NCBI GenBank assembly: GCA_963811165.1
Contig: CAWEQH010000001.1
Span: 448,001 to 512,000 of the forward strand
Source of the DNA: an uncultured Nitrospiraceae bacterium
GTDB lineage: Bacteria; Nitrospirota; Thermodesulfovibrionia; Thermodesulfovibrionales; UBA6898
Length of the DNA stretch: 64,000 bases
Direction: 5' to 3'
The translations under genes were made by a program, and so were the position numbers. Every line of letters begins with the position of its first letter. Position 1 is the stretch's first letter. Below are positions 1-64,000 of the stretch, piece by piece. The notes under the pieces are model-generated. The model saw only the letters and a list, made by a program, of their open reading frames with translations, was not told the DNA's origin and searched no databases.

Positions 1-45
1 GGGACTACAAGCGGCAGCGGCACGTCGTCATCTACCGACGACTAA
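1..45 (+). CDS. 3' end of an upstream gene (partial, ...GTTSGSGTSSSTDD*)
   Basis: Frame 1 is open to TAA at 43-45 and is followed directly by a terminator-like hairpin. Confidence 0.45.
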   Translation, partial: GTTSGSGTSSSTDD

Positions 46-56
46 CAGAGACGTTT

Positions 57-90
57 CTTTGGCAGGAGGGTTTGCGCCCTCCTGCCAAAG
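57..90 (+). terminator. Intrinsic terminator-like hairpin
   Basis: CTTTGGCAGGAGGG / CCCTCCTGCCAAAG perfect 14-bp stem followed by TTCTTT. Confidence 0.75.
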
Positions 91-150
91 TTCTTTGATG
101 GACACACTTGTGTGAAAAAAGAAAAGATTGATAGAAAGGGAAGTATACAC

Positions 151-555
151 GTGAAAAAATACAGTTCGTTATTTATAATGCTTTTGGCGGCAGCTGTACT
201 CATCGTCGCCGGGGCGGGTTGCCAGTCGAAAGATAAGGGAGGACCGAAAGAACTCCTCGACAGATATTTCTCTTCGGCGATAAAACAGGATTATGCCGCA
301 ACATATGCCTGTTATTATGCCCCCTATATGACAAAGGTCAGCAAGGAGGAATATCTGAAACACCGGAAGGAGGCGTCGGTTTTACAGGCATATAATATTA
401 ATTTTATAAAGCAAGACGGTGATAATGCCGCACAGGCAGAGGTGCGGCTGACTTTTGCTCCTTCGGAGAAACTTAACAGGAAAGAGGCTGTCACGACTAC
501 GGTGAAGGAAGACTTGATCAAGGAAGGCGGGCAGTGGAAGATCAAAGTCTGGTAG
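151..555 (+). CDS. Putative lipoprotein, NTF2-like/DUF4878-like
   Basis: Lipobox AGAGC after a hydrophobic stretch; C-terminal KEGGQWKI typical of NTF2-like lipoproteins; GTG start at 151 chosen (ORF open from 112). Confidence 0.65.
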   Translation: MKKYSSLFIMLLAAAVLIVAGAGCQSKDKGGPKELLDRYFSSAIKQDYAATYACYYAPYMTKVSKEEYLKHRKEASVLQAYNINFIKQDGDNAAQAEVRLTFAPSEKLNRKEAVTTTVKEDLIKEGGQWKIKVW

Positions 556-688
556 CTACAGACTTTTCATTCTCCTGAGGGCAAGGTCCTCATTTTTTTC
601 TTAAGGCATTCTTCCTTTTTTGGTAAGATTTATCTGACGGGACAGATTGTCTCAAGTAATATACATCTATCCGAAAGAGGAGGCTGAA

Positions 689-1114
689 GTGGCAAAGATT
701 ACAAAAAAGGAATTAATCACACTGCTCAATAAAGACCTGGGTCTTGAGTATACGGCGATTGTGCAGTATACGCAGCACCAAGGTACCTTGAAAGGCGCCA
801 TGTATCAAAGCATCCAGAAGGAGTTGATCATTCACGCGCAGGAGGAACTTGCTCACGCCACCATTTTGGCAGCACAGATCGATTATCTCGGCGGGGTGCC
901 CACCGTCACTATGCCGCCGGCCAAGATATCGAAAGACAGCGTGACGATGCTGAAGCAGGACCTTGCAGGCGAAAATGACGCGATCGCCAGGTACATCCAA
1001 AGGATCAAACAGGCCGAGGAACTGAATCTCTACCATCTTGCCCAGCAGCTGAGAATTATCCTCGCCATGGAGCAGGAACACGCGATGGACCTCGAACAGG
1101 CGCTGGGGAAATAG
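689..1114 (+). CDS. Ferritin-like/bacterioferritin family protein
   Basis: Diiron-type motifs LEY..IVQY, EELAH, ENDAI, EQEH; GAGGAGG RBS before GTG at 689. Confidence 0.85.
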   Translation: MAKITKKELITLLNKDLGLEYTAIVQYTQHQGTLKGAMYQSIQKELIIHAQEELAHATILAAQIDYLGGVPTVTMPPAKISKDSVTMLKQDLAGENDAIARYIQRIKQAEELNLYHLAQQLRIILAMEQEHAMDLEQALGK

Positions 1115-1145
1115 ACGGCCGCTTCATATGCCCTGAATTAAGAAA

Positions 1146-1178
1146 GGGGATTCGGAGCTCTCATTGCTGCGAGTCCCC
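1146..1178. terminator. Hairpin between convergent genes
   Basis: GGGGATTCG...CGAGTCCCC stem downstream of the ferritin-like gene. Confidence 0.45.
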
Positions 1179-1210
1179 TCATTAGACAACAACTCGCCTC
1201 GTTCTCGACA

Positions 1211-1630
1211 TCACGTGCAGCGCTTGATTAGCCATTGTTCATGGTTCTTGTCTAAAGTAACATCAAGCCATTCCAGAGCGTCCTCGATGCCCCTGAAAAC
1301 TTCCGTATTGAGGCCAATGCCATCAACAAGTGCCTGATGCACTCGTGAGGAGCTATATGAATCATCCTTCGGCGACACAAAAGCGCATCTCTCGCCGGTA
1401 AATATACTGGCAAGTCTCACCTTCATCCGGGCGATTGAATATGCTTCTTCCATAGAAATTCTGATGCTATTAATAGTTCTGTAATCGATGAGCTTTTTCA
1501 TTGGCGCTTTATACCTATAGTCCAGGGACAAGGCGGCAAGATGTTCCATTACATTAATTCCAGTAATCACATCGCAGCCTTTTGCCAGTACTAATTTTTT
1601 GTCCATTATGATGTCATATTCGATAGACAT
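1211..1630 (-). CDS. Hypothetical protein (SpoIIAA/STAS-like fold possible)
   Basis: 139 aa; LIDYR, CAFV and VFRGIEDALEWL resemble SpoIIAA-like small proteins. Confidence 0.6.
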   Translation of the reverse strand: MSIEYDIIMDKKLVLAKGCDVITGINVMEHLAALSLDYRYKAPMKKLIDYRTINSIRISMEEAYSIARMKVRLASIFTGERCAFVSPKDDSYSSSRVHQALVDGIGLNTEVFRGIEDALEWLDVTLDKNHEQWLIKRCT

Positions 1631-1684
1631 TTTATAATTACCCTATCCCGATTAACATGAAAATTTTTGAGTTTCCGTCCATGC

Positions 1685-1963
1685 TCAAGGGAATGGGTCA
1701 TTGATGATAGATAACCCCACTCGATAAGCATCGTCTGATTGTTTACACCATTTGACCGCGGCAAAATGAAGATTGTTCTCCTTGTGCCTATCGACCCAAT
1801 ATAACATCTGATTTGGTTCGAGGGAGAATCTTGTCGATATCTCTATTTCGAACTCACCCAGACTCAGGACTTTGCCTTCTGCTTCTTCTCTCCTAAATGC
1901 GGACCCTTCCATGTACAAAACTGTGAAGGCTATGCCATAACCCGTCGATAAATCATGCCACAC
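1685..1963 (-). CDS. Hypothetical protein, degenerate PilZ-like beta-barrel
   Basis: AAVKWC...YRVGL C-terminus is typical of PilZ-like domains; the RxxxR motif is not in the called ORF. Confidence 0.45.
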   Translation of the reverse strand: MWHDLSTGYGIAFTVLYMEGSAFRREEAEGKVLSLGEFEIEISTRFSLEPNQMLYWVDRHKENNLHFAAVKWCKQSDDAYRVGLSIINDPFP

Positions 1964-2154
1964 GGTTTTCCCCCTCGGGGTTCTTTCTTTCGCGATAAGT
2001 CCTTCGTATAGTCATCGGATTGCAGTTATAGGTAAATGTTATAAGAAGCAACCAATTTATAGACAAAGCATATGACTAAATGATAGGGGAGTCAAGAACC
2101 CTATTATGCTTGTTTTCGAACCCTATCCATCTATGTTATAGAACACTCGCCCAA

Positions 2155-2796
2155 TTAATATGAAAATTGCACGTTCCCAGCCCTACCTGTGTTTTTCCCA
2201 GAATACCCTACCCCGATTACCAAGCAAATTGTGACATCATACAGCCCTTTATAAATTATGGCTATGAGCTTTGCTGATTCATATAAGGCATTCAGCAGCA
2301 TGAACTTGGCAAAGTCCGGAGTAAGAATCTTTTTCAATTTCTCCAGCTCTGCTTCCTTGGGTTCATCAGAATGAAAATAATGAGCATTGAACCACAGGTC
2401 TATCACCAGAGAGGCAGTCATTCGTTTGCTGCCGATTTTCATCTGAAGAGCATTTCCGAACAGGGCTTGATGCCACTTGACTTTCATCATTTTTAGGAAC
2501 TTGCGCCCTTCTGCCTGTGCTGCGTGCTTGCCTAGAATAGAGAGTATTTTCAGGAAATGCGTCTGCTCATCTTGAAGATAGAAAAAGCGAAACGCCATTA
2601 AGAACTCAGCGATCTGCTCTTCGGGAGGAAGAGACGCCTCAAACTAGACCTTCTCCGCTTCGTAGTGCACTCGGCCTTGTATGTGGGACGCACCGCCCGT
2701 GACTAATTTCGTCTTAGCAAGTTGCTCTGCTCGTTTGCAGAACGCTTTTAGAGCCTTCCATTCAGCGTCGCTCAGTTTGTTGGAAATTGTCGGCGT
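2155..2796 (-). pseudogene. Disrupted hypothetical protein gene
   Basis: The frame of ORF 2155-2598 continues upstream through one in-frame TAG (2644-2646) to an ACG at 2794-2796 that follows a GAGGA RBS. Confidence 0.55.
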
Positions 2797-2809
2797 AATA
2801 TCCTCACGG

Positions 2810-3442
2810 TCAAGAATCTTTCGGTGCTTTCTTATCTCGTTCTTTAATTAACGTTGCTAATGCTCTCGCTTGTGATGGCTTCTCCCTGTGTGCCCATCTT
2901 TCGAGCTGCGGATTATAACCGTATCGGATCTCAGAATCATCGGAATAAACATTGTACCAGCAGTTCCCCTCATCTGCAGGAGCAAGGATAACGAATTTCT
3001 GCCCTTCAATCTCGGTTTCTATTTTATCCGTACACTGGAATCCTGCATCATAAGATTCCAGTCGTGCAAACTCCGCTTTATACATTCGTAAGTTTACGGG
3101 AATAATTCCCTTTTTTAGTTTTTCTGTCTCCAAGAAAGCCTTTATGAGATGTTTACATAAGCGGCGCGGATCACTGGTTTCATATTTATTGCGTGTCGTT
3201 ATGAAATCCGGGCATGTGCAGGTTATGAGTTGAATATCCACGTCATAGTAAGTTCCTCTGTCCGTAATGCTTTCCACTTTGATACTAAAATGTGCATCAT
3301 CTGATATATCTACAGACGAGACCTCACTTACATCTTTATAACCAGAATTTACTGACGATTTTGCAGCAGTCTTCGGTCTGAGTAATATCCTATAGAGCGC
3401 ATAAAAGAGAAATATGACGATTACTAAGATAATGGCATTCAT
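2810..3442 (-). CDS. Membrane-anchored SWIM zinc-finger protein
   Basis: N-terminal TM helix; SWIM motif TCTCPDF...RRLCKHL. Confidence 0.75.
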   Translation of the reverse strand: MNAIILVIVIFLFYALYRILLRPKTAAKSSVNSGYKDVSEVSSVDISDDAHFSIKVESITDRGTYYDVDIQLITCTCPDFITTRNKYETSDPRRLCKHLIKAFLETEKLKKGIIPVNLRMYKAEFARLESYDAGFQCTDKIETEIEGQKFVILAPADEGNCWYNVYSDDSEIRYGYNPQLERWAHREKPSQARALATLIKERDKKAPKDS

Positions 3443-3562
3443 TAGTTCGTAATGACGACAATATACCACGAAAGGGCGGGACAGACAAGAGAAGAGGAGA
3501 CGCGCGTAGCGAGATGCGACTGACTACTCTCCGCTTTTGAGCACCTGCTCCGTAGAACAAGG

Positions 3563-4675
3563 TTATTTTCTTTTTAGTCTCCTGACAGCCTTCCCCAGGA
3601 GAGGTTCTTTTGTACGCAGCGCGGCGTGAGGACATACTTCTATGCAGCAGTAGCAGCGTATGCACTTTTCGTAATCAATTTTAATTCTTTGCCCTTCCCG
3701 AGATATCGCCTTGGCAGGGCAGTACTTCCAGCACTCTCCGCATAGTCTGCATAACGAGGGGTTCGGCAGGGGCCTCTGCACAAGATGCCGCCTCATAAAA
3801 CCATGGAGTATCTGAGGCCCAAAGACGAGTGGGACGATAGCAGGGAAGTGAAAGTCGGGTATCACCGGGATGTCTCCCTGAACTTCTATGTCTTTGGGGA
3901 TGTGGCCCGCGTCGCGGGCCGCCTTAACGGTGAAGACACTATATGGTTCGATCCCGAGCATTCTGCAAATGGTAATATCAAGTGCATTTGCATCGTTGCT
4001 CCCCGCGATAATCCCAAGTTCCCGCGGGGTGCCGCTCTTGCCGGGCCCCTCGCCTTCCATCGCGAGGATGCCGTCAAGGATGGTAACAGCCGGCCTGACG
4101 GCGTTATGAATCTTTACCAGCAGAGAGGCAAAAAGCTCCCTGTTCGCCCCGGCCCTGAAGTGCCATTCGGGTTTTCTCATGCCGACGATGCAGCCGAAAA
4201 GGTTCTTCACTCCAAGCGTCATGAGCATCTGGGTATGGGTCTTCAGTTTGGGCAGGTTGATGAGAAGGTCGGCATCCATTGCGTCTTTTGCTATCTCGAT
4301 CTTTCTGAAGGGCTCGCCCACGTCAATCTCGACGGATTCCTTGAACTCCCTGAATTCGACGTCTAAGCCCTTCAGGGCATTCCTGAGACCGCTTTCATTA
4401 AGGACCTTCTCGAAGCTCCCCATGGCCTGGCTGTCCGATATCCGGACGCGTCCGCCTTTTTGAATCACGTATTCGGAAACGGCCTTTACTACCAAGGGGT
4501 GGGTCACCATCGCCCTGTCTGGACGTGCCGGTGCCAGGAGGTTCGGTTTGATCAGAACGCGGCTGCCCGACCGGACTTTGTCACCACAGAAGGAATCTAT
4601 AATCTCAAAAATAAGAGGCCTCAGGATTTGATACTCATAAGAAGCCTTCCTGATAATGACTGTGGAGTCGCGCAT
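3563..4675 (-). CDS. DUF362 domain protein with C-terminal 2x[4Fe-4S] ferredoxin
   Basis: VLIKPN, THP, NLPKLKTH, KNLFG, MEGEGP motifs plus two CxxCxxCxxxCP. Confidence 0.9.
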   Translation of the reverse strand: MRDSTVIIRKASYEYQILRPLIFEIIDSFCGDKVRSGSRVLIKPNLLAPARPDRAMVTHPLVVKAVSEYVIQKGGRVRISDSQAMGSFEKVLNESGLRNALKGLDVEFREFKESVEIDVGEPFRKIEIAKDAMDADLLINLPKLKTHTQMLMTLGVKNLFGCIVGMRKPEWHFRAGANRELFASLLVKIHNAVRPAVTILDGILAMEGEGPGKSGTPRELGIIAGSNDANALDITICRMLGIEPYSVFTVKAARDAGHIPKDIEVQGDIPVIPDFHFPAIVPLVFGPQILHGFMRRHLVQRPLPNPSLCRLCGECWKYCPAKAISREGQRIKIDYEKCIRCYCCIEVCPHAALRTKEPLLGKAVRRLKRK

Positions 4676-4913
4676 ATATCGTGGTAGTTTAGCTCATTCT
4701 TTCTGAATAGGCCAGAACAACGATCTTGAGCATGTCATGTCACCGAAGTGCGGAGACGACCCGCTGTTTGTACGGCCTTATTGTGAACCTATGGATGATT
4801 TTTGCGGATAAAACAGAGAGGAAAGAAAAGAGTGCTGAGTTGCACCCGACAAAATTCGCGCATCCGATGCCCGGTCATGATATAATTCATGATATCATTT
4901 GAGGAGGATTGTC

Positions 4914-5132
4914 ATGGCAAAACGTGCGGGCGCTTACAAAAGCGAAAAGAGGAAAAAAGAGTTGATGCGTCAGAAGAAGCAGGATGAGAAGAGGAAGAGG
5001 CGGTTATACAAGGCTGACGGATCGCCGCAAGACGCTGAGGGGATGGAACAGGCTGAGGGTTCGGAGCAGACCGAAGGCCAGGAGCCGGCAGTTACAGATG
5101 CTAACGCGGCCGAAACCGAGCCAAAAGAATAA
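4914..5132 (+). CDS. Small hypothetical protein, basic N-half and acidic tail
   Basis: GAGGAGG RBS; K/R-rich then E/Q-rich composition. Confidence 0.65.
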   Translation: MAKRAGAYKSEKRKKELMRQKKQDEKRKRRLYKADGSPQDAEGMEQAEGSEQTEGQEPAVTDANAAETEPKE

Positions 5133-5144
5133 TCCTGCAGAAGA

Positions 5145-5489
5145 TCATCCGGGAGGCCAGTGCATATGCCTTCCGCCCAGAATATGGATATGGAGATGAT
5201 ACACGGTCTGGCCCGCCTCCGGATTTGTGTTTACCACCAGACGAAAGCCCCTTTCCGCGATTCCTTTTTCCCTTGCGATTTCCCCTGCCGTCCGGAATAA
5301 ATGACCGAGGAGCGCACCGTCTTCCTCTTCTATGTCGAGCGTTGTGGAAATATGTTTTTTGGGGATCACCAGTGTATGTACCGGAGCCTGGGGGTTTATA
5401 TCTTCTAATGCCAATACGCTTTCATCTTCGTAGATGATCTTCGCCGTGACTTTCCTTGAAATTATTTTGCAGAATAAACAATTAGTCAT
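5145..5489 (-). CDS. hinT: Histidine triad (HIT) nucleotide-binding protein
   Basis: CLFCKII, DINPQAPVH, HLHIHILGGR..WPPG. Confidence 0.92.
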   Translation of the reverse strand: MTNCLFCKIISRKVTAKIIYEDESVLALEDINPQAPVHTLVIPKKHISTTLDIEEEDGALLGHLFRTAGEIAREKGIAERGFRLVVNTNPEAGQTVYHLHIHILGGRHMHWPPG

Positions 5490-5493
5490 CTTA

Positions 5494-5781
5494 CTATCTT
5501 CTCTTTTTCCTGTACCTGTCCTCCAGCTCCGTAAATACCTCGGCATGGCTTATTCCTTCATCCGCCATAAGGACGAGACAATGGAACCACAGGTCGGCCA
5601 TTTCGTATATGGTCTGTTTTTTGTCTCCGGTTTTTGCAGCAATGATGACCTCGATCGACTCTTCGCCAATCTTCTTCAGGATCTCATCCTTCCCTTTTGA
5701 AAGGAGTGAGGAAACATAAGAGTCTGTACTCGGGGTACTTTTTCTTTCGAGAATTATCTGGTAAATATCATCGAGTATCAT
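5494..5781 (-). CDS. hisE: Phosphoribosyl-ATP diphosphatase
   Basis: ILKKIGEESIEVIIAAK, YEMADLWFH. Confidence 0.95.
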   Translation of the reverse strand: MILDDIYQIILERKSTPSTDSYVSSLLSKGKDEILKKIGEESIEVIIAAKTGDKKQTIYEMADLWFHCLVLMADEGISHAEVFTELEDRYRKKRR

Positions 5782-5840
5782 TTGTCCAGCCAGCCATCAG
5801 ATGAAGACGACAATCTCGGCCGCTGCCGCCCGCTGATAGC

Positions 5841-6215
5841 TTATTCTTTCTTCCCGTACACATCTTCTGCCGAAAAAACTTTTTCTTCGACCTCTTTGCC
5901 CTCGATATCGGTGAAGAAACAGGACCTGTGCCCAGTGTGGCATGCGCCCGGCCCCTTCTGTATTACCTTAATAAGAAGGGTGTCCCGGTCGCAGTCAAAG
6001 AGGATTGTCTTTACCTCCTGGACGTGTCCTGACGATTCGCCTTTTTTCCAATATTTCTGCCTCGACCTCGACCAGAAATGGGTGAACCCCGTGGCTATCG
6101 TCTTTCCGAGAGACTCCGAGTTCATGTATGCCATCATCAGCACCTCATTGCTTACCGCATCCTGCACTATCGCAGGGATGAGGCCTCGTTCGTCGTATTT
6201 AAGATCGGGTAGCAT
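5841..6215 (-). CDS. hisI: Phosphoribosyl-AMP cyclohydrolase
   Basis: FWSRSR, KGESSGH, DCDRD, ACHTG..SCF. Confidence 0.95.
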
Positions 6216-6315
6216 TTGTCCTCCAAAATTATCAGGCAATATATTGTGCGGCAGTTTGGTGTTACCGGTCAAGTTGTTTGTTCCGTAAACATCCCAACAC
6301 ATGGCGATTAGTACT

Positions 6316-7083
6316 TCATTGGTCTTCTGCGCGGCGTGTTCTGAACTGCTTTAGCAGCAGGTATCCTCCCCAGGAAACCGCGCAGATCATCAGTAATGCC
6401 CCGAGCGCATGTGAGACTTTTGCCAGGAGATGATCGTATTGAAGCAACCCCAATTTGCGGAGGATAAATTCCCAGTCGTGATAGTCGTCCACGTCTTTTC
6501 CCGTCACACCCCCCAAAAGTAGTAATTTAAGGTCTCTTGCATCATTGATATACGGCGCCAGGTCAATAAGATTTTCTCCCATCCACCACAGGGAGACGGA
6601 AGCGCCAAAGGTATCTCTTGTCTTAAAAAGAAAGGTCAATAGGCATATCAGAGGCACCAGTAACTGTGTCAGACTTCCGCCCGCGGTCATCATGAACTGG
6701 CCGAACATGCGGAATAATATATGGCCCGCCTCATGGAAGGGAAGGTTGATGAGATGCAAAAAACTCTCTCCTGGATAGTTGCCATCGATAGAAGAAAAAA
6801 TGAATTTAAGCCCCCAGGAAAAAAGCACCAAAAGAAGAAGGCTCCGACCCAGCAAGGTAAAAATGCCTGCCCCGGGGGTGACATTTAAAAACAATTCTCT
6901 GTAATCATGGGTCGTTTCTTCTGTCGTAAACGTATCTTCCGTCCGTAAAAAAAGGTCTGAATCGGTCCGGGGTTCCCCGGCAGACGTTTTTTGTTTCGCG
7001 AGATATTTCGAAAAAACGATGCCGCATTTATTACATTCGAGCCCCCCGTCGGGCCGATCAAAGCCGCACTTAGGACACTTCAT
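6316..7083 (-). CDS. Zinc-ribbon membrane protein with HExxH (M50-like peptidase)
   Basis: CPKC...CNKC N-terminus; LPFHEAGH inside the TM region; HDW motif. Confidence 0.75.
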
Positions 7084-7224
7084 TGTCGCTCCCTTTTTGC
7101 AAGAGTTACGGGAAGGGTTTTTTAACTGAAGCATGAACTATTTTAGCAGATTGAAGGGATGGGTACTGTAAGTGATGTATCGAGAGTCCGGCCGCCATTT
7201 AATAATGCTGAGTTTCGAAACTTC

Positions 7225-7254
7225 TTGACAATAATGTCCCGTAATTTATATAAT
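7225..7254 (+). promoter_or_regulatory. sigma70-type promoter of the CBS gene
   Basis: TTGACA-N18-TATAAT. Confidence 0.6.
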
Positions 7255-7313
7255 CTTAAAAAAGATATTCCGTTTACGGAAGGTAATGACCAGATGAAAA
7301 GGAGCCAGTAGAA

Positions 7314-7715
7314 ATGATACAAGCAAAGTATATCATGTGTAAGAAGGCGGCGGTAAATAAAGCCACGTCGGGCAGGGAAATTGTGTATAAGATGATGGGG
7401 ATAGGGTGCCCGGGTCTTCCCGTCGTCGATGAAAACTCTGACGTCATAGGCGTGGTGAGTATGTGCGATATTCTCAAAGCGACCCAAGAAAAAGGTGCCG
7501 CGATGGAAACCTTACGTGCGGAACAGGTCATGTCTCATGTACCGGTGACGGCCGGTCCTGACACTTCCCGTGAAGATCTGGCACAGATGATGGTTGAAAA
7601 CAATTACTCTTTTATCCCCATTGTCAAAGGCAAAAAACTGCTTGGGATAGTGAGTGGTCGCGAGATTGTTGAAACATATGTGGAACCGCATCTCTACACT
7701 GTGTTTGAAGAGTAA
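7314..7715 (+). CDS. CBS domain pair protein
   Basis: GLPVVD...IGVVS and FIPIVK..LLGIVS repeats. Confidence 0.85.
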   Translation: MIQAKYIMCKKAAVNKATSGREIVYKMMGIGCPGLPVVDENSDVIGVVSMCDILKATQEKGAAMETLRAEQVMSHVPVTAGPDTSREDLAQMMVENNYSFIPIVKGKKLLGIVSGREIVETYVEPHLYTVFEE

Positions 7716-7814
7716 ATAAAATTATAAGGCGAATCATTATGAGGTAAATGTCGTCCGGGGAGAACAGGCGTTAGTCCGGAGGTGAATAGGTATTAGTTTC
7801 CGGACGGCTTCGCG

Positions 7815-8324
7815 TTAGAGCTTATACCCTATCTTCCTTAAGAACTCTTTTCTATGCGCCTTGTCCTCCGGGGTCTCGACGCCTCTCGGGGGGAACCCAT
7901 CTATTACGCCCATTACCCCTCTTCCCTGGGCCGTCTCAGCGACGATCACCTCGACCGGGTTTGCAGTTGCACAAAAGATGCGGCAGACCTCAGGACAGTT
8001 TTTTATCTGGGTGAGGACATTGATCGGGAAGGCGTTTTTCAGGATGATACAAAATATGTGTCCGGCACCTATGGACCCGACGTTTCGTACGCTGGCTTCA
8101 ACGAGTTCATGACTGTTCCCCTCTTTCCTGATAAGACACGGGCCTGAGGCCTCGGTGAAGGCTACCCCGAATTGGGCCTGGGGAACTGAAGTTGCGATGA
8201 TTTCGTAGAGGTCTTCCGCTGTTTTTATGAAGTGCGTCTGTCCGAGTATGACATTGCTGTCAGCGGGGATCTCGATCGTAACGGTCTTTATTTCCATGGC
8301 TTCCTCCTTGGGTTTCTTACCCAT
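7815..8324 (-). CDS. Adenosine-specific kinase/AMP-binding family protein (DUF355)
   Basis: GQTHFIKT, EASG, CATANP, GVIDG, FLRKIGYKL. Confidence 0.85.
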   Translation of the reverse strand: MGKKPKEEAMEIKTVTIEIPADSNVILGQTHFIKTAEDLYEIIATSVPQAQFGVAFTEASGPCLIRKEGNSHELVEASVRNVGSIGAGHIFCIILKNAFPINVLTQIKNCPEVCRIFCATANPVEVIVAETAQGRGVMGVIDGFPPRGVETPEDKAHRKEFLRKIGYKL

Positions 8325-8383
8325 TACTATACATATCGATATGCTATAATGGAAATAAATTTTTTCGGAGATGTCAAGCTTTT

Positions 8384-8941
8384 ATGGTGCGTATACTCCT
8401 CACCACAGCCCTTTTTCTCTCGGTCTTTATCCCCGGCCTGGCCGGAGGGCAGGAGATTGCCGGCCCTGAGGTGAGGCTCGCCAATAACGACGTCTACGTC
8501 AGCTTTTCCCTGGTCCCTGGCGCCAAACACATTGAGGAGATAAAGGAGGGGATAGACAAGGAACTGAAACTCTACGTTGACCTGTTCAGGGTCTGGAAGA
8601 TCTGGCCGGATGAGTTTGTGCTCGGTAAGTTTTATTCAAGAAGGATGAAGGTCAATCCTATCAAAAAGGAATACGTGGCAACGTCTTTCGACGGGAGCGT
8701 TATCATCGAAAGAAGATTCCGGTCTTTTGAGACTATGCTTGCCTGGACGTTGTCGGTCAAGGACCTGAAACTCACCAATACCCGTGAACTCGATCCCGGG
8801 GAATATTTTGTGAGGATCACGGCCGAATCGAAGATAAGGACCCTTCCGCCGATGATACGACAGTTTTTTGTCTTCATATCGGAAAATGAATTCAAGATCA
8901 AGAAAGACTCCGGTGTTTTTGTCATTGAGGGCGGCAGATGA
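8384..8941 (+). CDS. DUF4390 family exported protein
   Basis: Signal peptide; typical position upstream of ntrY-ntrX with ATGA overlap. Confidence 0.7.
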   Translation: MVRILLTTALFLSVFIPGLAGGQEIAGPEVRLANNDVYVSFSLVPGAKHIEEIKEGIDKELKLYVDLFRVWKIWPDEFVLGKFYSRRMKVNPIKKEYVATSFDGSVIIERRFRSFETMLAWTLSVKDLKLTNTRELDPGEYFVRITAESKIRTLPPMIRQFFVFISENEFKIKKDSGVFVIEGGR

Positions 8942-10974
8942 GGAGACTGCGTCTTGCGCTGCTCATCACCGTAGCGGCTCTTTTTATCCTGTCTGCCTTT
9001 GGCGTGGAGCTCCATTACATGAAGCTCGAAAAAGTCCCCTTTTTTACAAAAGTGATACTCTTTATTCTCCTGAATCTGAGCCTGATCGCCCTTCTCGTCC
9101 TGATGTTCTTTGTCGGAAAGATCCTTTTGAATGTCTATTTCGAGAGAAAAAACAGGGTGCTGGGATACAAATTCAAGACGAAGTTCGTGGTTGTACTCGT
9201 CGTTCTTACGATGATCCCCTCAGCCTTCCTCTTCATAGTGTCGAGCGGTATCGTCACTAATTATCTCGATCGGTGGTTTGACCCTCAGGTAAAGCAGCCC
9301 TTGGCCCTCTCCATAGAGATTGCGAAGTCTGCATATGAAATGCAGCGCCGCCAGGCACTCACATTCGCAGAGGCGATCGCTGCCGGAAAGGCCGTACCGG
9401 AGAACTATTCAGTGCGGCATCTTACTTCAATCCCGGAGGATGCCTCGGACACCATCAGGACAGGCTTTGATGGAAAACCGGATGTAGAGGTGATCACGGG
9501 CGAGCAGGGAGACACAGTCAGGGCTGTTGCGCCCGAATTTCGCGGCAGGAAGCAGACAGGGGTGGTAGTCGTAGAGTTCCTTATCGGCAGAGACATTAGC
9601 AGGAGTTCCGAAAAGATAAACGATATGTACAAGAATTACATGACGCTCGAGTCATGGAAGACCCCGATAAAATTGAATTATCTTTTGGTATTGAGCTTCT
9701 TTACCCTGATGACGATATTCATGGCGTTATGGGTGGGGCTCAGGATATCCCGGGGGATTACCGACCCCATCCAGATGCTTGCCCAGGCGACGGAGCGGGT
9801 GGCAAAGGGGGACCTCGAGACCAATATCGATATCCAAAGGGAGGATGAAATTGGGGTGCTAGTAAGGTCCTTTAACAATATGGTAAAAGAGTTGAAGGAG
9901 AGCAAGGAATCCCTCCAGCGCGCATGGGTCGAATCCGACAGGAGGAGGCTCATAATAGAGATCATCCTGGAAAACATTCATTCAGGGGTCATTTATCTAA
10001 ACGCACCGGGTGAAATCCTTGCGATAAACGGCGCGGCATGCAGGATACTGGGCGTATCGTCCGGGGAGATATTGGACAAGAATTATTCTGTTCTCCTTGC
10101 GATGCTCAGGTCTGAGGAACTGAAAGAGACGGTAAAAAACATAAGGGTCCAAGAGTTCAAAGGTCTCGAAAGAGAGATCAGGGTGACAGTGGGAGAACGC
10201 CGCGTCCTGTTGAGGATATTCATTACGACCCTGATGGACGGCATTAATTTCCTCGGGACCCTCGTTGTCTTCGACGACCTTACCGAGATCGTCAGGGCCC
10301 AAAAGGCGCTGGCCTGGCAGGAGGTCGCAAGGAGGATCGCCCACGAGATAAAAAATCCGCTGACTCCTATCAAGCTCTCGACGGATCATATGATAAAGAA
10401 GTGGCTAAACAAGGATGAAGACTTCGGACAGGTCTTCGAGCGTTCTACGAAAACCATCATTAAGGAAGTGGAGAGCCTCAAAAGGCTCGTCAATGAATTC
10501 TCGCGGTTCGGCAAGATGCCGGAGATCCATAAAACACCGGTGCTCATCTCGCGCATTATCGAAGGGGCCGCAAATCTCTACAGGGACTACAAGGAGCTGG
10601 AGATCACCCTGGGAAGGATCGAAAACGAGCCCGTTGTCGAGGCCGATGCGGAACAGTTCAAAAGGGTCATCATAAATATTTTGGACAACGCAATTCAGGC
10701 GATGCAAAACAGGGGCAGGATAGTCATTGATATAAAGCACGATATAGTCCTCAACAGGGTATTCATCGATATCGCTGATGACGGCCCCGGCATTCGTGAA
10801 GAAGACAAGGAGAAGCTCTTTCTCCCGTATTTCTCGACAAAGAGGGACGGGACCGGTCTCGGACTCGCGATCGCCTCCAGGGTTGTGGCCGAGCACAGGG
10901 GGTACATAAGGGTGAAAGACAATAAACCGACGGGAACAATTTTTACTATAGAACTTCCGGTGAAGGAGGGGTAG
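8938..10974 (+). CDS. ntrY: NtrY-like HAMP-PAS sensor histidine kinase
   Basis: AWQEVARRIAHEIKNPLTPI H-box; N, G1, F and G2 boxes. Confidence 0.9.
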   Translation: MRRLRLALLITVAALFILSAFGVELHYMKLEKVPFFTKVILFILLNLSLIALLVLMFFVGKILLNVYFERKNRVLGYKFKTKFVVVLVVLTMIPSAFLFIVSSGIVTNYLDRWFDPQVKQPLALSIEIAKSAYEMQRRQALTFAEAIAAGKAVPENYSVRHLTSIPEDASDTIRTGFDGKPDVEVITGEQGDTVRAVAPEFRGRKQTGVVVVEFLIGRDISRSSEKINDMYKNYMTLESWKTPIKLNYLLVLSFFTLMTIFMALWVGLRISRGITDPIQMLAQATERVAKGDLETNIDIQREDEIGVLVRSFNNMVKELKESKESLQRAWVESDRRRLIIEIILENIHSGVIYLNAPGEILAINGAACRILGVSSGEILDKNYSVLLAMLRSEELKETVKNIRVQEFKGLEREIRVTVGERRVLLRIFITTLMDGINFLGTLVVFDDLTEIVRAQKALAWQEVARRIAHEIKNPLTPIKLSTDHMIKKWLNKDEDFGQVFERSTKTIIKEVESLKRLVNEFSRFGKMPEIHKTPVLISRIIEGAANLYRDYKELEITLGRIENEPVVEADAEQFKRVIINILDNAIQAMQNRGRIVIDIKHDIVLNRVFIDIADDGPGIREEDKEKLFLPYFSTKRDGTGLGLAIASRVVAEHRGYIRVKDNKPTGTIFTIELPVKEG

Positions 10975-12318
10975 ATGTCAAAGGCTGTTATACTGATCGT
11001 CGACGACGAAGAGGGTATCCGTACGGCGCTTTCCGGCATATTCGAAGACGAAGGCTATGAGGTGGCCACTGCGGAATCGGGCGAAGAGGCACTGAGGGTT
11101 GCCAAAGAGACCAACCCGGATATCGTCGTCCTTGACGTATGGCTTTCAGGTATGGACGGCATCCAGACGATGGAAGAACTCCGCGGGTGGAGCCGGGACC
11201 TGCCGGTGATAATCATTTCCGGCCACGCCAATATCGAACTTGCGGTAAAAGCCACGAAGATAGGAGCTTACGATATTCTTGAAAAACCCCTCTCGATGGA
11301 AAAGGTCCTCCTCACAGTACATCGGGCCCTCGAAAAAAGGAACCTCGAGGCTGAGAACAAGACACTAAAAGAAAATCTCAGCAGGAGATCGAGACTTGTG
11401 GGGAATTCGGCAAAGATCAATCAGCTCAGGGAACAGATAAAGATGGCGGCTGCCAGCAACAGCCGGGTCCTTATCCTCGGGGAAAGCGGTTCGGGCAAAG
11501 AGCTTGTTGCCCATCTTCTTCACGAAAACAGTCCCAGAACGGATAAGCCGTTTATCGAAGTGAACTGCGCCGCAATCCCGCAGGAGCTTATAGAGAGCGA
11601 ACTCTTCGGCCACGAAAAAGGATCCTTCACAGGGGCCTTCGAACTGAAGAAGGGAAAGTTCGAGCAGGCCGACGGAGGCACACTTTTCCTTGACGAAATA
11701 GGAGACATGTCTCTGCAAACACAGGCAAAGGTTCTCAGGGTCATCGAGACCCAGGAGTTCCAGCGGGTGGGAGGCAATAAGAATATAAAGGTCGATGTGC
11801 GGATAATATCCGCCACGAACAAGGACTTGTCGGAGGAAGTCAAGAGGGAAGTTTTCAGAGAGGACCTATTCTTCAGACTTAACGTTATCCCCCTTAAGGT
11901 GCCGGCCCTCAGGGAAAGACTCGATGACATCCCGGTACTGGTGGAGTACTTTCTTGAATCCTTTGCAATGGAATACGGGCAGCAGCCGAAGAAAATTGCC
12001 CCTGAAGCCATCAAGATCCTCCAGAAGCATATCTGGCCGGGCAATATCAGGGAACTGAGAAATGTCCTGGAAAGGCTCGTCATCATGACCCCGTCAAGGG
12101 CGATTTTGCCGGGGGACCTTTTTATCACCGATGCACAAAGGGCCGATTATTTCGCCGTCGATTCCCTCAAGGACGCAAGGGAGTTGTTCGAGAGGGATTT
12201 TATCGCAAGGAAACTGGAAGAAAATAACTGGAATATCTCGAAGACTTCCGAGGTGCTGGACATCGAAAGAAGCAACCTCCACCGCAAAATAAAGGCCTAT
12301 GATATTAAGATACCTTAG
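10975..12318 (+). CDS. ntrX: NtrX-like sigma54-dependent response regulator
   Basis: REC, GESGSGKE, GSFTGA, Fis-type HTH. Confidence 0.9.
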   Translation: MSKAVILIVDDEEGIRTALSGIFEDEGYEVATAESGEEALRVAKETNPDIVVLDVWLSGMDGIQTMEELRGWSRDLPVIIISGHANIELAVKATKIGAYDILEKPLSMEKVLLTVHRALEKRNLEAENKTLKENLSRRSRLVGNSAKINQLREQIKMAAASNSRVLILGESGSGKELVAHLLHENSPRTDKPFIEVNCAAIPQELIESELFGHEKGSFTGAFELKKGKFEQADGGTLFLDEIGDMSLQTQAKVLRVIETQEFQRVGGNKNIKVDVRIISATNKDLSEEVKREVFREDLFFRLNVIPLKVPALRERLDDIPVLVEYFLESFAMEYGQQPKKIAPEAIKILQKHIWPGNIRELRNVLERLVIMTPSRAILPGDLFITDAQRADYFAVDSLKDARELFERDFIARKLEENNWNISKTSEVLDIERSNLHRKIKAYDIKIP

Positions 12319-12378
12319 AAGAAGGGCGGCGTGAAACTTACTATTGAGGCGACGACCTTTTCATAACAGTTGACCGGC

Positions 12379-12966
12379 CTACGGCCCGAAGAACCATCTC
12401 TTCCAGTTCCAGAAGTGGATAAGCTTTTGAGTGAAGGCCGTATCGTCAACCTTTCCTGCCAGGTCTCTGAGCTCCGCCCGGTTTTTTTCTATCTCCCTGA
12501 ACTGCTCTTTTTCAAGCCCTCCGTCAAGGATAAAATGTCTTATCTTTTCAAGCTCCCCATTATCGAGCCAGACTCCGTGCCTTCCGCACTCGTCTATGAT
12601 GACGCCGGATATATGCCCGTAATTCTTTTTTACCATGAGTTTCCCGCACCTTACACAGGGGATGTAGTCGATTTTTTCAGTCAGGGGAGGGCGGCTGTAC
12701 GATTCCTTCAGTTGTTCTTCCCTGTAGACCGTCGATTCTGCGGTAAGAACATTGAATTCTCCCCGATCAAGCCATAGGCCGTTGCAACGTGGACAGGAGT
12801 CTATCTCTATATCTTCCTTCCTCTGGCAATCAAGGGCGATTCTACATCTCGGGCAGACAGGATTTTCGAGGGGTGTATCTTCGCCAAGCCTTCCTCCACA
12901 AAAAGGGCAGAGGGCGCTCTTACGGTTTACATCCTTTCCGCATTGGGGACATCTTATGATATCCAT
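12379..12966 (-). CDS. Zinc-ribbon protein with two zf-TFIIB-like domains
   Basis: CPQC..CPFC followed by two C..C/G.WLD.GE repeats. Confidence 0.8.
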   Translation of the reverse strand: MDIIRCPQCGKDVNRKSALCPFCGGRLGEDTPLENPVCPRCRIALDCQRKEDIEIDSCPRCNGLWLDRGEFNVLTAESTVYREEQLKESYSRPPLTEKIDYIPCVRCGKLMVKKNYGHISGVIIDECGRHGVWLDNGELEKIRHFILDGGLEKEQFREIEKNRAELRDLAGKVDDTAFTQKLIHFWNWKRWFFGP

Positions 12967-13118
12967 ACTGTGTTACCCCCTGGTAGTGAAAATGCCACGT
13001 AGTGTTCAGTTTCTACTCGTCCTATCGGGCATTATAGCATCTTTCCCTAAATGTGAATTGAAGGTACTGCCACTTCTCCCTGCGGATCAAGAGGGTTGCG
13101 GCCTACAATCAGCCTTAT

Positions 13119-13136
13119 TTTTGCACAGATGCAAAA
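13119..13136. promoter_or_regulatory. Palindromic candidate enhancer (UAS)
   Basis: TTTTGCA-N4-TGCAAAA about 60 bp upstream of the sigma54 motif. Confidence 0.45.
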
Positions 13137-13197
13137 GGATTTGCGGGAATGCATTGGGATTGGAGTGAGGAATCATTTAGAATCGGCGAGTTAGTAT

Positions 13198-13213
13198 TGG
13201 CATGGGGAATGCA
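13198..13213 (+). promoter_or_regulatory. sigma54 (-24/-12) promoter
   Basis: TGGCATGGGGAATGCA, i.e. GG-N10-GC. Confidence 0.7.
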
Positions 13214-13251
13214 CTATATATTTGCAAGAACATAAGAAGGAGGACGGGAAG

Positions 13252-13572
13252 ATGAAAGACAAAGGATACGCAAAGAAACTGGCATACATGGGAGCAGGGT
13301 GCGGAGTAGTGCTGTTTGGAGTATTTGGGTTGCTTCCCGGGTCATTCCTTGGCGGGGTGATGGGACTTAATATCGCAGGGAAGCTGCTTGGAGTGCCTTT
13401 GGCCTCGGGTATCCTTTCGAGGCTGATAGTTGCGGCATCGATGGTAATAGGGGTGATGGTCTCTGGGATCATGTTCATCACCGCCAGTTCGATTGCGGGC
13501 TGGCTTATAGGGACGGTGCTGGATGCGATCACGGCAGAGAAGAAAGAAATGGCTGCAATAGGGCATAAATAA
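13252..13572 (+). CDS. Gly-rich small membrane protein (paralog 1)
   Basis: AGGAGG RBS; hydrophobic G-rich helices; aligns with the next gene (FG..PG...G, L.G.P, R.I). Confidence 0.8.
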   Translation: MKDKGYAKKLAYMGAGCGVVLFGVFGLLPGSFLGGVMGLNIAGKLLGVPLASGILSRLIVAASMVIGVMVSGIMFITASSIAGWLIGTVLDAITAEKKEMAAIGHK

Positions 13573-13611
13573 TATTGTGGATAACAAATAAAAACCAAAG
13601 GAGGAAGTGTC

Positions 13612-13947
13612 ATGAAAGAGGAAAGAAAAAGGACGATGAAGGTAGGGACGAAGATCGGTGCGGCGTTGGGTGCGATAGTATTTCTGGTATTTGGGATAGT
13701 GCCGGGGTTTTATTTCGGCAGTTACGGGGCGCTGGTATTGATGAGCAGGCTTGCAGGCGGACCGGTAGAGCCCACGACAATCGTAAGAATGATCACCGTC
13801 GTGGGCGTTGCCCTGGGCATCTTCTGCGGCGCAGCTGCCAGCATCGTGCTGGGTTCGGTATTCGGCACAGCCCTCGCCTGGATAGTCGATGTGATCGGCA
13901 GCCTCGGCAAGGTCAAAGAGACCGAGGAACTGAAGGTTAAGGGCTAG
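13612..13947 (+). CDS. Gly-rich small membrane protein (paralog 2)
   Basis: AGGAGG RBS; same architecture as the previous gene. Confidence 0.8.
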   Translation: MKEERKRTMKVGTKIGAALGAIVFLVFGIVPGFYFGSYGALVLMSRLAGGPVEPTTIVRMITVVGVALGIFCGAAASIVLGSVFGTALAWIVDVIGSLGKVKETEELKVKG

Positions 13948-14051
13948 AAAATGACGATTACATCAGACATAATCGGCTAGAAAATGACGATTACGTTAGG
14001 CATAATCGGCTAGAAAATGGCCATTATGTTACACATAATCGGCTAGAAAAT
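13942..14051. repeat. 33-bp tandem repeat, 3.3 copies
   Basis: Units start with GGCTAGAAAAT at 13942, 13975, 14008 and 14041; invariant core CATAATCGGCTAGAAAAT. Confidence 0.92.
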
Positions 14052-14077
14052 TCAGCAGACGGCCGTTACCTCCCCTT

Positions 14078-14117
14078 AGGAGACCAAGGAGAAATTCCCG
14101 GTCTCCTCTTTTTTTTT
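14078..14117 (+). terminator. Intrinsic terminator
   Basis: AGGAGACC...GGTCTCCT stem followed by a T-run. Confidence 0.8.
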
Positions 14118-14251
14118 ATCTTGTCCCGGGCGTTCTCTTTCATCTCGTCGTTTTAATGCCCCACCACAAATCCGATGGTCGTTTTTTGCATAGGAAAAAC
14201 TTTGGTGTTAACATAGGGAGGCAAGTACTCCTTTTGCTGAAGGACATATAA

Positions 14252-16384
14252 ATGGATAAGGAAACTATAGCAGCATTTTTCAGGAAAAAGCCGGGCAAGC
14301 CTCTTTCCTTTAAGGAAATTGCTGAAAGGATGGCCTTGAGCAGGGCCGAGGGCAGGGCACTAAAGAGAGTGCTGAGGGAGATGCTCAGAAGCGGCGAGGT
14401 CGTCCGTACCCGGAAGGGTCTTTACGGTCCGGCAGAGGACATGAATCTCATTACCGGATATTTTGAGGCACACAGAGACGGCTTTGGTTTTGTCATTTCC
14501 GAAAAACCAGGAGAGAGGGATATATTTATCCCACCCGGGCAGGGCCTCGGGGCCATGAACGGCGACAGGGTCATTGTGAGGGTGGAGGAGTGGAAAAGGC
14601 GCGGCGGCAGGATAATAAGAATACTCGAGCGTTCTCACACACGAGTTGCCGGCAAGCTTGATATCACAAAAACAGCTATATATGTCAGGCCGAAAAATAA
14701 GTCTATACCATTTGACCTCTACATAGCGCCTAATGATAAGGGCGACGCAAAGCACGGGGATACCGTCGTTGCCGAGATCACCGCGTTCCCCACCGACAAA
14801 CGGCCGCCGGCCGGCAGGATCATAAAGATTATTGAGAAACCTGAAGACCCGGCATCGGAGATTGAGGCGATAATTGACGAGTTCAGTCTTCCGAGAAAGT
14901 TCCCCAAATCTGTTGCTGACGAAACGAAGCTTTTATACGCGAGCCGGCAGCCCGAGCGGGGAGACATCAAGGCACTCAAGAGGAAAGACTTGAGGAATCT
15001 GTCGACTGTCACTATTGACGGCGAGCGGGCGAAGGACTTTGATGATGCGGTCTCTGTCAGTCTTACAGAGCACGGGTACAGACTGTGGGTGCATATCGCG
15101 GATGTGGGATTTTATGTGTCGTGGGGTTCGGCGATTGACCTTGAGGCGCGGAAGCGCGGTACGAGCGTGTATTTACCCGACCGGGTAATACCGATGCTGC
15201 CAAAGGAGCTTTCTGAAGACCTCTGCAGCCTCAGGCCCAAGGTCGAGAGGCTGGCATTTACCGCTGAGATGGACTTTGACAGACACGGCAGAAGAGTCAA
15301 TAAGAAATTCTATCCCAGTCTCATCAAAAGCGATGAGAGGATGACATATACCTCTGTCAGAAAGATACTCATAGATCAGGACCCGGGTGAAAGAGAAAAA
15401 TACGATTACCTCCTCAAAGACTTCGAGTTGATGGGAGAACTCTGCGGCATCTTAAGGTCGGGAAGGCTGGAAAGGGGAAGCCTTGACTTTGACCTCCCCG
15501 AGCCAGAGATAATTTTGGACCTCCAGGGCAACCCCGAGGCGATTATACGGGCGGAGAGGAATTTCGCCCATATGCTGATTGAGGAATTCATGATCGCGGC
15601 CAACGAGGCGGTCGCGGAACATCTTGAAGGGCTTGGGGTGCCGAGCCTTTACAGGATACACGAAGAACCCGACCCCATGAAGCTTGAAGACATCATGAAG
15701 GTGGTCAGACCGGTCCACAGGTTAGGGAAAAAGACATTGACGCCTAAAGATTTTTCCGCGTTGCTCAGATCAATAAAAGGTGCGCCCGAAGAAGAGATCA
15801 TCAATTACCTGGTCTTAAGAAGCCTAAAACAGGCCCGCTATTCTCCAATCAATGTCGGGCATTTCGGACTCGCATCGGAATCATACACACATTTCACCTC
15901 GCCAATTCGCCGGTATCCCGACCTCGTTGTCCACAGGATTCTGAGGGAGCTCCTTACAAAAAAACTTATCTCCGATAGAAGGAAACAGGAACTTGAGACA
16001 ATACTCCCAGACATCGCATTTACTTCGTCACGGACAGAAAGGCTTTCCGTGGATGTTGAAAGGAAGGTGATCGATGCGATGAGGGCATGGTTCATGAAAG
16101 ACAAGGTCGGCGATGAATTTGCAGGAAGGATTATAGGAGTCACTCCGTTTGGCCTCAGGGTCAGACTCAATGATTTCTATGTGGAGGGTTTCATCCATCT
16201 CTCTTACATGACAGACGATTTCTACCAGTACAATGAAAAAACCATGCGCCTCCACGGCAGACATACCGACCGCTCCTTCAGGATAGGGCAGGAATTAAGG
16301 CTGCGCGTTGATAAGGTCGATATGGAGGAAAGGGAAGTGGTTTTCGGTCTGCTGGCAGACGGCAAAAAATCTGCCTTATCTTGA
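14252..16384 (+). CDS. rnr: Ribonuclease R
   Basis: HTH, CSD, RNB (TIDGERAKDFDDA, HFTSPIRRYPD) and S1 domains. Confidence 0.95.
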   Translation: MDKETIAAFFRKKPGKPLSFKEIAERMALSRAEGRALKRVLREMLRSGEVVRTRKGLYGPAEDMNLITGYFEAHRDGFGFVISEKPGERDIFIPPGQGLGAMNGDRVIVRVEEWKRRGGRIIRILERSHTRVAGKLDITKTAIYVRPKNKSIPFDLYIAPNDKGDAKHGDTVVAEITAFPTDKRPPAGRIIKIIEKPEDPASEIEAIIDEFSLPRKFPKSVADETKLLYASRQPERGDIKALKRKDLRNLSTVTIDGERAKDFDDAVSVSLTEHGYRLWVHIADVGFYVSWGSAIDLEARKRGTSVYLPDRVIPMLPKELSEDLCSLRPKVERLAFTAEMDFDRHGRRVNKKFYPSLIKSDERMTYTSVRKILIDQDPGEREKYDYLLKDFELMGELCGILRSGRLERGSLDFDLPEPEIILDLQGNPEAIIRAERNFAHMLIEEFMIAANEAVAEHLEGLGVPSLYRIHEEPDPMKLEDIMKVVRPVHRLGKKTLTPKDFSALLRSIKGAPEEEIINYLVLRSLKQARYSPINVGHFGLASESYTHFTSPIRRYPDLVVHRILRELLTKKLISDRRKQELETILPDIAFTSSRTERLSVDVERKVIDAMRAWFMKDKVGDEFAGRIIGVTPFGLRVRLNDFYVEGFIHLSYMTDDFYQYNEKTMRLHGRHTDRSFRIGQELRLRVDKVDMEEREVVFGLLADGKKSALS

Positions 16385-16489
16385 CAAACTGCGGTGCCGT
16401 TGTTAGATTAATGGCGATGCATTTTTTTGTCCGGACATTTCCTGTTTTTCTGACGCGCAGTTTCCCTGAGCTCCGCAGGTGATGTTGCG

Positions 16490-17521
16490 ATGAACCTTCA
16501 CTTTACGAGAAGCAACGGCCCTGTAGATGAATTGATCGATAGAGTGATCGAACTCGTAGGAAAAGTTCACCACCCCGAGATCATCCGGGAGATGATTCTC
16601 GCCGCGCTCAAGGCCGGACTTGAGGACGAAGAGAAGGCCGACCTTAAGCTCATGAATTCTACACTTAAGGAGATGAGGTTTACCGCCAAAATCTTCGGCC
16701 CTTACGCCGGCGTGAAGAAGGTGACAGTCTTCGGCTCTGCAAGGACGGGACGCGACGAGCCGGTTTATGAGATGGCGCGCGAGCTTGGAAAGACACTCGC
16801 GGCCTCCGGGTACATGGTCATTACCGGCGCGGGTCCCGGCATAATGCAGGCGGTGAACGAAGGGGCCGGCCCTGACAGCTCGTTCGGCGTCAATATACGG
16901 CTCCCTTTCGAGCAGAGAGCCAATCCCGTACTTGAGGGCAACCCTCGTTTGATCACCTATAAATATTTTTTTAACAGGAAGGTAGCCTTCCTCAAGGAGG
17001 CGCATGCGATTGCGCTATTCCCCGGGGGGTTCGGCACCCTTGATGAGGCGATGGAGACGCTCACGCTTGTCCAGACGGGGAAACGCGATCCGCTGCCCCT
17101 TGTCTTGGTGGATGAGCCGGGAGGTGTATACTGGATCAAGTGGCTCCGCTTCTTTGAGGATGAACTTCTCGCCCAGGGATATATAACTGCATCTGATTTC
17201 AACCTTTTTGAGCGTGTTGATTCGGTCCCCGCGGCAATCGAAAGGATAAATCACTTCTACCGCCGCTATCACAGCCTACGGCACGTCGACAGGCAGCTTG
17301 TGTTACGGTTGACCTCGGGCATAAGCCCTCAGGAGGTGAGCGAACTTAACAGCCTCTTTGAGGATATACTGGTCCCCGGAGGCAGGATTGTTCTTACCGG
17401 TCCCCTGCCGGAAGAAGCTGACGAGCCTGAAATAGCCCATCTCCCGAGGCTTGTCCTTAATTTTAATGGCAGAGATTTCGGCAGGTTGAGAAGTCTGATA
17501 GATATGGTCAACGACTACTGA
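16490..17521 (+). CDS. LOG family (TIGR00730) nucleotide phosphoribohydrolase, long form
   Basis: VFGSAR, TGAGPGIM, KYFFNRK, PGGFGTLDE. Confidence 0.88.
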   Translation: MNLHFTRSNGPVDELIDRVIELVGKVHHPEIIREMILAALKAGLEDEEKADLKLMNSTLKEMRFTAKIFGPYAGVKKVTVFGSARTGRDEPVYEMARELGKTLAASGYMVITGAGPGIMQAVNEGAGPDSSFGVNIRLPFEQRANPVLEGNPRLITYKYFFNRKVAFLKEAHAIALFPGGFGTLDEAMETLTLVQTGKRDPLPLVLVDEPGGVYWIKWLRFFEDELLAQGYITASDFNLFERVDSVPAAIERINHFYRRYHSLRHVDRQLVLRLTSGISPQEVSELNSLFEDILVPGGRIVLTGPLPEEADEPEIAHLPRLVLNFNGRDFGRLRSLIDMVNDY

Positions 17522-17533
17522 CGACCGCAGTTT

Positions 17534-19087
17534 TTATTTCCCTATCTCGTGAAGCTTCACCGAATCTTTGTCCCATCTCAGGTGACTTTGCCAGGCTTCT
17601 CCCCGGTCTTTATAGTCGGACCTGTAGTGAGCACCTACGCTACCCTTCCTCGCAAGAGCGGCTTCCACAATCAGACCGGAGATTATGATCATATTTTTCA
17701 GTTCGAGTTCTGATCTCGTGAGAAAATCCCGGTCGGTTATCTGCTTCCATAAACAGAGCTTCTCCCTCGCTTCGGCCAGAGAGCTCCCGCAGCGAATGAT
17801 TCCCGCCTTTTCCCACATGAGTGTCCTTAGGGAATTTCTTATCGTTTCGCCTTCCTCTATGGTATCAGGCCTAAGATTATAGTCTGCGGTTTGACAGGGA
17901 ACGACGCTAGATCTGACTGCGGCTGCTCCTGCCCTCGCCCCAAAAACCAATCCCTCCAGGAGACTGTTAGAGGCCAGTCTGTTTGCGCCGTGTACGCCTG
18001 TGCAGGCCACTTCGCCTGCTGCGTAGAGCCCCCTTATATTCGTCTCGCCATCAAGGGTAGTTTTCACTCCGCCCATGAAGTAGTGAGCGGCAGGTGAAAC
18101 CGGGATTAGGCCCTCTGTGATGTCGATCCCGTACAGGAGGCAGGTAGCAAAAATTCTCGGGAACCTCTTTTTTATGAACTCCTTCCCCATGTGTCTGAGG
18201 TCGAGATAGACATGGTTGCTCCCTGTCTTCACCATTTCGGAAATGATCGCCCGTGAAACGATATCCCTCGGAGCAAGCTCGGCCATAGGGGTATAATCCT
18301 TCATAAATCTTTGTTTATCGATATTCAGAAGCACCGCACCTTCACCCCTCATGGACTCGCTCAGGAGAAAATGAGGGGCGGGCGGAAGGTAGAGACTGGT
18401 GGGATGAAACTGGACGAATTCCATGTCCTCGAGTTCCGCACCGGCCCTCAATGCGATTGCCATTCCGTCTCCGGTGGCAACCGGTGGGTTTGTTGTCCGC
18501 GAGTATATCTGCCCGGCGCCGCCCGTAGCAAGAACGGTCGCCTTGGCAAAGAGCGCACTTACCTCCCGCTCCTGAAGAACATACGCCCCATGGCATTCGT
18601 GATCATTTACGATAAGGTCCATCGTGAGGGCATAAGGATACTTTTTGACCGAGGGTATCGAACGGACCTTGTTGAGCAGTACCCTTTCGAGTTCCCTCCC
18701 GGTCGAGTCTCCGTGGGAGTGAAGGATTCTTCTTCTCGAATGGGCGGCTTCGAGCGTAAGTGCCAGTTTGAGACCTTCACGATCGAATTCGGCGCCCCAC
18801 GATATGAGTTCCGCTATCCTCTCAGGCCCCTCTTCGACAAGTGTCTTGACGGCTTCTTCGTCGCATAGTCCGTCCCCCGCCTTCAGGGTATCTTCGAAAT
18901 GTATGCCGACCCTGTCTTCATCACTCATTACGGCAGCAATGCCGCCCTGAGCATATTCGGTGCTGCTCTCAGACGGTTTATCCTTCGTTACGACAAGGAC
19001 ACTGCCGTAAGGCGCGAGTTCTATCGCAGCCCGGAGACCCGCAACGCCACTGCCGATAATGAGGAAGTCAACTGTTTCGGTGCGCAT
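17534..19087 (-). CDS. nadB: L-aspartate oxidase
   Basis: GSGVAG, YAQGGIAAV, QFHPT, HYFMGG, HGANRLASNSLLE. Confidence 0.93.
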   Translation of the reverse strand: MRTETVDFLIIGSGVAGLRAAIELAPYGSVLVVTKDKPSESSTEYAQGGIAAVMSDEDRVGIHFEDTLKAGDGLCDEEAVKTLVEEGPERIAELISWGAEFDREGLKLALTLEAAHSRRRILHSHGDSTGRELERVLLNKVRSIPSVKKYPYALTMDLIVNDHECHGAYVLQEREVSALFAKATVLATGGAGQIYSRTTNPPVATGDGMAIALRAGAELEDMEFVQFHPTSLYLPPAPHFLLSESMRGEGAVLLNIDKQRFMKDYTPMAELAPRDIVSRAIISEMVKTGSNHVYLDLRHMGKEFIKKRFPRIFATCLLYGIDITEGLIPVSPAAHYFMGGVKTTLDGETNIRGLYAAGEVACTGVHGANRLASNSLLEGLVFGARAGAAAVRSSVVPCQTADYNLRPDTIEEGETIRNSLRTLMWEKAGIIRCGSSLAEAREKLCLWKQITDRDFLTRSELELKNMIIISGLIVEAALARKGSVGAHYRSDYKDRGEAWQSHLRWDKDSVKLHEIGK

Positions 19088-19174
19088 ATAGCAAGGATAC
19101 AGGGATATGATGGATGAAATCAAGTAGCCAGCGGGAATACATGAAGTATGAGTGAATCAGCTTCCCGTCCGATC

Positions 19175-20143
19175 CTACAGATCGAATATCTTTCTTCTCA
19201 ATATAACGATTTCAAAGCTGAGTGATGTCATCGAAATCAGGGTATCAAAGTAGGTGAGGCTGGCGCTCAGCACGGCCGAATTGCCGTTGTCCGCATACAG
19301 TAGCGCGATGACTTTGTCCCTGATTTGGATGGGAATGACAAGGCAATCCTGGGGAGTGCCGGAAAGGAGCGAGATCAAAGGCTCGTTGCCGGGTATCTTC
19401 AAAAGAGGGCCTCTATAGTACGTCTTCTTATGGATCACCTCGGAGAAGACCGAGTTGAGGGCCACCGGAGCATTGAACTTTTCGACCTCCATGCCCCTCG
19501 CTTTCCAGCCTATCAGCTTGTCACCCTTGAGAATGAAAACCGCCGCGCGCGAAGCGACCCTGCGGGACTCATTAAGAAGGATACCGATAATTTCTTCCCT
19601 TTCCTTTACGTTGGCAAATTCCTCTTTTACTTTCTGCAGCTGTGCTTTCGCGTCTTCCTTGGTCGCTTCTTTCTCCTCTTCCTTGACGAATACGCTGATA
19701 TAGCGAAGGTCCCGCTCTATGCCGTAGTACTTTTCGAGTGCGTAGAGCAGGCGAAGTTCGGTGATCACGTACGGTATGATATCGTATCCGGTTATGAACC
19801 TCATCTCGTCGGCACTTTCCATGGAACGCGGGTCCAAAATTGCAACGTGAAGTCTGTTTCTTTCCTTTTTAAAGGGCACTACTTTGTATTTTTCTGCGAG
19901 TTCCCTGCTGATGCACGCAATGACTTCGGGGTCCACCGCCGCGAGCTGAACGGGGTCGACTGCCGGAATCTTAAAAAAACGGCTGAGAAAGGCCGAAAGG
20001 TCTTTTTCGGTGAGTATTCCCAGTTCCACGATGTTCGTGCCGATTCTTCCTCCGAAAATGACCTGTCTTTCGAGTGCGAGCCTGAGCTGATCCCGTGTAA
20101 TCAGACTGTCCTTTACGAGTGCCTCCCCGAGTTTCAGCGCCAT
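19175..20143 (-). CDS. MshEN (T2SSE_N) domain protein with GAF-like C-terminus
   Basis: KLGEALV...LITRDQLRLALERQ...RIGTNIVELG; C-terminal CLVIPI...IALLYAD. Confidence 0.8.
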   Translation of the reverse strand: MALKLGEALVKDSLITRDQLRLALERQVIFGGRIGTNIVELGILTEKDLSAFLSRFFKIPAVDPVQLAAVDPEVIACISRELAEKYKVVPFKKERNRLHVAILDPRSMESADEMRFITGYDIIPYVITELRLLYALEKYYGIERDLRYISVFVKEEEKEATKEDAKAQLQKVKEEFANVKEREEIIGILLNESRRVASRAAVFILKGDKLIGWKARGMEVEKFNAPVALNSVFSEVIHKKTYYRGPLLKIPGNEPLISLLSGTPQDCLVIPIQIRDKVIALLYADNGNSAVLSASLTYFDTLISMTSLSFEIVILRRKIFDL

Positions 20144-21507
20144 TATTTAATCCCGTATTTGTGGAGCCGGTGGCGGAAGGAGCGGAAGGAGAGGTTTAGA
20201 ATCTTGGCCGCCTCGGTCTTTACGCCGCGTGATTTTTCGAGGGCCTTCGTGAGATAGTCCTTCTCTATTTTTTCTAACAGTTTCTCGAGATCGAAGGTCC
20301 CATCGCCGATATCGGGCAGACATCCGAGGTTGTTTGCGGTTTGCAAGATTTCGTCAGGGAGGTCTTCAGGTACGATAACTTCCTTGTCGGAAAGCAGTAC
20401 GACCCTTTCCACGATATGTTCCAGTTCCCTTACATTGCCCTTCCAGTGATAGTTCATGAGCAACTGCATCGCCTCATGGGAGATCCTTCTTGGCTCTTTT
20501 GAAAACTTGAATAAGAAGTGCTCCAGAAGAAGGGGGATATCCGATGTCCGTTCTCTAAGAGGAGGGATAGTAATGGGGACAACATTAAGGCGGTAAAAAA
20601 GATCTTCTCTGAAACTGCCCGCAGCCACAGCCTCCGTGATATTTATGTTAGTTGCCGAGACTATTCTCACATCGACTTTTATATCGGTCGTCCCCCCGAC
20701 CCGCCTGAACGTTCCGTTTTCGAGGACGCGCAGGAGTTTTGATTGGAGCGACAACGGCATTTCTCCAATTTCGTCCAGAAAAAAAGTGCCCCCGTCGGCC
20801 ACTTCGAACAGACCTGATTTGCTGAATACCGCGCCGGTAAACGAACCCTTCATGTGGCCGAACATCTCGGACTCAAGAAGACCCTCGGGGAAAGTCGCGC
20901 AGTTGATCGTGACATAATTCTTGTTTTTTCTCGGGCTCAGGTTGTGAAGGGCCGAAGCGACCAATTCCTTACCGGTCCCGCTTTCGCCGCTTATGAGTAC
21001 GGCGGAATTGCTGTTTGCAACCCTGGGGATCAGCTTGAACAGTTCCTGCATTTTTGTGCTCTTGCCTATGATGTTCTCAAGTCCGAACGATGACCGGAAT
21101 TTTTCGCGCAGGAGGGATAGTTCTTCGCTGAGGTTCTTTTTTTCAAAGGCCTTTCTTACTATCAGCCTTATTTCATCGATCTTGAAGGGTTTGTGGATGT
21201 AATCATAGGCCCCTTTTTTCATGGCATCGATTGCCGATTCGATAGTGCCGAAGGCGGTAACCATTATCACCAGAGCTGAAGGGGAGATTTCTCTGGCCTC
21301 TCTTAAGACTTCAAACCCGTCGGCCTTGGGCATCTTGATATCCGTTATGACGAGGTCGAAGAGATTGTGCCTGATGTATTCGATCCCCTCCATCCCGTCC
21401 GAAGCTGCGGTAACTTCGTACGCCTCCTCTTCAAGAAGTATGCGGAGCACTTCTCTCATGCTCTTCTCATCTTCTATGATGAGGATTCTTCCCTTAATAT
21501 TCTCCAT
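20143..21507 (-). CDS. pilR: PilR-like sigma54 response regulator
   Basis: REC-AAA-HTH; C-terminal SFRSFRHRLHKYGI; located in the pil cluster. Confidence 0.88.
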   Translation of the reverse strand: MENIKGRILIIEDEKSMREVLRILLEEEAYEVTAASDGMEGIEYIRHNLFDLVITDIKMPKADGFEVLREAREISPSALVIMVTAFGTIESAIDAMKKGAYDYIHKPFKIDEIRLIVRKAFEKKNLSEELSLLREKFRSSFGLENIIGKSTKMQELFKLIPRVANSNSAVLISGESGTGKELVASALHNLSPRKNKNYVTINCATFPEGLLESEMFGHMKGSFTGAVFSKSGLFEVADGGTFFLDEIGEMPLSLQSKLLRVLENGTFRRVGGTTDIKVDVRIVSATNINITEAVAAGSFREDLFYRLNVVPITIPPLRERTSDIPLLLEHFLFKFSKEPRRISHEAMQLLMNYHWKGNVRELEHIVERVVLLSDKEVIVPEDLPDEILQTANNLGCLPDIGDGTFDLEKLLEKIEKDYLTKALEKSRGVKTEAAKILNLSFRSFRHRLHKYGIK

Positions 21508-23080
21508 CTTCCCTGTGTAGTATAATCTCAAAAGTCGTTTTTATTCCAGGAATGCTCTTTGCGGTGAGCCTTCCGCTATGTTCCTCTATTATCCTGTATG
21601 CGATCGACAGCCCAAGTCCTGTCCCCTCATCCTTTGTGGTGAAAAAGGGGTAAAAAATCTTTTCTATCCGCGACGGCTGGATTCCTGGCCCGGTGTCCGC
21701 AAAGGTTATGGTGATCAGGCCCCTCTCTTTTTTTGTCGAGACGGTCAGCTCGCCCCCCTCTTTCATGGATTCCACCGCATTTATTCCCAGGTTCCAAAAT
21801 ACCTGCCTGATCTTTTGCGGGTCTACCTTCGCCATGAGAGGTCCTTCAAATCCCTTGTTGATCGATATATTGCCTTTATTCTGCTCCGCGTTTTTGAGAA
21901 GGGACAGGGTTTCATCCAAAAGGAGGTGCAGATCTGCCTTCCTTATTTCTAGGGGCCTCGAACTTGAATAGGTCAGAAAGTCCGTGATGATGTCGTTAAG
22001 CCGCTCCATCTCCTTTAAGGCAATGCCCATCAGTTTTTCTTTGTGTTTCTGCGATATCTTTTCGTCACTGAGCATCTCTATAGAGCCTCTCATCGATGCG
22101 AGGGGGTTTCTGATTTCGTGGGCAATGTTTGCGGACAATTCGCCTATCGCAGCCCATTTTTCTTTTTGTTTGATCTCGGCTTCAAGCGACTTAAATAAAG
22201 TCAAGTCCTGAAAGATGCCGATAAATCCCGTCTCCTGCCCGCTGGCATCCCTTAGGATCGATACCGTGAGCCCTATGATCTTGGGCCCCTTGCCGGTCTC
22301 AAGGGTAACTTCGCGGCGTCCTTCTTTGAGAGGAAAAGAGAGAAAGGGAAGTGCGGTTTCGATCCCCTTGCTGGTCGCGAGTTCCTTTTTTATTCCGGTG
22401 ATCTCCTCGGCTGTCCTGTTGAAGATCAGCACGTTGCCGTATCTGTCTGTGGTGAACAATCCGCTCGGGAGACTCTCTATGACTTTCATATTGAACAGCT
22501 CAAGATCCTTCAGATGGGTGTCTTTTTCCTCGAGCTTCTGAGCGGTCTTTTCGAGTCTGGAAGAAAGGTTGCCGCTTAGGTAGGCGGTGAGATATAGAGA
22601 GAGGATATGAATAAAGATATTGTAGAGAAAGAGCCTTTCGGAGATGACTGAATGAGGGATATTCAGTATGCCGTAATACTGCAGGTCGAGAAGCGTCCCA
22701 TAAAGGATACTGCTCAAACTTGCTATGACAAAACCGGCTTTTTTGTTAAGAACAATGCTTGATGACAAGACGGTGAGAATCAGAGTAAAGGAGAACCAGC
22801 TCTCAACTCCGCCGGTTATGTAAATCAAGCTGATTCCGGCGATCACGTCGAAGATCAGCTGGATATAAGTGAATAGGAATAGGCCCTTAATTTTGGTAAT
22901 GAGGAGGGCATAGATTATGGTGAGCAGATAAAGCGAGATAATGAGATACGAGATTGCCCTGGGTTGAGCGTAAAAATACTCGATCCTGAAGAGGAAAGAT
23001 GAACCCAGCAAGACCGTGACGAATAAGGCCCTGAGGCTTATCAGGGCCTTCAATCTTGCCGTCAGGACATTGTCGGCCAT
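21494..23080 (-). CDS. pilS: PilS-like sensor histidine kinase
   Basis: Multi-TM N-terminus, PAS, AHEIRNPL. Confidence 0.88.
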   Translation of the reverse strand: MADNVLTARLKALISLRALFVTVLLGSSFLFRIEYFYAQPRAISYLIISLYLLTIIYALLITKIKGLFLFTYIQLIFDVIAGISLIYITGGVESWFSFTLILTVLSSSIVLNKKAGFVIASLSSILYGTLLDLQYYGILNIPHSVISERLFLYNIFIHILSLYLTAYLSGNLSSRLEKTAQKLEEKDTHLKDLELFNMKVIESLPSGLFTTDRYGNVLIFNRTAEEITGIKKELATSKGIETALPFLSFPLKEGRREVTLETGKGPKIIGLTVSILRDASGQETGFIGIFQDLTLFKSLEAEIKQKEKWAAIGELSANIAHEIRNPLASMRGSIEMLSDEKISQKHKEKLMGIALKEMERLNDIITDFLTYSSSRPLEIRKADLHLLLDETLSLLKNAEQNKGNISINKGFEGPLMAKVDPQKIRQVFWNLGINAVESMKEGGELTVSTKKERGLITITFADTGPGIQPSRIEKIFYPFFTTKDEGTGLGLSIAYRIIEEHSGRLTAKSIPGIKTTFEIILHREDGEY

Positions 23081-23086
23081 TACCCC

Positions 23087-24304
23087 TTATTTGATGAGGG
23101 TGATTAGTTTGAAGATAGGCAGATACATGGCTATAACTATGAAGCCGACGGAGCCTCCAAGAAAGACCATCAGCATCGGCTCCATCATGGCGGTAAGGTT
23201 AGAAACCGCATTGTCCACTTCATCATCATAAAAATCAGCGATCTTCGAAAGCATCGTATCAAGCGCCCCGGTGGATTCACCGACCGCGATCATGTGGGTG
23301 ACCATGGGCGGAAACACCTTGGATTTCAACAAGGGTTCGGCAAGTGTCTTACCTTCCGACACAGCAAGCCGTACGTCCATGACCGCATATTCTATAACTT
23401 TGTTGCCCGCCGTCTTTGCCGTTATTTCGAGGCCGTCGAGTATCGGGACGCCGCTGCCTATGAGCGTGCTTAAGGTCCTTGTAAATTTTGCAACCGCCAC
23501 CTTTCTCAGCAGGAGGCCGAATATGGGCAACCTCAGAAAAATCTTGTCAGTTATTAAGGTGCCCTTCTCCGTTTTTCTGATCTGCTTAAAGGCGATGGAT
23601 AAGGCGACGATCGACAAAAAGACCATAAGGCCCCCGAGGCCCGCCATGAAATTGCTTATCTTTATGACAATGAGCGTAGGCAATGGGAGGGTCCCTCCCA
23701 TTGAAGTGAACATCTTCGCAAACGTAGGTACCACGAATATCATTATGACTGCGATGACTCCTATCGCGATCGTGGATACCACAATCGGATATACCATCGC
23801 ACCTTTTACCTTCTTCTTGAGCTTCATCGACTTTTCAATGTAGGCTGCAAGCCTGTTCAGGATCGTATCGAGTATACCGCCTGATTCACCTGCAGCGACC
23901 ATATTTGCGTATAATTCCGTGAATGCCTTCGGATGTTTCCTGAGCGCATCGGCATACGTCGATCCTGATTCAACATCCGATTTAATCATGCCCAGGGTCT
24001 TGCCGAGAAATTTGTTTTCAACCTGGGTAGTCAGTATTTCGAGCGCCTGAACAAGGGGAAGGCCGGCGTCGATCATGGTGGCGAACTGTCTGGTGAAAAT
24101 GACTATGTCCTTGTCTTTTACTCCGCCACCCAATGCGGACAGGCCAGCAAAAGCGGATTTCTTTCCCTTTGGGTTTATGAGAGTGGGAGTAATGTTCTTT
24201 TTCCTCAGATTAGCGACCACCTCTTCCTTTGAACCGGCGGACATCTCACCCGATTCAATGGTCCCCTTGCTCGTCTTCCCCGACCACTCAAAGACGTTAG
24301 CCAT
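23087..24304 (-). CDS. pilC: Type IV pilus platform protein PilC
   Basis: FTRQFATMIDAGLP, AGESGG, MEP...MYLPIF. Confidence 0.95.
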   Translation of the reverse strand: MANVFEWSGKTSKGTIESGEMSAGSKEEVVANLRKKNITPTLINPKGKKSAFAGLSALGGGVKDKDIVIFTRQFATMIDAGLPLVQALEILTTQVENKFLGKTLGMIKSDVESGSTYADALRKHPKAFTELYANMVAAGESGGILDTILNRLAAYIEKSMKLKKKVKGAMVYPIVVSTIAIGVIAVIMIFVVPTFAKMFTSMGGTLPLPTLIVIKISNFMAGLGGLMVFLSIVALSIAFKQIRKTEKGTLITDKIFLRLPIFGLLLRKVAVAKFTRTLSTLIGSGVPILDGLEITAKTAGNKVIEYAVMDVRLAVSEGKTLAEPLLKSKVFPPMVTHMIAVGESTGALDTMLSKIADFYDDEVDNAVSNLTAMMEPMLMVFLGGSVGFIVIAMYLPIFKLITLIK

Positions 24305-24310
24305 TTTTTA

Positions 24311-25402
24311 TTACCTCCCGCGTCCAGAAGGCGCGTTAGTTGCCCTCTGAAGCATAGTGATTAACTCTTCCGGCACCATTGACCTGCCTATCGCATCTTC
24401 ATAGGAAAGATGCCCCTTCGTGTAGAGCTCCACCAGAGACTGGTTCATAGTCTGCATTCCGAATTTGGTCTGTCCCGTCTGCATCATGGAGTATATCTGA
24501 TGTATCTTATCTTCTCTTATTAGGTTCCTGATGGCCGGATTCGGCACGAGCAACTCGACCGCCAGGGACCTTCCCTTTCCGGTTTTCTTTGGAATGAGCT
24601 GCTGAGCGAGTATCCCCTCAAGAACGAAGGACAACTGGACCCTGATCTGTTCCTGCTGATGAGGAGGGAATACATCGATTATACGGTTTATCGTCTGGAC
24701 AGCTGAGTTTGTATGCAGTGTCGCAAGGGTCAAGTGGCCCGTTTCCGCAACCGTGAGTGCAGCTTCGATCGTCTCGAGGTCCCTCATCTCGCCGATGAGG
24801 ACGACATCGGGGTCCTGCCTGAGCACATATCTTAATGCAGCTTTAAAGGAGACTGTATCGGCATTTACTTCACGCTGGTTTATAAGACACTTCTTGTGTC
24901 CATGGAGGTATTCAATAGGGTCTTCTATCGTTATAATGTGCTCGTATCTTTCGGAATTGATCCTGTCTACCATCGCGGCAAGGGTGGTGGATTTGCCGCT
25001 TCCTGTAGCGCCGGTGACAAGTATGAGCCCCCGAGGTTTCTTGACGAGATCATTTACTATCTCAGGGAGCCCGAGATCAACGAATGTCCTGATTTCAAAC
25101 GGGATTGTCCTGAAGGCCCCGGCCACGGCCCCCCGCTGCATGAAGACATTGCCCCTGAACCTGCTAAGGCCTTTTACCCCGAAAGAGAGGTCAAGTTCAT
25201 TATGCTCTTCAAATTTATGTTTTTGGCTGTCGGTCAAAATGCTGTAGCAGAGCGCCTTCGTCTCAACAGGCGTGAGGGCCGGATGGTCAAGGGGGACGAT
25301 TTTCCCGTCGATCCGTAACCTCGGCGGGCTCCCCGTGGTGATATGGAGGTCAGAGGCGCCTTTTTCGATCATGGTTTTCAATAGGTCATATATATTTGCC
25401 AT
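24311..25402 (-). CDS. pilT: Type IV pilus retraction ATPase PilT
   Basis: ASDLH, GATGSGKS, TIEDPIE, AIRNLIRE. Confidence 0.95.
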   Translation of the reverse strand: MANIYDLLKTMIEKGASDLHITTGSPPRLRIDGKIVPLDHPALTPVETKALCYSILTDSQKHKFEEHNELDLSFGVKGLSRFRGNVFMQRGAVAGAFRTIPFEIRTFVDLGLPEIVNDLVKKPRGLILVTGATGSGKSTTLAAMVDRINSERYEHIITIEDPIEYLHGHKKCLINQREVNADTVSFKAALRYVLRQDPDVVLIGEMRDLETIEAALTVAETGHLTLATLHTNSAVQTINRIIDVFPPHQQEQIRVQLSFVLEGILAQQLIPKKTGKGRSLAVELLVPNPAIRNLIREDKIHQIYSMMQTGQTKFGMQTMNQSLVELYTKGHLSYEDAIGRSMVPEELITMLQRATNAPSGRGR

Positions 25403-25413
25403 CAATAGCTCCT

Positions 25414-27241
25414 TTAATCGCCGAAAGTAACCCTCATAACCTCTTCAATTGTTGTTACGCCTTCCGCAGCCTTGGTGATTCCACTCATCCTCAAGGTCTT
25501 CATTCCAAGGCGGACCGCTGCCTTCTTTATTTCGGCAGTTGAGGCACCTTCAAGGATCAACTCCTTGAGTTCGTCCTTGATAGGCATTACTTCATAGAGG
25601 GCAACTCTCCCTTTATAGCCGGTCCCATTACATGTAGGACAGCCCTTCCCCCTGTAACACTTAACCGTTTTTGCTGCCTCCTCGGTAAAACCTGCCTTGA
25701 TGAGTGCTGCGGCAGGGGATTTTCTCCTCTTCCTTACACTGCTGGCATATTTTCCGTGCGAGTCTCTGTGCGAGTATCAGAATGACTGCCGAGGAAACAA
25801 GAAAAGGCTCGATGCCCATATTTAAGAGCCTGCTGATAGTGCCCGGAGCGTCGTTTGTGTGAAGCGTGCTCAGCACGAGATGGCCGGTCAGGGCGGCTTT
25901 AACTCCGATCTCAGCGGTCTCGAAGTCCCTGATTTCGCCGACCATTATAATGTCCGGGTCCTGCCTGAGAAACGACCGAAGGGACGCAGCGAAGGTCAGA
26001 CCGATTTCCTCTTTTACCTGGACCTGATTGATACCCATGAAATTGAATTCTACGGGGTCTTCTGCGGTCATAATATTTGTGTCGGGCTTGTTTAGGTAGT
26101 TCAGTGCTGAGTACAGGGTCGTAGTTTTACCGCTGCCCGTAGGGCCTGTAACCAGTATCATCCCGTATGGTTTGTTGAGCGCGCCCATGAAGTCGTCCAA
26201 AGCACCCTGTTCAAAGCCCAGTTTGGTGAGATCGACCTGGAGATTAGCTTTATCGAGAAGCCGAAGGACGGTTTTTTCGCCGAAAAGGGTGGGAAGTACA
26301 GAGACGCGAAAATCGATATCGCGCTTTTTTCCGAGCTTCAGTTTTATTCTGCCGTCCTGCGGAAGCCTTCTCTCGGCGATATCGAGCTTTGACATTATCT
26401 TTATCCTCGAAGTAAGGGCCGCCTTTATCTTTGTAGGGAGGTTCATGACCGTATACATTACGCCGTCCACTCTGTAGCGCACCCGCAGAGAGTTTTCATA
26501 GGGCTCGACATGGATATCGCTCGCACCGGATTTTATGGCATTGACGAAGATGCCGTTCACCAGTTTTACAATCGGCGCCTCGACTTCCTTTACAACGTTG
26601 GTATCCTCCTGTTCCTCTATAACATCCACATTGTCGAGGGCGCTGCCCACGATCTTATCGAATTCATCGACATTCACACTCGGGCCCTCCTCAAACGAGG
26701 AGCTGTCAAAGTTGCTGTCCCCCGGCATATCGTCATCGCTCATAGTGTAGTCTTTTGCCTGGATCTGCATAGAGGCAGTCTGGAGCGTGTTCGATGCCGC
26801 CAGCGTGTTGTCGCCTTTGCCGAGATAATGGCCGGTAATAGAGCCTATGATCGCGGATTCGCTCGAAACAACTACCTCCACGTTATAGCCGGTCATGAAC
26901 TTTACATCGTCTATGGCGAAGACGTTCGAAGGGTCGGCCATCGCGATGGTCAAGGTCGCGCCGACCCGCGCTACAGGCATGATGAGGTATTTCTTGGCCA
27001 TGTCGGAAGGTATTAATTTAAGGACAGCAGCGTCTATTTTATATTCCGCGAGGTTTATGGCGGGCACCCCGTACTGCTTGCTCAAAAAGGCAACAAGTCT
27101 ATCTTCAGTAATAAATCCCATTTTTACGAGATTTGTGCCGAGCCTCCCCCCATCTTTTTTTTGGACGCCCAACGCCTGCTTCAACTGTTCTTCGGAGATA
27201 ATACTCGAGGCTATAAGTAATTGCCCTAGTTTCACAGCCAT
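25414..27241 (-). CDS. pilB: Type IV pilus assembly ATPase PilB (one apparent +1 frameshift near 25715-25718)
   Basis: MshEN N-terminus, GPTGSGKT, AEDPVE. The C-terminus GKGCPTCNGTGYKGR...EEVMRVTFGD* continues in another frame to TAA at 25414. Confidence 0.92.
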
Positions 27242-27259
27242 ATGTCTAAAATATATGAA

Positions 27260-27287
27260 ATTATATTTATTGTCAATAATTTGTCAA
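27260..27287 (-). promoter_or_regulatory. sigma70-type promoter of the pil operon, overlapping 11-bp direct repeats
   Basis: Bottom strand TTGACA-N16-TATAAT; TTGTCAATAA occurs twice in tandem. Confidence 0.55.
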
Positions 27288-27439
27288 TAATGATATACCC
27301 TTGAAGGCATTGGTTTTTATAGATATTCTTCCCTCTGATGTTTTATCATAGAACCGGACCAACGGAAAAGAAAATTTATTTTTTCTAGGACCAAAAATCT
27401 ATAACTTTTTATTAAGAATTAAGAGCGTGTGGGGTTACC

Positions 27440-27868
27440 ATGCTTAACACCCATAAAAAGATGCCTTCTATTGTTGACACCGAAAGGGCGGAAAGGCTGA
27501 GAGAGGTATTGGTCGCCCTGTTCGAAGTCAACAAGAGGATACCTGTCATTGTTGAGGGGAAAAAAGACGCGGTCGCGCTGAAAAAACTCGGGCTCGTCGG
27601 CGATATTGTCATTCTCCATAGCGGGAAAGGGCTCTATGAATTCTGCGAGGAAATAGCCGACAAGTTTTCGAGGGTGATACTACTTCTTGACTGGGATGAA
27701 AAAGGGGAGAAATTGAATAGCCTTGTGTCTGATAACCTGAGCGGCCATTGGGAGGAATTTTCGGCCTTTAGGGGTATCATCAAGGTCCTCTGCCAGAAAG
27801 ATATAAAGGACATCGAAGGGATACCTAAACTACTTGGAAGGCTGGAGGGTGATGAATACCCTCGGTAG
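27440..27868 (+). CDS. Small stand-alone Toprim domain protein
   Basis: IVEGKKD and LLDWDEKG (E and DxD) Toprim motifs. Confidence 0.8.
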   Translation: MLNTHKKMPSIVDTERAERLREVLVALFEVNKRIPVIVEGKKDAVALKKLGLVGDIVILHSGKGLYEFCEEIADKFSRVILLLDWDEKGEKLNSLVSDNLSGHWEEFSAFRGIIKVLCQKDIKDIEGIPKLLGRLEGDEYPR

Positions 27869-28199
27869 GGAAGGTGAGGAACTCGCCGTCTCTTTCTGCA
27901 AGAAAAAGGGCTACAGAGTTTTGGAAAAGAACTATAAGACCGCATTTGGGGAGATTGACATTATCGCAAGAGACGGGAATGTCGTTGTCTTCATCGAGGT
28001 GAAGACGCGTGCCGATGACGCCTTCGGATATCCTTTTGAGGCGGTGAATGCCAGAAAAAGGGAAAAAATAAGAAAGGTGGCCCTCTGCTTTATGAAAAAA
28101 TTCAAGCAGGAAGTTCCCGCGAGGTTCGACGTCCTTAGCATCAGTCTTGAGGACGGCAGGAAGCGCGTAGAACACATTATCGACGCCTTCGAGGTCTGA
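27852..28199 (+). CDS. yraN: YraN/UPF0102 family endonuclease-like protein
   Basis: G..GE, GEIDII, FIEVKTR, RFDV. Confidence 0.9.
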   Translation: MNTLGREGEELAVSFCKKKGYRVLEKNYKTAFGEIDIIARDGNVVVFIEVKTRADDAFGYPFEAVNARKREKIRKVALCFMKKFKQEVPARFDVLSISLEDGRKRVEHIIDAFEV

Positions 28200-28406
28200 A
28201 CCGTTCTGTATTCAACTACTTTATAGTTTGCCTTACAGAAATTATCAACCTATTCAAAAATAATGTAATTTTTGTAGGGGTGCTTGGTCAAGGGGTGTTA
28301 TTCCCGCCCACCAGACAAAAATCAGCCAATCGGCAGATTTTAGGGGTGTGTGCTATTGTCACGGTGATTGAAGATGTGTTAGTTTATAAGTGTTTATTTG
28401 TCCTGT

Positions 28407-28482
<76 letters not shown>

Positions 28483-28584
28483 TTTTAATTCATGATATTT
28501 CAATAGGTTAGCTATCCTCTGTTTCCTGTCTTATAAGCTATTGCCACCTGATTGTCTGGTTTTTATAAGGTTGATCTATGCTAC

Positions 28585-29325
28585 CTAATAGCAAGTCATC
28601 ATGTTGCCGTTGAAGGAACAGGTTCGCGGTCTATCAAGGACATTAAAAAGCCTTTGCCGGTAGCTTGAACGTTCGAGACTGTCTGCGGCATTTTTAAAAG
28701 CCGCTTCAATCTGCCTATTTCGTGCCGCATCCTCAGCACTTTCCGTGTAGTAATTCCCTGCCTCTTTTCGTAATAAAGCGTATTCTCCTGCCTTACCTGC
28801 CAATAAACCATGTACTCCTGAGATGGCCCTCAGTATAGTAACCCAGTCAATACCCTTACGCATTTCTTCATCAAGCGCCGCGATAACTGCGGTCGACTCT
28901 CTTTCTGCCACTTCTGCTGCCTCCAGTAGTTCTGCGTTTTTGCGGTCAAACCATGAACTAGTGAGGGCAGAGGTAGGATTTTCATTCATATGTGAGAGAA
29001 ACTCCCTCAACGCCATCTCCCGCCCCTCAAAAGTGGAGGCATCGACAATCAGTTCGTTTACCTCTTTAATGTTTAAAAGAACTGCGTTCCATAGCTCAGC
29101 CGGACTGAGCGTCTTAGGATACGCAGCGGGAGTGAATCTCACGGCATCTTGTTCAAAGACGTACTTCTTTTTGTAAGAATAGGTGCTATGATACTCCTGC
29201 AAACGAGCAGACCAGGCATGCTGATAGGAGTCATGAAGTCTTACCTGTGAGACCGCGCAAGAAGCAGTAAGAAATAGCAGCGCGAAGGCTAGGCTTCTTA
29301 TCCCTTTCCTTTTCATTTTCATCAC
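28585..29325 (-). CDS. Hypothetical lipoprotein
   Basis: Lipobox LTASC; helical body; C-terminal CSFNGNMMTC. Confidence 0.7.
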   Translation of the reverse strand: MMKMKRKGIRSLAFALLFLTASCAVSQVRLHDSYQHAWSARLQEYHSTYSYKKKYVFEQDAVRFTPAAYPKTLSPAELWNAVLLNIKEVNELIVDASTFEGREMALREFLSHMNENPTSALTSSWFDRKNAELLEAAEVAERESTAVIAALDEEMRKGIDWVTILRAISGVHGLLAGKAGEYALLRKEAGNYYTESAEDAARNRQIEAAFKNAADSLERSSYRQRLFNVLDRPRTCSFNGNMMTCY

Positions 29326-29652
29326 CCCAATTCAGTTATCTCGTATTCATCATAGCAAAATTACGGAAAAAGCTAAATAGACGAGGCCCCGGTCTTCCAG
29401 GGCCTTTTCTTGTCCTCAGTCTTCATATCACGTGCAAGAAATTCGGAGGATTTTGTGGACGGGGCGACTGCGGATAGCACCGGCTAAAAAACGGGTTCCA
29501 ATCATGTGCAACAATAAAGATTCCCCCTTGAAATCCAGACCATTATATCACCCCCCGAAAGGTGATGAGGAAGAAAAAAGTTCTCAGAACTATGAGCTTC
29601 AGTAACATACACTTTTATTCCAGCGACAGATGAAGATCGTATACCGTTGACG

Positions 29653-31182
29653 TCAAAGCTGACGGAAAATTCGTGGATCAATCGCTGCGGCAGCAAGAAT
29701 TCCTCCCATCATGGCTCCTGTTATCCCTGGAGTCACCACATCTTGGCCTGCTAAATACAACCCTTTGACAGGGGTTCTTACATGAAGACTACGGGAGAGA
29801 AAACGCTGCGGCGTAGTCTCAAGCCCGTAGGACGTGCCCTGCTGTCTTCTCACAAAATGAGCCATTGAGAGCGGAGTTGACAGTTCATGGTATGTGATCA
29901 AAGATGCAATCTCAGGGAAATGGTGTTTGAACCGGTTCAGCATTTTTTCTTCGATAAGCTGCTTAAACTCTTTGTAATCCTCAGGCCTGCTGCCATAGCT
30001 TGACTTCTCCCATTTACTGAATACATCCCAATTTACCGACGTGGTGACTGCGCCGGTATGTTTCTGCTTTTCTCCCGCTTCATGCTGCGGATCTTTTAAC
30101 GAGGGGAAAGATACAAACAGTACCGGAACATCCGTCGCTGCAGGATTGTTCCAAATAGCTGCGTTGGTATCCCAGGTCTCATAGGTCCAATGGTTTGCAG
30201 CTGTGGCACCGGCTGCACGGATGTCGCCCTCAAAGCCCAGGTAAAGACAGATATGGCAGAGTGAAGGCTTGAAGGTCAATATCGCCTGTGCCCATGCTGT
30301 GTTCGGCGAATATGCCGGCAGCAGGTGTTGGACGGTATCCCATGCACCTATAGTGGAGACCACTCTTTTGGCATGATGTTCGCTATTGTCTTCAAGGCGC
30401 ACGCCAGTGGCCTTGCCTTTCGTGACAAGTATCTCCTTTACGGGTGACTTGACTCTCACCTCACCTCCGGCATTCTTTATAGTCGGTATCAGTGAGTCCC
30501 CAAACGTCCGGGCGCCACCCACTGGATAAAACGCTCCACCCAGAAAATGGTTCATGATCATTGCATGCATCGCAAAGCTTCCCTCAGATGGCCTTTCACC
30601 GTAATCTCCCCACCGAGAGGTCAGTACCGATCTCAGCTTTTGGTCATGAATTATTTCGCTAAGCACTTCATCGGTCGTTCTTCCCCACCACTTTCGAATC
30701 CTGCCTGCCGTCCACAGTGAATAAATCCATGCCGGTAGACGGGGCAAAACACGCAACCTGAATAGTGCAGAAGATTCACGGGCGGTCCGTTCGAGAAGCG
30801 AGAAGAAGACATCAATCTCTCCAGCAGACCGTGGAAATCTCTCCTTAAGATTTTGTGTGAGAGCTTCGGCAGGACTTTCGAAGATAATTTTGAAGTCATC
30901 CGGGAAGTGTACAATGTCATAAGCTGAGCCAATAGGGGCCATCCTGATTGCGCCGTTAGATAACCAATCGAGGAGCCTCCGGGCCTGCCCCTCAGGCCCC
31001 ATGTCCCCAAGATAGTGGATACCGACATCCCATGTGAACCCTTTTCGGCTAAAGGTACTGGTTAGCCCACCAGTAATGTAGTGCTGTTCTAAAACCAGTA
31101 CTCTATGGCCGCATTTTGCCAGTGCGGATGCACATGCAAGACCACCAATCCCTGAGCCAATAACTATTGTGTCGTGGACCAT
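29653..31182 (-). CDS. Phytoene desaturase/retinol saturase family FAD oxidoreductase
   Basis: GSGIGGL, WDVGIHY, YPVGG, LSTPL, GLYLAGQD. Confidence 0.88.
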   Translation of the reverse strand: MVHDTIVIGSGIGGLACASALAKCGHRVLVLEQHYITGGLTSTFSRKGFTWDVGIHYLGDMGPEGQARRLLDWLSNGAIRMAPIGSAYDIVHFPDDFKIIFESPAEALTQNLKERFPRSAGEIDVFFSLLERTARESSALFRLRVLPRLPAWIYSLWTAGRIRKWWGRTTDEVLSEIIHDQKLRSVLTSRWGDYGERPSEGSFAMHAMIMNHFLGGAFYPVGGARTFGDSLIPTIKNAGGEVRVKSPVKEILVTKGKATGVRLEDNSEHHAKRVVSTIGAWDTVQHLLPAYSPNTAWAQAILTFKPSLCHICLYLGFEGDIRAAGATAANHWTYETWDTNAAIWNNPAATDVPVLFVSFPSLKDPQHEAGEKQKHTGAVTTSVNWDVFSKWEKSSYGSRPEDYKEFKQLIEEKMLNRFKHHFPEIASLITYHELSTPLSMAHFVRRQQGTSYGLETTPQRFLSRSLHVRTPVKGLYLAGQDVVTPGITGAMMGGILAAAAIDPRIFRQL

Positions 31183-31365
31183 TTCTACAAATAGTTCTCC
31201 TTCTAACTAAAATATCGATTACCATGTGTTATCGGCACCATTTTAGCAGACGTTGACGGTGTTGACTACAGGAAAAAGTCATTAAAGCGAGTCGTGATCC
31301 CCTCGAACGTTTAGTTCACCACGCTATACGTAACAAAACCTGCTTTTTCTTTTGTTGTCAGTAGG

Positions 31366-32298
31366 TTAAAGCCTACTATTTATAAGCTCTTTTTGTTCCC
31401 ATTCAAAGTTATCAGCTCTTATCGGCTGGGTATTCTGCAAAACAATCTTTATCGCTTTGAAGTAATCTCTCTGTACTTTGAGATTGGAGACTCTACAGTA
31501 ACATTGAGTTGTTGTAATCCGGCTGTGGCCCAATAGATCCTGTATGGTAACGAGATCGGCATCGGCGTTCAGGAGCTGTGTTGCCATAGTATGTCTAAGG
31601 TGATGACAGGATACCGCAGTCCCGGTCCTCTGTGCATAGTATTCAATCCTCTTTTGAATGCCGCGAACTGATATCGGCTTTCCCCTCAGCGGCCCCTTCT
31701 GCACTAAGAACACTCTTTTCTCCTTCGACCATTTCCGTTTCTGCATATACGCCTCTAAGGCACTCTGGGCATCTTCACTCAGGTAGACAACCCTGTCCTT
31801 GCTGCCTTTGCCATTGAAGACATAAAGCTGTCTGCTGCGATACTCTATCGCATCTACTGTCAGTCGTGCAACCTCTTCAACACGCAGACCACACCTGAGC
31901 ATTAGCATGAACATGGCTCGATCTCTGGTGTCATTGATCTCCCTAAAGAGAGTCACAATCTGTTCGTCTCTTAGATGTTTGGGCAATGGCCTGGGCAGAC
32001 GAAGCCTATAATTCTTTCTTACCGGATTGGTAAGAGGCATTCTCTCATCTTCGATCAGATAATCGTAGAAGGCATGGATGCAGCCGAAATGACAGTTGAT
32101 AGTCTTTGGTTTCATTCTCCTTCTCAATAGATGGTCCATATACGCATCGGTTTCTTTGTGGGTTATTTGCTCCAAAGAAACCTGCGACCAGACATTGAAG
32201 TGACCGAGGATATTCATGTAGTTTTTTACAGTGTTGGCCGAACAGTTCCTTCGCTTTAGGAACCTTCGGTACCTGGCAATCAAATCAGTAGGCCCCAT
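31366..32298 (-). CDS. Tyrosine recombinase/integrase (XerC/D-like) 2
   Basis: GLRVEE, GKGSKDR, HHLRH, LGH...Y catalytic set. Confidence 0.92.
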   Translation of the reverse strand: MGPTDLIARYRRFLKRRNCSANTVKNYMNILGHFNVWSQVSLEQITHKETDAYMDHLLRRRMKPKTINCHFGCIHAFYDYLIEDERMPLTNPVRKNYRLRLPRPLPKHLRDEQIVTLFREINDTRDRAMFMLMLRCGLRVEEVARLTVDAIEYRSRQLYVFNGKGSKDRVVYLSEDAQSALEAYMQKRKWSKEKRVFLVQKGPLRGKPISVRGIQKRIEYYAQRTGTAVSCHHLRHTMATQLLNADADLVTIQDLLGHSRITTTQCYCRVSNLKVQRDYFKAIKIVLQNTQPIRADNFEWEQKELINSRL

Positions 32299-33281
32299 TA
32301 ATGCCTCCTTGTTCGATGATTTCCATGGCACGGAAGTATTCCTCTTCGCGGCTCTTATCTGTCAGGCGGGCATATCGTCGGGTCATCTCTATGTCTCGAT
32401 GTCCCAACAGAAGTTGCAAGCATTCCAGGCGCATGCCGGCATTGAGCAGCTCGCTTGCGAAGGTATGCCGAAGGCTGTGGATTGTGTAGCCTTTGTGTTG
32501 GAGCCCTGTTTCTCTCAAGTATCGCGTGAAGATATTACGGGCCGAGGTATAACACAAGTGACTCCTCAGACCATGAAAGAGATATTCTTTTGTCTTATCT
32601 CTCTTTTTAAGCCAGAGCCCTAAGGCCATCAGTGCATCATCACTCAGATAAACCACTCGCCCAAGATAGTTCTTTTCGCCCTCATAGATATGTATCTTCC
32701 TCTCACGGACATCAAGATCTATCATCTTCAATCTGAGAAGCTCACCGATTCTCATGCCTGTCCGTAAGAGCACGAGGATCAGGGCACGGTCACGAATCTC
32801 CTTAATGACACCAAGAATCTTTCTGACATCGCCCGGCGCAATGGCCCTCGGCAGGAAATCCGGCACTTTGAGTTTTATCTTGCGTTTGAGTATGCGTCCG
32901 TCAATGATATCCTGTTCGATCAGAAAACGAAGAAAAGCAAAAAGGCAATGAAGCCGTGTTCTGACCGTGTTGATCTTAAGCCCCCGATCCTGCTCGCGTT
33001 CGACAAACGCCTCCAGGTCGTTACTGGCAATCGCCTCGATATGACTCTTCCCCTGGCCACCATAGAAAATGAGAAAGGAACTCACAGCGACGAAGCTGCC
33101 TTTAAGAGTACTTGGCCTGTGGTTCATTCTCCACTTGTTGCGCATGTAGCTATCAAAATGCTCTCTGGCGGGAAGGTCTAACTTGGAGATCCTCTGAAGA
33201 ATACGATCAATCGGGGGTCTGATAATTTACTACTTCTATGTCACTGACGATTGCCCTGAGAATTGAACCTGCTTTGGTCAT
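32285..33281 (-). CDS. Tyrosine recombinase/integrase 1 (apparent frameshift in G5 at 33213-33217)
   Basis: TGMRIGE, HSLRH, LGH...RRY. GGAGG RBS and ATG at 33281 join the main frame if one base of the G5 run is removed. Confidence 0.88.
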
Positions 33282-33479
33282 TGCTCCTCCTCTTTCTATT
33301 TGAAAAAGCAGGATTTATCATGACCCTCAGCGGTCCTAAGGTTCAATCCATTTTGTTACGTATAGCACCGATAACTAGTGATGTTTCATTTAATTGCGCC
33401 ACTGAAGATTATCTGGTGAGCCTTCCCCGAATTGATGGACACACCTAAAGATTTGTAAGATGGAAAAGGAGGTGTGTGT

Positions 33480-33782
33480 ATGGGGAAAGAGGATAGGCGT
33501 CGTCATTTCACGAGAGAGTTCAAGAGGAATGCTGTTCATCTTGTGACGGAGAAGGGTATGCCGGTAGGGAAGGTAGCTCGGGACCTTGATATTCATCCCA
33601 ACTTACTTCATTTATGGAGAAGGAGGTTGCTGAAAGACGGGGAGAAGGCATTTGTGGGGAAAGGCCATTCAAGTCCGGAGGGAGCGGAGATAAAGCAGCT
33701 TCGGAAGGAATTGGAAAGGGTGAGGGAAGAGAGGGACATTTTAAAAAAAGCCTTGGCCGTATTCTCCAAACGCAGCAGATGA
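33480..33782 (+). CDS. IS3 transposase OrfA (HTH)
   Basis: FTREFK..AV, VARDL, ERDILKKA; slippery A7G at 33743-33750. Confidence 0.9.
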   Translation: MGKEDRRRHFTREFKRNAVHLVTEKGMPVGKVARDLDIHPNLLHLWRRRLLKDGEKAFVGKGHSSPEGAEIKQLRKELERVREERDILKKALAVFSKRSR

Positions 33783-34635
33783 AGTACGGGTTGATGGAAG
33801 AGCATCGGGAGAAGTACAGGGTGGGAAGCATGTGCAAGGTGTTAAAGGTATCCAGGAGTGGGTATTATGCGTGGCGCAGCCGTCCGCTTAGCAGGAGGCA
33901 AAAGGACAACCAGGAGTTGCTGGGACACATACAGGAGATCCACAGAAGAAGCAGGAAGCTGTACGGGAGCCTAAGGATCACGGCTGAACTCAATGATGAG
34001 GGTGTCAAATGCGGGAAGAACCGGGTAGCCAGGATCATGAAGGATCATGCCATATGCGGGGAAGTGAAGAGGAGGAGGTTTAGGCGGACTACCGATTCAC
34101 GGCATGATTATGCTCTGGCGGCAAACCTGCTGATTGGCAAGAGACAGACCGATGGGGTATGGGCATCAGATATTACGTTTGTTCCTACTTCCGAGGGGTG
34201 GTTGTATGTGGCAGCTGTGATAAATGTGAAAAGCAGAAGAGTTATAGGGTTGTCCATGAGCGATAAACTTTCTCAGGAACTCGCCTCTGATGCGCTAAAA
34301 GCGGCAGCCAGCAGGCAGAGCCCTCCTGAGGGGTTGATCACCACTCCGATCGAGGCAGGCAGTACGCGAGTTATGCATATCAGGAGCTTCTCAGAGAATA
34401 CGGCATTACTCCGAGTATGAGCAGAAGTGGCAATTGCTATGACAATGCCTATGCGGAGTCATTTTTCGGAACGCTCAAGACGGAATTGGTCCACGGTGAG
34501 AAGTACCGTTCACGGCTTGAGGCAAGGCTTAGTATCTTTGAGTACGTAGAAGTGTTTTATAATCGTCAGAGGAGACACTCGGCATTAGGGTACAGGAGCC
34601 CAGAGCAATTTGAACGGCTCCTTGATGAAACTTAA
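33779..34635 (+). CDS. IS3 transposase OrfB (DDE), single-base deletion near 34339
   Basis: WASDIT; HSDRG.QY restored in the shifted frame; [16 protein letters not shown]. Confidence 0.88.
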
Positions 34636-34827
34636 CCAAGTGTCCACATTATCGGGGAAAGCTCATGGAGAAACAAACATAAAGAAGGGTGAGAGAAAAT
34701 CTCACGCCCTTTCTAGTACCATACAAACGAAATTTATAGTTACCACAGGTCTCAAGATTCTGTCTCAGTGTTATTCATATTTGTGATATAGTTTGTTATA
34801 TGGTATGCATACGGCTGAACGCATAGC

Positions 34828-35415
34828 ATGATGAGAGTGACTGAGAAACTCAAGAAATATGTGAAGAGGAGAGAAGCTGTTTTCTTTCTTATTCTGCTAA
34901 GTAGTTTATACAGTTGTATTGGGATTGGGAGGGAAAAAGGTATCCTTTACCCAACGGAGGAAAGGAAAAAACAAATCTTAACCTGGGCGACTTCTGAAAA
35001 AACCAAGGTGGATAGAGGGACACTCAAGAACAGCGAATACTGGAAACAGTTCTATCGAAAGTCGATTGAAATGAGACCCGACTTGGACGATTTCCTCTAT
35101 TTTGCAAACGAAATGATCAAGGTTTCGAGAATCTTTGAAGAAGGTAAGATAACGAAGGAACAATTTGAGGATAAACATCGCCAGCTAACTGCCCTTCTCG
35201 CTCGGGAAGAAAACAGACGCGCTCAGATGTTCTCTCTCTCCAGAATGAACGACTATGAAGCAGGAGTCTTTTATGCTTACCTTGGGAGTTTGTTTTTGGA
35301 CTATCTCAACGACCTTCAGAGGCAATTAAATGCGGCCGGGTCGCAATTCGAGAGCAGCCACTGTGCCTTTTTTGGGGACAGGATTCAATGCACTACTCAG
35401 GACTCGCCTTTTTGA
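34828..35415 (+). CDS. Hypothetical lipoprotein
   Basis: Lipobox LYSC; C-terminal CAFFGDRIQC. Confidence 0.65.
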   Translation: MMRVTEKLKKYVKRREAVFFLILLSSLYSCIGIGREKGILYPTEERKKQILTWATSEKTKVDRGTLKNSEYWKQFYRKSIEMRPDLDDFLYFANEMIKVSRIFEEGKITKEQFEDKHRQLTALLAREENRRAQMFSLSRMNDYEAGVFYAYLGSLFLDYLNDLQRQLNAAGSQFESSHCAFFGDRIQCTTQDSPF

Positions 35416-35622
35416 ATTAGGGTCCTGAGGGTAGCATATTTTCCGGGGTCGACAATTGGCCGGGGCGATGCCCAGCGTTATCTAATACTACACATACTCT
35501 TAATCGATGGGGCCAGCACCGAACAATTATTTCAAAAGGAACCTCACGCCAATGTCAAAGATCGCCGGTGTAGAGTACAGCAGTCATTAAGACAGGGCGT
35601 GATTCCCCCGATCGCATAGTAC

Positions 35623-36678
35623 TTACATATTGCCCTCATGATCATGATGCTGCATAGGCTGTCCTCCCCCGCCGGTATGCCCGAGATGGGAGGCATGGCG
35701 TGCAGGTATCTCGTGCCGGAGTAAGGCAGCGCACAATAGTACGCCGATTATCAGAATTGCCTCGACTTTTACGCCTCGCCTGAACCGCGAGGCGATCCGG
35801 CCCCCGTTTCCACCCGGCTGAAGGCCTGGAAAGAACTGAAGCGCGATGCGGGTGAAAATTCCCCGACCTTCTGGGGAGGCCCCTGCCCATTCCTGCAGGA
35901 GCGGGACGCTGACATACCTATTGAAGCCGCCGAGATTTATGAGGACAAGGAAGAGCACGACCTTCGCTATGACGGTCCAGCCGTAAGGCGACCCTAGTAA
36001 CGCGTGTATGCTCCCCACATATTTCCACGCGTTATAGAGCGCGGTAATTGCGACTATGCCGACTGCAAAGCCGGCCAGCGACGAGAACCTGCCTGCAACT
36101 CTTGAGATCAGGGCAGGGGTAGGCTCTCTCCGCCCTATGAGATCAGGAAGAACAGAGACGGAAAGCACCATGAGACCGCCTCCCCACACCGACGCTGCAA
36201 GCAGATGGAGCCAGTCCATTATCTCCGGCAGGCTTAAATCACCTGCATCGGATGCGTGCCCGGAGGCGCTTGCCGTCATAGCGACTACCAGTCCGAGGAG
36301 GAGCATGAAAAACAGGAACACCCGTGTATCACGATATCGCACAGCCATTTTCGAAAGCGCCAGCAGGAAGAGTGCCCCAATGCGGACGATCCAGACGCTT
36401 CCATAGTGGGTCCGGAAGAGGACAGTAGGCAAGACCGAAAAAAAAGCAGGAAAGGGTTGGCCGCTCATCTCAGCCGTCCTCGAAAACAGCTCGACTATGC
36501 TTCCTGCGATCAGGAAGGCCAGCCCGAAACAAAACAACGTCCACATCCTCGGGACGAAATTCTCCTGATATGAAAATTCGTCTTGAATCGAAGGCGTAAA
36601 AAACCAGAGACGGCAGACGATCACCCCGATACAAAAGGCAAGGGATATGAGTTCTAACCATTCGGGAATAACATGCAT
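35623..36678 (-). CDS. copD: CopD-family copper transport membrane protein with His-rich tail
   Basis: SGHA, HLLAASVWGGGL, YGW....K; C-terminal HASHLGH...HHDH. Confidence 0.88.
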   Translation of the reverse strand: MHVIPEWLELISLAFCIGVIVCRLWFFTPSIQDEFSYQENFVPRMWTLFCFGLAFLIAGSIVELFSRTAEMSGQPFPAFFSVLPTVLFRTHYGSVWIVRIGALFLLALSKMAVRYRDTRVFLFFMLLLGLVVAMTASASGHASDAGDLSLPEIMDWLHLLAASVWGGGLMVLSVSVLPDLIGRREPTPALISRVAGRFSSLAGFAVGIVAITALYNAWKYVGSIHALLGSPYGWTVIAKVVLFLVLINLGGFNRYVSVPLLQEWAGASPEGRGIFTRIALQFFPGLQPGGNGGRIASRFRRGVKVEAILIIGVLLCAALLRHEIPARHASHLGHTGGGGQPMQHHDHEGNM

Positions 36679-36725
36679 TGACCTCTCACCTCCTGATAAT
36701 ATCTCTTCTTCAGCCTCTTATCACC

Positions 36726-37101
36726 TCATTTTATTGAGAATGAGAACTGTCCGTTCGTCCTGTGCCCATCCCTTGCCACAACGTTCCAGATCACAAGATA
36801 CGTACCCGGCGGCAACTGGGGAAGACTCACCTCAAGTAATTTAGGATCAGCAGGGTCCACATGGTTGTTCCTCTTGTCGATCATCTTGCCGTCGGCATTA
36901 TGCACCATAAGGGTCGAGAATGCCGGCTCCAGATCGCTGTCAAACCAGATGCGGACCTGAGCGGGCGAGCCCGAAACAGTCGAGCCCACCTTAGGGTCCG
37001 AATGGTCCGGGAATGCATGACCCCACGCCGCCCCGGGCAGGACGCGGCAGAAAGACCAGGCAAAAAAACGCAATAGCAGGCCTGATATTTACGGGGCGCA
37101 T
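36726..37101 (-). CDS. copC: CopC periplasmic copper-binding protein (apparent frameshift in the signal peptide near 37045)
   Basis: Mature N-terminus HA...S.P and WNVVARDGH; ATG at 37101 is one base out of frame. Confidence 0.88.
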
Positions 37102-37107
37102 TGAGCT

Positions 37108-38077
37108 TTACCTGAAGATAGGCCTGCCGAGACTTTTTGGGAAGAGATCATCAACATACAGATGGACCAGTCCGAGGAGGCCGACGCTGCTCCCTGATCG
37201 AGAGTTTACCGGGATCTGCGCGGCGATCCCAAACTCCATGAACTTGCCCGCCCATACTATCCCTGGGTTCACTGTTCCTGAAATTTGTCCCTTGCAAGTC
37301 GGCGTTCATGCAAGTTTCCATCGGGAACTCCGCCACTAGTATCATTCGGTTAAACGGGGCGCCGAGCCCGATATCTTTTACAAAGGATTGAAGGTACATG
37401 AGACTGTACTGTAAGGAGAATGCCCAGTTCAGAGTCGTGGGGTTTCGTTCCACTATTGTTTCTCCGGTGTCGGGATCTATAGAAACGTTGCCGGATCTCG
37501 TGGGGAAACTGGGGCCGATGACCCCGGTAATTGCAAATGGCCTGAAAAATCCCATCGACGCCGGCAAGTCGCCGAACCCTTTGCCGAAGAAAAGAGCCGG
37601 GGAAATCGTTGTGAAAGAATCGGCTATCTGGTGTGCCCCGGTGCCGCCGATGTCGAAGTCTGTGCCGACTGAAAGGATCAGCTCATGGGGAGCATTCGTA
37701 AGGAACTGCCATTTCGCCCCTATCCCGAGATTGTCCCAGCCATTGGCCGAGCTGCCGTCGGTTGCCCTCTGGTGCAGGTAGGCCTCATGGAATTCGAGCC
37801 CGAAGTTGGGCACGATGCGTTTGGAATAATCGATATCGATTTCCGTGGTCGTCGCGTCTGGTCCCTTTGCACGATTAATCAGTATAGAGAACTCATCCGA
37901 AATGAACGGATCATCCACCTGAAACGTCGTGGGGAAAAACCTCTGTCCTGCAAACCCGTGGGCCCATGACGATGCGGGCGCAAAAAGTACGAACAACAGT
38001 GTAAGGCCGAATACCTTGCGCAATATATCCATTCCGGAGTTTCTGCTATTTCCCGCACTCTCTGCTATTTCCCTCAT
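37108..38077 (-). CDS. Exported, probably outer-membrane beta-barrel protein (apparent frameshift near 37297)
   Basis: Signal ASSWA|HGFAGQRFFP; alternating beta-strand pattern; the C-terminus ...VHLYVDDLFPKSLGRPIFR* is in the shifted frame. Confidence 0.7.
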
Positions 38078-38170
38078 TTATTCCTCCCAAAGGCTATTAT
38101 AGAAGTATATCACCTAATTGTGACACGGTCTATCGCAGCGCGTAAAAAGGACCATGCTCAGAAACAGTGC

Positions 38171-39715
38171 CTAAAACATTACTTGAACGCCGGCATTAAG
38201 CACCCATGTGGTTTTCATTTGAAGGCCGTTAAGGTTTTGATAGACCGGCACTCCGCCTTCAACTCCGAAGCTGAGGGAGCCCTTCTGAAGGCTCAACCCG
38301 ATCAGACCATCCAGCCTCTGCCCGCCATAGTTGTTTGGGTCGGCATCAGGCGTGGGCGCACCCATGCCCATCCCCATTACAGGATGGATGAGCTTGTCGA
38401 TCTCGGGGTCCTGTCCCTTGATCCGGCCCGTGTCGTTATAAGCAAGCCGCACCCAGGTGCTTAGCGGGCCGAAGGCGCGCTGCAGCCAGCCAGTCGCCTT
38501 AAAGTTGTCGCCGAGGCTGTAATCGTTTTTATTCTTATCTATATGATAGGTGTACATGGCCTGAGCACCCCAGTTCCATTTTGCGTCATCGCTGAGGGCA
38601 CTGTAAGTGAGAGCGGGTTTCAGATCGTATGTGCCTGAGCCCAGCTGCATGTCATAGGGTGCGCGATATACCTTGCGCATCATCACTATGGGTTGGTCGA
38701 TGTCGCCGGTCGGAAGGCTGAGACCGAGGCTGCCGTTAAGGTATTTATTGATCTTGTAAATCCCTCTAAGTTCGGTGTCGCCAAGGCCGCGGGTACTCAT
38801 GGGGTCCTCGCGAGTGATCATCCTGCCTGGGCCCATGTCCATCAGCATTCCCATCGAGTTGACCTGATAATTTGCCATGGCCATCACGGTCAACCGGTCG
38901 GTGATCCCGTACATCAGCATAAACATATGCATATCCATGGTCATGTCGGTAGGTATCATCATGTAATTATACGGCTTGCCCCTATTGTATCCGACGCTGT
39001 CCGGGCCGACGTCCGACGTGCCGGAACGCAGGCCGCTCATATTCATGTGCATGAGCTTGTAGGTCACCATCCACATCCCGGCCGGATGGGTGTGGTATAT
39101 GTCGTCGCCAAATGCCGGGTTGAACAGCATCTGGGAGCCCGGCTCCATTGCCATATGACACATGTCATGACCCATGTGCCCATGATGATCGTGGGCCATC
39201 TCCGCACTCCCTTCCACTTCTTCCTTCGCGGCCTTCATCGCCTGGTCGAAGGAGGATACTTTGCCTCCATTTTCCTTTACGAATTTCTGCGCATCTTCCT
39301 CCTTTATGAATGCCCATTTTGGTACGGAGGTCATGACACCTTCTTTATTGCCGCCGATTACCCAGGTTGCGGTTTTGGCATCTGTCAATTCTTTGGAAGT
39401 GTAATCCGCAACCATAAGCGTCTTGACCTGCTTGTCCTTGTTTTGTTTCATTTCTGCAGCTGCACAGTGGATACTGCAGACCTCAGCGGTGGATCCGTCT
39501 TCATAGCCAATCACCATCCTGCTTTTCGCATAAACGTCCAGGTCCATCCCGCATTGCTTGCAGTGTTTGGGATTCTCTGCCGTATCGGCTGCTCCTGCAG
39601 CAGTGAAACTCAACAGCAGGCAAAAAACCAAAAATATCACGAATCTTTTCACAAGGGACTTTTTATTAAGGGTATAGGCAAAAGATGACGCAAAGAGTGT
39701 TTTTGACCTAGTCAT
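38171..39715 (-). CDS. NosL-like domain + His/Met-rich linker + putative outer-membrane beta-barrel
   Basis: CKQCGM, CSIHC and GVMT are NosL-like; linker MAHDHHGHMGHDMCHMAM; HTHPAG.WM, GLGD, SLPTG, MQLGSGTYD; terminal Phe. Confidence 0.75.
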   Translation of the reverse strand: MTRSKTLFASSFAYTLNKKSLVKRFVIFLVFCLLLSFTAAGAADTAENPKHCKQCGMDLDVYAKSRMVIGYEDGSTAEVCSIHCAAAEMKQNKDKQVKTLMVADYTSKELTDAKTATWVIGGNKEGVMTSVPKWAFIKEEDAQKFVKENGGKVSSFDQAMKAAKEEVEGSAEMAHDHHGHMGHDMCHMAMEPGSQMLFNPAFGDDIYHTHPAGMWMVTYKLMHMNMSGLRSGTSDVGPDSVGYNRGKPYNYMMIPTDMTMDMHMFMLMYGITDRLTVMAMANYQVNSMGMLMDMGPGRMITREDPMSTRGLGDTELRGIYKINKYLNGSLGLSLPTGDIDQPIVMMRKVYRAPYDMQLGSGTYDLKPALTYSALSDDAKWNWGAQAMYTYHIDKNKNDYSLGDNFKATGWLQRAFGPLSTWVRLAYNDTGRIKGQDPEIDKLIHPVMGMGMGAPTPDADPNNYGGQRLDGLIGLSLQKGSLSFGVEGGVPVYQNLNGLQMKTTWVLNAGVQVMF

Positions 39716-39820
39716 ATAATAGGATCTCCTTTTCTTAACAGACAGTAAAGAGCATTTTTGACGCTCCTCACTCCTCTATATTTGGAAAAAGCTGCGAATC
39801 GAAGACTTCGGAACTTCGGG

Positions 39821-40108
39821 TCAGGACTTGGGAGGGCGTTCTATTTGGACAAAATACCAGGATGGGGAAAAATACATATTGTCGGGTTCTCTATATTCTG
39901 CAAACTGTAACGGACAGTCCGTGCAGGAAGATTCATACAGGCAAGGAATCTCCGGATTGGCTGATATGAAGGACCCCGAAGCATTGCAAACATCGAGCGA
40001 CGCAATGCACTTCACCTGATTGTGCGAGGCGATAGTAACATGGGCCGTAATCGGCGATAACATCGAAACAACCAGAGCCACGATTATCCACATGCCGCTT
40101 GATCGCAT
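39821..40108 (-). CDS. DUF2946/CruR/CutF-like Cys-rich exported leader protein
   Basis: Signal-like N-terminus, CTDC, C-terminal ERPPKS; first gene of the copper operon. Confidence 0.7.
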   Translation of the reverse strand: MRSSGMWIIVALVVSMLSPITAHVTIASHNQVKCIASLDVCNASGSFISANPEIPCLYESSCTDCPLQFAEYREPDNMYFSPSWYFVQIERPPKS

Positions 40109-40113
40109 ATTTT

Positions 40114-40141
40114 ATTATCCCCGGATATAAAACTATGTCAA
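40114..40141 (-). promoter_or_regulatory. sigma70-type promoter with an internal palindrome
   Basis: Bottom strand TTGACA-N16-GATAAT; TATCC-CC-GGATA at 40116-40127. Confidence 0.45.
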
Positions 40142-40303
40142 CGTCAAATTATATTTATGAGGTGTTCTTGCAGAGATAAGTCAATGGATCACCCAGAATT
40201 ACCTTATCCCCCCTCCGGCGGCAAGCGTGCAGGGGGCGGCTTCCGCGCCATTACGAAAAACGATCCTTGATTTTCATCCGGATTACCCATAAAATTAAAC
40301 GCC

Positions 40304-42172
40304 ATGGAAATCAAGATACTAAACGGCAAAACTATACCGGCCGGTGACGGCGAAAGCATCTATAAGGCCTTGAAGGACCACGGGGTCTATCTCGTTGCCT
40401 CGTGCGGAGGCAAGGGCGTCTGCGGGAAGTGCCGTGTGAAGGTACTGGAAGGCGAGACGAGGATCGAATCTGCGGGCAAACTTCTGAAAAAGGATATTGA
40501 GGAGAATATTGTCCTTGCATGCCAGGGCTTTCCCAAGGGTGATATCCTTATTGATATACCGGAGGATTCAAAGCTTATTATCGGTGACAAAATCGCGTTG
40601 TCGAAAACAAAGGATTTGCTGCAGTATCTTCGGACCGTCGAGCCGGCGGTTACTTCCGCCATACGCAGGGTTGTCCTGAACCTTACACCCCCTTCACTCC
40701 AGGACAATACCGGCGACCTCGAACGGCTGAAAAGGGCGCTCCACGAAAAAGGCATCTTTGACATGGAATTTTCCCACAGTTTTATCCTCTCGATGCCGAA
40801 TATTCTCAGGGAGGCTGAATGGGATGTCTGTCTTAGCTATACGGAAAAACACGAGGCAATAGGTCTTTCAGCGGTCTGTAAGACAAAACACTATGGGATT
40901 GCCGTGGATATAGGAACGACAACTGTGGTGCTGTATCTGGTGAACTGTTCGGACGGCACACTTGTTGATGCGGGTATGACCTTTAATTCGCAGATGCGCC
41001 ACGGCGACGACGTGATCACTCGGATTGTCTATGCAACAGAGGGAGGAGGCCTTCAGGAGCTGAGAGACACCATCGTGGATGATATAAATGGCCTCCTTGC
41101 CCCGATTGTAGAAAAAAATAATATCGACATTGAAGATATTGACTCTGCCGTCATTTCGGGGAATACGACAATGACACAGCTCTTCTGGGGGCTGGACCCC
41201 TCTTCGATCAGGGAAGAGCCCTACATCCCGACGGTCAATATCTATCCCGTGTGGAGGGCCGGGACGGCCCGCTTTAAAATAAACCCTCAGGGGCCGGTCT
41301 ATACCATGCCGAACGTGGGTAGTTATGTGGGAGGAGACATCGTGGCAGGGGTCCTGGCCTCCAAGATGCACAAGAATCCTGAAGTTGCCCTGTTCATGGA
41401 CATAGGAACAAACGGCGAAATCGCCGTCGGCAACAATGAGTGGATGATCACGGCCGCATGTTCTATGGGACCTTGCTTCGAGGGCAGCGGCATACGGCAC
41501 GGCATGAGGGCGACGGAGGGTGCGATTGAGTCGGTGAAGATAGACCTTTCGAGTTTCGAGCCGGCCCTCGGCGTCATCGGCGGGGTCTCACCTTCGGGCA
41601 TCTGCGGTTCCGGAATGATTGACGCCATCTCCGAACTTTTTTTTGCCGGGGTGATAGACCAGAAGGGCAAACTTGTTAAAGACCTTGATACGGACAGAAT
41701 CAGGACGGGTGAGGAAGGGCCGGAATTTGTCCTCCACCGCGGTGACCGTAAGGACATCGTTCTTACCGAGGTCGACATCGAAAACGTTATCCGCGCAAAG
41801 GCCGCCCTTTATGCAGGTGTGTCTGTGCTCCTGAAGGAGGTCGGGCTTTCTTTGGACATCGTCGAGAGAATATATATCGCCGGGGGCTTCGGCAATTATC
41901 TCGACGTCAACAAGGCGATCATGATCGGCATGCTGCCCGACATCCCGCTTGAGAAGTTTTCATTTATAGGGAATACCTCGATCGCCGGCGCATACCTCTG
42001 TCTGCTATCCGAAAAGATGCGGACCGAGGCCCAGGAGACCGCGAAAAAGATGACGTATGTAGAGCTCTCTGCCTCGAGGGGGTTCATGGACGAATACATG
42101 TCTGCCCTTTTCCTTCCCCATACCAATATCGAACTCTTCCCCACTGTCAGGGACCTGTATAAGAAGAAATAA
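40304..42172 (+). CDS. ASKHA/DUF4445 reductive activator of corrinoid proteins (RACo/AcsV-like) with [2Fe-2S] domain
   Basis: CGGKGVCGKC...LAC, DIGTTT, DIGTNGE, GICGSG, AGGFG. Confidence 0.9.
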   Translation: MEIKILNGKTIPAGDGESIYKALKDHGVYLVASCGGKGVCGKCRVKVLEGETRIESAGKLLKKDIEENIVLACQGFPKGDILIDIPEDSKLIIGDKIALSKTKDLLQYLRTVEPAVTSAIRRVVLNLTPPSLQDNTGDLERLKRALHEKGIFDMEFSHSFILSMPNILREAEWDVCLSYTEKHEAIGLSAVCKTKHYGIAVDIGTTTVVLYLVNCSDGTLVDAGMTFNSQMRHGDDVITRIVYATEGGGLQELRDTIVDDINGLLAPIVEKNNIDIEDIDSAVISGNTTMTQLFWGLDPSSIREEPYIPTVNIYPVWRAGTARFKINPQGPVYTMPNVGSYVGGDIVAGVLASKMHKNPEVALFMDIGTNGEIAVGNNEWMITAACSMGPCFEGSGIRHGMRATEGAIESVKIDLSSFEPALGVIGGVSPSGICGSGMIDAISELFFAGVIDQKGKLVKDLDTDRIRTGEEGPEFVLHRGDRKDIVLTEVDIENVIRAKAALYAGVSVLLKEVGLSLDIVERIYIAGGFGNYLDVNKAIMIGMLPDIPLEKFSFIGNTSIAGAYLCLLSEKMRTEAQETAKKMTYVELSASRGFMDEYMSALFLPHTNIELFPTVRDLYKKK

Positions 42173-43021
42173 TCACAGGTTGACCAGCACGTTGTCTATC
42201 AGGCGGACATCCCCCATCCTGACCGCCACTGCAAGAAGGAGCTCTTTCCTGACCTCATCGGTTTCATCCAATGTTTCGGCGTCGTACACAGATGCATATT
42301 CTATTTTTGTGACGAGTCTCTCTCCGGCGAGCATCTCGCGCATGAGTTCCCTGGTCTTTGCCGGGGTATGAGTTCCCGACCGCAGAGCTTCAGATGCATT
42401 GCTGAGGCACCGGTGTAATACGGTCGCAGCGTGCCGCTGTTGACTGTCGAGGAAAAGGTTCCGGGAACTCATTGCAAGCCCGTCCTGCTCCCGGATGGTC
42501 GGGCAGACGACTATCTCAACGTCGAGGTCAAGGTCTTTTACCATCCTTCTTATGACGGCGGTCTGCTGAAAGTCTTTCTGTCCGAAATAGGCCCTCGTGG
42601 GGTCTGTAATATTGAGAAGTTTCGCAACGACCGTCGTAACGCCCCTGAAATGTCCGGGCCTGAAGGCCCCGCACAGTTTCCCGGATATATTTTCAACCTC
42701 GACATAGGTAGCGAAATTTTTAGGGTACATCAGAGCGCTATCAGGCAGGAATAGGATATCGACTTCCTGCTCGCGGAGTTTCCTGATGTCGTTTTCGGTG
42801 TCTCTTGGATATCTATCAAGGTCTTCGGAAGGGCCGAACTGTGTCGGGTTAAGAAAAATGCTCACTGCCGAGATGTCATTTTCCGTCCTGGCCCTTTTTA
42901 TCAGGCTTATATGTCCTTCATGAAGGGCGCCCATTGTTGGGACCAGTCCCAACGATCTTCCTTTTAATAAATATTTCTTGCAGGTGTCTTGCATGATGCG
43001 CGGTATCCTAATGATCTCCAT
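42173..43021 (-). CDS. panC: Pantoate--beta-alanine ligase
   Basis: VPTMGALHEGH, RPGHF.GV, FGQKD, AMSSRN, RLIDN. Confidence 0.96.
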   Translation of the reverse strand: MEIIRIPRIMQDTCKKYLLKGRSLGLVPTMGALHEGHISLIKRARTENDISAVSIFLNPTQFGPSEDLDRYPRDTENDIRKLREQEVDILFLPDSALMYPKNFATYVEVENISGKLCGAFRPGHFRGVTTVVAKLLNITDPTRAYFGQKDFQQTAVIRRMVKDLDLDVEIVVCPTIREQDGLAMSSRNLFLDSQQRHAATVLHRCLSNASEALRSGTHTPAKTRELMREMLAGERLVTKIEYASVYDAETLDETDEVRKELLLAVAVRMGDVRLIDNVLVNL

Positions 43022-43164
43022 ATCTCATCCTTTCGCGGTTATTTTATCATAACGAAAAGGTCGGCTGATATTTTGATTCTGGATTTAGATTGACGGGGCT
43101 CCGATTCCATGATAAAAAAATATATATCAACCGGCGACGTGCAAACTGGCCCCGAGGTGGTGCA

Positions 43165-43323
43165 ATGAAATACTATTTCAGCAAAACGCTTACGATGTCG
43201 TTCGAAGAGGGAGTGGATAAGGTCACGGGAGAACTGAAGAAAGAAGGCTTCGGGATTATCACCGAAATTGACGTGAAGGAGACATTAAAAAAAAGCTGGG
43301 AGGTGCATGATGCCTGTACGTGA
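43165..43323 (+). pseudogene. Truncated DUF302 family gene
   Basis: MKYYFSK...LKKEGFGIITEIDVKETLKK is a DUF302 N-terminus; the ILGACNP half is missing. Confidence 0.65.
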
Positions 43324-43738
43324 AGCAGAAGCGGTTTGGGATGGGAATTTGCTTAAGGGAAAAGGGAAGATGAAATTCGGAAGCGGGGCCTTTGAAGGGG
43401 CCTATTCCTTTTCTTCAAGGTTCGAGTCCGGCCAGGGCACAAATCCGGAGGAACTGATAGGTGCGGCGCATGCCGGATGTTTTTCGATGGCCCTATCCCT
43501 TTTTCTCGAGAAGGCGGGTTTTGTCCCGGAACACATTCGCACAAGGGCAAGGGTGCATATAGACAAGGCAGGGGACGGGTTTAAGATAACCGTTATCGAA
43601 CTTGATACGGAGGCGAAGGTGTCGGGGATCGATGAGAAAAAATTCCTGGAACTTGCCGATGCGACCAAGAAGGGCTGTCCGGTCTCGGTAGCACTAAGCG
43701 GCGCCGAAATAAGGTTGAAGGCCAAGCTGATAAGTTAA
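43307..43738 (+). CDS. osmC: OsmC family peroxiredoxin
   Basis: TNPEELIGAAHAGCFSMAL, CPVS. Confidence 0.92.
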   Translation: MMPVREAEAVWDGNLLKGKGKMKFGSGAFEGAYSFSSRFESGQGTNPEELIGAAHAGCFSMALSLFLEKAGFVPEHIRTRARVHIDKAGDGFKITVIELDTEAKVSGIDEKKFLELADATKKGCPVSVALSGAEIRLKAKLIS

Positions 43739-43789
43739 TAGAATACACTAATTAGTTTCTGTTCTTAAACTTTATATTGCAAAAAATGC

Positions 43790-43928
43790 TGTCATTCCCG
43801 CAATCCCGAATGTTTTCGGGAGGTCGGGAATCCTTCAACCCCCTCTATCCCCCTTATCAGGGGGACGAGAGTAATTCCCTCCCCTGAAAAGGGGAGGCTG
43901 GGAGGGGTTGCCGGACAAGACATAATGA
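43790..43928. repeat. Composite (nested) REP-like palindromic element
   Basis: GTCATTCCCGC..GTCGGGAATCC..CCGGACAAG frame containing TCCCGAA..TTCGGGA and a CAACCCC...GGGGTTG double-hairpin unit. Confidence 0.7.
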
Positions 43929-43977
43929 TAGATGAGCAAAGTATGCTAAAGAACTGTTTGCCATCAAAGGAAAACGA

Positions 43978-44880
43978 TCAGGAGGTACCGGGTTTGGCCG
44001 GCACCTCGCTTTTTGCGCAGGGCTTCCCGATAAGGACGGATGATTCCGAATGGCCTAATAGTCTTCTGGAGACGCTGCCCATCATCCCCTTGATCCCCCT
44101 TAAGCCTCTGCAGCCTACTGCGGTCATGTCGGGTTCGAGGGTCTTTTCCATCATCAGTATTTCCCTCGATGGATCTCCGATCCTCAGCAGATAGTCGATC
44201 TTCTCGAACCTGCCGCCCAGATACATCTTTGCCTGTTCGAATATCTTTTCCGATTCATGGTAGGTGGAGGGCCTTCCTGCTAGCTGTTCCCCCGTCTCCT
44301 TCAGGTACTTTTCCGGGATATCCGAGATGAAAGCAGAAGAGGCGTGCATGACAGTAATCTCTGTTTCGGGCGACAGCGGCAGTGCCGCCATAAATTTTCC
44401 CGCCTCCCCGGCGATCTCCGAGCCGTCTGTTGCGAAAAGGACTTTCATTGGCCCCAATGCCTTCCAGGAGGGCCGCTTGAAGACGAGGACCGGCTTGGGC
44501 GAATTAATTGTCACCGCTCTTGTTGCGCTCCCCAAAAAAAGCAATTCGACCCCTTTTACTCCCCTTGCGCCCATTACGATAAGATCGCTTTCGTAAGCGA
44601 TCGCCTTTTCTATAATAGTGGTATCGGGATAACCGCCTTCCTCAACCGTCGTTATCTCAGCCGCGACGGACTTTAATATGTCGGCAGATGTCTTAAGTAT
44701 CTTTGGCGCTACACGTTTGATCATGAGCTTGATCTGAGCATGATAGTCGTCGTCGTAAGGGACTTCGCTTATTACGTGAAGGACTACGATCTCGTCCGTC
44801 TTTGAGAAGTCAAAACGGGACAAAAATCTCGCCGCCCCTTCCGAGTGTTCGGACCCATCGGTAGCAAGTAATACCTTCAT
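43978..44880 (-). CDS. Tandem-domain universal stress protein
   Basis: Two ATDGS-starting USP domains; G.RG...LGS / MGSVS motifs. Confidence 0.9.
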   Translation of the reverse strand: MKVLLATDGSEHSEGAARFLSRFDFSKTDEIVVLHVISEVPYDDDYHAQIKLMIKRVAPKILKTSADILKSVAAEITTVEEGGYPDTTIIEKAIAYESDLIVMGARGVKGVELLFLGSATRAVTINSPKPVLVFKRPSWKALGPMKVLFATDGSEIAGEAGKFMAALPLSPETEITVMHASSAFISDIPEKYLKETGEQLAGRPSTYHESEKIFEQAKMYLGGRFEKIDYLLRIGDPSREILMMEKTLEPDMTAVGCRGLRGIKGMMGSVSRRLLGHSESSVLIGKPCAKSEVPAKPGTS

Positions 44881-45022
44881 GTCATCACCCCTTGGCCCCA
44901 TCTTATCACGGAATCTGTAAGAGGTATATGAGTGAGTATGCGGGTGAGGAAGTAAGTTTCGGAAAGACACCTGCATGACGCCTCTACACATCCTGTGAGG
45001 GCGTTGAGGCGGCCCGGTCCCG

Positions 45023-46087
45023 TCAATTTTTGTCTTGTTCTCTTATTTCTTCCATCAGCGCCTTAAGAAGTTCCTTCTCCTTGAGCCTCTTTACGATCTT
45101 GCCCTTCCGAAAGAGCAGTCCCGTTCCTTTTCCGCCGGCAATCCCGACATCGGCCTCTCTTGCCTCGCCGGGGCCGTTTACAATACAGCCCATCACCGCC
45201 ACCGTTATCGGCTTTTTAATATCCCTAAGCAGGGTTTCGACTTCACCCGCAAGCCCCCGGATGTCGACCTCGCACCTGCCGCAGGTCGGGCAGGAGACGA
45301 TGTTTGCCCCCCTTTCCCTAAGGCCCAGCGATTTGAGAATTTCATAGGCTACCCGCACTTCCTCCGCGGGGTCCGAAGAAAGTGAGACCCGAACAGTATC
45401 GCCGATGCCTTCCGAAAGAAGGATGCCGAGACCTACTGAACTCTTGATTATCCCGGTGAACGAAGGGCCCGCCTCCGATATCCCGATGTGAAGGGGATAT
45501 CGAAACTTTTTGGAAAACAGCCGGTATGCCTCCACCGTGGTAGGAACATTTGACGCCTTAAGAGAAACTTTTATGTTCCTGAAATTTGCCGCCTCCAGTA
45601 TCTCTATATGTTCCGCAGCGCTTTCAACGAGCGCCTCAGGGGACGGATGAGTGAATTTTGCCAGCAGTTTCTTCGAGAGGGAGCCTGCATTGACCCCGAT
45701 CCTTATAGGGATGCCTCTGTCGTTGGCTGCTGAAACGACTTCTTCGACTTTCCATCTCGCTCCGATATTGCCGGGATTGATCCTGAGACCGTCAACTCCC
45801 TGGCGAACGGCTTCCAGGGCCAGTCTCCAGTCAAAATGAATATCGGCAATGATCGGGATGGTGACGCGGGCCTTTATTTTCCCCAGGGCCTTTGCCGCGT
45901 CGATGTCGGGCACCGCAATCCTTATGATTTCGCATCCCGCTTCTTCCAGGATACAGATCTGTCTGACCGTTGATTTTACATTCCTCGTGTTCGTCTTTGT
46001 CATCGACTGGACAGAGATCGGGAATCCGCCCCCGACCGCCACCGTGCCGACATGAATGACTTTTGTTTTTTTTCTTTTCTTTATCAC
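45023..46087 (-). CDS. ispG: (E)-4-hydroxy-3-methylbut-2-enyl-diphosphate synthase
   Basis: VQSMT, ADIHF, RINPGN, SCPTCGR, MGCIVNGPGE. Confidence 0.96.
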   Translation of the reverse strand: MIKKRKKTKVIHVGTVAVGGGFPISVQSMTKTNTRNVKSTVRQICILEEAGCEIIRIAVPDIDAAKALGKIKARVTIPIIADIHFDWRLALEAVRQGVDGLRINPGNIGARWKVEEVVSAANDRGIPIRIGVNAGSLSKKLLAKFTHPSPEALVESAAEHIEILEAANFRNIKVSLKASNVPTTVEAYRLFSKKFRYPLHIGISEAGPSFTGIIKSSVGLGILLSEGIGDTVRVSLSSDPAEEVRVAYEILKSLGLRERGANIVSCPTCGRCEVDIRGLAGEVETLLRDIKKPITVAVMGCIVNGPGEAREADVGIAGGKGTGLLFRKGKIVKRLKEKELLKALMEEIREQDKN

Positions 46088-46142
46088 GTCTTTGTCCTTA
46101 TGTATTTTTTCTCTTGCTCATTAAGATTTCAACTTTTTGATG

Positions 46143-47147
46143 CTATCCTTCCGCATTCAGTTTCTTTTTGTCTCTGTATGCCTTTACCGCCTCCGTGTGC
46201 TGGCCGAGCGTCACGGAAAAAATGTGGGTGCCGTCGTTGTTGGATACAAAATATAAGTAGGGAACATTTGCCGGATTCAGGGCCGCGATAATCGATTTCA
46301 GGCCGGGGGAGGCGATCGGCCCAGGCGGCAACCCGTTTATCACATAAGTATTGTAAGGGGTTTTCCTTTGGAGGTCCGCCTTCGTAATTTTTTCTTTCGA
46401 ACTCTTTATCCCATATATGCTTGTGGGATCCGCCTGTAGCAGCATCTGCTTATGAAGCCTGTTATGGTATACGGCCGAGATCAAAGGCCTTTCACTGTCC
46501 ACTACCGCTTCTTTTTCTATGATCGAGGCAAGGGTCAATACCTCTGTTTCGGTCATGCCCATCTTTTCAGCCTCCGCACTCAGTTTCCCTGAATATTTCT
46601 CCCGCATCCTGTCTATCATGATCCCGATGGCGTCTTTTGCCTTCACCCCTTTGGCGATCATGTAGGTGTCTGGAAATATAAAGCCTTCAATGCTCGGGGC
46701 CTCTATTTTGTAAGAAGACAGAAACTCCCGGTCCTTTGATATCGTCATCACTTCATCGTAGGTTGCGACCCCTGCTTTTGAAAAAGCAGCCGCAATCTCA
46801 GGCAGGGAGTCGCCTTCAAGGACCTTGACCTCGTATTCGATTATCCGTCCCTTGCGGATGATCTTGAAGATATCCCATGGGCTCATGTTTGACCATATCG
46901 AATAAAAGCCGGCCCGGATCTTTCTGTCCGCACCCGTCAGTCTGCCAAGCAGGAGGAATATCTTTTTGTCCCTGATCAGTTTCTGATCTGAAAGGATGTC
47001 GACTGCCTGTCTGAACGTCGCGCCCTTTGGGATCTCGATTTCCGTGTTCTTAGTTGCATTCTGGGCAGGAACGAACATCTCGAAAGCCGCATAGAGAAGG
47101 GTCATAAAAATAATGGCCGTGAAGATGATAACAACGTTTTTCTTCAT
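46143..47147 (-). CDS. mltG: Endolytic transglycosylase MltG (YceG)
   Basis: EGFIFPDTY, LASIIEKE, LQADPT, YNTY..GLPPGPI. Confidence 0.93.
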   Translation of the reverse strand: MKKNVVIIFTAIIFMTLLYAAFEMFVPAQNATKNTEIEIPKGATFRQAVDILSDQKLIRDKKIFLLLGRLTGADRKIRAGFYSIWSNMSPWDIFKIIRKGRIIEYEVKVLEGDSLPEIAAAFSKAGVATYDEVMTISKDREFLSSYKIEAPSIEGFIFPDTYMIAKGVKAKDAIGIMIDRMREKYSGKLSAEAEKMGMTETEVLTLASIIEKEAVVDSERPLISAVYHNRLHKQMLLQADPTSIYGIKSSKEKITKADLQRKTPYNTYVINGLPPGPIASPGLKSIIAALNPANVPYLYFVSNNDGTHIFSVTLGQHTEAVKAYRDKKKLNAEG

Positions 47148-47213
47148 ATGAGTAGCATGACAAAAGAGACCAAAAAATTGCAAAGGAAGACAGCGGAATC
47201 CCTCATCTATAAT

Positions 47214-47472
47214 CAGAATCTCTTTGGCTCAGAGCCCAGCCTATTGCTAAATATCACGGCTGATGGCGTAGATTTGCGAGAGGTTGCAATGATAGCTGAG
47301 AAATCAAGATCCATCGTTAGTATTGTTCTCTGTTCACTTTCAGCAATATCAACAATCTCTCTGTCTTTTGCCTTAGATAATCCTCTTTCACTTATTCGGT
47401 AAACGTCATGCCCCAGGGGCGAAGATGCGAGAATGTCTTAGGCGAAATCGGCATATCCGCCAGGAACTTCAT
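47214..47472 (-). pseudogene. DUF5615 (PIN-like, VapC45-type) toxin gene, frameshifted and truncated
   Basis: MKFLADMPISP, then after a frame change LGHDV...D.EI....E.RTILTMDLDF; early stop; ATGA overlap with the DUF433 gene. Confidence 0.7.
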
Positions 47473-47708
47473 TTATGGCTACCGGATATAGCCACATTTT
47501 TTTCGCTTGCAAGCCATGCGGCATACTCAATGCATTGCCTGATGTCTGCCTCCTCTATTTCGGGGTAATCGGCGATAATTTCCGCATGAGTTTTGCCCGC
47601 CGCAAGAAGCTTAAGGATAAGGGTTACCGGTATTCTCATCCCCCTTACGCACGGCTGCCCTTGAAATACTTCAGGGTCGATTGATATACGGTCCAAGGTT
47701 TTAAACAT
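47469..47708 (-). CDS. DUF433 family antitoxin-like protein
   Basis: RISIDPEV..GQPCVRGMRIPV...IIADYP.IEEADI. Confidence 0.9.
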   Translation of the reverse strand: MFKTLDRISIDPEVFQGQPCVRGMRIPVTLILKLLAAGKTHAEIIADYPEIEEADIRQCIEYAAWLASEKNVAISGSHK

Positions 47709-48229
47709 TTCTGCCTCCTTACTGCTATTTTAACAGCATCGCTCTATAAGTTTCCCGGCACTGGTATCAGCAGACTGTGGTGGGCGAAGTCAAAGTATAT
47801 CCTCTGCCCGGTTCGCCCGCCGATAACTCCGGGACTTCCCCGTTAGATACTTAAGGCCTGCATTGTATAGTTACAGTTACCCTCTTCAAACTTCCCAAAT
47901 ACAAAGATGCAAGGCCTGACCCCGCCATAACATGCTATCAACGGCATCCGAAAAAACGACGGAAAATTTGAGGTAGGATTTTGTACGGGTTCCACCGACT
48001 CAACACTGGCATTATTTTGACAGGGTAATAGTTATCATTCGGAACCTATCGTCCGCCCGATTGCGGCTGTTTGCGGAGTACATGTCGTTATCCCCAAATT
48101 TCTGAATGAGAAGAGAGACCCATTCGGCCGGAGCAATTTGCCCCCGTGTAGTTATGCCGCTCACAGGCGGGCTCAATAGCACCTATCCTCTCTTTAAATT
48201 CGTTAGAGTTCTATTTTCCGGTTGCTTAT

Positions 48230-49237
48230 TTACGGATAATAAATAAAAAACCAATTACAAGTGATATGCGAGTCTCCGTTTGCGATGCTGGTATATATCG
48301 TTGATTCGTTACCAACGAGAGTTTCGGGATCGAGTCTTGTAAATTTATTCTGAGAGATCCGGAGCCATGGAACCACTTGGCCGGCGGGCATATCAATTGT
48401 AAGGGGGGGCTTACCTGGTGCTATCATTTTATAATCCGGCAAAGGCAGATTTCCTTCGCCCCAGTAATACCCCGGGCCCTCGTCAGAAACAACCAGCTGG
48501 TTCGGTTGCGAATAGGGTGGGGCCATCTCCATGTATGTATTCCCGGCTTCAGTGAGTCTCACGCCCGCGGAGTCGATTAATACGGTCACCCAATAGGTAA
48601 GGATGCCATCCCAGAGCTGGTAGACACCAGGAGGGTCAGAGGTATCATTATATCTGCCGAAAGTCGCCCCACCTGTCATGTCCCATACTGTCAGTTGAGT
48701 TGCACCCCCCAGAGAGGCTGTCATCTCAACATGGCAATGTGAAGTGCCCTTCCAGACGTCTTTCATCGGCAATAGTTCGACCAGTTCCACATCATAGGCG
48801 GATTCAGTTGCCGCGACGGTTCTCCCCGGGCCGTTGTCGGCAGCAGTTGACGTGGAGCTGACTTGCCGGGTCGAAACCAACTGGAGAGTTACGGAATAGA
48901 TGTTCGAGCCCCAGAGCAGGGATGGAATACTCAGTACGGTCGAGGCATCACTCATTACCAGTACTGACTCCACAGCGCACGCCTGTGATGTCGGGTGTAT
49001 GCCCGCGAGCGTAAATGATGCGGTCTTACCCGAAAGATTCAGACTAAGCAACCGAAGATCTAGGGCATAAAGGCTGTCACGAAATCTTACGACCGGAATA
49101 TGGGCGACCATGTCAGACGATACGGTCGCATTGCACGCCGGGTCGACTGCTGCATGTGCGCTAAAAGGTAGGCCGCAACAGAATGCAATAATCAGGAAAT
49201 AAAGAATTGTGAGAACTCTGCTCTTTTTTGCTTTCAC
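48230..49237 (-). CDS. Secreted hypothetical protein
   Basis: GTG start with AAGGAG RBS; signal peptide ending SAHA; beta-rich sequence. Confidence 0.7.
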   Translation of the reverse strand: MKAKKSRVLTILYFLIIAFCCGLPFSAHAAVDPACNATVSSDMVAHIPVVRFRDSLYALDLRLLSLNLSGKTASFTLAGIHPTSQACAVESVLVMSDASTVLSIPSLLWGSNIYSVTLQLVSTRQVSSTSTAADNGPGRTVAATESAYDVELVELLPMKDVWKGTSHCHVEMTASLGGATQLTVWDMTGGATFGRYNDTSDPPGVYQLWDGILTYWVTVLIDSAGVRLTEAGNTYMEMAPPYSQPNQLVVSDEGPGYYWGEGNLPLPDYKMIAPGKPPLTIDMPAGQVVPWLRISQNKFTRLDPETLVGNESTIYTSIANGDSHITCNWFFIYYP

Positions 49238-49411
49238 TTATTTCTCCTTTGTAAGGAACATTAAGAAAAGAGACGATGGTCCCGCGGATGATCCTTTGAC
49301 ATGCTTGTCACACGGCGTGACCTCCCCAGAAATCTTCACAACTCTGTCTATACTATGTATGCTAATAACTTGCGCCTTGCCTTTATTTATCACAAGGGGA
49401 GTCTTAAAGTC

Positions 49412-49450
49412 AAGCATATCCGAGAAGCATATCCGAGCATATCCGAGAAG
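49412..49450. repeat. Short tandem repeat GCATATCCGAG x3
   Basis: AAGCATATCCGAG-AAGCATATCCGA-GCATATCCGAG-AAG. Confidence 0.75.
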
Positions 49451-49539
49451 TTTGTTCGATGTTTTTTTACTTGGAATTTTAATTTCGTTTGTGCTTTAGA
49501 AATATCTTTTCGAATATCATAGTAAACTGATCGGAGGGC

Positions 49540-49575
49540 AAAAAAAAGGCGGGGAAAATGTCCCCGCCTTTTTTT
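49540..49575. terminator. Bidirectional intrinsic terminator downstream of groL
   Basis: A8-GGCGGGGA...TCCCCGCC-T7. Confidence 0.9.
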
Positions 49576-49596
49576 CGATCTGTATTCGAAAGTGGA

Positions 49597-51231
49597 TTAA
49601 TACATTCCGCCCATGCCGCCGCCCGGAGGCATGGCAGGCATTTCAGGTTTTTCTTCAGGAAGATCCGTGATCATTACGGAGGTGGTGAGCATAAGAGAGG
49701 CGACCGAAGCCGCATTCTGGAGGGCATATCTCGTCACCTTTGTCGGATCGATGATACCGCTTTTGAGCATATCTACATACTCTTCGCTAGCAGCGTTAAA
49801 GCCGTAGTTTGCATCTTTTGAGCTCTTGACCTTGTCGACGATCACCGACGGCTCCAATCCGGTGTTATTGATGATCTGCCGGATCGGCTCTTCGAGCGCC
49901 CTCTTTAAGATATCCACGCCTACAGTCTGGTCATGGTTGTCGAGCTTCAGGTTTTTGAGAGCGCCTATGCACCGAAGCAGAGCAACTCCGCCGCCCGGGA
50001 CAACGCCTTCTTCTACGGCTGCCCTTGTTGCGTGGAGCGCGTCTTCTACCCTTGCCTTCTTCTCTTTCATCTCGGTCTCCGTTGCAGCTCCTACGTTGAT
50101 GACCGCTACTCCGCCGACTATTTTCGCAAGGCGTTCCTGGAGCTTTTCCTTGTCGTAATCGGACGTGGTCTCATCGATCTGGGCCTTGATCTGTTTTACC
50201 CTGCCCTGGATCTTTGCCGGGTCTCCCGCACCTTCGACGATTGTCGTGTTTTCCTTGTCTACGGTGATCTTCTTCGCCTTTCCAAGGTCATTGATCTTTA
50301 CGCTTTCGAGTTTGATTCCGAGGTCCTCTGAGATCACCGTGCCGCCGGTGAGGATCGCGATGTCTTCAAGCATCGCCTTTCTCCTGTCGCCGAAGCCCGG
50401 CGCCTTGACTGCGCATACCTGGATCGTGCCTCTGAGTTTGTTGACGACCAGGGTCGCAAGGGCCTCGCCCTCGACTTCTTCTGAGATGATCATGAGAGGC
50501 TTGCCCATCTTCGCGGTCTGCTCGAGGATCGGGAGAAGGTCTTTCATCGAGGAGATCTTCTTTTCATTGAGGAGGATGAAGACGTCTTCGAGATTGCACT
50601 CCATCCTGTCGGGGTCTGTGATGAAGTAGGGTGAAATATAGCCCCTGTCAAACTGCATCCCTTCCACTACGTCGAGGGCCGTCACCATGCTCTTTGCCTC
50701 TTCGACCGTGATGACGCCGTCCTTGCCGACTTTATCCATCGCATCGGCGATCAGTTCGCCGATCGTAGGGTCATTGTTTGCGGAGATGGTGCCGACCTGT
50801 GCGATCTCTTTCTTGTCCTGAACCGGCTTGCTGATCTTTTTAAGCTCTGCGACGACCGCGTCGACTGCTTTTTCAATGCCCCTTTTAATGTCCATCGGGT
50901 TTGAACCGGCTACAACGTGCTTGATCCCGCCGCTGTAAATCGCATGGGCCAGGACGGTCGCTGTCGTTGTTCCGTCGCCTGCGACATCCGAAGTCTTGCT
51001 CGCTACTTCTCTTACGAGCTGAGCGCCCATGTTTTCATAAGGGTCTTTCAGCTCGATTTCTTTTGCAACCGTGACGCCGTCTTTTGTGATAGTGGGAGCG
51101 CCATATTTTTTGTCGATGATGACATTTTTGCCCTTCGGGCCGAGGGTGGCCTTGACCGCATTGGTGAGCATGGTGATGCCCCGTAATATTGTGGTCCTTG
51201 CCTCCTCATCAAATAGAAGCTGTTTTGCCAT
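49597..51231 (-). CDS. groL: Chaperonin GroEL
   Basis: [19 protein letters not shown] tail. Confidence 0.98.
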
Positions 51232-51275
51232 AATGTTTTTCCTCCTGAATAATGGTTATGTACTATAGTGTAATT

Positions 51276-51539
51276 TTATCCCTCGACGATGCCGAGAATG
51301 TCTTCTTCTTTGATGATCAGATATTCGTTGTTGTCGATATTGACCTTTGATCCGGAATATTTGTCAAAGAGGATGGTATTGCCGACCTTTACCTCTTTCA
51401 CCTCTGAACCGACCGCCTCGACCAGGCCCTTCTGGGGTTTTTCCTTTGCCGAATCCGGGATGTAAAGTCCGCCCGGGGTCCTTTCCCCCTCTTCGGTGTA
51501 CTTTACAAATACCCTATCTTTGAGTGGCTTGAATTTCAT
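51276..51539 (-). CDS. groS: Co-chaperonin GroES
   Basis: KPLKDRV, GGLYIPD.AKEKP, EEDILG. Confidence 0.96.
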   Translation of the reverse strand: MKFKPLKDRVFVKYTEEGERTPGGLYIPDSAKEKPQKGLVEAVGSEVKEVKVGNTILFDKYSGSKVNIDNNEYLIIKEEDILGIVEG

Positions 51540-51579
51540 AGACTCTTCTCCTTTCTGAATAGTTCTTGTTTTGGGATTG

Positions 51580-51606
51580 TTAGCACTCAATGCGAGTGAG
51601 TGCTAA
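51580..51606. promoter_or_regulatory. CIRCE operator (HrcA site)
   Basis: TTAGCACTC-N9-GAGTGCTAA, perfect consensus, upstream of groS. Confidence 0.96.
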
Positions 51607-51714
51607 TATACTAAAAAAAGGAAGGTTTAGGCAAGTTCTTTTTTACGAAGAATAATTTAGGAAAACCGGCTATTACTAAATAAAGCTCTCAATTTATTTG
51701 ATTTTTCGATGAAA

Positions 51715-52620
51715 TCATGAGATGGCTTTTTTTCTTGCGGAGATAAAATTTTCTATGGCTTCCTTATAGAAGTCCGCGATATGTCTCACTTCCGGAAGAA
51801 TTCTTTGATCATATAATTTCTTCCCTTCCCTCAATTCAGGCGCAAAAACGGCATAAAAGTTATTGTTCCGGATGGCCGCATCAAGTTTGGCGGAGTTATA
51901 TAAATAGATGTCATTTATGATCGTCCGGGCAAGCCTTTTTGCCTTTTCAACTTTTTCGTCAGAGAATCCCGAGGCAGAGACAGGCTCTTTTGCGACGGGT
52001 TCGGTCTTCACCTCAGGCTTTTTGACCTGGGCGCGGTCGATGTCCGGGCGGGGCGGTCCCTCGGCCTTTTCCTCCCCCCGGATTTCCCCGAGCCTGTCGA
52101 CCTTGTCGACAAGCTGCGTTGAAAGATCATGGTCCTCAATGTAGTCATCCGCTCCGTAGAGGGAAACGGGCTCTCTCCTGTACTTGTTTCTGTCGTATAT
52201 CGAAGGGACAAGTATGAATTTCATTCCCTTTGTCTCTGCTCTCATCTTTAATCTCTTGCAGATCTCGAAGCCGTATATCTTTGGAAGAGCGACTTCAACA
52301 ATGCCGAGGAAGGGGTATTCTTTTAATGCTTTGACCATCATGTCTATGCCGTCAGCAGCAGTTACGACGGTGTAGCCGTGACCGCTCAGCAAGGAGACTA
52401 TTGTTCTGAGAGTTTCAGGATTCGAATGGGCGACGAGTATTTTTTTGCCGTCAAGGGTTTTCTTCGGCTGTGCCGCAGGCTGTTTTACCACGAGCACGGC
52501 GCTGCATTTAGGACATTTGAACTTAGAGCCCTCAGGGGAGAGTTTCGAATCATCTACCTTAAGGCGTACCTTGCATTTAGGACATATCACTACCACGTCT
52601 GGTTCCTCCTTGGCAGCCAC
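51715..52620 (-). CDS. Zinc-ribbon (MJ0042-type) + atypical receiver + helical C-terminal domain
   Basis: CPKC..CPKC; receiver with AHS in place of DD and E at the phospho-Asp position; AKRLARTIINDIYLYN domain. Confidence 0.75.
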   Translation of the reverse strand: MAAKEEPDVVVICPKCKVRLKVDDSKLSPEGSKFKCPKCSAVLVVKQPAAQPKKTLDGKKILVAHSNPETLRTIVSLLSGHGYTVVTAADGIDMMVKALKEYPFLGIVEVALPKIYGFEICKRLKMRAETKGMKFILVPSIYDRNKYRREPVSLYGADDYIEDHDLSTQLVDKVDRLGEIRGEEKAEGPPRPDIDRAQVKKPEVKTEPVAKEPVSASGFSDEKVEKAKRLARTIINDIYLYNSAKLDAAIRNNNFYAVFAPELREGKKLYDQRILPEVRHIADFYKEAIENFISARKKAIS

Positions 52621-53261
52621 AGTTTAATCGTGAGAAGGCCTGCGAGAAAACCGCCCACATGAGCGAACCAGGCGGTACCTCCCTGATGCAGAATTCCCTG
52701 CGTGATCAAGCCGCTCACGAACTGTATAATAGCCCAAAAGCCGATAACTATCAAGGCTGGGATCCTTATGACCTGAATGAAAAAGCCGAAAAAAACTATC
52801 GTATGAATTCTTGCCCTGGGGAAAAGGAGCAGATACGCCCCCAAAACACCCGAGATAGCACCGCTGGCGCCTATCATCGGCATCTCGGAGTGCGGTGATG
52901 AGATCGCATGTGAATAGGCCGCGAATACGCCGCAGAAGAGATAGAAAAATACGAACCTCAGATGTCCCAGCCTGTCCTCGATATTGTTGCCGAATATCCA
53001 GAAGTAGAGCATGTTGCCCCCGATATGCAACAGCCCGCCGTGCATGAACATAGAGGTAAATACGGTGAGCACCGCCGGTATCGGCTGGTCCGAGTGGAAG
53101 CTCAGGAGGTTTTTGGGTATCGCGCCGTACGCAGACACCAGATATTGGCTGTCTCTGGATGACAGGAGTTCAAGGACAAAGAACGATATGTTTAAGGCGA
53201 TAATAAGCAAAGTGACAAACGGAAGGGACCGGGTGGGATTGTCGTCCTTAAACGGAATCAA
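52590..53261 (-). CDS. Rhomboid family intramembrane serine protease
   Basis: HGG.LH..GNM, GASG, AHVGG. Confidence 0.93.
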   Translation of the reverse strand: MIPFKDDNPTRSLPFVTLLIIALNISFFVLELLSSRDSQYLVSAYGAIPKNLLSFHSDQPIPAVLTVFTSMFMHGGLLHIGGNMLYFWIFGNNIEDRLGHLRFVFFYLFCGVFAAYSHAISSPHSEMPMIGASGAISGVLGAYLLLFPRARIHTIVFFGFFIQVIRIPALIVIGFWAIIQFVSGLITQGILHQGGTAWFAHVGGFLAGLLTIKLWLPRRNQTW

Positions 53262-53323
53262 AGCTGTTCCTGCGGATCATTTGTTTCGCTGTGCATAGAC
53301 GATGTAAAGTGATATTTCATATT

Positions 53324-53881
53324 TTACACGACTTTGTTCTTTATCTCATTCAAGGCCGAACCCAGATTGTGCCTGAGAACGGACAGGACCTGGGGCGCAT
53401 TAATGGGAATATTTTCCAGATCGGCCCTGATCTCCCTGGTATCGAAGGAAAGCGGCTTCATATCTTTATCATGATCATAGTCAAAGGTGAAATCTATTTC
53501 CGGGTTCCCGGCGATCAATACCAAGAGCGTTTCTGTGATATCACCCAGAGGTTTCATATCGATGTGAGCCGGTCTGAATTGGGCAGTGACTATCGTGCCC
53601 GTCCCCAACGCCGACTCTATCGTGATATCACCCCCCGTTTCCCTGGCCGATTGAGCGAGAAGGGAAAGACCGAGACCGACGCTCCTTGTCGTGCGCGAGG
53701 TAAAGAAAGGGTCGAGCGCCTTTTTCACAAGGTCTGCCGCCATCCCTTTCCCATTGTCCTTTATCTCGACGACGAAACTATTTTCATCCCTGCGATCGAC
53801 CAGCCTTATTCTAATGAGTGTCGCGCCCGCAGTGATCGAATTTTCCGCGATATCGAGTAGGTGAAGGGATATATCTTCCAT
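53324..53881 (-). CDS. HATPase_c ATP-binding protein (hydrogenase-cluster type)
   Basis: SLHLLDIAENS, DNGKG, DPFFTSRTTR.VGLGL. Confidence 0.85.
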   Translation of the reverse strand: MEDISLHLLDIAENSITAGATLIRIRLVDRRDENSFVVEIKDNGKGMAADLVKKALDPFFTSRTTRSVGLGLSLLAQSARETGGDITIESALGTGTIVTAQFRPAHIDMKPLGDITETLLVLIAGNPEIDFTFDYDHDKDMKPLSFDTREIRADLENIPINAPQVLSVLRHNLGSALNEIKNKVV

Positions 53882-53887
53882 GGCTTC

Positions 53888-54628
53888 TCAGAAGGCGACC
53901 TTTCTGCCGCCGGCGCCCTTTAGGGCAAGCCGCAGTTCTTCAAAGGTCGAGTGCTGCATGAAGAGGCTTGTTGTTCTCTTCCCAATATCCTCCAGCCTGT
54001 GTGCGTCCGACGAGGAGATCCAGGGCAGATTCCGGTACGATGAGAATTTTATTCTCGCTTCACCGGCGCTTGTCCTGCACGATATTTCAAGCGCGTCGAA
54101 CCTAAGTTCCTGCGGGATGAACCCAAGCTGGCCTATGATCCCGTATCCTTCACGGTCGATATGGCTTGCCACGGCGAGGCCGTTAAAACTGTGGATAAGA
54201 TCGACCACGCGGTCGACCGAAAGACCCGTTGCCCCTATCAGGAGCCTCTTGTTGAAGCCCAGGACCTCATCAACCTCATTCACCACGACTTGCATGCCGA
54301 AGGTGTCCTCATCGTTTTCGCCGGGCTGCAGATTGTCATAAATGACCTCCTGCATTTTAAATGCGTCCTCTATATTTCCGAAGAGGCCGAGGATATGGAC
54401 CTCCTCAGAGGAGTTTATTTCCATCCCGGCAACCACCTGTATGCCTTTTTTCAAGGCAAGGTCTCTCGTGACGGAGACGTTTTCGGCGGAATTGTGGTCG
54501 CATATGGCGATGATGTTTATTCCCAGCGAAGCGGCTTTTTCGACGATGTCCCGCGGTGTCATCGACAGCTCCGCGCAGGGCGAGAGGCAGGTATGGATGT
54601 GCAGGTCTGCGATGAATTCTACCGGCAT
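53888..54628 (-). CDS. PHP domain phosphoesterase
   Basis: DLHIHTCLSPC, CDHN, GMEI, SSDAH. Confidence 0.88.
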   Translation of the reverse strand: MPVEFIADLHIHTCLSPCAELSMTPRDIVEKAASLGINIIAICDHNSAENVSVTRDLALKKGIQVVAGMEINSSEEVHILGLFGNIEDAFKMQEVIYDNLQPGENDEDTFGMQVVVNEVDEVLGFNKRLLIGATGLSVDRVVDLIHSFNGLAVASHIDREGYGIIGQLGFIPQELRFDALEISCRTSAGEARIKFSSYRNLPWISSSDAHRLEDIGKRTTSLFMQHSTFEELRLALKGAGGRKVAF

Positions 54629-54960
54629 CTCAGGCCGAGGGTATAAAGCCTTCCGACGAGTTCAAAGGCCGCAAGAGGACTCGTCATGACCGGAACGTTT
54701 TCAGCCGACGCCTTCTTTAGTGTGTCTTCTGCCGGCACCCTGTTTTTGACGAGGATGATCCCGGCGAGGCCCTTAAGAGACGCGACGGCGACGATGTTGA
54801 GATGGGACTGGAAGGTCACCCAGACGGATCCTGCCTCCGCGTTTGCGATGACATCCGACAGCATGTCGCTCACATAGCCGCCTGTCACCTCCCGTGTCAG
54901 GTCGGTCCCGGGCGTCTTCACTTCAAGGGAAAGGTTTTCTATAAGGTCACACAGTTTCAT
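54619..54960 (-). CDS. DRTGG domain protein
   Basis: GGYVSDMLSDV, WVT.Q.H.N.VAVA. Confidence 0.85.
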   Translation of the reverse strand: MKLCDLIENLSLEVKTPGTDLTREVTGGYVSDMLSDVIANAEAGSVWVTFQSHLNIVAVASLKGLAGIILVKNRVPAEDTLKKASAENVPVMTSPLAAFELVGRLYTLGLRCR

Positions 54961-55030
54961 AATCCCCCCGCGCGCATATTTTTGACGATGAATCCCAGGT
55001 GCCCGCAATACTTCGAGAACACTTCCCCTC

Positions 55031-55477
55031 TCATGACGTTTGCGGCGGAGGCCCTGCCAGATAAATTATAAACTCCAGGGTCGTCCCCTCGCCTGCCGCC
55101 GACGTTATCGTCAGCTTGTCCACGTTTTTTTTTATGTTCGGCAGGCCCATGCCTGAACCGAACCCCATCTCCCTTATATAGTCAGGCGCCGTAGAATATC
55201 CTTCCCTCATCGCGAGTTCGATATCGGGGATGCCGGGGCCCATGTCCTGAAAGATAACCTTTACCGCTTCCGGCGTGACCGAATAATGCATGATCCCTGC
55301 AACTGCGTAAATAATGGCATTCATCTCCGCCTCAAAGGCCGCAATCGATGCCCTTCTGATTATCTCCGGAGGAATCCCCATATTTTCAAGGACCCCTTTT
55401 AGGTTGCCCGAGGCCGATCCGGCATTTGTGAAATCCTTACCGGTCAGAAAAAAGACTCCATCCGCATTCTGGATCAT
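55031..55477 (-). CDS. Anti-sigma-factor-type Ser/Thr kinase (RsbT/RsbW-like)
   Basis: EAEMN, D.GPGIPDIELAM.EGYST, G.GMGLPN. Confidence 0.87.
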   Translation of the reverse strand: MIQNADGVFFLTGKDFTNAGSASGNLKGVLENMGIPPEIIRRASIAAFEAEMNAIIYAVAGIMHYSVTPEAVKVIFQDMGPGIPDIELAMREGYSTAPDYIREMGFGSGMGLPNIKKNVDKLTITSAAGEGTTLEFIIYLAGPPPQTS

Positions 55478-55830
55478 GATGTTCCCTCGGGCCTGCTTCG
55501 CATCCCCTTCTCGTAAAGCCTGCCGCAGACGTCGAACATCGATAACCCCGTGGCGAGGAGGGGTATATTCTTTCTCTCCGCCATCGCGACCGTCTCGGCG
55601 TCAGGCCTTTTCCCCTGGATGAATACTATCGCCCTGACTTCGGCCACGTCTGCTGTCCTGATTACCTGCGCATTCGTCAGCCCGGTGATCAGCAGAGAAT
55701 GAGTAATGGAAAAGGCGAGCACATCGCTCATGAGGTCCGCGCAATATGCCCTCTTTATCTCCCTGTTCATGTCCTTTTTTCTTGTGAGAATCAGTGCATC
55801 GAGTATGTCTCTGATCTCTCCTATTGTCAT
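55474..55830 (-). CDS. DRTGG domain protein
   Basis: ADLMSDVL, LITGL.N.QVIRTA. Confidence 0.85.
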   Translation of the reverse strand: MTIGEIRDILDALILTRKKDMNREIKRAYCADLMSDVLAFSITHSLLITGLTNAQVIRTADVAEVRAIVFIQGKRPDAETVAMAERKNIPLLATGLSMFDVCGRLYEKGMRSRPEGTS

Positions 55831-55851
55831 GGTAGTATCACTTGCCCGCGG

Positions 55852-58323
55852 TCAGCCCTTTACCGCTTCAATTTTTACCGTATCTCTAAAGGGTGTCCCA
55901 TTTTCAGAAGGACAGGTGAGGGCATTGACCCTGCCGTGAGGGAAATGCATCGACGTAAAGATGGCCCCTGAAGGGACCGCATCGGAGATCCTTGCCTTAA
56001 GGTATACGGCCCCGCGTCTTGAAGATACCTTCACGTGGCTGTTGTCGGTAACTCCGTACTTCCCGGCCTCTTCTTCGTTGATCTCAAGGAAAGCCTCGGA
56101 AACAACAAGGTCGAGGGCCTTTGACCGCGTCGACATCGTGCCGGAATGCTGCAGTACGTCCCTGGTGACGAGGTGCAGCGGATACTCCCCATCTGCCTCT
56201 TCTCCGGGGCTATAAGAGACCGGCTGAAAAATCCTCCTGTCGGACTCTGCGGGGAGCGCCTGAACCGTATTTCTTATGTCGGCAGACACGTCGTCAATAG
56301 TCCTGAATACTATTTCCTTGCCCATCGACAGGGAGAGGTTTCTCAGTATCTGCCAGTCAGGCATGGACTGCCCGGTCGCATCTACCATCCTCTGCAATTT
56401 CTGGGTCACCCCCTCTGCGTTGGTAAACGTACCTTCCTTTTCCGCCCAGCTTGATGCCGGAAGGACCACATGTGCAAACTTCGCGGTCTCCGTCATCGCA
56501 ATGTCCTGAACGATGACAAGTTCAAGAGACTTCAGGGCCCCTATTATCTTAGAACTGTTGGGGAACGCCGAAACGGGATCTTCCCCCATAATGTAGAGGG
56601 CGTGGAGGGAGCCGGGCTTATAAAGCATATCGAACACGTTTTTGCCCACGGCGGTCCCCGCATCGGGTCTTACCCCCATTGTATAAAGGCCAAACGTATT
56701 TGAGTATTCTGCGGGTATCTGGAGTGCATCGGCCTCTTCGCCAAGAAGGGTGATCAGATTGGCGGCCGCCAGGACCAGGTCGGCCCCTTTTGTGTTTTCA
56801 GACAGTCCGACGGTGAAAGAGATCATCCTGTCCTTTGCCGTCGCGATTTTTTCTGCTGTGGCTCCCAGTTCTTCCAGGGAGATCCCGGTCAGTTTTGATG
56901 TGCTTTCGAGTGTGTAATCATTAAGCGCTTTTTCGAATTCCGAGAAGCCCGGTATCTTCGATACCAGCGCCCTGTTGTACAGTCCCTTGTCCATGATGAT
57001 CTTCATCAGCCCGTTCAGTAAGGCAACCGAGGTGCCCTGCCTCATCTTCAGATGAGAGGAACTGTGTCTCGTCAGTTTCGTTTCTCTGCTGTCGGCCACG
57101 ATAAGATGAGACCCCTCCCTTTTTGCCTGCAGGATGTTCAGGCCGTATACCGGATGGGTGACGCTGATATCGGACTCGATGATGAAAATTACTTCTTTGC
57201 CGAGCGGAGCCTTCATGGCGATCGGATGGGACTTCAACCCCAATACCTTATCGAGTACAGCCTGGACCTTCGCATATCCGAAGGCTAAAGAGGAGTCCAT
57301 GTTGCTTGAGCCCACGACGTTCAGCATGAATTTCCGGAGCATGTAGTTGTCTTCGTTGGTGCACCGGTGGGAGCCGAGGGCCCCGACGGAATTGCTGCCG
57401 TGGGCCTTGATGATATTTGACAGGTTTTCGCTTATATAATTCAACGCCTCATCCCATGTTGCGGAAACGAGAACGCCTTCTTTACGGATCATGGGGGTCT
57501 TCAGCCGGTTTTCGCTGTAGATATAATCGATGCCGAACCTGCCCCTGCCGCAGAGGTTGCCTTCGCTGCGTCCGTTGTCTTCCTTCGCACGAGACCTGAG
57601 AACTTTCCCCTCCCTCAGCCCGAGCGTCAGGGTACAGCCGCAGCCGCAGAAAGGACATATCGTGTCTTTTTCTTCGAGGAACCAGGCGCGCGCCTGGAAC
57701 TTGACCGGCTTCGACAGAAGCGCGCCGGTAGGACAGATGTCGATGCATTGACCGCAGTAATCGCATTCCAGTATCTCGCCGAAGGCCGGTTTGACTACAG
57801 TCGAAAACCCTCTCCCGATAAGCCCCAGTGCGCCGCGCCCCTGGTGCTCCGCGCAGATCCTTACGCATTTGCCGCAAAGGATACACCTGTTTGCGGTCAG
57901 CTCTACGAGAGGACCTCTGACGTCGGGCGGAGCCTCTTTGCGGTGGCGTATGAACCGCCCTTCGGGCTTGCCGTATTCATAAGCCAGGTCCTGCAAATCA
58001 CATTCCCCGGCCTTGTCGCAGATAGGACAGTCGAGCGGGATGATGGATCAGAAGAAGCTCCAGCACGGTCTGACGGGCCTTCCTCAGTTTCGGGGTATCG
58101 GTCTTTATCGTCATGCCCGGCGCCACGGGCGTCGAGCATGCGGCAAACAGCCTGGGCTGGCCCTTCCAGCCTCGACAACACAGAGTCTGCAGCCGCCGTA
58201 CGGCCTGAGCCTCTTGTCGTAACACAGATTGGGGATTCTTATGTCGTTTTGCTGTGCGGCCTTGAGGATAGTAGTGCCTTCTTCTACCGATATTTTTTTA
58301 TCGTTTATCGTCAGCTCTATCAT
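55852..58323 (-). CDS. NuoG/FdhA/SfrA-like Fe-S subunit of the molybdopterin oxidoreductase fold (two apparent frameshifts near 58170 and 58037)
   Basis: Stitched N-terminus IPNLC..GGCRLC..AAC..HPLDCPICDKAGEC, CILCGKC, CDYCGQC, CPFCGCGC; no Cys/Sec Mo ligand (NMDSSLAFGY). Confidence 0.85.
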
Positions 58324-60191
58324 TTCGTATCTCCCTTCTTTGTCTCTCCTTCCGCAGTTGTGCCGACGAGTTCGGAAGGGTCTCCTTCGAAACCGGCGGG
58401 CAGGATCCTTATCGACTTGAATTTGCAGGCCTCGTAGCAGGTCCTGCAATGAAGGCAGAGCTCCTGGATGATCTTGTGAGGCTGTTTCTTTTCTCCCATG
58501 ATCGCTTTCGACGGGCATGCCCTCAGACAGGCGCCGCATCCTTTGCAGAGCTTTTCGTCTATCCAGAAGGTGGTCAGGTTGCGGCAGACCCCTGCCTTGC
58601 ACCATTTGTCTTTTATGTGCGATTCGTATTCATCCTTGAAGTATTTGATTGTGGTGAGCACCGGGTTCGGGGCGGTCTGGCCGAGACCGCAAAGTGAGGT
58701 GGCTATAATGTCCCTGCCGAGATCGAGAAGCGTATCTATATCGGACTCTTTGCCTTTGCCTTCCGTGATGTCGGTGAGCATGTCAAGGAGTATCTTTGTG
58801 CCGACTCTGCAGGGCGTGCACTTTCCGCAGGATTCATCAGCGGTAAATTCAAGGAAGAACTTCGCGGTGCCGACCATGCAGGTGTTATCGTCCATGACGA
58901 CCATTCCGCCCGAACCTACGATCGCCCCGGTTGCGACGATATCTTCATAAGTAACAGGCGTGTCGAGCAGATGCTCCGGGATACAGCCGCCTGAGGGACC
59001 GCCGAGCTGGACGGCCTTGAATTTTCTCCCTTTCCTGATGCCGCCGCCTATATCATAGATTATTGTCCTAAGCGGTATCCCCATAGGGACCTCGACGAGT
59101 CCGACGTTGTTTATCGCGCCTGTAAGCGCGAAGACCTTCGTCCCCGCGCTCTTTTCGGTGCCTAGGCTCCTGTACCAGGCCGAGCCTTGAAGGATGATAG
59201 GGGATATCTGCGCAAGTGTCTCGACGTTGTTCAGCACCGACGGTTTGTCCCATAGCCCCTTTACCGCAGGGAAGGGCGGTCTCGGTCTGGGCATGCCGCG
59301 CTTTCCCTCGAGAGAACGCATTAGCGCCGTCTCCTCGCCGCAGACAAAGGCCCCTGCGCCAAGATATATCTCGAGATGGAAATCAAATCCTGTATCCAGT
59401 ATGTTATGTCCGAGCAGTCCTGCTTCGGTGGCCTGGTCTATCGCCAGCTGAAGGCGCTTGACAGCCAGAGGATATTCCGCCCTGACATATATATAGCCGT
59501 GATGCGCACCTATCGCCTTTGCGCCTATTATCATGCCCTCGATTACCGAATGGGGGTCGGCCTCCATGACCGACCTGTCCATGAACGCCCCGGGATCTCC
59601 CTCATCTCCGTTACAGAGCATGTATTTAACGTCCGACTTGACCTTCGATGCGAACTCCCATTTAAGGCCGGTGGGGAAGCCTGCGCCTCCTCTCCCTCTC
59701 AATCCAGAGTCCTTCATGACCTTGACGATATCTTCAGGGGTCATCTGGGTAAGGGCTTTTGCGACTGCCTGGTATCCGTCCCTGGATATGTATTCCTCTA
59801 TCTTTTCAGGGTCTATGAGTCCTTTGTTTCTTAATACCCTCAGGACCTGGTGCTTGAAAAACGGGATGTCCTTCATCCTCGGAATCGCGGTCTTTTTTTC
59901 AGGCTCCTTGAACATCAGCTTTTCGTAGGGCCTGCCTTTCAGGAAATGTTCTTCGACCAGCAGAGGAACATCTTCGACCGTTATCTTCTGGTAAAAGACC
60001 TCGTCAGGATAGACCGCCATCACAGGACCTTCAGCGCAATACCCATTGCAGCCGGTCAGAACGAGCCGTATTTCTTCATCGAGGCCTCTTTTTTTCAGTT
60101 CCTGCTGGATCGCCTCCTTGACATTGGCGGTGCCGCTGGCAACACAACCCGTGCCTGCACATAACATTACATTTGCACGAACCTTTTCCAT
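58320..60191 (-). CDS. NuoF/HydB-type FMN/NADH-binding subunit with extra N- and C-terminal Fe-S domains
   Basis: GRGGAGFPTG, NGDEGDPGAFMDR, CGEET, ESCGKCTPC, C-terminal 2x[4Fe-4S]. Confidence 0.92.
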   Translation of the reverse strand: MEKVRANVMLCAGTGCVASGTANVKEAIQQELKKRGLDEEIRLVLTGCNGYCAEGPVMAVYPDEVFYQKITVEDVPLLVEEHFLKGRPYEKLMFKEPEKKTAIPRMKDIPFFKHQVLRVLRNKGLIDPEKIEEYISRDGYQAVAKALTQMTPEDIVKVMKDSGLRGRGGAGFPTGLKWEFASKVKSDVKYMLCNGDEGDPGAFMDRSVMEADPHSVIEGMIIGAKAIGAHHGYIYVRAEYPLAVKRLQLAIDQATEAGLLGHNILDTGFDFHLEIYLGAGAFVCGEETALMRSLEGKRGMPRPRPPFPAVKGLWDKPSVLNNVETLAQISPIILQGSAWYRSLGTEKSAGTKVFALTGAINNVGLVEVPMGIPLRTIIYDIGGGIRKGRKFKAVQLGGPSGGCIPEHLLDTPVTYEDIVATGAIVGSGGMVVMDDNTCMVGTAKFFLEFTADESCGKCTPCRVGTKILLDMLTDITEGKGKESDIDTLLDLGRDIIATSLCGLGQTAPNPVLTTIKYFKDEYESHIKDKWCKAGVCRNLTTFWIDEKLCKGCGACLRACPSKAIMGEKKQPHKIIQELCLHCRTCYEACKFKSIRILPAGFEGDPSELVGTTAEGETKKGDTK

Positions 60192-60225
60192 CTATGTCCT
60201 CCGTTTTTTCAGTTTCATTGTCACT

Positions 60226-60610
60226 TTAGTATGTCGACTCGCATCCTGCCACAAGCGCATACTTTTCCACCGGATTTCCGCCTATGATATGTTCCCTGAA
60301 AATCTCCCTGATCTTTTCGTCAGTGAGGTCGCAGTATTTCACCGGCGGGTGGTTCATCAACTCGACCGTTGCAAGGGGTTCTTTCGCACAGAGTCCCGCG
60401 CAGCCCGAGGTAGTCACGATGACGTCGGTTGCGTTTGCTTTTGCTGATCTCGTCCATGAGTGCGGACATTACCGCCCTCGCCCCTGCGGCGATACCGCAG
60501 GTGCCCATATGTACGGTCACCTTCGCCCTGTAGCCGCCTTCACGAAGGGTGAAATCGGCACGATGCTTTTCCTTGATTTTTTTTAGGTCATCTATCGTCA
60601 ATCTCGGCAT
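60226..60610 (-). CDS. Thioredoxin-like [2Fe-2S] subunit (HydD/HndB-like; apparent frameshift near 60435)
   Basis: VHMGTCGIAAGA joins TSGCAGLCAKEP after removing one base. Confidence 0.85.
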
Positions 60611-60611
60611 G

Positions 60612-61538
60612 TTAAGCCTCCTTTTCGGCCATTTCTTCCGCCTCTTCGGCCGGAGCCGACTCTAAGACGGTGGTATCAAACTGACTGATTTTTTCGATTG
60701 CCTTTTTGGGCGTCATTGCGCCGTAAGTCTCCTGGTCTATTACCATGACCGGGGCGAGGCCGCATGCGCCGAGGCATCTCACCGCCTCGAGAGAGAACTT
60801 CCTGTCCTCGGTGGTTTCTCCTACATTTATCTTCAGCGTATCCTGGATCTTCTTGATGACTCTCTCTATGCCTTTTACGTAACAGGCGGTGCCGAGGCAG
60901 ACCCTGATGTTGTGGTCCCCTCTGGGCTTCATCGTAAAGAAAGAGTAAAAGGAGACAACACTGTGTACCTCCGCCTCAGGTATGTTCAGCCCTTTCGCTA
61001 TCCTTTTTTGCACTACCGGAGGGAGATACCCCACGATCTCCTGCGCGCGCTGAAGGACCGGTATCAGAGATCCGGGCTTCGTCTTTAATTGGGCGATTAC
61101 CCTGTCCAGTTCTGCGGCCATGGCAGGTGGGAATTCTTCGGTCTTTTTTACCTCCTCCGGTTTCCTGCCCCTTGTCCATTCAACCGCCCGTTCGGTAACG
61201 TCAAGCAGGACCGAAGGCGTGAATGGTTTCGGCACATAGTCTATGATGCCCAGTTCGAGCGCCTCTTTTATGGTGTCCTGAGAGGGATATCCTGTGATAA
61301 TGACGATCCCGACAGAGGGCTTCATCTTTTTTATCCACCTGATAAGGGTGATGCCGTCCACCTCAGGCATCTTCAGGTCGGTGAAGACAAGGTCATAATT
61401 CTCCTGACCTATTTTCATGATCGCTTCTCTTCCCCCGAGCGCCCCTTCCACACTATATCCTTCGCTCTTAAGCACCCTTTCGGCGCTTTTGATGACAACA
61501 AGCTCGTCGTCGACGATCAATATTTTGGGTTCAGCCAT
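60612..61538 (-). CDS. Response-regulator receiver fused to NuoE/HydC [2Fe-2S] subunit
   Basis: IVDDE...TDLKMP...ITGY...KPF, then LIPVLQ, VSFY, CLGTAC, CLGACGLAP. Confidence 0.88.
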   Translation of the reverse strand: MAEPKILIVDDELVVIKSAERVLKSEGYSVEGALGGREAIMKIGQENYDLVFTDLKMPEVDGITLIRWIKKMKPSVGIVIITGYPSQDTIKEALELGIIDYVPKPFTPSVLLDVTERAVEWTRGRKPEEVKKTEEFPPAMAAELDRVIAQLKTKPGSLIPVLQRAQEIVGYLPPVVQKRIAKGLNIPEAEVHSVVSFYSFFTMKPRGDHNIRVCLGTACYVKGIERVIKKIQDTLKINVGETTEDRKFSLEAVRCLGACGLAPVMVIDQETYGAMTPKKAIEKISQFDTTVLESAPAEEAEEMAEKEA

Positions 61539-61570
61539 AAAATCCTCCTCACTATATAAACCGTGTATGG

Positions 61571-62338
61571 TTAAATTTTTAAAGCCTCGACGCGTGCCAG
61601 CCAGAGGAGCCAGCCCTCGCATAGGTTATCCCGTACCAGGGCGCTCATCGCAGTGTTTGCCTGATGGTTAAGTTCGACTACCCTTCCCGTCATCGGCGAG
61701 ATGAGGTCCTCTGTCTGCCCTCCGCCTGAGAGTATCTTTGCGAAGGGCTCCCCTGCAGCGACCATTTTGATGGTGTCCGGCAGGTCTATATACATCAGCT
61801 GTCCGCCGAGGAGCCAGTATCTGACGTCGCAGCCGATCTCCCATAGCCCGTTCTTCGATGGTCTGGCCCAGGTCCCCTCTTTATAAAAAATGACCGGGTT
61901 TTCCGTGTCCCTTAAGGACACTATCTCGTTTCTGAACTCGTCGATAAAGGCCTTCCGGAGTATCCAGCCCTTATTGTCGAAGACTTTTTTCGCAACGTTC
62001 ATCATGAACTCGGGGGTGAAGGGTTTTTCTATGAATTCGAAGGCCCCGAGTTTTACGGATTCCTTTGCGTCTTCAAGGGTGGGATACCCGGTGATGATCA
62101 CCACGTCCAGTTTTGGCTGAACTACCTTTGCCTCCCTAAGCACCGTGATGCCATTGATGTCCGGAAGCCGGATGTCGGAAATCAGGAGGTCAAATTCCTC
62201 GTTAGAGATCCTTTTGATCGCATCTTCCCCTCTGTCAGTGGTGATAATGTTGTACCCTTCAGCACCGAGGATCCTTTTGCAACTCAGCGTCACAACAGGG
62301 TCGTCATCAAGTACTAATATCTTCCCCTTGTTTTCCAT
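61571..62338 (-). CDS. Response-regulator receiver fused to GcvH-like domain
   Basis: REC (LDDD, SDIRLP, KPF) followed by TWAR...IG...GEPF...LISPMTGRVVELN...EGWL. Confidence 0.78.
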   Translation of the reverse strand: MENKGKILVLDDDPVVTLSCKRILGAEGYNIITTDRGEDAIKRISNEEFDLLISDIRLPDINGITVLREAKVVQPKLDVVIITGYPTLEDAKESVKLGAFEFIEKPFTPEFMMNVAKKVFDNKGWILRKAFIDEFRNEIVSLRDTENPVIFYKEGTWARPSKNGLWEIGCDVRYWLLGGQLMYIDLPDTIKMVAAGEPFAKILSGGGQTEDLISPMTGRVVELNHQANTAMSALVRDNLCEGWLLWLARVEALKI

Positions 62339-62599
62339 GACCGACCTCCTTTATTAGGTTCGTGGCTATAATCAGCAATAAGGATACCATTTTTTGAAAT
62401 ACTTTAAAATCAAAAAGATATGCGAGGGGAAGGGCGTCTGTTACCCGCTTGGGACGGAGAAGCGTATAGATAAAAAATACACCCGCACCTGCAAAAAAAG
62501 TCGTATCGCCTACGGACGTAACGATCCGGAGGTGTATATTTTTTTTATAAAGAGAGGACACGAGAATAATGACGGTGCAGGAAAAAAGACACCTTTTTC

Positions 62600-62628
62600 T
62601 TGACGTTCCCCTTCTTCACCCATATAAT
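62600..62628 (+). promoter_or_regulatory. sigma70-type promoter
   Basis: TTGACG-N17-TATAAT. Confidence 0.7.
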
Positions 62629-62724
62629 TCATCAAAAGACCTCACGCGGCACAAGAAATAATGTTAGGCGACAAGTCCCGCAATCCGCGATTAGCCGACG
62701 ATGTCCAGCTGAAAGGAGCAACGA

Positions 62725-63720
62725 ATGAGAAAAGTAATCGTATCAGTGATGGTATCCATTGATGGCTTCTTTGTCATTTGCTTAGCCCTTGCGGCTTTGA
62801 CTATGTTGGCAGGCTGCAGCCGCCCTGCACCCTATCGGGTGCAGGGGTATGTCGAAGGAGAGTTTGTATATGTGGCATCGCCTTTTGCCGGGGCGCTTGA
62901 GGCGCTGCATGTGCAGCGGGGCTCGCAGGTGAAGGCGGGTGATCCGCTTTTCGCGCTCGACAGCTCGCCGGAAAAGGCAGCCCGGGACGAAGCGAAACGG
63001 CGTGTGGATCAGGCCCGCTCGAATTTGGAAGATGCGGAAAAGGGCAAACGGCCAACGGAAATCGAATCCATAGAAGCGCAGCTCAGGCAGGCGCGCTCTG
63101 CGATGGCTTTTTCCGAGAAGGAATTTGAGCGACAGGAAAAAATGATCCGGAACCCGGGTGTGACAGCGGAGCAGGATTTTGACCAGGCGCGTTCGAAGCG
63201 GGACCAGGACAGCCACCGAGTGGCGCAGATTGAGGCAGATCTGAAAACAGCGCAGCTCGGCTCCCGCATCGACCAGGTCGCAGCGGCAGAGGCTAATGTA
63301 CGGGCCCAGGAAGCGGCGTTTGCCAAGGCGGAGTGGGACCTTTCACAGAAGCGTCAGACAGCGCCGCAGGCCGGTTTGGTTTTTGACACACTTTACCGCA
63401 AAGGGGAATGGGTCGCCGCAAGCAAGCCGGTCGTGGCATTGCTGCCGCCTGAGAATATAAAGGTGCGGGCGTTTGTGCCGGAGACATGGATCGGCGCGAT
63501 TCATCCAGGCGACCGTGTGCAGGTCTTCGTAGACGGCATGCGCGGACCTCTCATAGGGAAGGTGAGTTTCATTTCGCCCCAAGCGGAATATACCCCTCCG
63601 GTCATTTACAGCAGGGAGAGCCGCAGCAAGCTGGTTTTCATGATCGAGGCGGTCTTCGAACCCGGGGCGGCGGCGAAACTGCATCCCGGACAACCGGTTG
63701 ATGTGCAATTTGGTTTTTGA
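62725..63720 (+). CDS. HlyD/YbhG-type periplasmic adaptor of an ABC efflux system
   Basis: QGYVEGE, V..G..V..GDPLF, coiled hairpin, ISPQAEYTPP.IYS, LHPGQPVDV. Confidence 0.9.
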   Translation: MRKVIVSVMVSIDGFFVICLALAALTMLAGCSRPAPYRVQGYVEGEFVYVASPFAGALEALHVQRGSQVKAGDPLFALDSSPEKAARDEAKRRVDQARSNLEDAEKGKRPTEIESIEAQLRQARSAMAFSEKEFERQEKMIRNPGVTAEQDFDQARSKRDQDSHRVAQIEADLKTAQLGSRIDQVAAAEANVRAQEAAFAKAEWDLSQKRQTAPQAGLVFDTLYRKGEWVAASKPVVALLPPENIKVRAFVPETWIGAIHPGDRVQVFVDGMRGPLIGKVSFISPQAEYTPPVIYSRESRSKLVFMIEAVFEPGAAAKLHPGQPVDVQFGF

Positions 63721-63723
63721 CCT

Positions 63724-64000
63724 ATGACTGAAGACCTCGCCATAGATGTGCAGGGAATGACAAAGCGCTTCGGAGACCTTACGGCCGTCAACCATGTCGA
63801 TCTCCAGGTCCGCACAGGCGAAATCTGCGGCTTCCTGGGCCCAAACGGAAGCGGCAAGACGACTTTTATCCGTATGCTCTGCGGCCTTCTCCGTGCCGAC
63901 GAAGGCAGCGGAACGTGCCTCGGCCATAATGTAATCACCGAGAGCGGGGCGATCAAGAGAGAGGTCGGCTACATGACCCAGCGATTCAGTTTTTACGAGG
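63724..64000 (+). CDS. ABC transporter ATP-binding protein (partial, runs off the window)
   Basis: MTEDLAIDVQGMTKRFGD...GFLGPNGSGKTT Walker A. Confidence 0.9.
   Translation, partial: MTEDLAIDVQGMTKRFGDLTAVNHVDLQVRTGEICGFLGPNGSGKTTFIRMLCGLLRADEGSGTCLGHNVITESGAIKREVGYMTQRFSFYE

Follow-up and report, generated by a model that had tools for sequence, protein, structure and literature searches.

The pcuABCDE operon of Bradyrhizobium japonicum/diazoefficiens is described as a copper-starvation operon that is headed by a CruR homologue (PMC9426467). It codes for the periplasmic copper chaperone PcuC, which is a PCuAC protein (PMC6669012), and for PcuD, which is described as a homologue of YcnI (PMC8424229). 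The operon serves cytochrome oxidase biogenesis. In work by Serventi from 2012, PcuB is said to be a receptor of the TonB-dependent type, while PcuE is reported as a membrane protein that resembles YcnJ/CopCD. A second type of gene organization is found in copABCD/pcoABCD, where a gene for an outer-membrane barrel (CopB/PcoB) is followed by copC and copD. PcoB is presented as an outer-membrane copper uptake protein, with CopCD performing the periplasm-to-cytoplasm step (PMC13374858). CopCD are referred to as importers (PMC7558416; PMC11923076) and NosL as a Cu(I) chaperone (PMC7558416). Small exported-type proteins, encoded by DUF2946/PF11162 upstream ORFs, are found at the head of copper operons. 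Examples are CruR (Bp2923) from Bordetella pertussis and CutF from Rhodobacter capsulatus, with mechanisms that are described in PMC9426467 and PMC9973294.

The analyzed stretch of 64,000 nucleotides from an uncultured Nitrospiraceae bacterium (the window) carries five ORFs that are organized head-to-tail on the minus strand (35623-40108). These code for a leader peptide, a fusion of NosL with a barrel, a second barrel (barrel2), CopC and CopD. The gene order and co-orientation are as reported in the initial annotation, and the ORF listing together with Pfam bears out that a TonB receptor, an oxidase and a P-type ATPase are absent from the cluster. The initial annotation also knew of no described system with this combination. 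With respect to function this does not hold, as functional analogues exist: by analogy, the cluster is a variation on the known copper-acquisition operons pcuABCDE and CopB-CopCD. It would share with pcuABCDE the association of copper acquisition with a leader and a chaperone. It differs in that the outer-membrane step is assigned to two small 12-stranded barrels lacking a plug/TonB-box architecture, that NosL, fused to its barrel, takes the place of the chaperone and that CopC and CopD are encoded by separate genes. The leaders also fall into different sequence clades. The order of barrel gene, copC and copD is as in copABCD/pcoABCD, but there is no CopA multicopper oxidase. A promoter-like site (TTGACA-16-GATAAT, 11/12) is located directly upstream of the leader ORF (40114-40141, minus strand) and another one (10/12) in the 93-nt spacer preceding barrel2 (38096-38124, minus strand). 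Such sites are not in excess in the region (6 versus 5.3 in shuffled sequences), so that both rest on position only.

The cluster had been interpreted as one five-gene system. This view had to be abandoned upon analysis of 401 genomes, 16 of which carry the fusion and 65 barrel2, the two being found together in only 3 genomes (3/16 and 3/65, respectively). The cluster is composed of two separable modules that mostly occur apart, the first consisting of the leader and the NosL-barrel fusion, the second of barrel2, copC and copD. The leader and NosL-barrel pair is mostly encountered away from the trio, and in the neighbourhood survey, 28 of 30 Nitrospirota loci with barrel2 have copC and copD behind it. 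Neighbours in relatives are of the biogenesis type (SCO1, YtkA-like, MauG-like, FtrD-like).

The leader (95 aa; 39821-40108, minus strand) has a hydrophobic N-terminal segment, Cys41 in the motif LDVC[N/H] and the C-terminus ERPPKS. The family alignment has four invariant residues (L38, C41, P92 and P93). The CxxC pair (C62-C65) that was annotated as a copper ligand is not conserved, the conserved cysteine being C41. The Cu-type ligands noted for the other four genes (CxxCGM and His/Met linker in the fusion, the N-terminal His of barrel2, CopC and CopD) were confirmed. Like CruR and CutF, the leader is a small protein of the exported type, encoded first in a copper operon, in which a constant number of residues separates a conserved Cys from an arrest-like Pro-Pro motif near the C-terminus (2-3 residues ahead of the stop). 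By manual count, Cys and PP are 50 residues apart in 17/17 x[RH]PP members; the CXXC-RAPP spacing is given as 45 residues for CruR (PMC9426467), compared to 48 to the equivalent position in the leader. The leader differs in having a single Cys in LDVC[H/N] rather than CXXC or CxxxC, [ED][RH]PP rather than RAPP, and in its occurrence in Nitrospirota. It lacks the CXXC of the PF11162 family and matches no Pfam family, including PF11162. A DUF2946 match was obtained for 1 of 10 leader-family members (E 0.0043), and a profile comparison with proteobacterial small ORFs was not significant (probability 0.7%). As judged from its sequence, the leader can be classed operationally with the copper-sensing stalling peptides CutF and CruR. 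It shows the features listed for CutF-like proteins in PMC9973294 (<150 aa, hydrophobic N-terminus, PP within the last 4 residues), and its downstream gene is on the same strand, 105 nt away. Similar ORFs are located upstream of 13 of 22 NosL or NosL-barrel matches and 8 of 31 barrel2 matches. By analogy, the leader is likely a nascent-chain copper sensor of the CutF/CruR type. Ribosomes may pause at its C-terminal PP, with the Cys 50 residues ahead, and we propose that this would adjust, upward or downward, how strongly the genes behind it are expressed, possibly through Rho termination or by unmasking a ribosome site. The spacer to the NosL-barrel gene (105 nt; 39716-39820, minus strand) contains an AAGGAG ribosome site and a 12-bp hairpin, which is not significant (z -1.6), and a conserved consensus RNA structure was not found among 7 relatives.

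The NosL-barrel fusion (38171-39715, minus strand; ORF and Pfam) has the order signal peptide, NosL domain, disordered His/Met linker, conserved His/Met segment and Met-rich barrel. The NosL domain (residues 48-159; 39239-39574, minus strand; Pfam NosL E 2.9e-16, 60.4 bits, cut-off 24) carries C52xxC55GM and C80xxxC84. It is homologous over its whole length to NosL from nos clusters (fusion-family profile versus 7og7: E 4.4e-12; versus 7osf: E 2e-10), with CxxCGM being kept. Unlike those proteins, it is not a lipoprotein, its coding region does not adjoin nosZ/nosDFY, and a covalent link joins it to an outer-membrane barrel. The annotated CxxCGM and His/Met linker could both be substantiated: none of 33 sequences deviates at C52 or C55, and the linker corresponds to residues 170-194 (39134-39208, minus strand), predicted to be disordered (pLDDT <50). 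The remainder (residues 195-514 plus stop codon; 38171-39133, minus strand) consists of the conserved His/Met segment (NPAFGDDIYHTHPAGMWM) and the Met-rich 12-stranded barrel. It contains 9.7% Met, and the family has 14 invariant Met residues plus invariant His. Conservation of the Met-rich barrel family, with its motifs DMTMDMHM and GHAPIGVMGDH, extends across phyla. The fusion partner of the barrel is NosL in loci L001-L021 and L024, whereas it is PCuAC in both Thiothrix-like loci that were scanned (L071, L078). In locus L033, a DUF2946 gene precedes the barrel gene (E 3.8e-6). From residue alternation, we infer that a Met ladder lines the lumen. These Met residues may conduct Cu(I) through the lumen, and the tethered NosL domain would receive it in the periplasm.

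Whether the two putative barrels are in fact beta-barrels was checked by structure prediction, and both are predicted to be. The fusion barrel was modelled by AF2 with 12 strands (pLDDT 81; Foldseek: FapF E 4.8e-12, 4rl8 E 1.2e-11 with TMt 0.75). An intact barrel2 orthologue (L001:8603-9553) is likewise predicted as a 12-stranded barrel (pLDDT 92.8), with structure matches (VIA) to FapF (Z 21.8) and 4rl8 (Z 20.7). Based on the models, both can confidently be assigned to the FapF/COG4313 type of 12-stranded outer-membrane barrels, and they share with Pput2725 (4rl8) and FapF (5o65) an N-terminal segment ahead of strand one. At the sequence level, barrel2 has no detectable relation to 4rl8/FapF, no solved relative and no Pfam match including CopB, and no similarity could be detected between the two modules; the fusion barrel has a borderline match to Phenol_MetA_deg (E 1.3e-4, 22.5 bits, cut-off 22). 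Barrel2 also differs from CopB/PcoB in its structure match (PcoB 7pge only Z 12.5) and in having a His at the mature N-terminus instead of a Met/His-rich N-terminal region. Among 98 divergent representatives, 77 have the annotated N-terminal His at the start of the mature chain, following the signal peptide. Known COG4313/FapF members have been associated with hydrophobic substrates or with the secretion of amyloid and are not known to be tied to metals, and we know of no chaperone fusions described for these channels. Neither barrel family was found described in the literature searched.

CopC (ORF 36726-37073, minus strand; Pfam E 9.8e-22) is similar to PDB entry 6nfq (E 8e-15), and its mature protein starts at His19 of the ORF. 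The annotated His motifs proved to be invariant in 15 sequences (His1, His, DxH). CopD (351 aa; 35623-36678, minus strand) matches Pfam CopD (E 4e-21, 75.8 bits, cut-off 32.1) and scores 119.7 bits with NCBIfam, which is under the equivalog cut-off of 195. Its His-rich C-terminal tail, noted previously, is present in 15/15 sequences inspected. A complex of barrel2 and CopC was predicted with a score of 0.71 (runs 0.70, 0.71 and 0.77), compared to 0.09 for the best control (of 157 solved complexes, 116 attain the score mark, as do 2 of 215 mismatched pairs). The runs share at least 95% of contacts, with a partner pLDDT of 92. Among the residues of the predicted interface are 29, 34 and 112-114 of CopC (its Cu site) and 36-41 and 301-308 of barrel2. 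CopC is predicted to dock with its copper site on the N- and C-terminal segments that barrel2 has in the periplasm, including the N-terminal His segment.

The barrel2 ORF as originally described (37151-38077, minus strand) requires correction. Compared to 4/4 intact orthologues, it has one extra base at 37298/37299, so that its last ~50 residues are out-of-frame. The whole gene (37108-38077) is split into ORFs 37151-38077 and 37108-37272, the latter (54 aa) coding for the true C-terminus. In total, ~60 residues are lost, including the CopC-contact residues 272 and 301-308. In copC (gene 36726-37101), a single additional base, for which the T7 run 37062-37068 is the simplest location, shifts the ancestral ATG (37101) by one base relative to the frame of the mature protein. 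With two single-base insertions, module 2 may be inactive in the source or mis-assembled. That the insertions are real, barrel2 being truncated and copC poorly translated or exported in a decaying pseudogene pair, is to us somewhat short of an even chance; then, function would be limited to the module of leader and NosL-barrel, perhaps along with copD. The two +1 insertions occur within 240 bp. The neighbouring genes for RACo, leader, NosL-barrel and copD (~4.7 kb) align to L001 with zero frame breaks. The base at 37298/37299 is absent from both related-strain contigs that cover the site (n=2), mobile elements adjoin the cluster, and other genomes of the phylum have a split or stop-containing barrel2 (G212, G251, G218, G095, G209). 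However, one insertion falls in a homopolymer of seven T, where long-read sequencing typically errs, the genome was assembled into 10 contigs (3.66 Mb), and the IS3 transposase likewise has an extra frame break. No contig at least 99% alike spans either insertion site, and the best read set shares 0.45 of words.

The link of the cluster to copper, which the initial annotation proposed, is strong. It is based on the chaperone fusions, the copC-copD synteny of barrel2, the CutF/CruR-like leader and the predicted interface. We consider it reasonably probable that the two modules form a copper supply line, in which copper would cross the outer membrane via the two 12-stranded barrels, be handed to CopC (Cu(II) His1/Asp/His site) and pass via CopD to the cytoplasm, with the leader sensing copper. 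The last steps follow published work on CopCD, YcnJ and YebZ. Such a supply line would be TonB-independent, and its import direction is suggested by analogy. Copper tolerance is the opposite option, with barrels that release or sequester periplasmic Cu(I)/Cu(II), NosL and CopC that collect copper and a leader that turns the genes on as copper rises, like CutF for CutO. It parallels the historical proposal for CopB/CopC/CopD. In its favour, CutF-type leaders are described as mostly heading efflux and detoxification genes (PMC9973294), cop/pco resistance operons are described as including Met/His-rich outer-membrane proteins (PMC7558416), the genes have the accessory character and patchy distribution (65 and 16 of 401 genomes) of resistance islands, and two integrase genes and an IS3 element are directly downstream. 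We nevertheless regard tolerance as unlikely. The genome (95% complete) has 0 PF07732 matches and thus no multicopper oxidase match (the control was positive in 6/14 genomes), and the cluster encodes neither an RND pump nor an ATPase. As chaperones, NosL and PCuAC serve cofactor delivery, and SCO1, YtkA-like and MauG-like neighbours are found in relatives. The published evidence, as far as represented in the sources cited above, favours import by CopCD, and according to a title cited in PMC13374858, PcoB itself is now seen as an uptake facilitator.

The closest solved folds (4rl8 of COG4313, FapF) and a Pfam family name that points to phenol degradation could indicate general COG4313-type channels for small hydrophobic molecules, with an incidental copper linkage. 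This is highly improbable given the independent fusions to two unrelated copper chaperones, the invariant Met and His residues of the fusion family, the conserved mature His1 and copCD synteny of barrel2, its specific predicted CopC interface and the DUF2946-type leaders upstream. For the favoured supply reading, the genomic context is of relevance. The designation of the host as an anaerobe needs to be qualified because the genome encodes a haem-copper oxidase (COX1, 506 bits, with an SCO1-like neighbour and UbiA; COX2). Together with the oxidase genes, a CopZ-like gene and a gene for an HMA-bearing P-type ATPase suggest that the genome has a copper demand plus efflux that is separate from the cluster.

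The five genes at 35623-40141 are consecutive ORFs on the minus strand, so the initial annotation was right in reading them as co-oriented. They encode a leader of 95 aa (39821-40108), a NosL-barrel fusion of 514 aa (38171-39715), a second barrel, here called barrel2 (read as a 308-aa ORF, 37151-38077), CopC (36726-37073) and CopD (35623-36678). Pfam assigns NosL and, at the borderline, Phenol_MetA_deg to the fusion, CopC (E 9.8e-22) and CopD (E 4e-21) to the last two genes, and no domain to the leader or to barrel2. CopC and CopD are also the only two of the five named by NCBIfam, each under the equivalog cut-off. A promoter-like element, TTGACA-16-GATAAT, lies ahead of the leader (40141-40114, minus strand), and an Rfam scan of 33000-42500 found no family. 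Relatives are MAGs of Nitrospirota/Thermodesulfovibrionales; the genome itself has 3.66 Mb in 10 contigs and is 95% complete. Related loci are numbered L001, L002 and so on, and sampled genomes of the phylum G000 onwards, G000 being the one that carries the window.

Divergent from the leader is a gene for a RACo/AcsV-type corrinoid reductive activase (40304-42172, plus strand; 661.6 bits, NCBIfam cut-off 800), a neighbour that is retained in L001, L002 and L007. The 3' flank of the cluster holds an unnamed lipoprotein-like ORF, an IS3 element and two integrase genes. The IS3-family transposase (33474-34635, plus strand) has its orfB in two ORFs (33614-34420 and 34417-34635), beyond the usual orfA/orfB offset. 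Two tandem tyrosine-recombinase genes (31366-33145, minus strand) adjoin this element directly downstream of copD. The stretch may be either a mobile-element scar or the site of further assembly indel errors.

The N-terminal part of the fusion is a NosL domain (PF05573, residues 48-159, 60.4 bits against a Pfam cut-off of 24). A profile of the family covers the whole domain of the solved NosL 7og7 (E 4.4e-12). The CxxCGM ligand motif that had been noted by eye proved highly conserved: C52 and C55 are invariant in 33 sequences, G56 and M57 are present in at least 90% of them, and the motif aligns with DECHVCGM of a second NosL structure, 7osf. By eye, the protein starts with an ordinary signal peptide ending AGA/AD (cleavage at the slash), not with a lipobox Cys. 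The NosL of nos clusters has, according to PMC7558416, a lipoprotein anchor and is placed with nosZ/nosDFY, whereas the window NosL lacks both; no nos genes were found inside the copper cluster. The family has 1914 matches at E <=0.001 among 7307 candidates. The best 120 of these all have PF05573 and, where the source names them, are called "NosL" or "hypothetical protein".

The C-terminal half of the fusion matches PF13557 (Phenol_MetA_deg) at the borderline (22.5 bits, cut-off 22, E 1.3e-4), and several relatives score 26-34 bits. Structure prediction agrees with the suggestion that this part is a beta-barrel. The AlphaFold model (33 sequences, mean pLDDT 81, barrel mostly >85) has, in this order, a signal peptide, the NosL domain, a disordered His/Met linker (170-194, pLDDT <50) and a 12-stranded barrel, for which Foldseek retrieved FapF (E 4.8e-12) and the COG4313 channel 4rl8 (E 1.2e-11, TMt 0.75). 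Invariant residues of the fusion include C52, C55, H210 and 14 methionines, and Met makes up 9.7% of the barrel part. On strands 253-270 and 275-292, Met occupies alternate positions, opposite F/L/Y/A/V. This alternation suggests a lumen-facing Met ladder. Homologues that consist of the barrel alone (30-42% identity) come from Alpha- and Gammaproteobacteria, Verrucomicrobiota, Myxococcota and one cyanobacterium, and they retain the motifs DMTMDMHM and GHAPIGVMGDHxH. In L071 and L078, the two Thiothrix-like loci scanned, the barrel is joined to another copper chaperone, PCuAC; in L033, the barrel gene comes after a DUF2946 gene (E 3.8e-6). The strongest argument that the Met-rich barrel works on copper is that it has been fused independently to two chaperones, NosL and PCuAC.

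Barrel2 was studied through its intact ortholog from L001 (8603-9553), which is 90% identical to the window protein over residues 34-263. At E <=0.001, 2392 of 4746 candidates are relatives of this ortholog; Pfam finds no domain in the best 120, and those of them that carry a name are called "hypothetical protein". Clustering at 50% leaves 1386 representatives, with Gammaproteobacteria, Nitrospiria and Nitrospinota among them. A protein Atlas holds the family in unnamed clusters only, and in the nearest named cluster PF13557 is on 39% of the members (score 0.96). Pfam gave no PF13557 match to barrel2. The proposed barrel fold was again obtained, here in a very confident 12-stranded model (pLDDT 92.8, pTM 0.82). 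Its top VIA fold matches are FapF (Z 21.8, rmsd 2.8, 234 residues) and 4rl8 (Z 20.7, rmsd 2.7 over 225 residues), with the PcoB structure 7pge_B far below them (Z 12.5, rank 15). Neither barrel has a Pfam match to PF05275 (CopB/PcoB). An N-terminal His after the signal peptide had been pointed out, and it is indeed a family trait: of 98 divergent representatives, 77 have His as the first residue past the A-x-A cleavage site, with G-x-R-x-F-P and DDP..DE motifs after it. Few further His, Met or Cys positions are conserved; the polar residues that are conserved are carboxylates. Homology between the fusion barrel and barrel2 was considered and rejected (hhalign probability 0.6%).

Barrel2 and copC each have a frame break that the earlier reading missed. 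In tblastn comparisons with relatives, the 308-aa ORF agrees with its orthologs only up to residue ~263. The true C-terminus of barrel2 is a separate 54-aa ORF (37108-37272), which is in frame in L001, L002, L011 and L015. DNA alignment places an additional base in the window at 37298/9 (GACTTGC versus GA-TTGC or GAC-TGT); it is absent in four of four orthologs and from the Logan contigs of two related strains (93% and 96% alike). The Logan comparison reaches 37298/9, while 37057-37158, with a T-run, lies outside contig coverage. In copC, the ATG at 37101 starts a normal signal peptide (MRPVNIRPAIAFF...), which a shift of one base separates from the reading frame of the mature protein; the extra base is most simply placed in the T7 run at 37062-37068. 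By comparison, 29 copC orthologs have single-frame signal peptides, mostly 23-32 residues ahead of His1. The genes for RACo, leader, NosL-barrel and CopD have no frame break in alignment to L001. Programmed frameshifting of barrel2 was considered and rejected because the orthologs are encoded in one frame and because the second insertion falls in a signal-peptide region. Real decay and long-read indel errors are about equally likely causes of the two breaks. Barrel2 is also split or contains stop codons in at least 5 other genomes among the 65 that carry it (G212:C6, G251:C19, G218:C7, G095:C1, G209:C12).

CopC (PF04234, 78.2 bits, cut-off 23.3; NCBIfam equivalog 71.7, under the cut-off of 95) matches the solved CopC 6nfq (E 8.4e-15). 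Its His motifs had been recognized in the initial annotation, and the Cu(II) site of His1 and D-x-H (H29, D112 and H114 in L001 numbering) is invariant in 15 sequences. CopD (PF05425, 75.8 bits, cut-off 32.1) scores 119.7 for NCBIfam copper_CopD, under the cut-off of 195. Both genes directly follow barrel2 in 28 of 30 fetched loci. For complex prediction, the mature forms of barrel2 and CopC from L001 were used, together with alignments and three controls. The score was 0.71 (runs 0.70, 0.71 and 0.77), versus 0.09 for the best control; this mark is reached by 116 of 157 solved complexes and by 2 of 215 mismatched pairs, a calibration that is approximate since custom alignments were used. The runs have at least 95% of contacts in common, and the partner pLDDT is 92. 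On the CopC side, the predicted interface (29, 31-35, 38-41, 112-114, 116-121) takes in the His1/Asp/His copper site; on the barrel2 side, it comprises 36-41 (just past His34), 221-229 and 301-308. Both termini of barrels of this type are periplasmic. No solved relative of barrel2 was found by sequence, which makes it unlikely that the predictor reproduced a memorized complex. The prediction lends support to a putative binding of CopC by barrel2. In many relatives, an additional C-terminal domain follows the His-rich tail of CopD (L011:10560-11975; orthologs in L099, L102, L107 and L110). In L011, this domain is YtkA-like, as in Bacillus YcnJ; the window CopD ends after the His-rich tail.

By the criteria of PMC9973294, the leader is CutF-like: it is 95 aa long, has PP at 92-93 of 95, and is separated from the next gene by a 105-nt spacer. 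Its hydrophobic N-terminal 12-mer exceeds 1.8 (Kyte-Doolittle). CruR and CutF (DUF2946) are small exported-type upstream ORFs whose nascent chain detects copper through a Cys motif and stalls the ribosome through a RAPP/Pro-rich motif at its C-terminus (PMC9426467, PMC9973294, bioRxiv 2025.02.05.636593), with the CXXC-RAPP spacing conserved at 45 residues (PMC9426467, PMC9973294). The N-terminus of the leader homologs is hydrophobic, their invariant Cys lies within (T/A)LD(V/I/L)C[H/N..], and [ED][RH]PP stands 2-3 residues before the C-terminal end. The CxxC that had been taken for a copper ligand (C62-T-D-C65) turned out to be unconserved, and the sole invariant Cys is C41 (LDVC). In this, the family differs from CutF/CruR, which have a conserved CXXC or CxxxC. 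By hand count, the distance from Cys to the first Pro is exactly 50 residues in all 17 x[RH]PP members, though pairwise identity goes down to ~25%; two YPPP members have 48-49. The CruR spacing of 45 +/- 2 is likewise fixed but of a different length. The window leader does not match PF11162 (DUF2946) even at E 10, and one of ten family members does (E 0.0043). Homology to proteobacterial small ORFs was not significant (hhalign probability 0.7%). The leader-barrel spacer has an MFE z of -1.6 and no consensus pairs in seven relatives; since its structure is neither significant nor conserved, we do not claim a CutF-type masking stem-loop.

The initial annotation took the five genes for a single system. 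In the surveyed loci and genomes, the leader and NosL-barrel (module 1) are mostly apart from barrel2-copC-copD (module 2). Among 21 fusion-centred loci, module 2 is adjacent in L001 and L002, ~0.7 kb off in L011 and 4.3 kb off in L015, and absent from the flanks of the other 17. Across 401 genomes of the phylum, barrel2 occurs in 65 and the full-length fusion in 13 (plus two split copies and one partial copy at a contig end); they occur together in G000, G330 and G344 only. The window therefore holds a juxtaposition of two mobile modules. Leader-like ORFs were seen upstream of 13 of 22 NosL or NosL-barrel matches and 8 of 31 barrel2 matches in the loci examined, and in L089 a leader directly heads barrel2-copC-copD. 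Each module can carry its own leader. Recurrent neighbors of the fusion are FtrD-like, YtkA-like, C_GCAxxG and SCO1 genes, a MauG-like peroxidase, and a MacB-type ABC transporter with DUF4418 and an extra NosL. In L006, L008, L009, L019 and L020, the MacB-type transporter (FtsX and ABC_tran), DUF4418 and one or two stand-alone NosL genes lie near the fusion; this set is possibly a second NosL-dependent metal module. In L015 (2478-6576), an FtrD-like gene, two YtkA-like genes and a MauG/MbnH-like di-haem peroxidase gene lie between NosL-barrel and barrel2-copCD. This extended copper cluster resembles MbnPH-type uptake loci.

The genome codes for COX1 (506 bits), adjoined by an SCO1-like gene and UbiA, for COX2 and for a second COX1-like protein. 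An HMA-bearing P-type ATPase, a CopZ-like gene and three more NosL genes are present as well; a multicopper oxidase was looked for and not found. The haem-copper oxidase and the ATPase point to a copper demand plus a separate efflux pump. CopCD homologs are regarded as importers (PMC7558416, PMC11923076, PMC13374858), and NosL and PCuAC hand copper to enzymes (PMC7558416, PMC6669012). For these reasons we favor copper supply as the probable function of the cluster. It could instead be a tolerance or detoxification island: CutF-type leaders stand more often before detoxification genes, and both the adjoining IS and integrase genes and the patchy distribution would fit. We consider this the less likely reading. 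On the supply reading, the cluster would point to a managed copper supply for the haem-copper oxidase of these uncultured sulfate-reducing Nitrospirota.

Under copper starvation, the pcuABCDE operon provides a CruR-like head, an outer-membrane receptor, PCuAC, YcnI and a CopCD-like protein. This operon, CopB/PcoB-CopC-CopD and the CruR-TonB receptor operon are the nearest functional systems. The cluster differs from all three in its leader clade and in an outer-membrane step made up of two unrelated small FapF/COG4313-type barrel families, one covalently joined to a chaperone, the other His-first and predicted to dock CopC. Our literature searches gave no description of either barrel as a copper protein. 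The searched supplement files of PMC9973294 and PMC9426467, which probably do not include the neighbor list of the former (File S1), contain no PF13557, NosL or name beginning with Nitrospir; other supplements could list these barrels as neighbors. The outer-membrane copper routes named in a 2020 review (PMC7558416) are only porins, TonB-dependent transporters and chalkophores.

We speculate, with considerable reserve, that the two barrels are unrecognized TonB-independent copper pores of complementary chemistry, both under a new clade of nascent-peptide sensors with a 50-residue Cys-PP ruler. The Met-ladder barrel would be a Cu(I) pore with a tethered chaperone, NosL or PCuAC. The His1/carboxylate barrel would dock the Cu(II) protein CopC and thereby feed CopD. 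It is poorly understood how copper gets through the outer membrane when neither a TonB-dependent receptor nor a chalkophore takes part, and two families of small barrels, each thousands strong (1914 and 2392 matches), are concrete candidates for this step. The chaperone-barrel fusion indicates the periplasmic partner that receives the metal, and the predicted CopC-barrel2 interface gives specific residues. The leader is predicted to bring CutF/CruR-type copper sensing to the Nitrospirota, and its spacing rule is strikingly exact.

The genome has a second CopD-like gene, fused to a cytochrome b5-like haem domain (G000:C8:434135-435142, corresponding to L121:6135-7142, minus strand). It lies ~5 kb from the gene for the HMA-bearing P-type ATPase.
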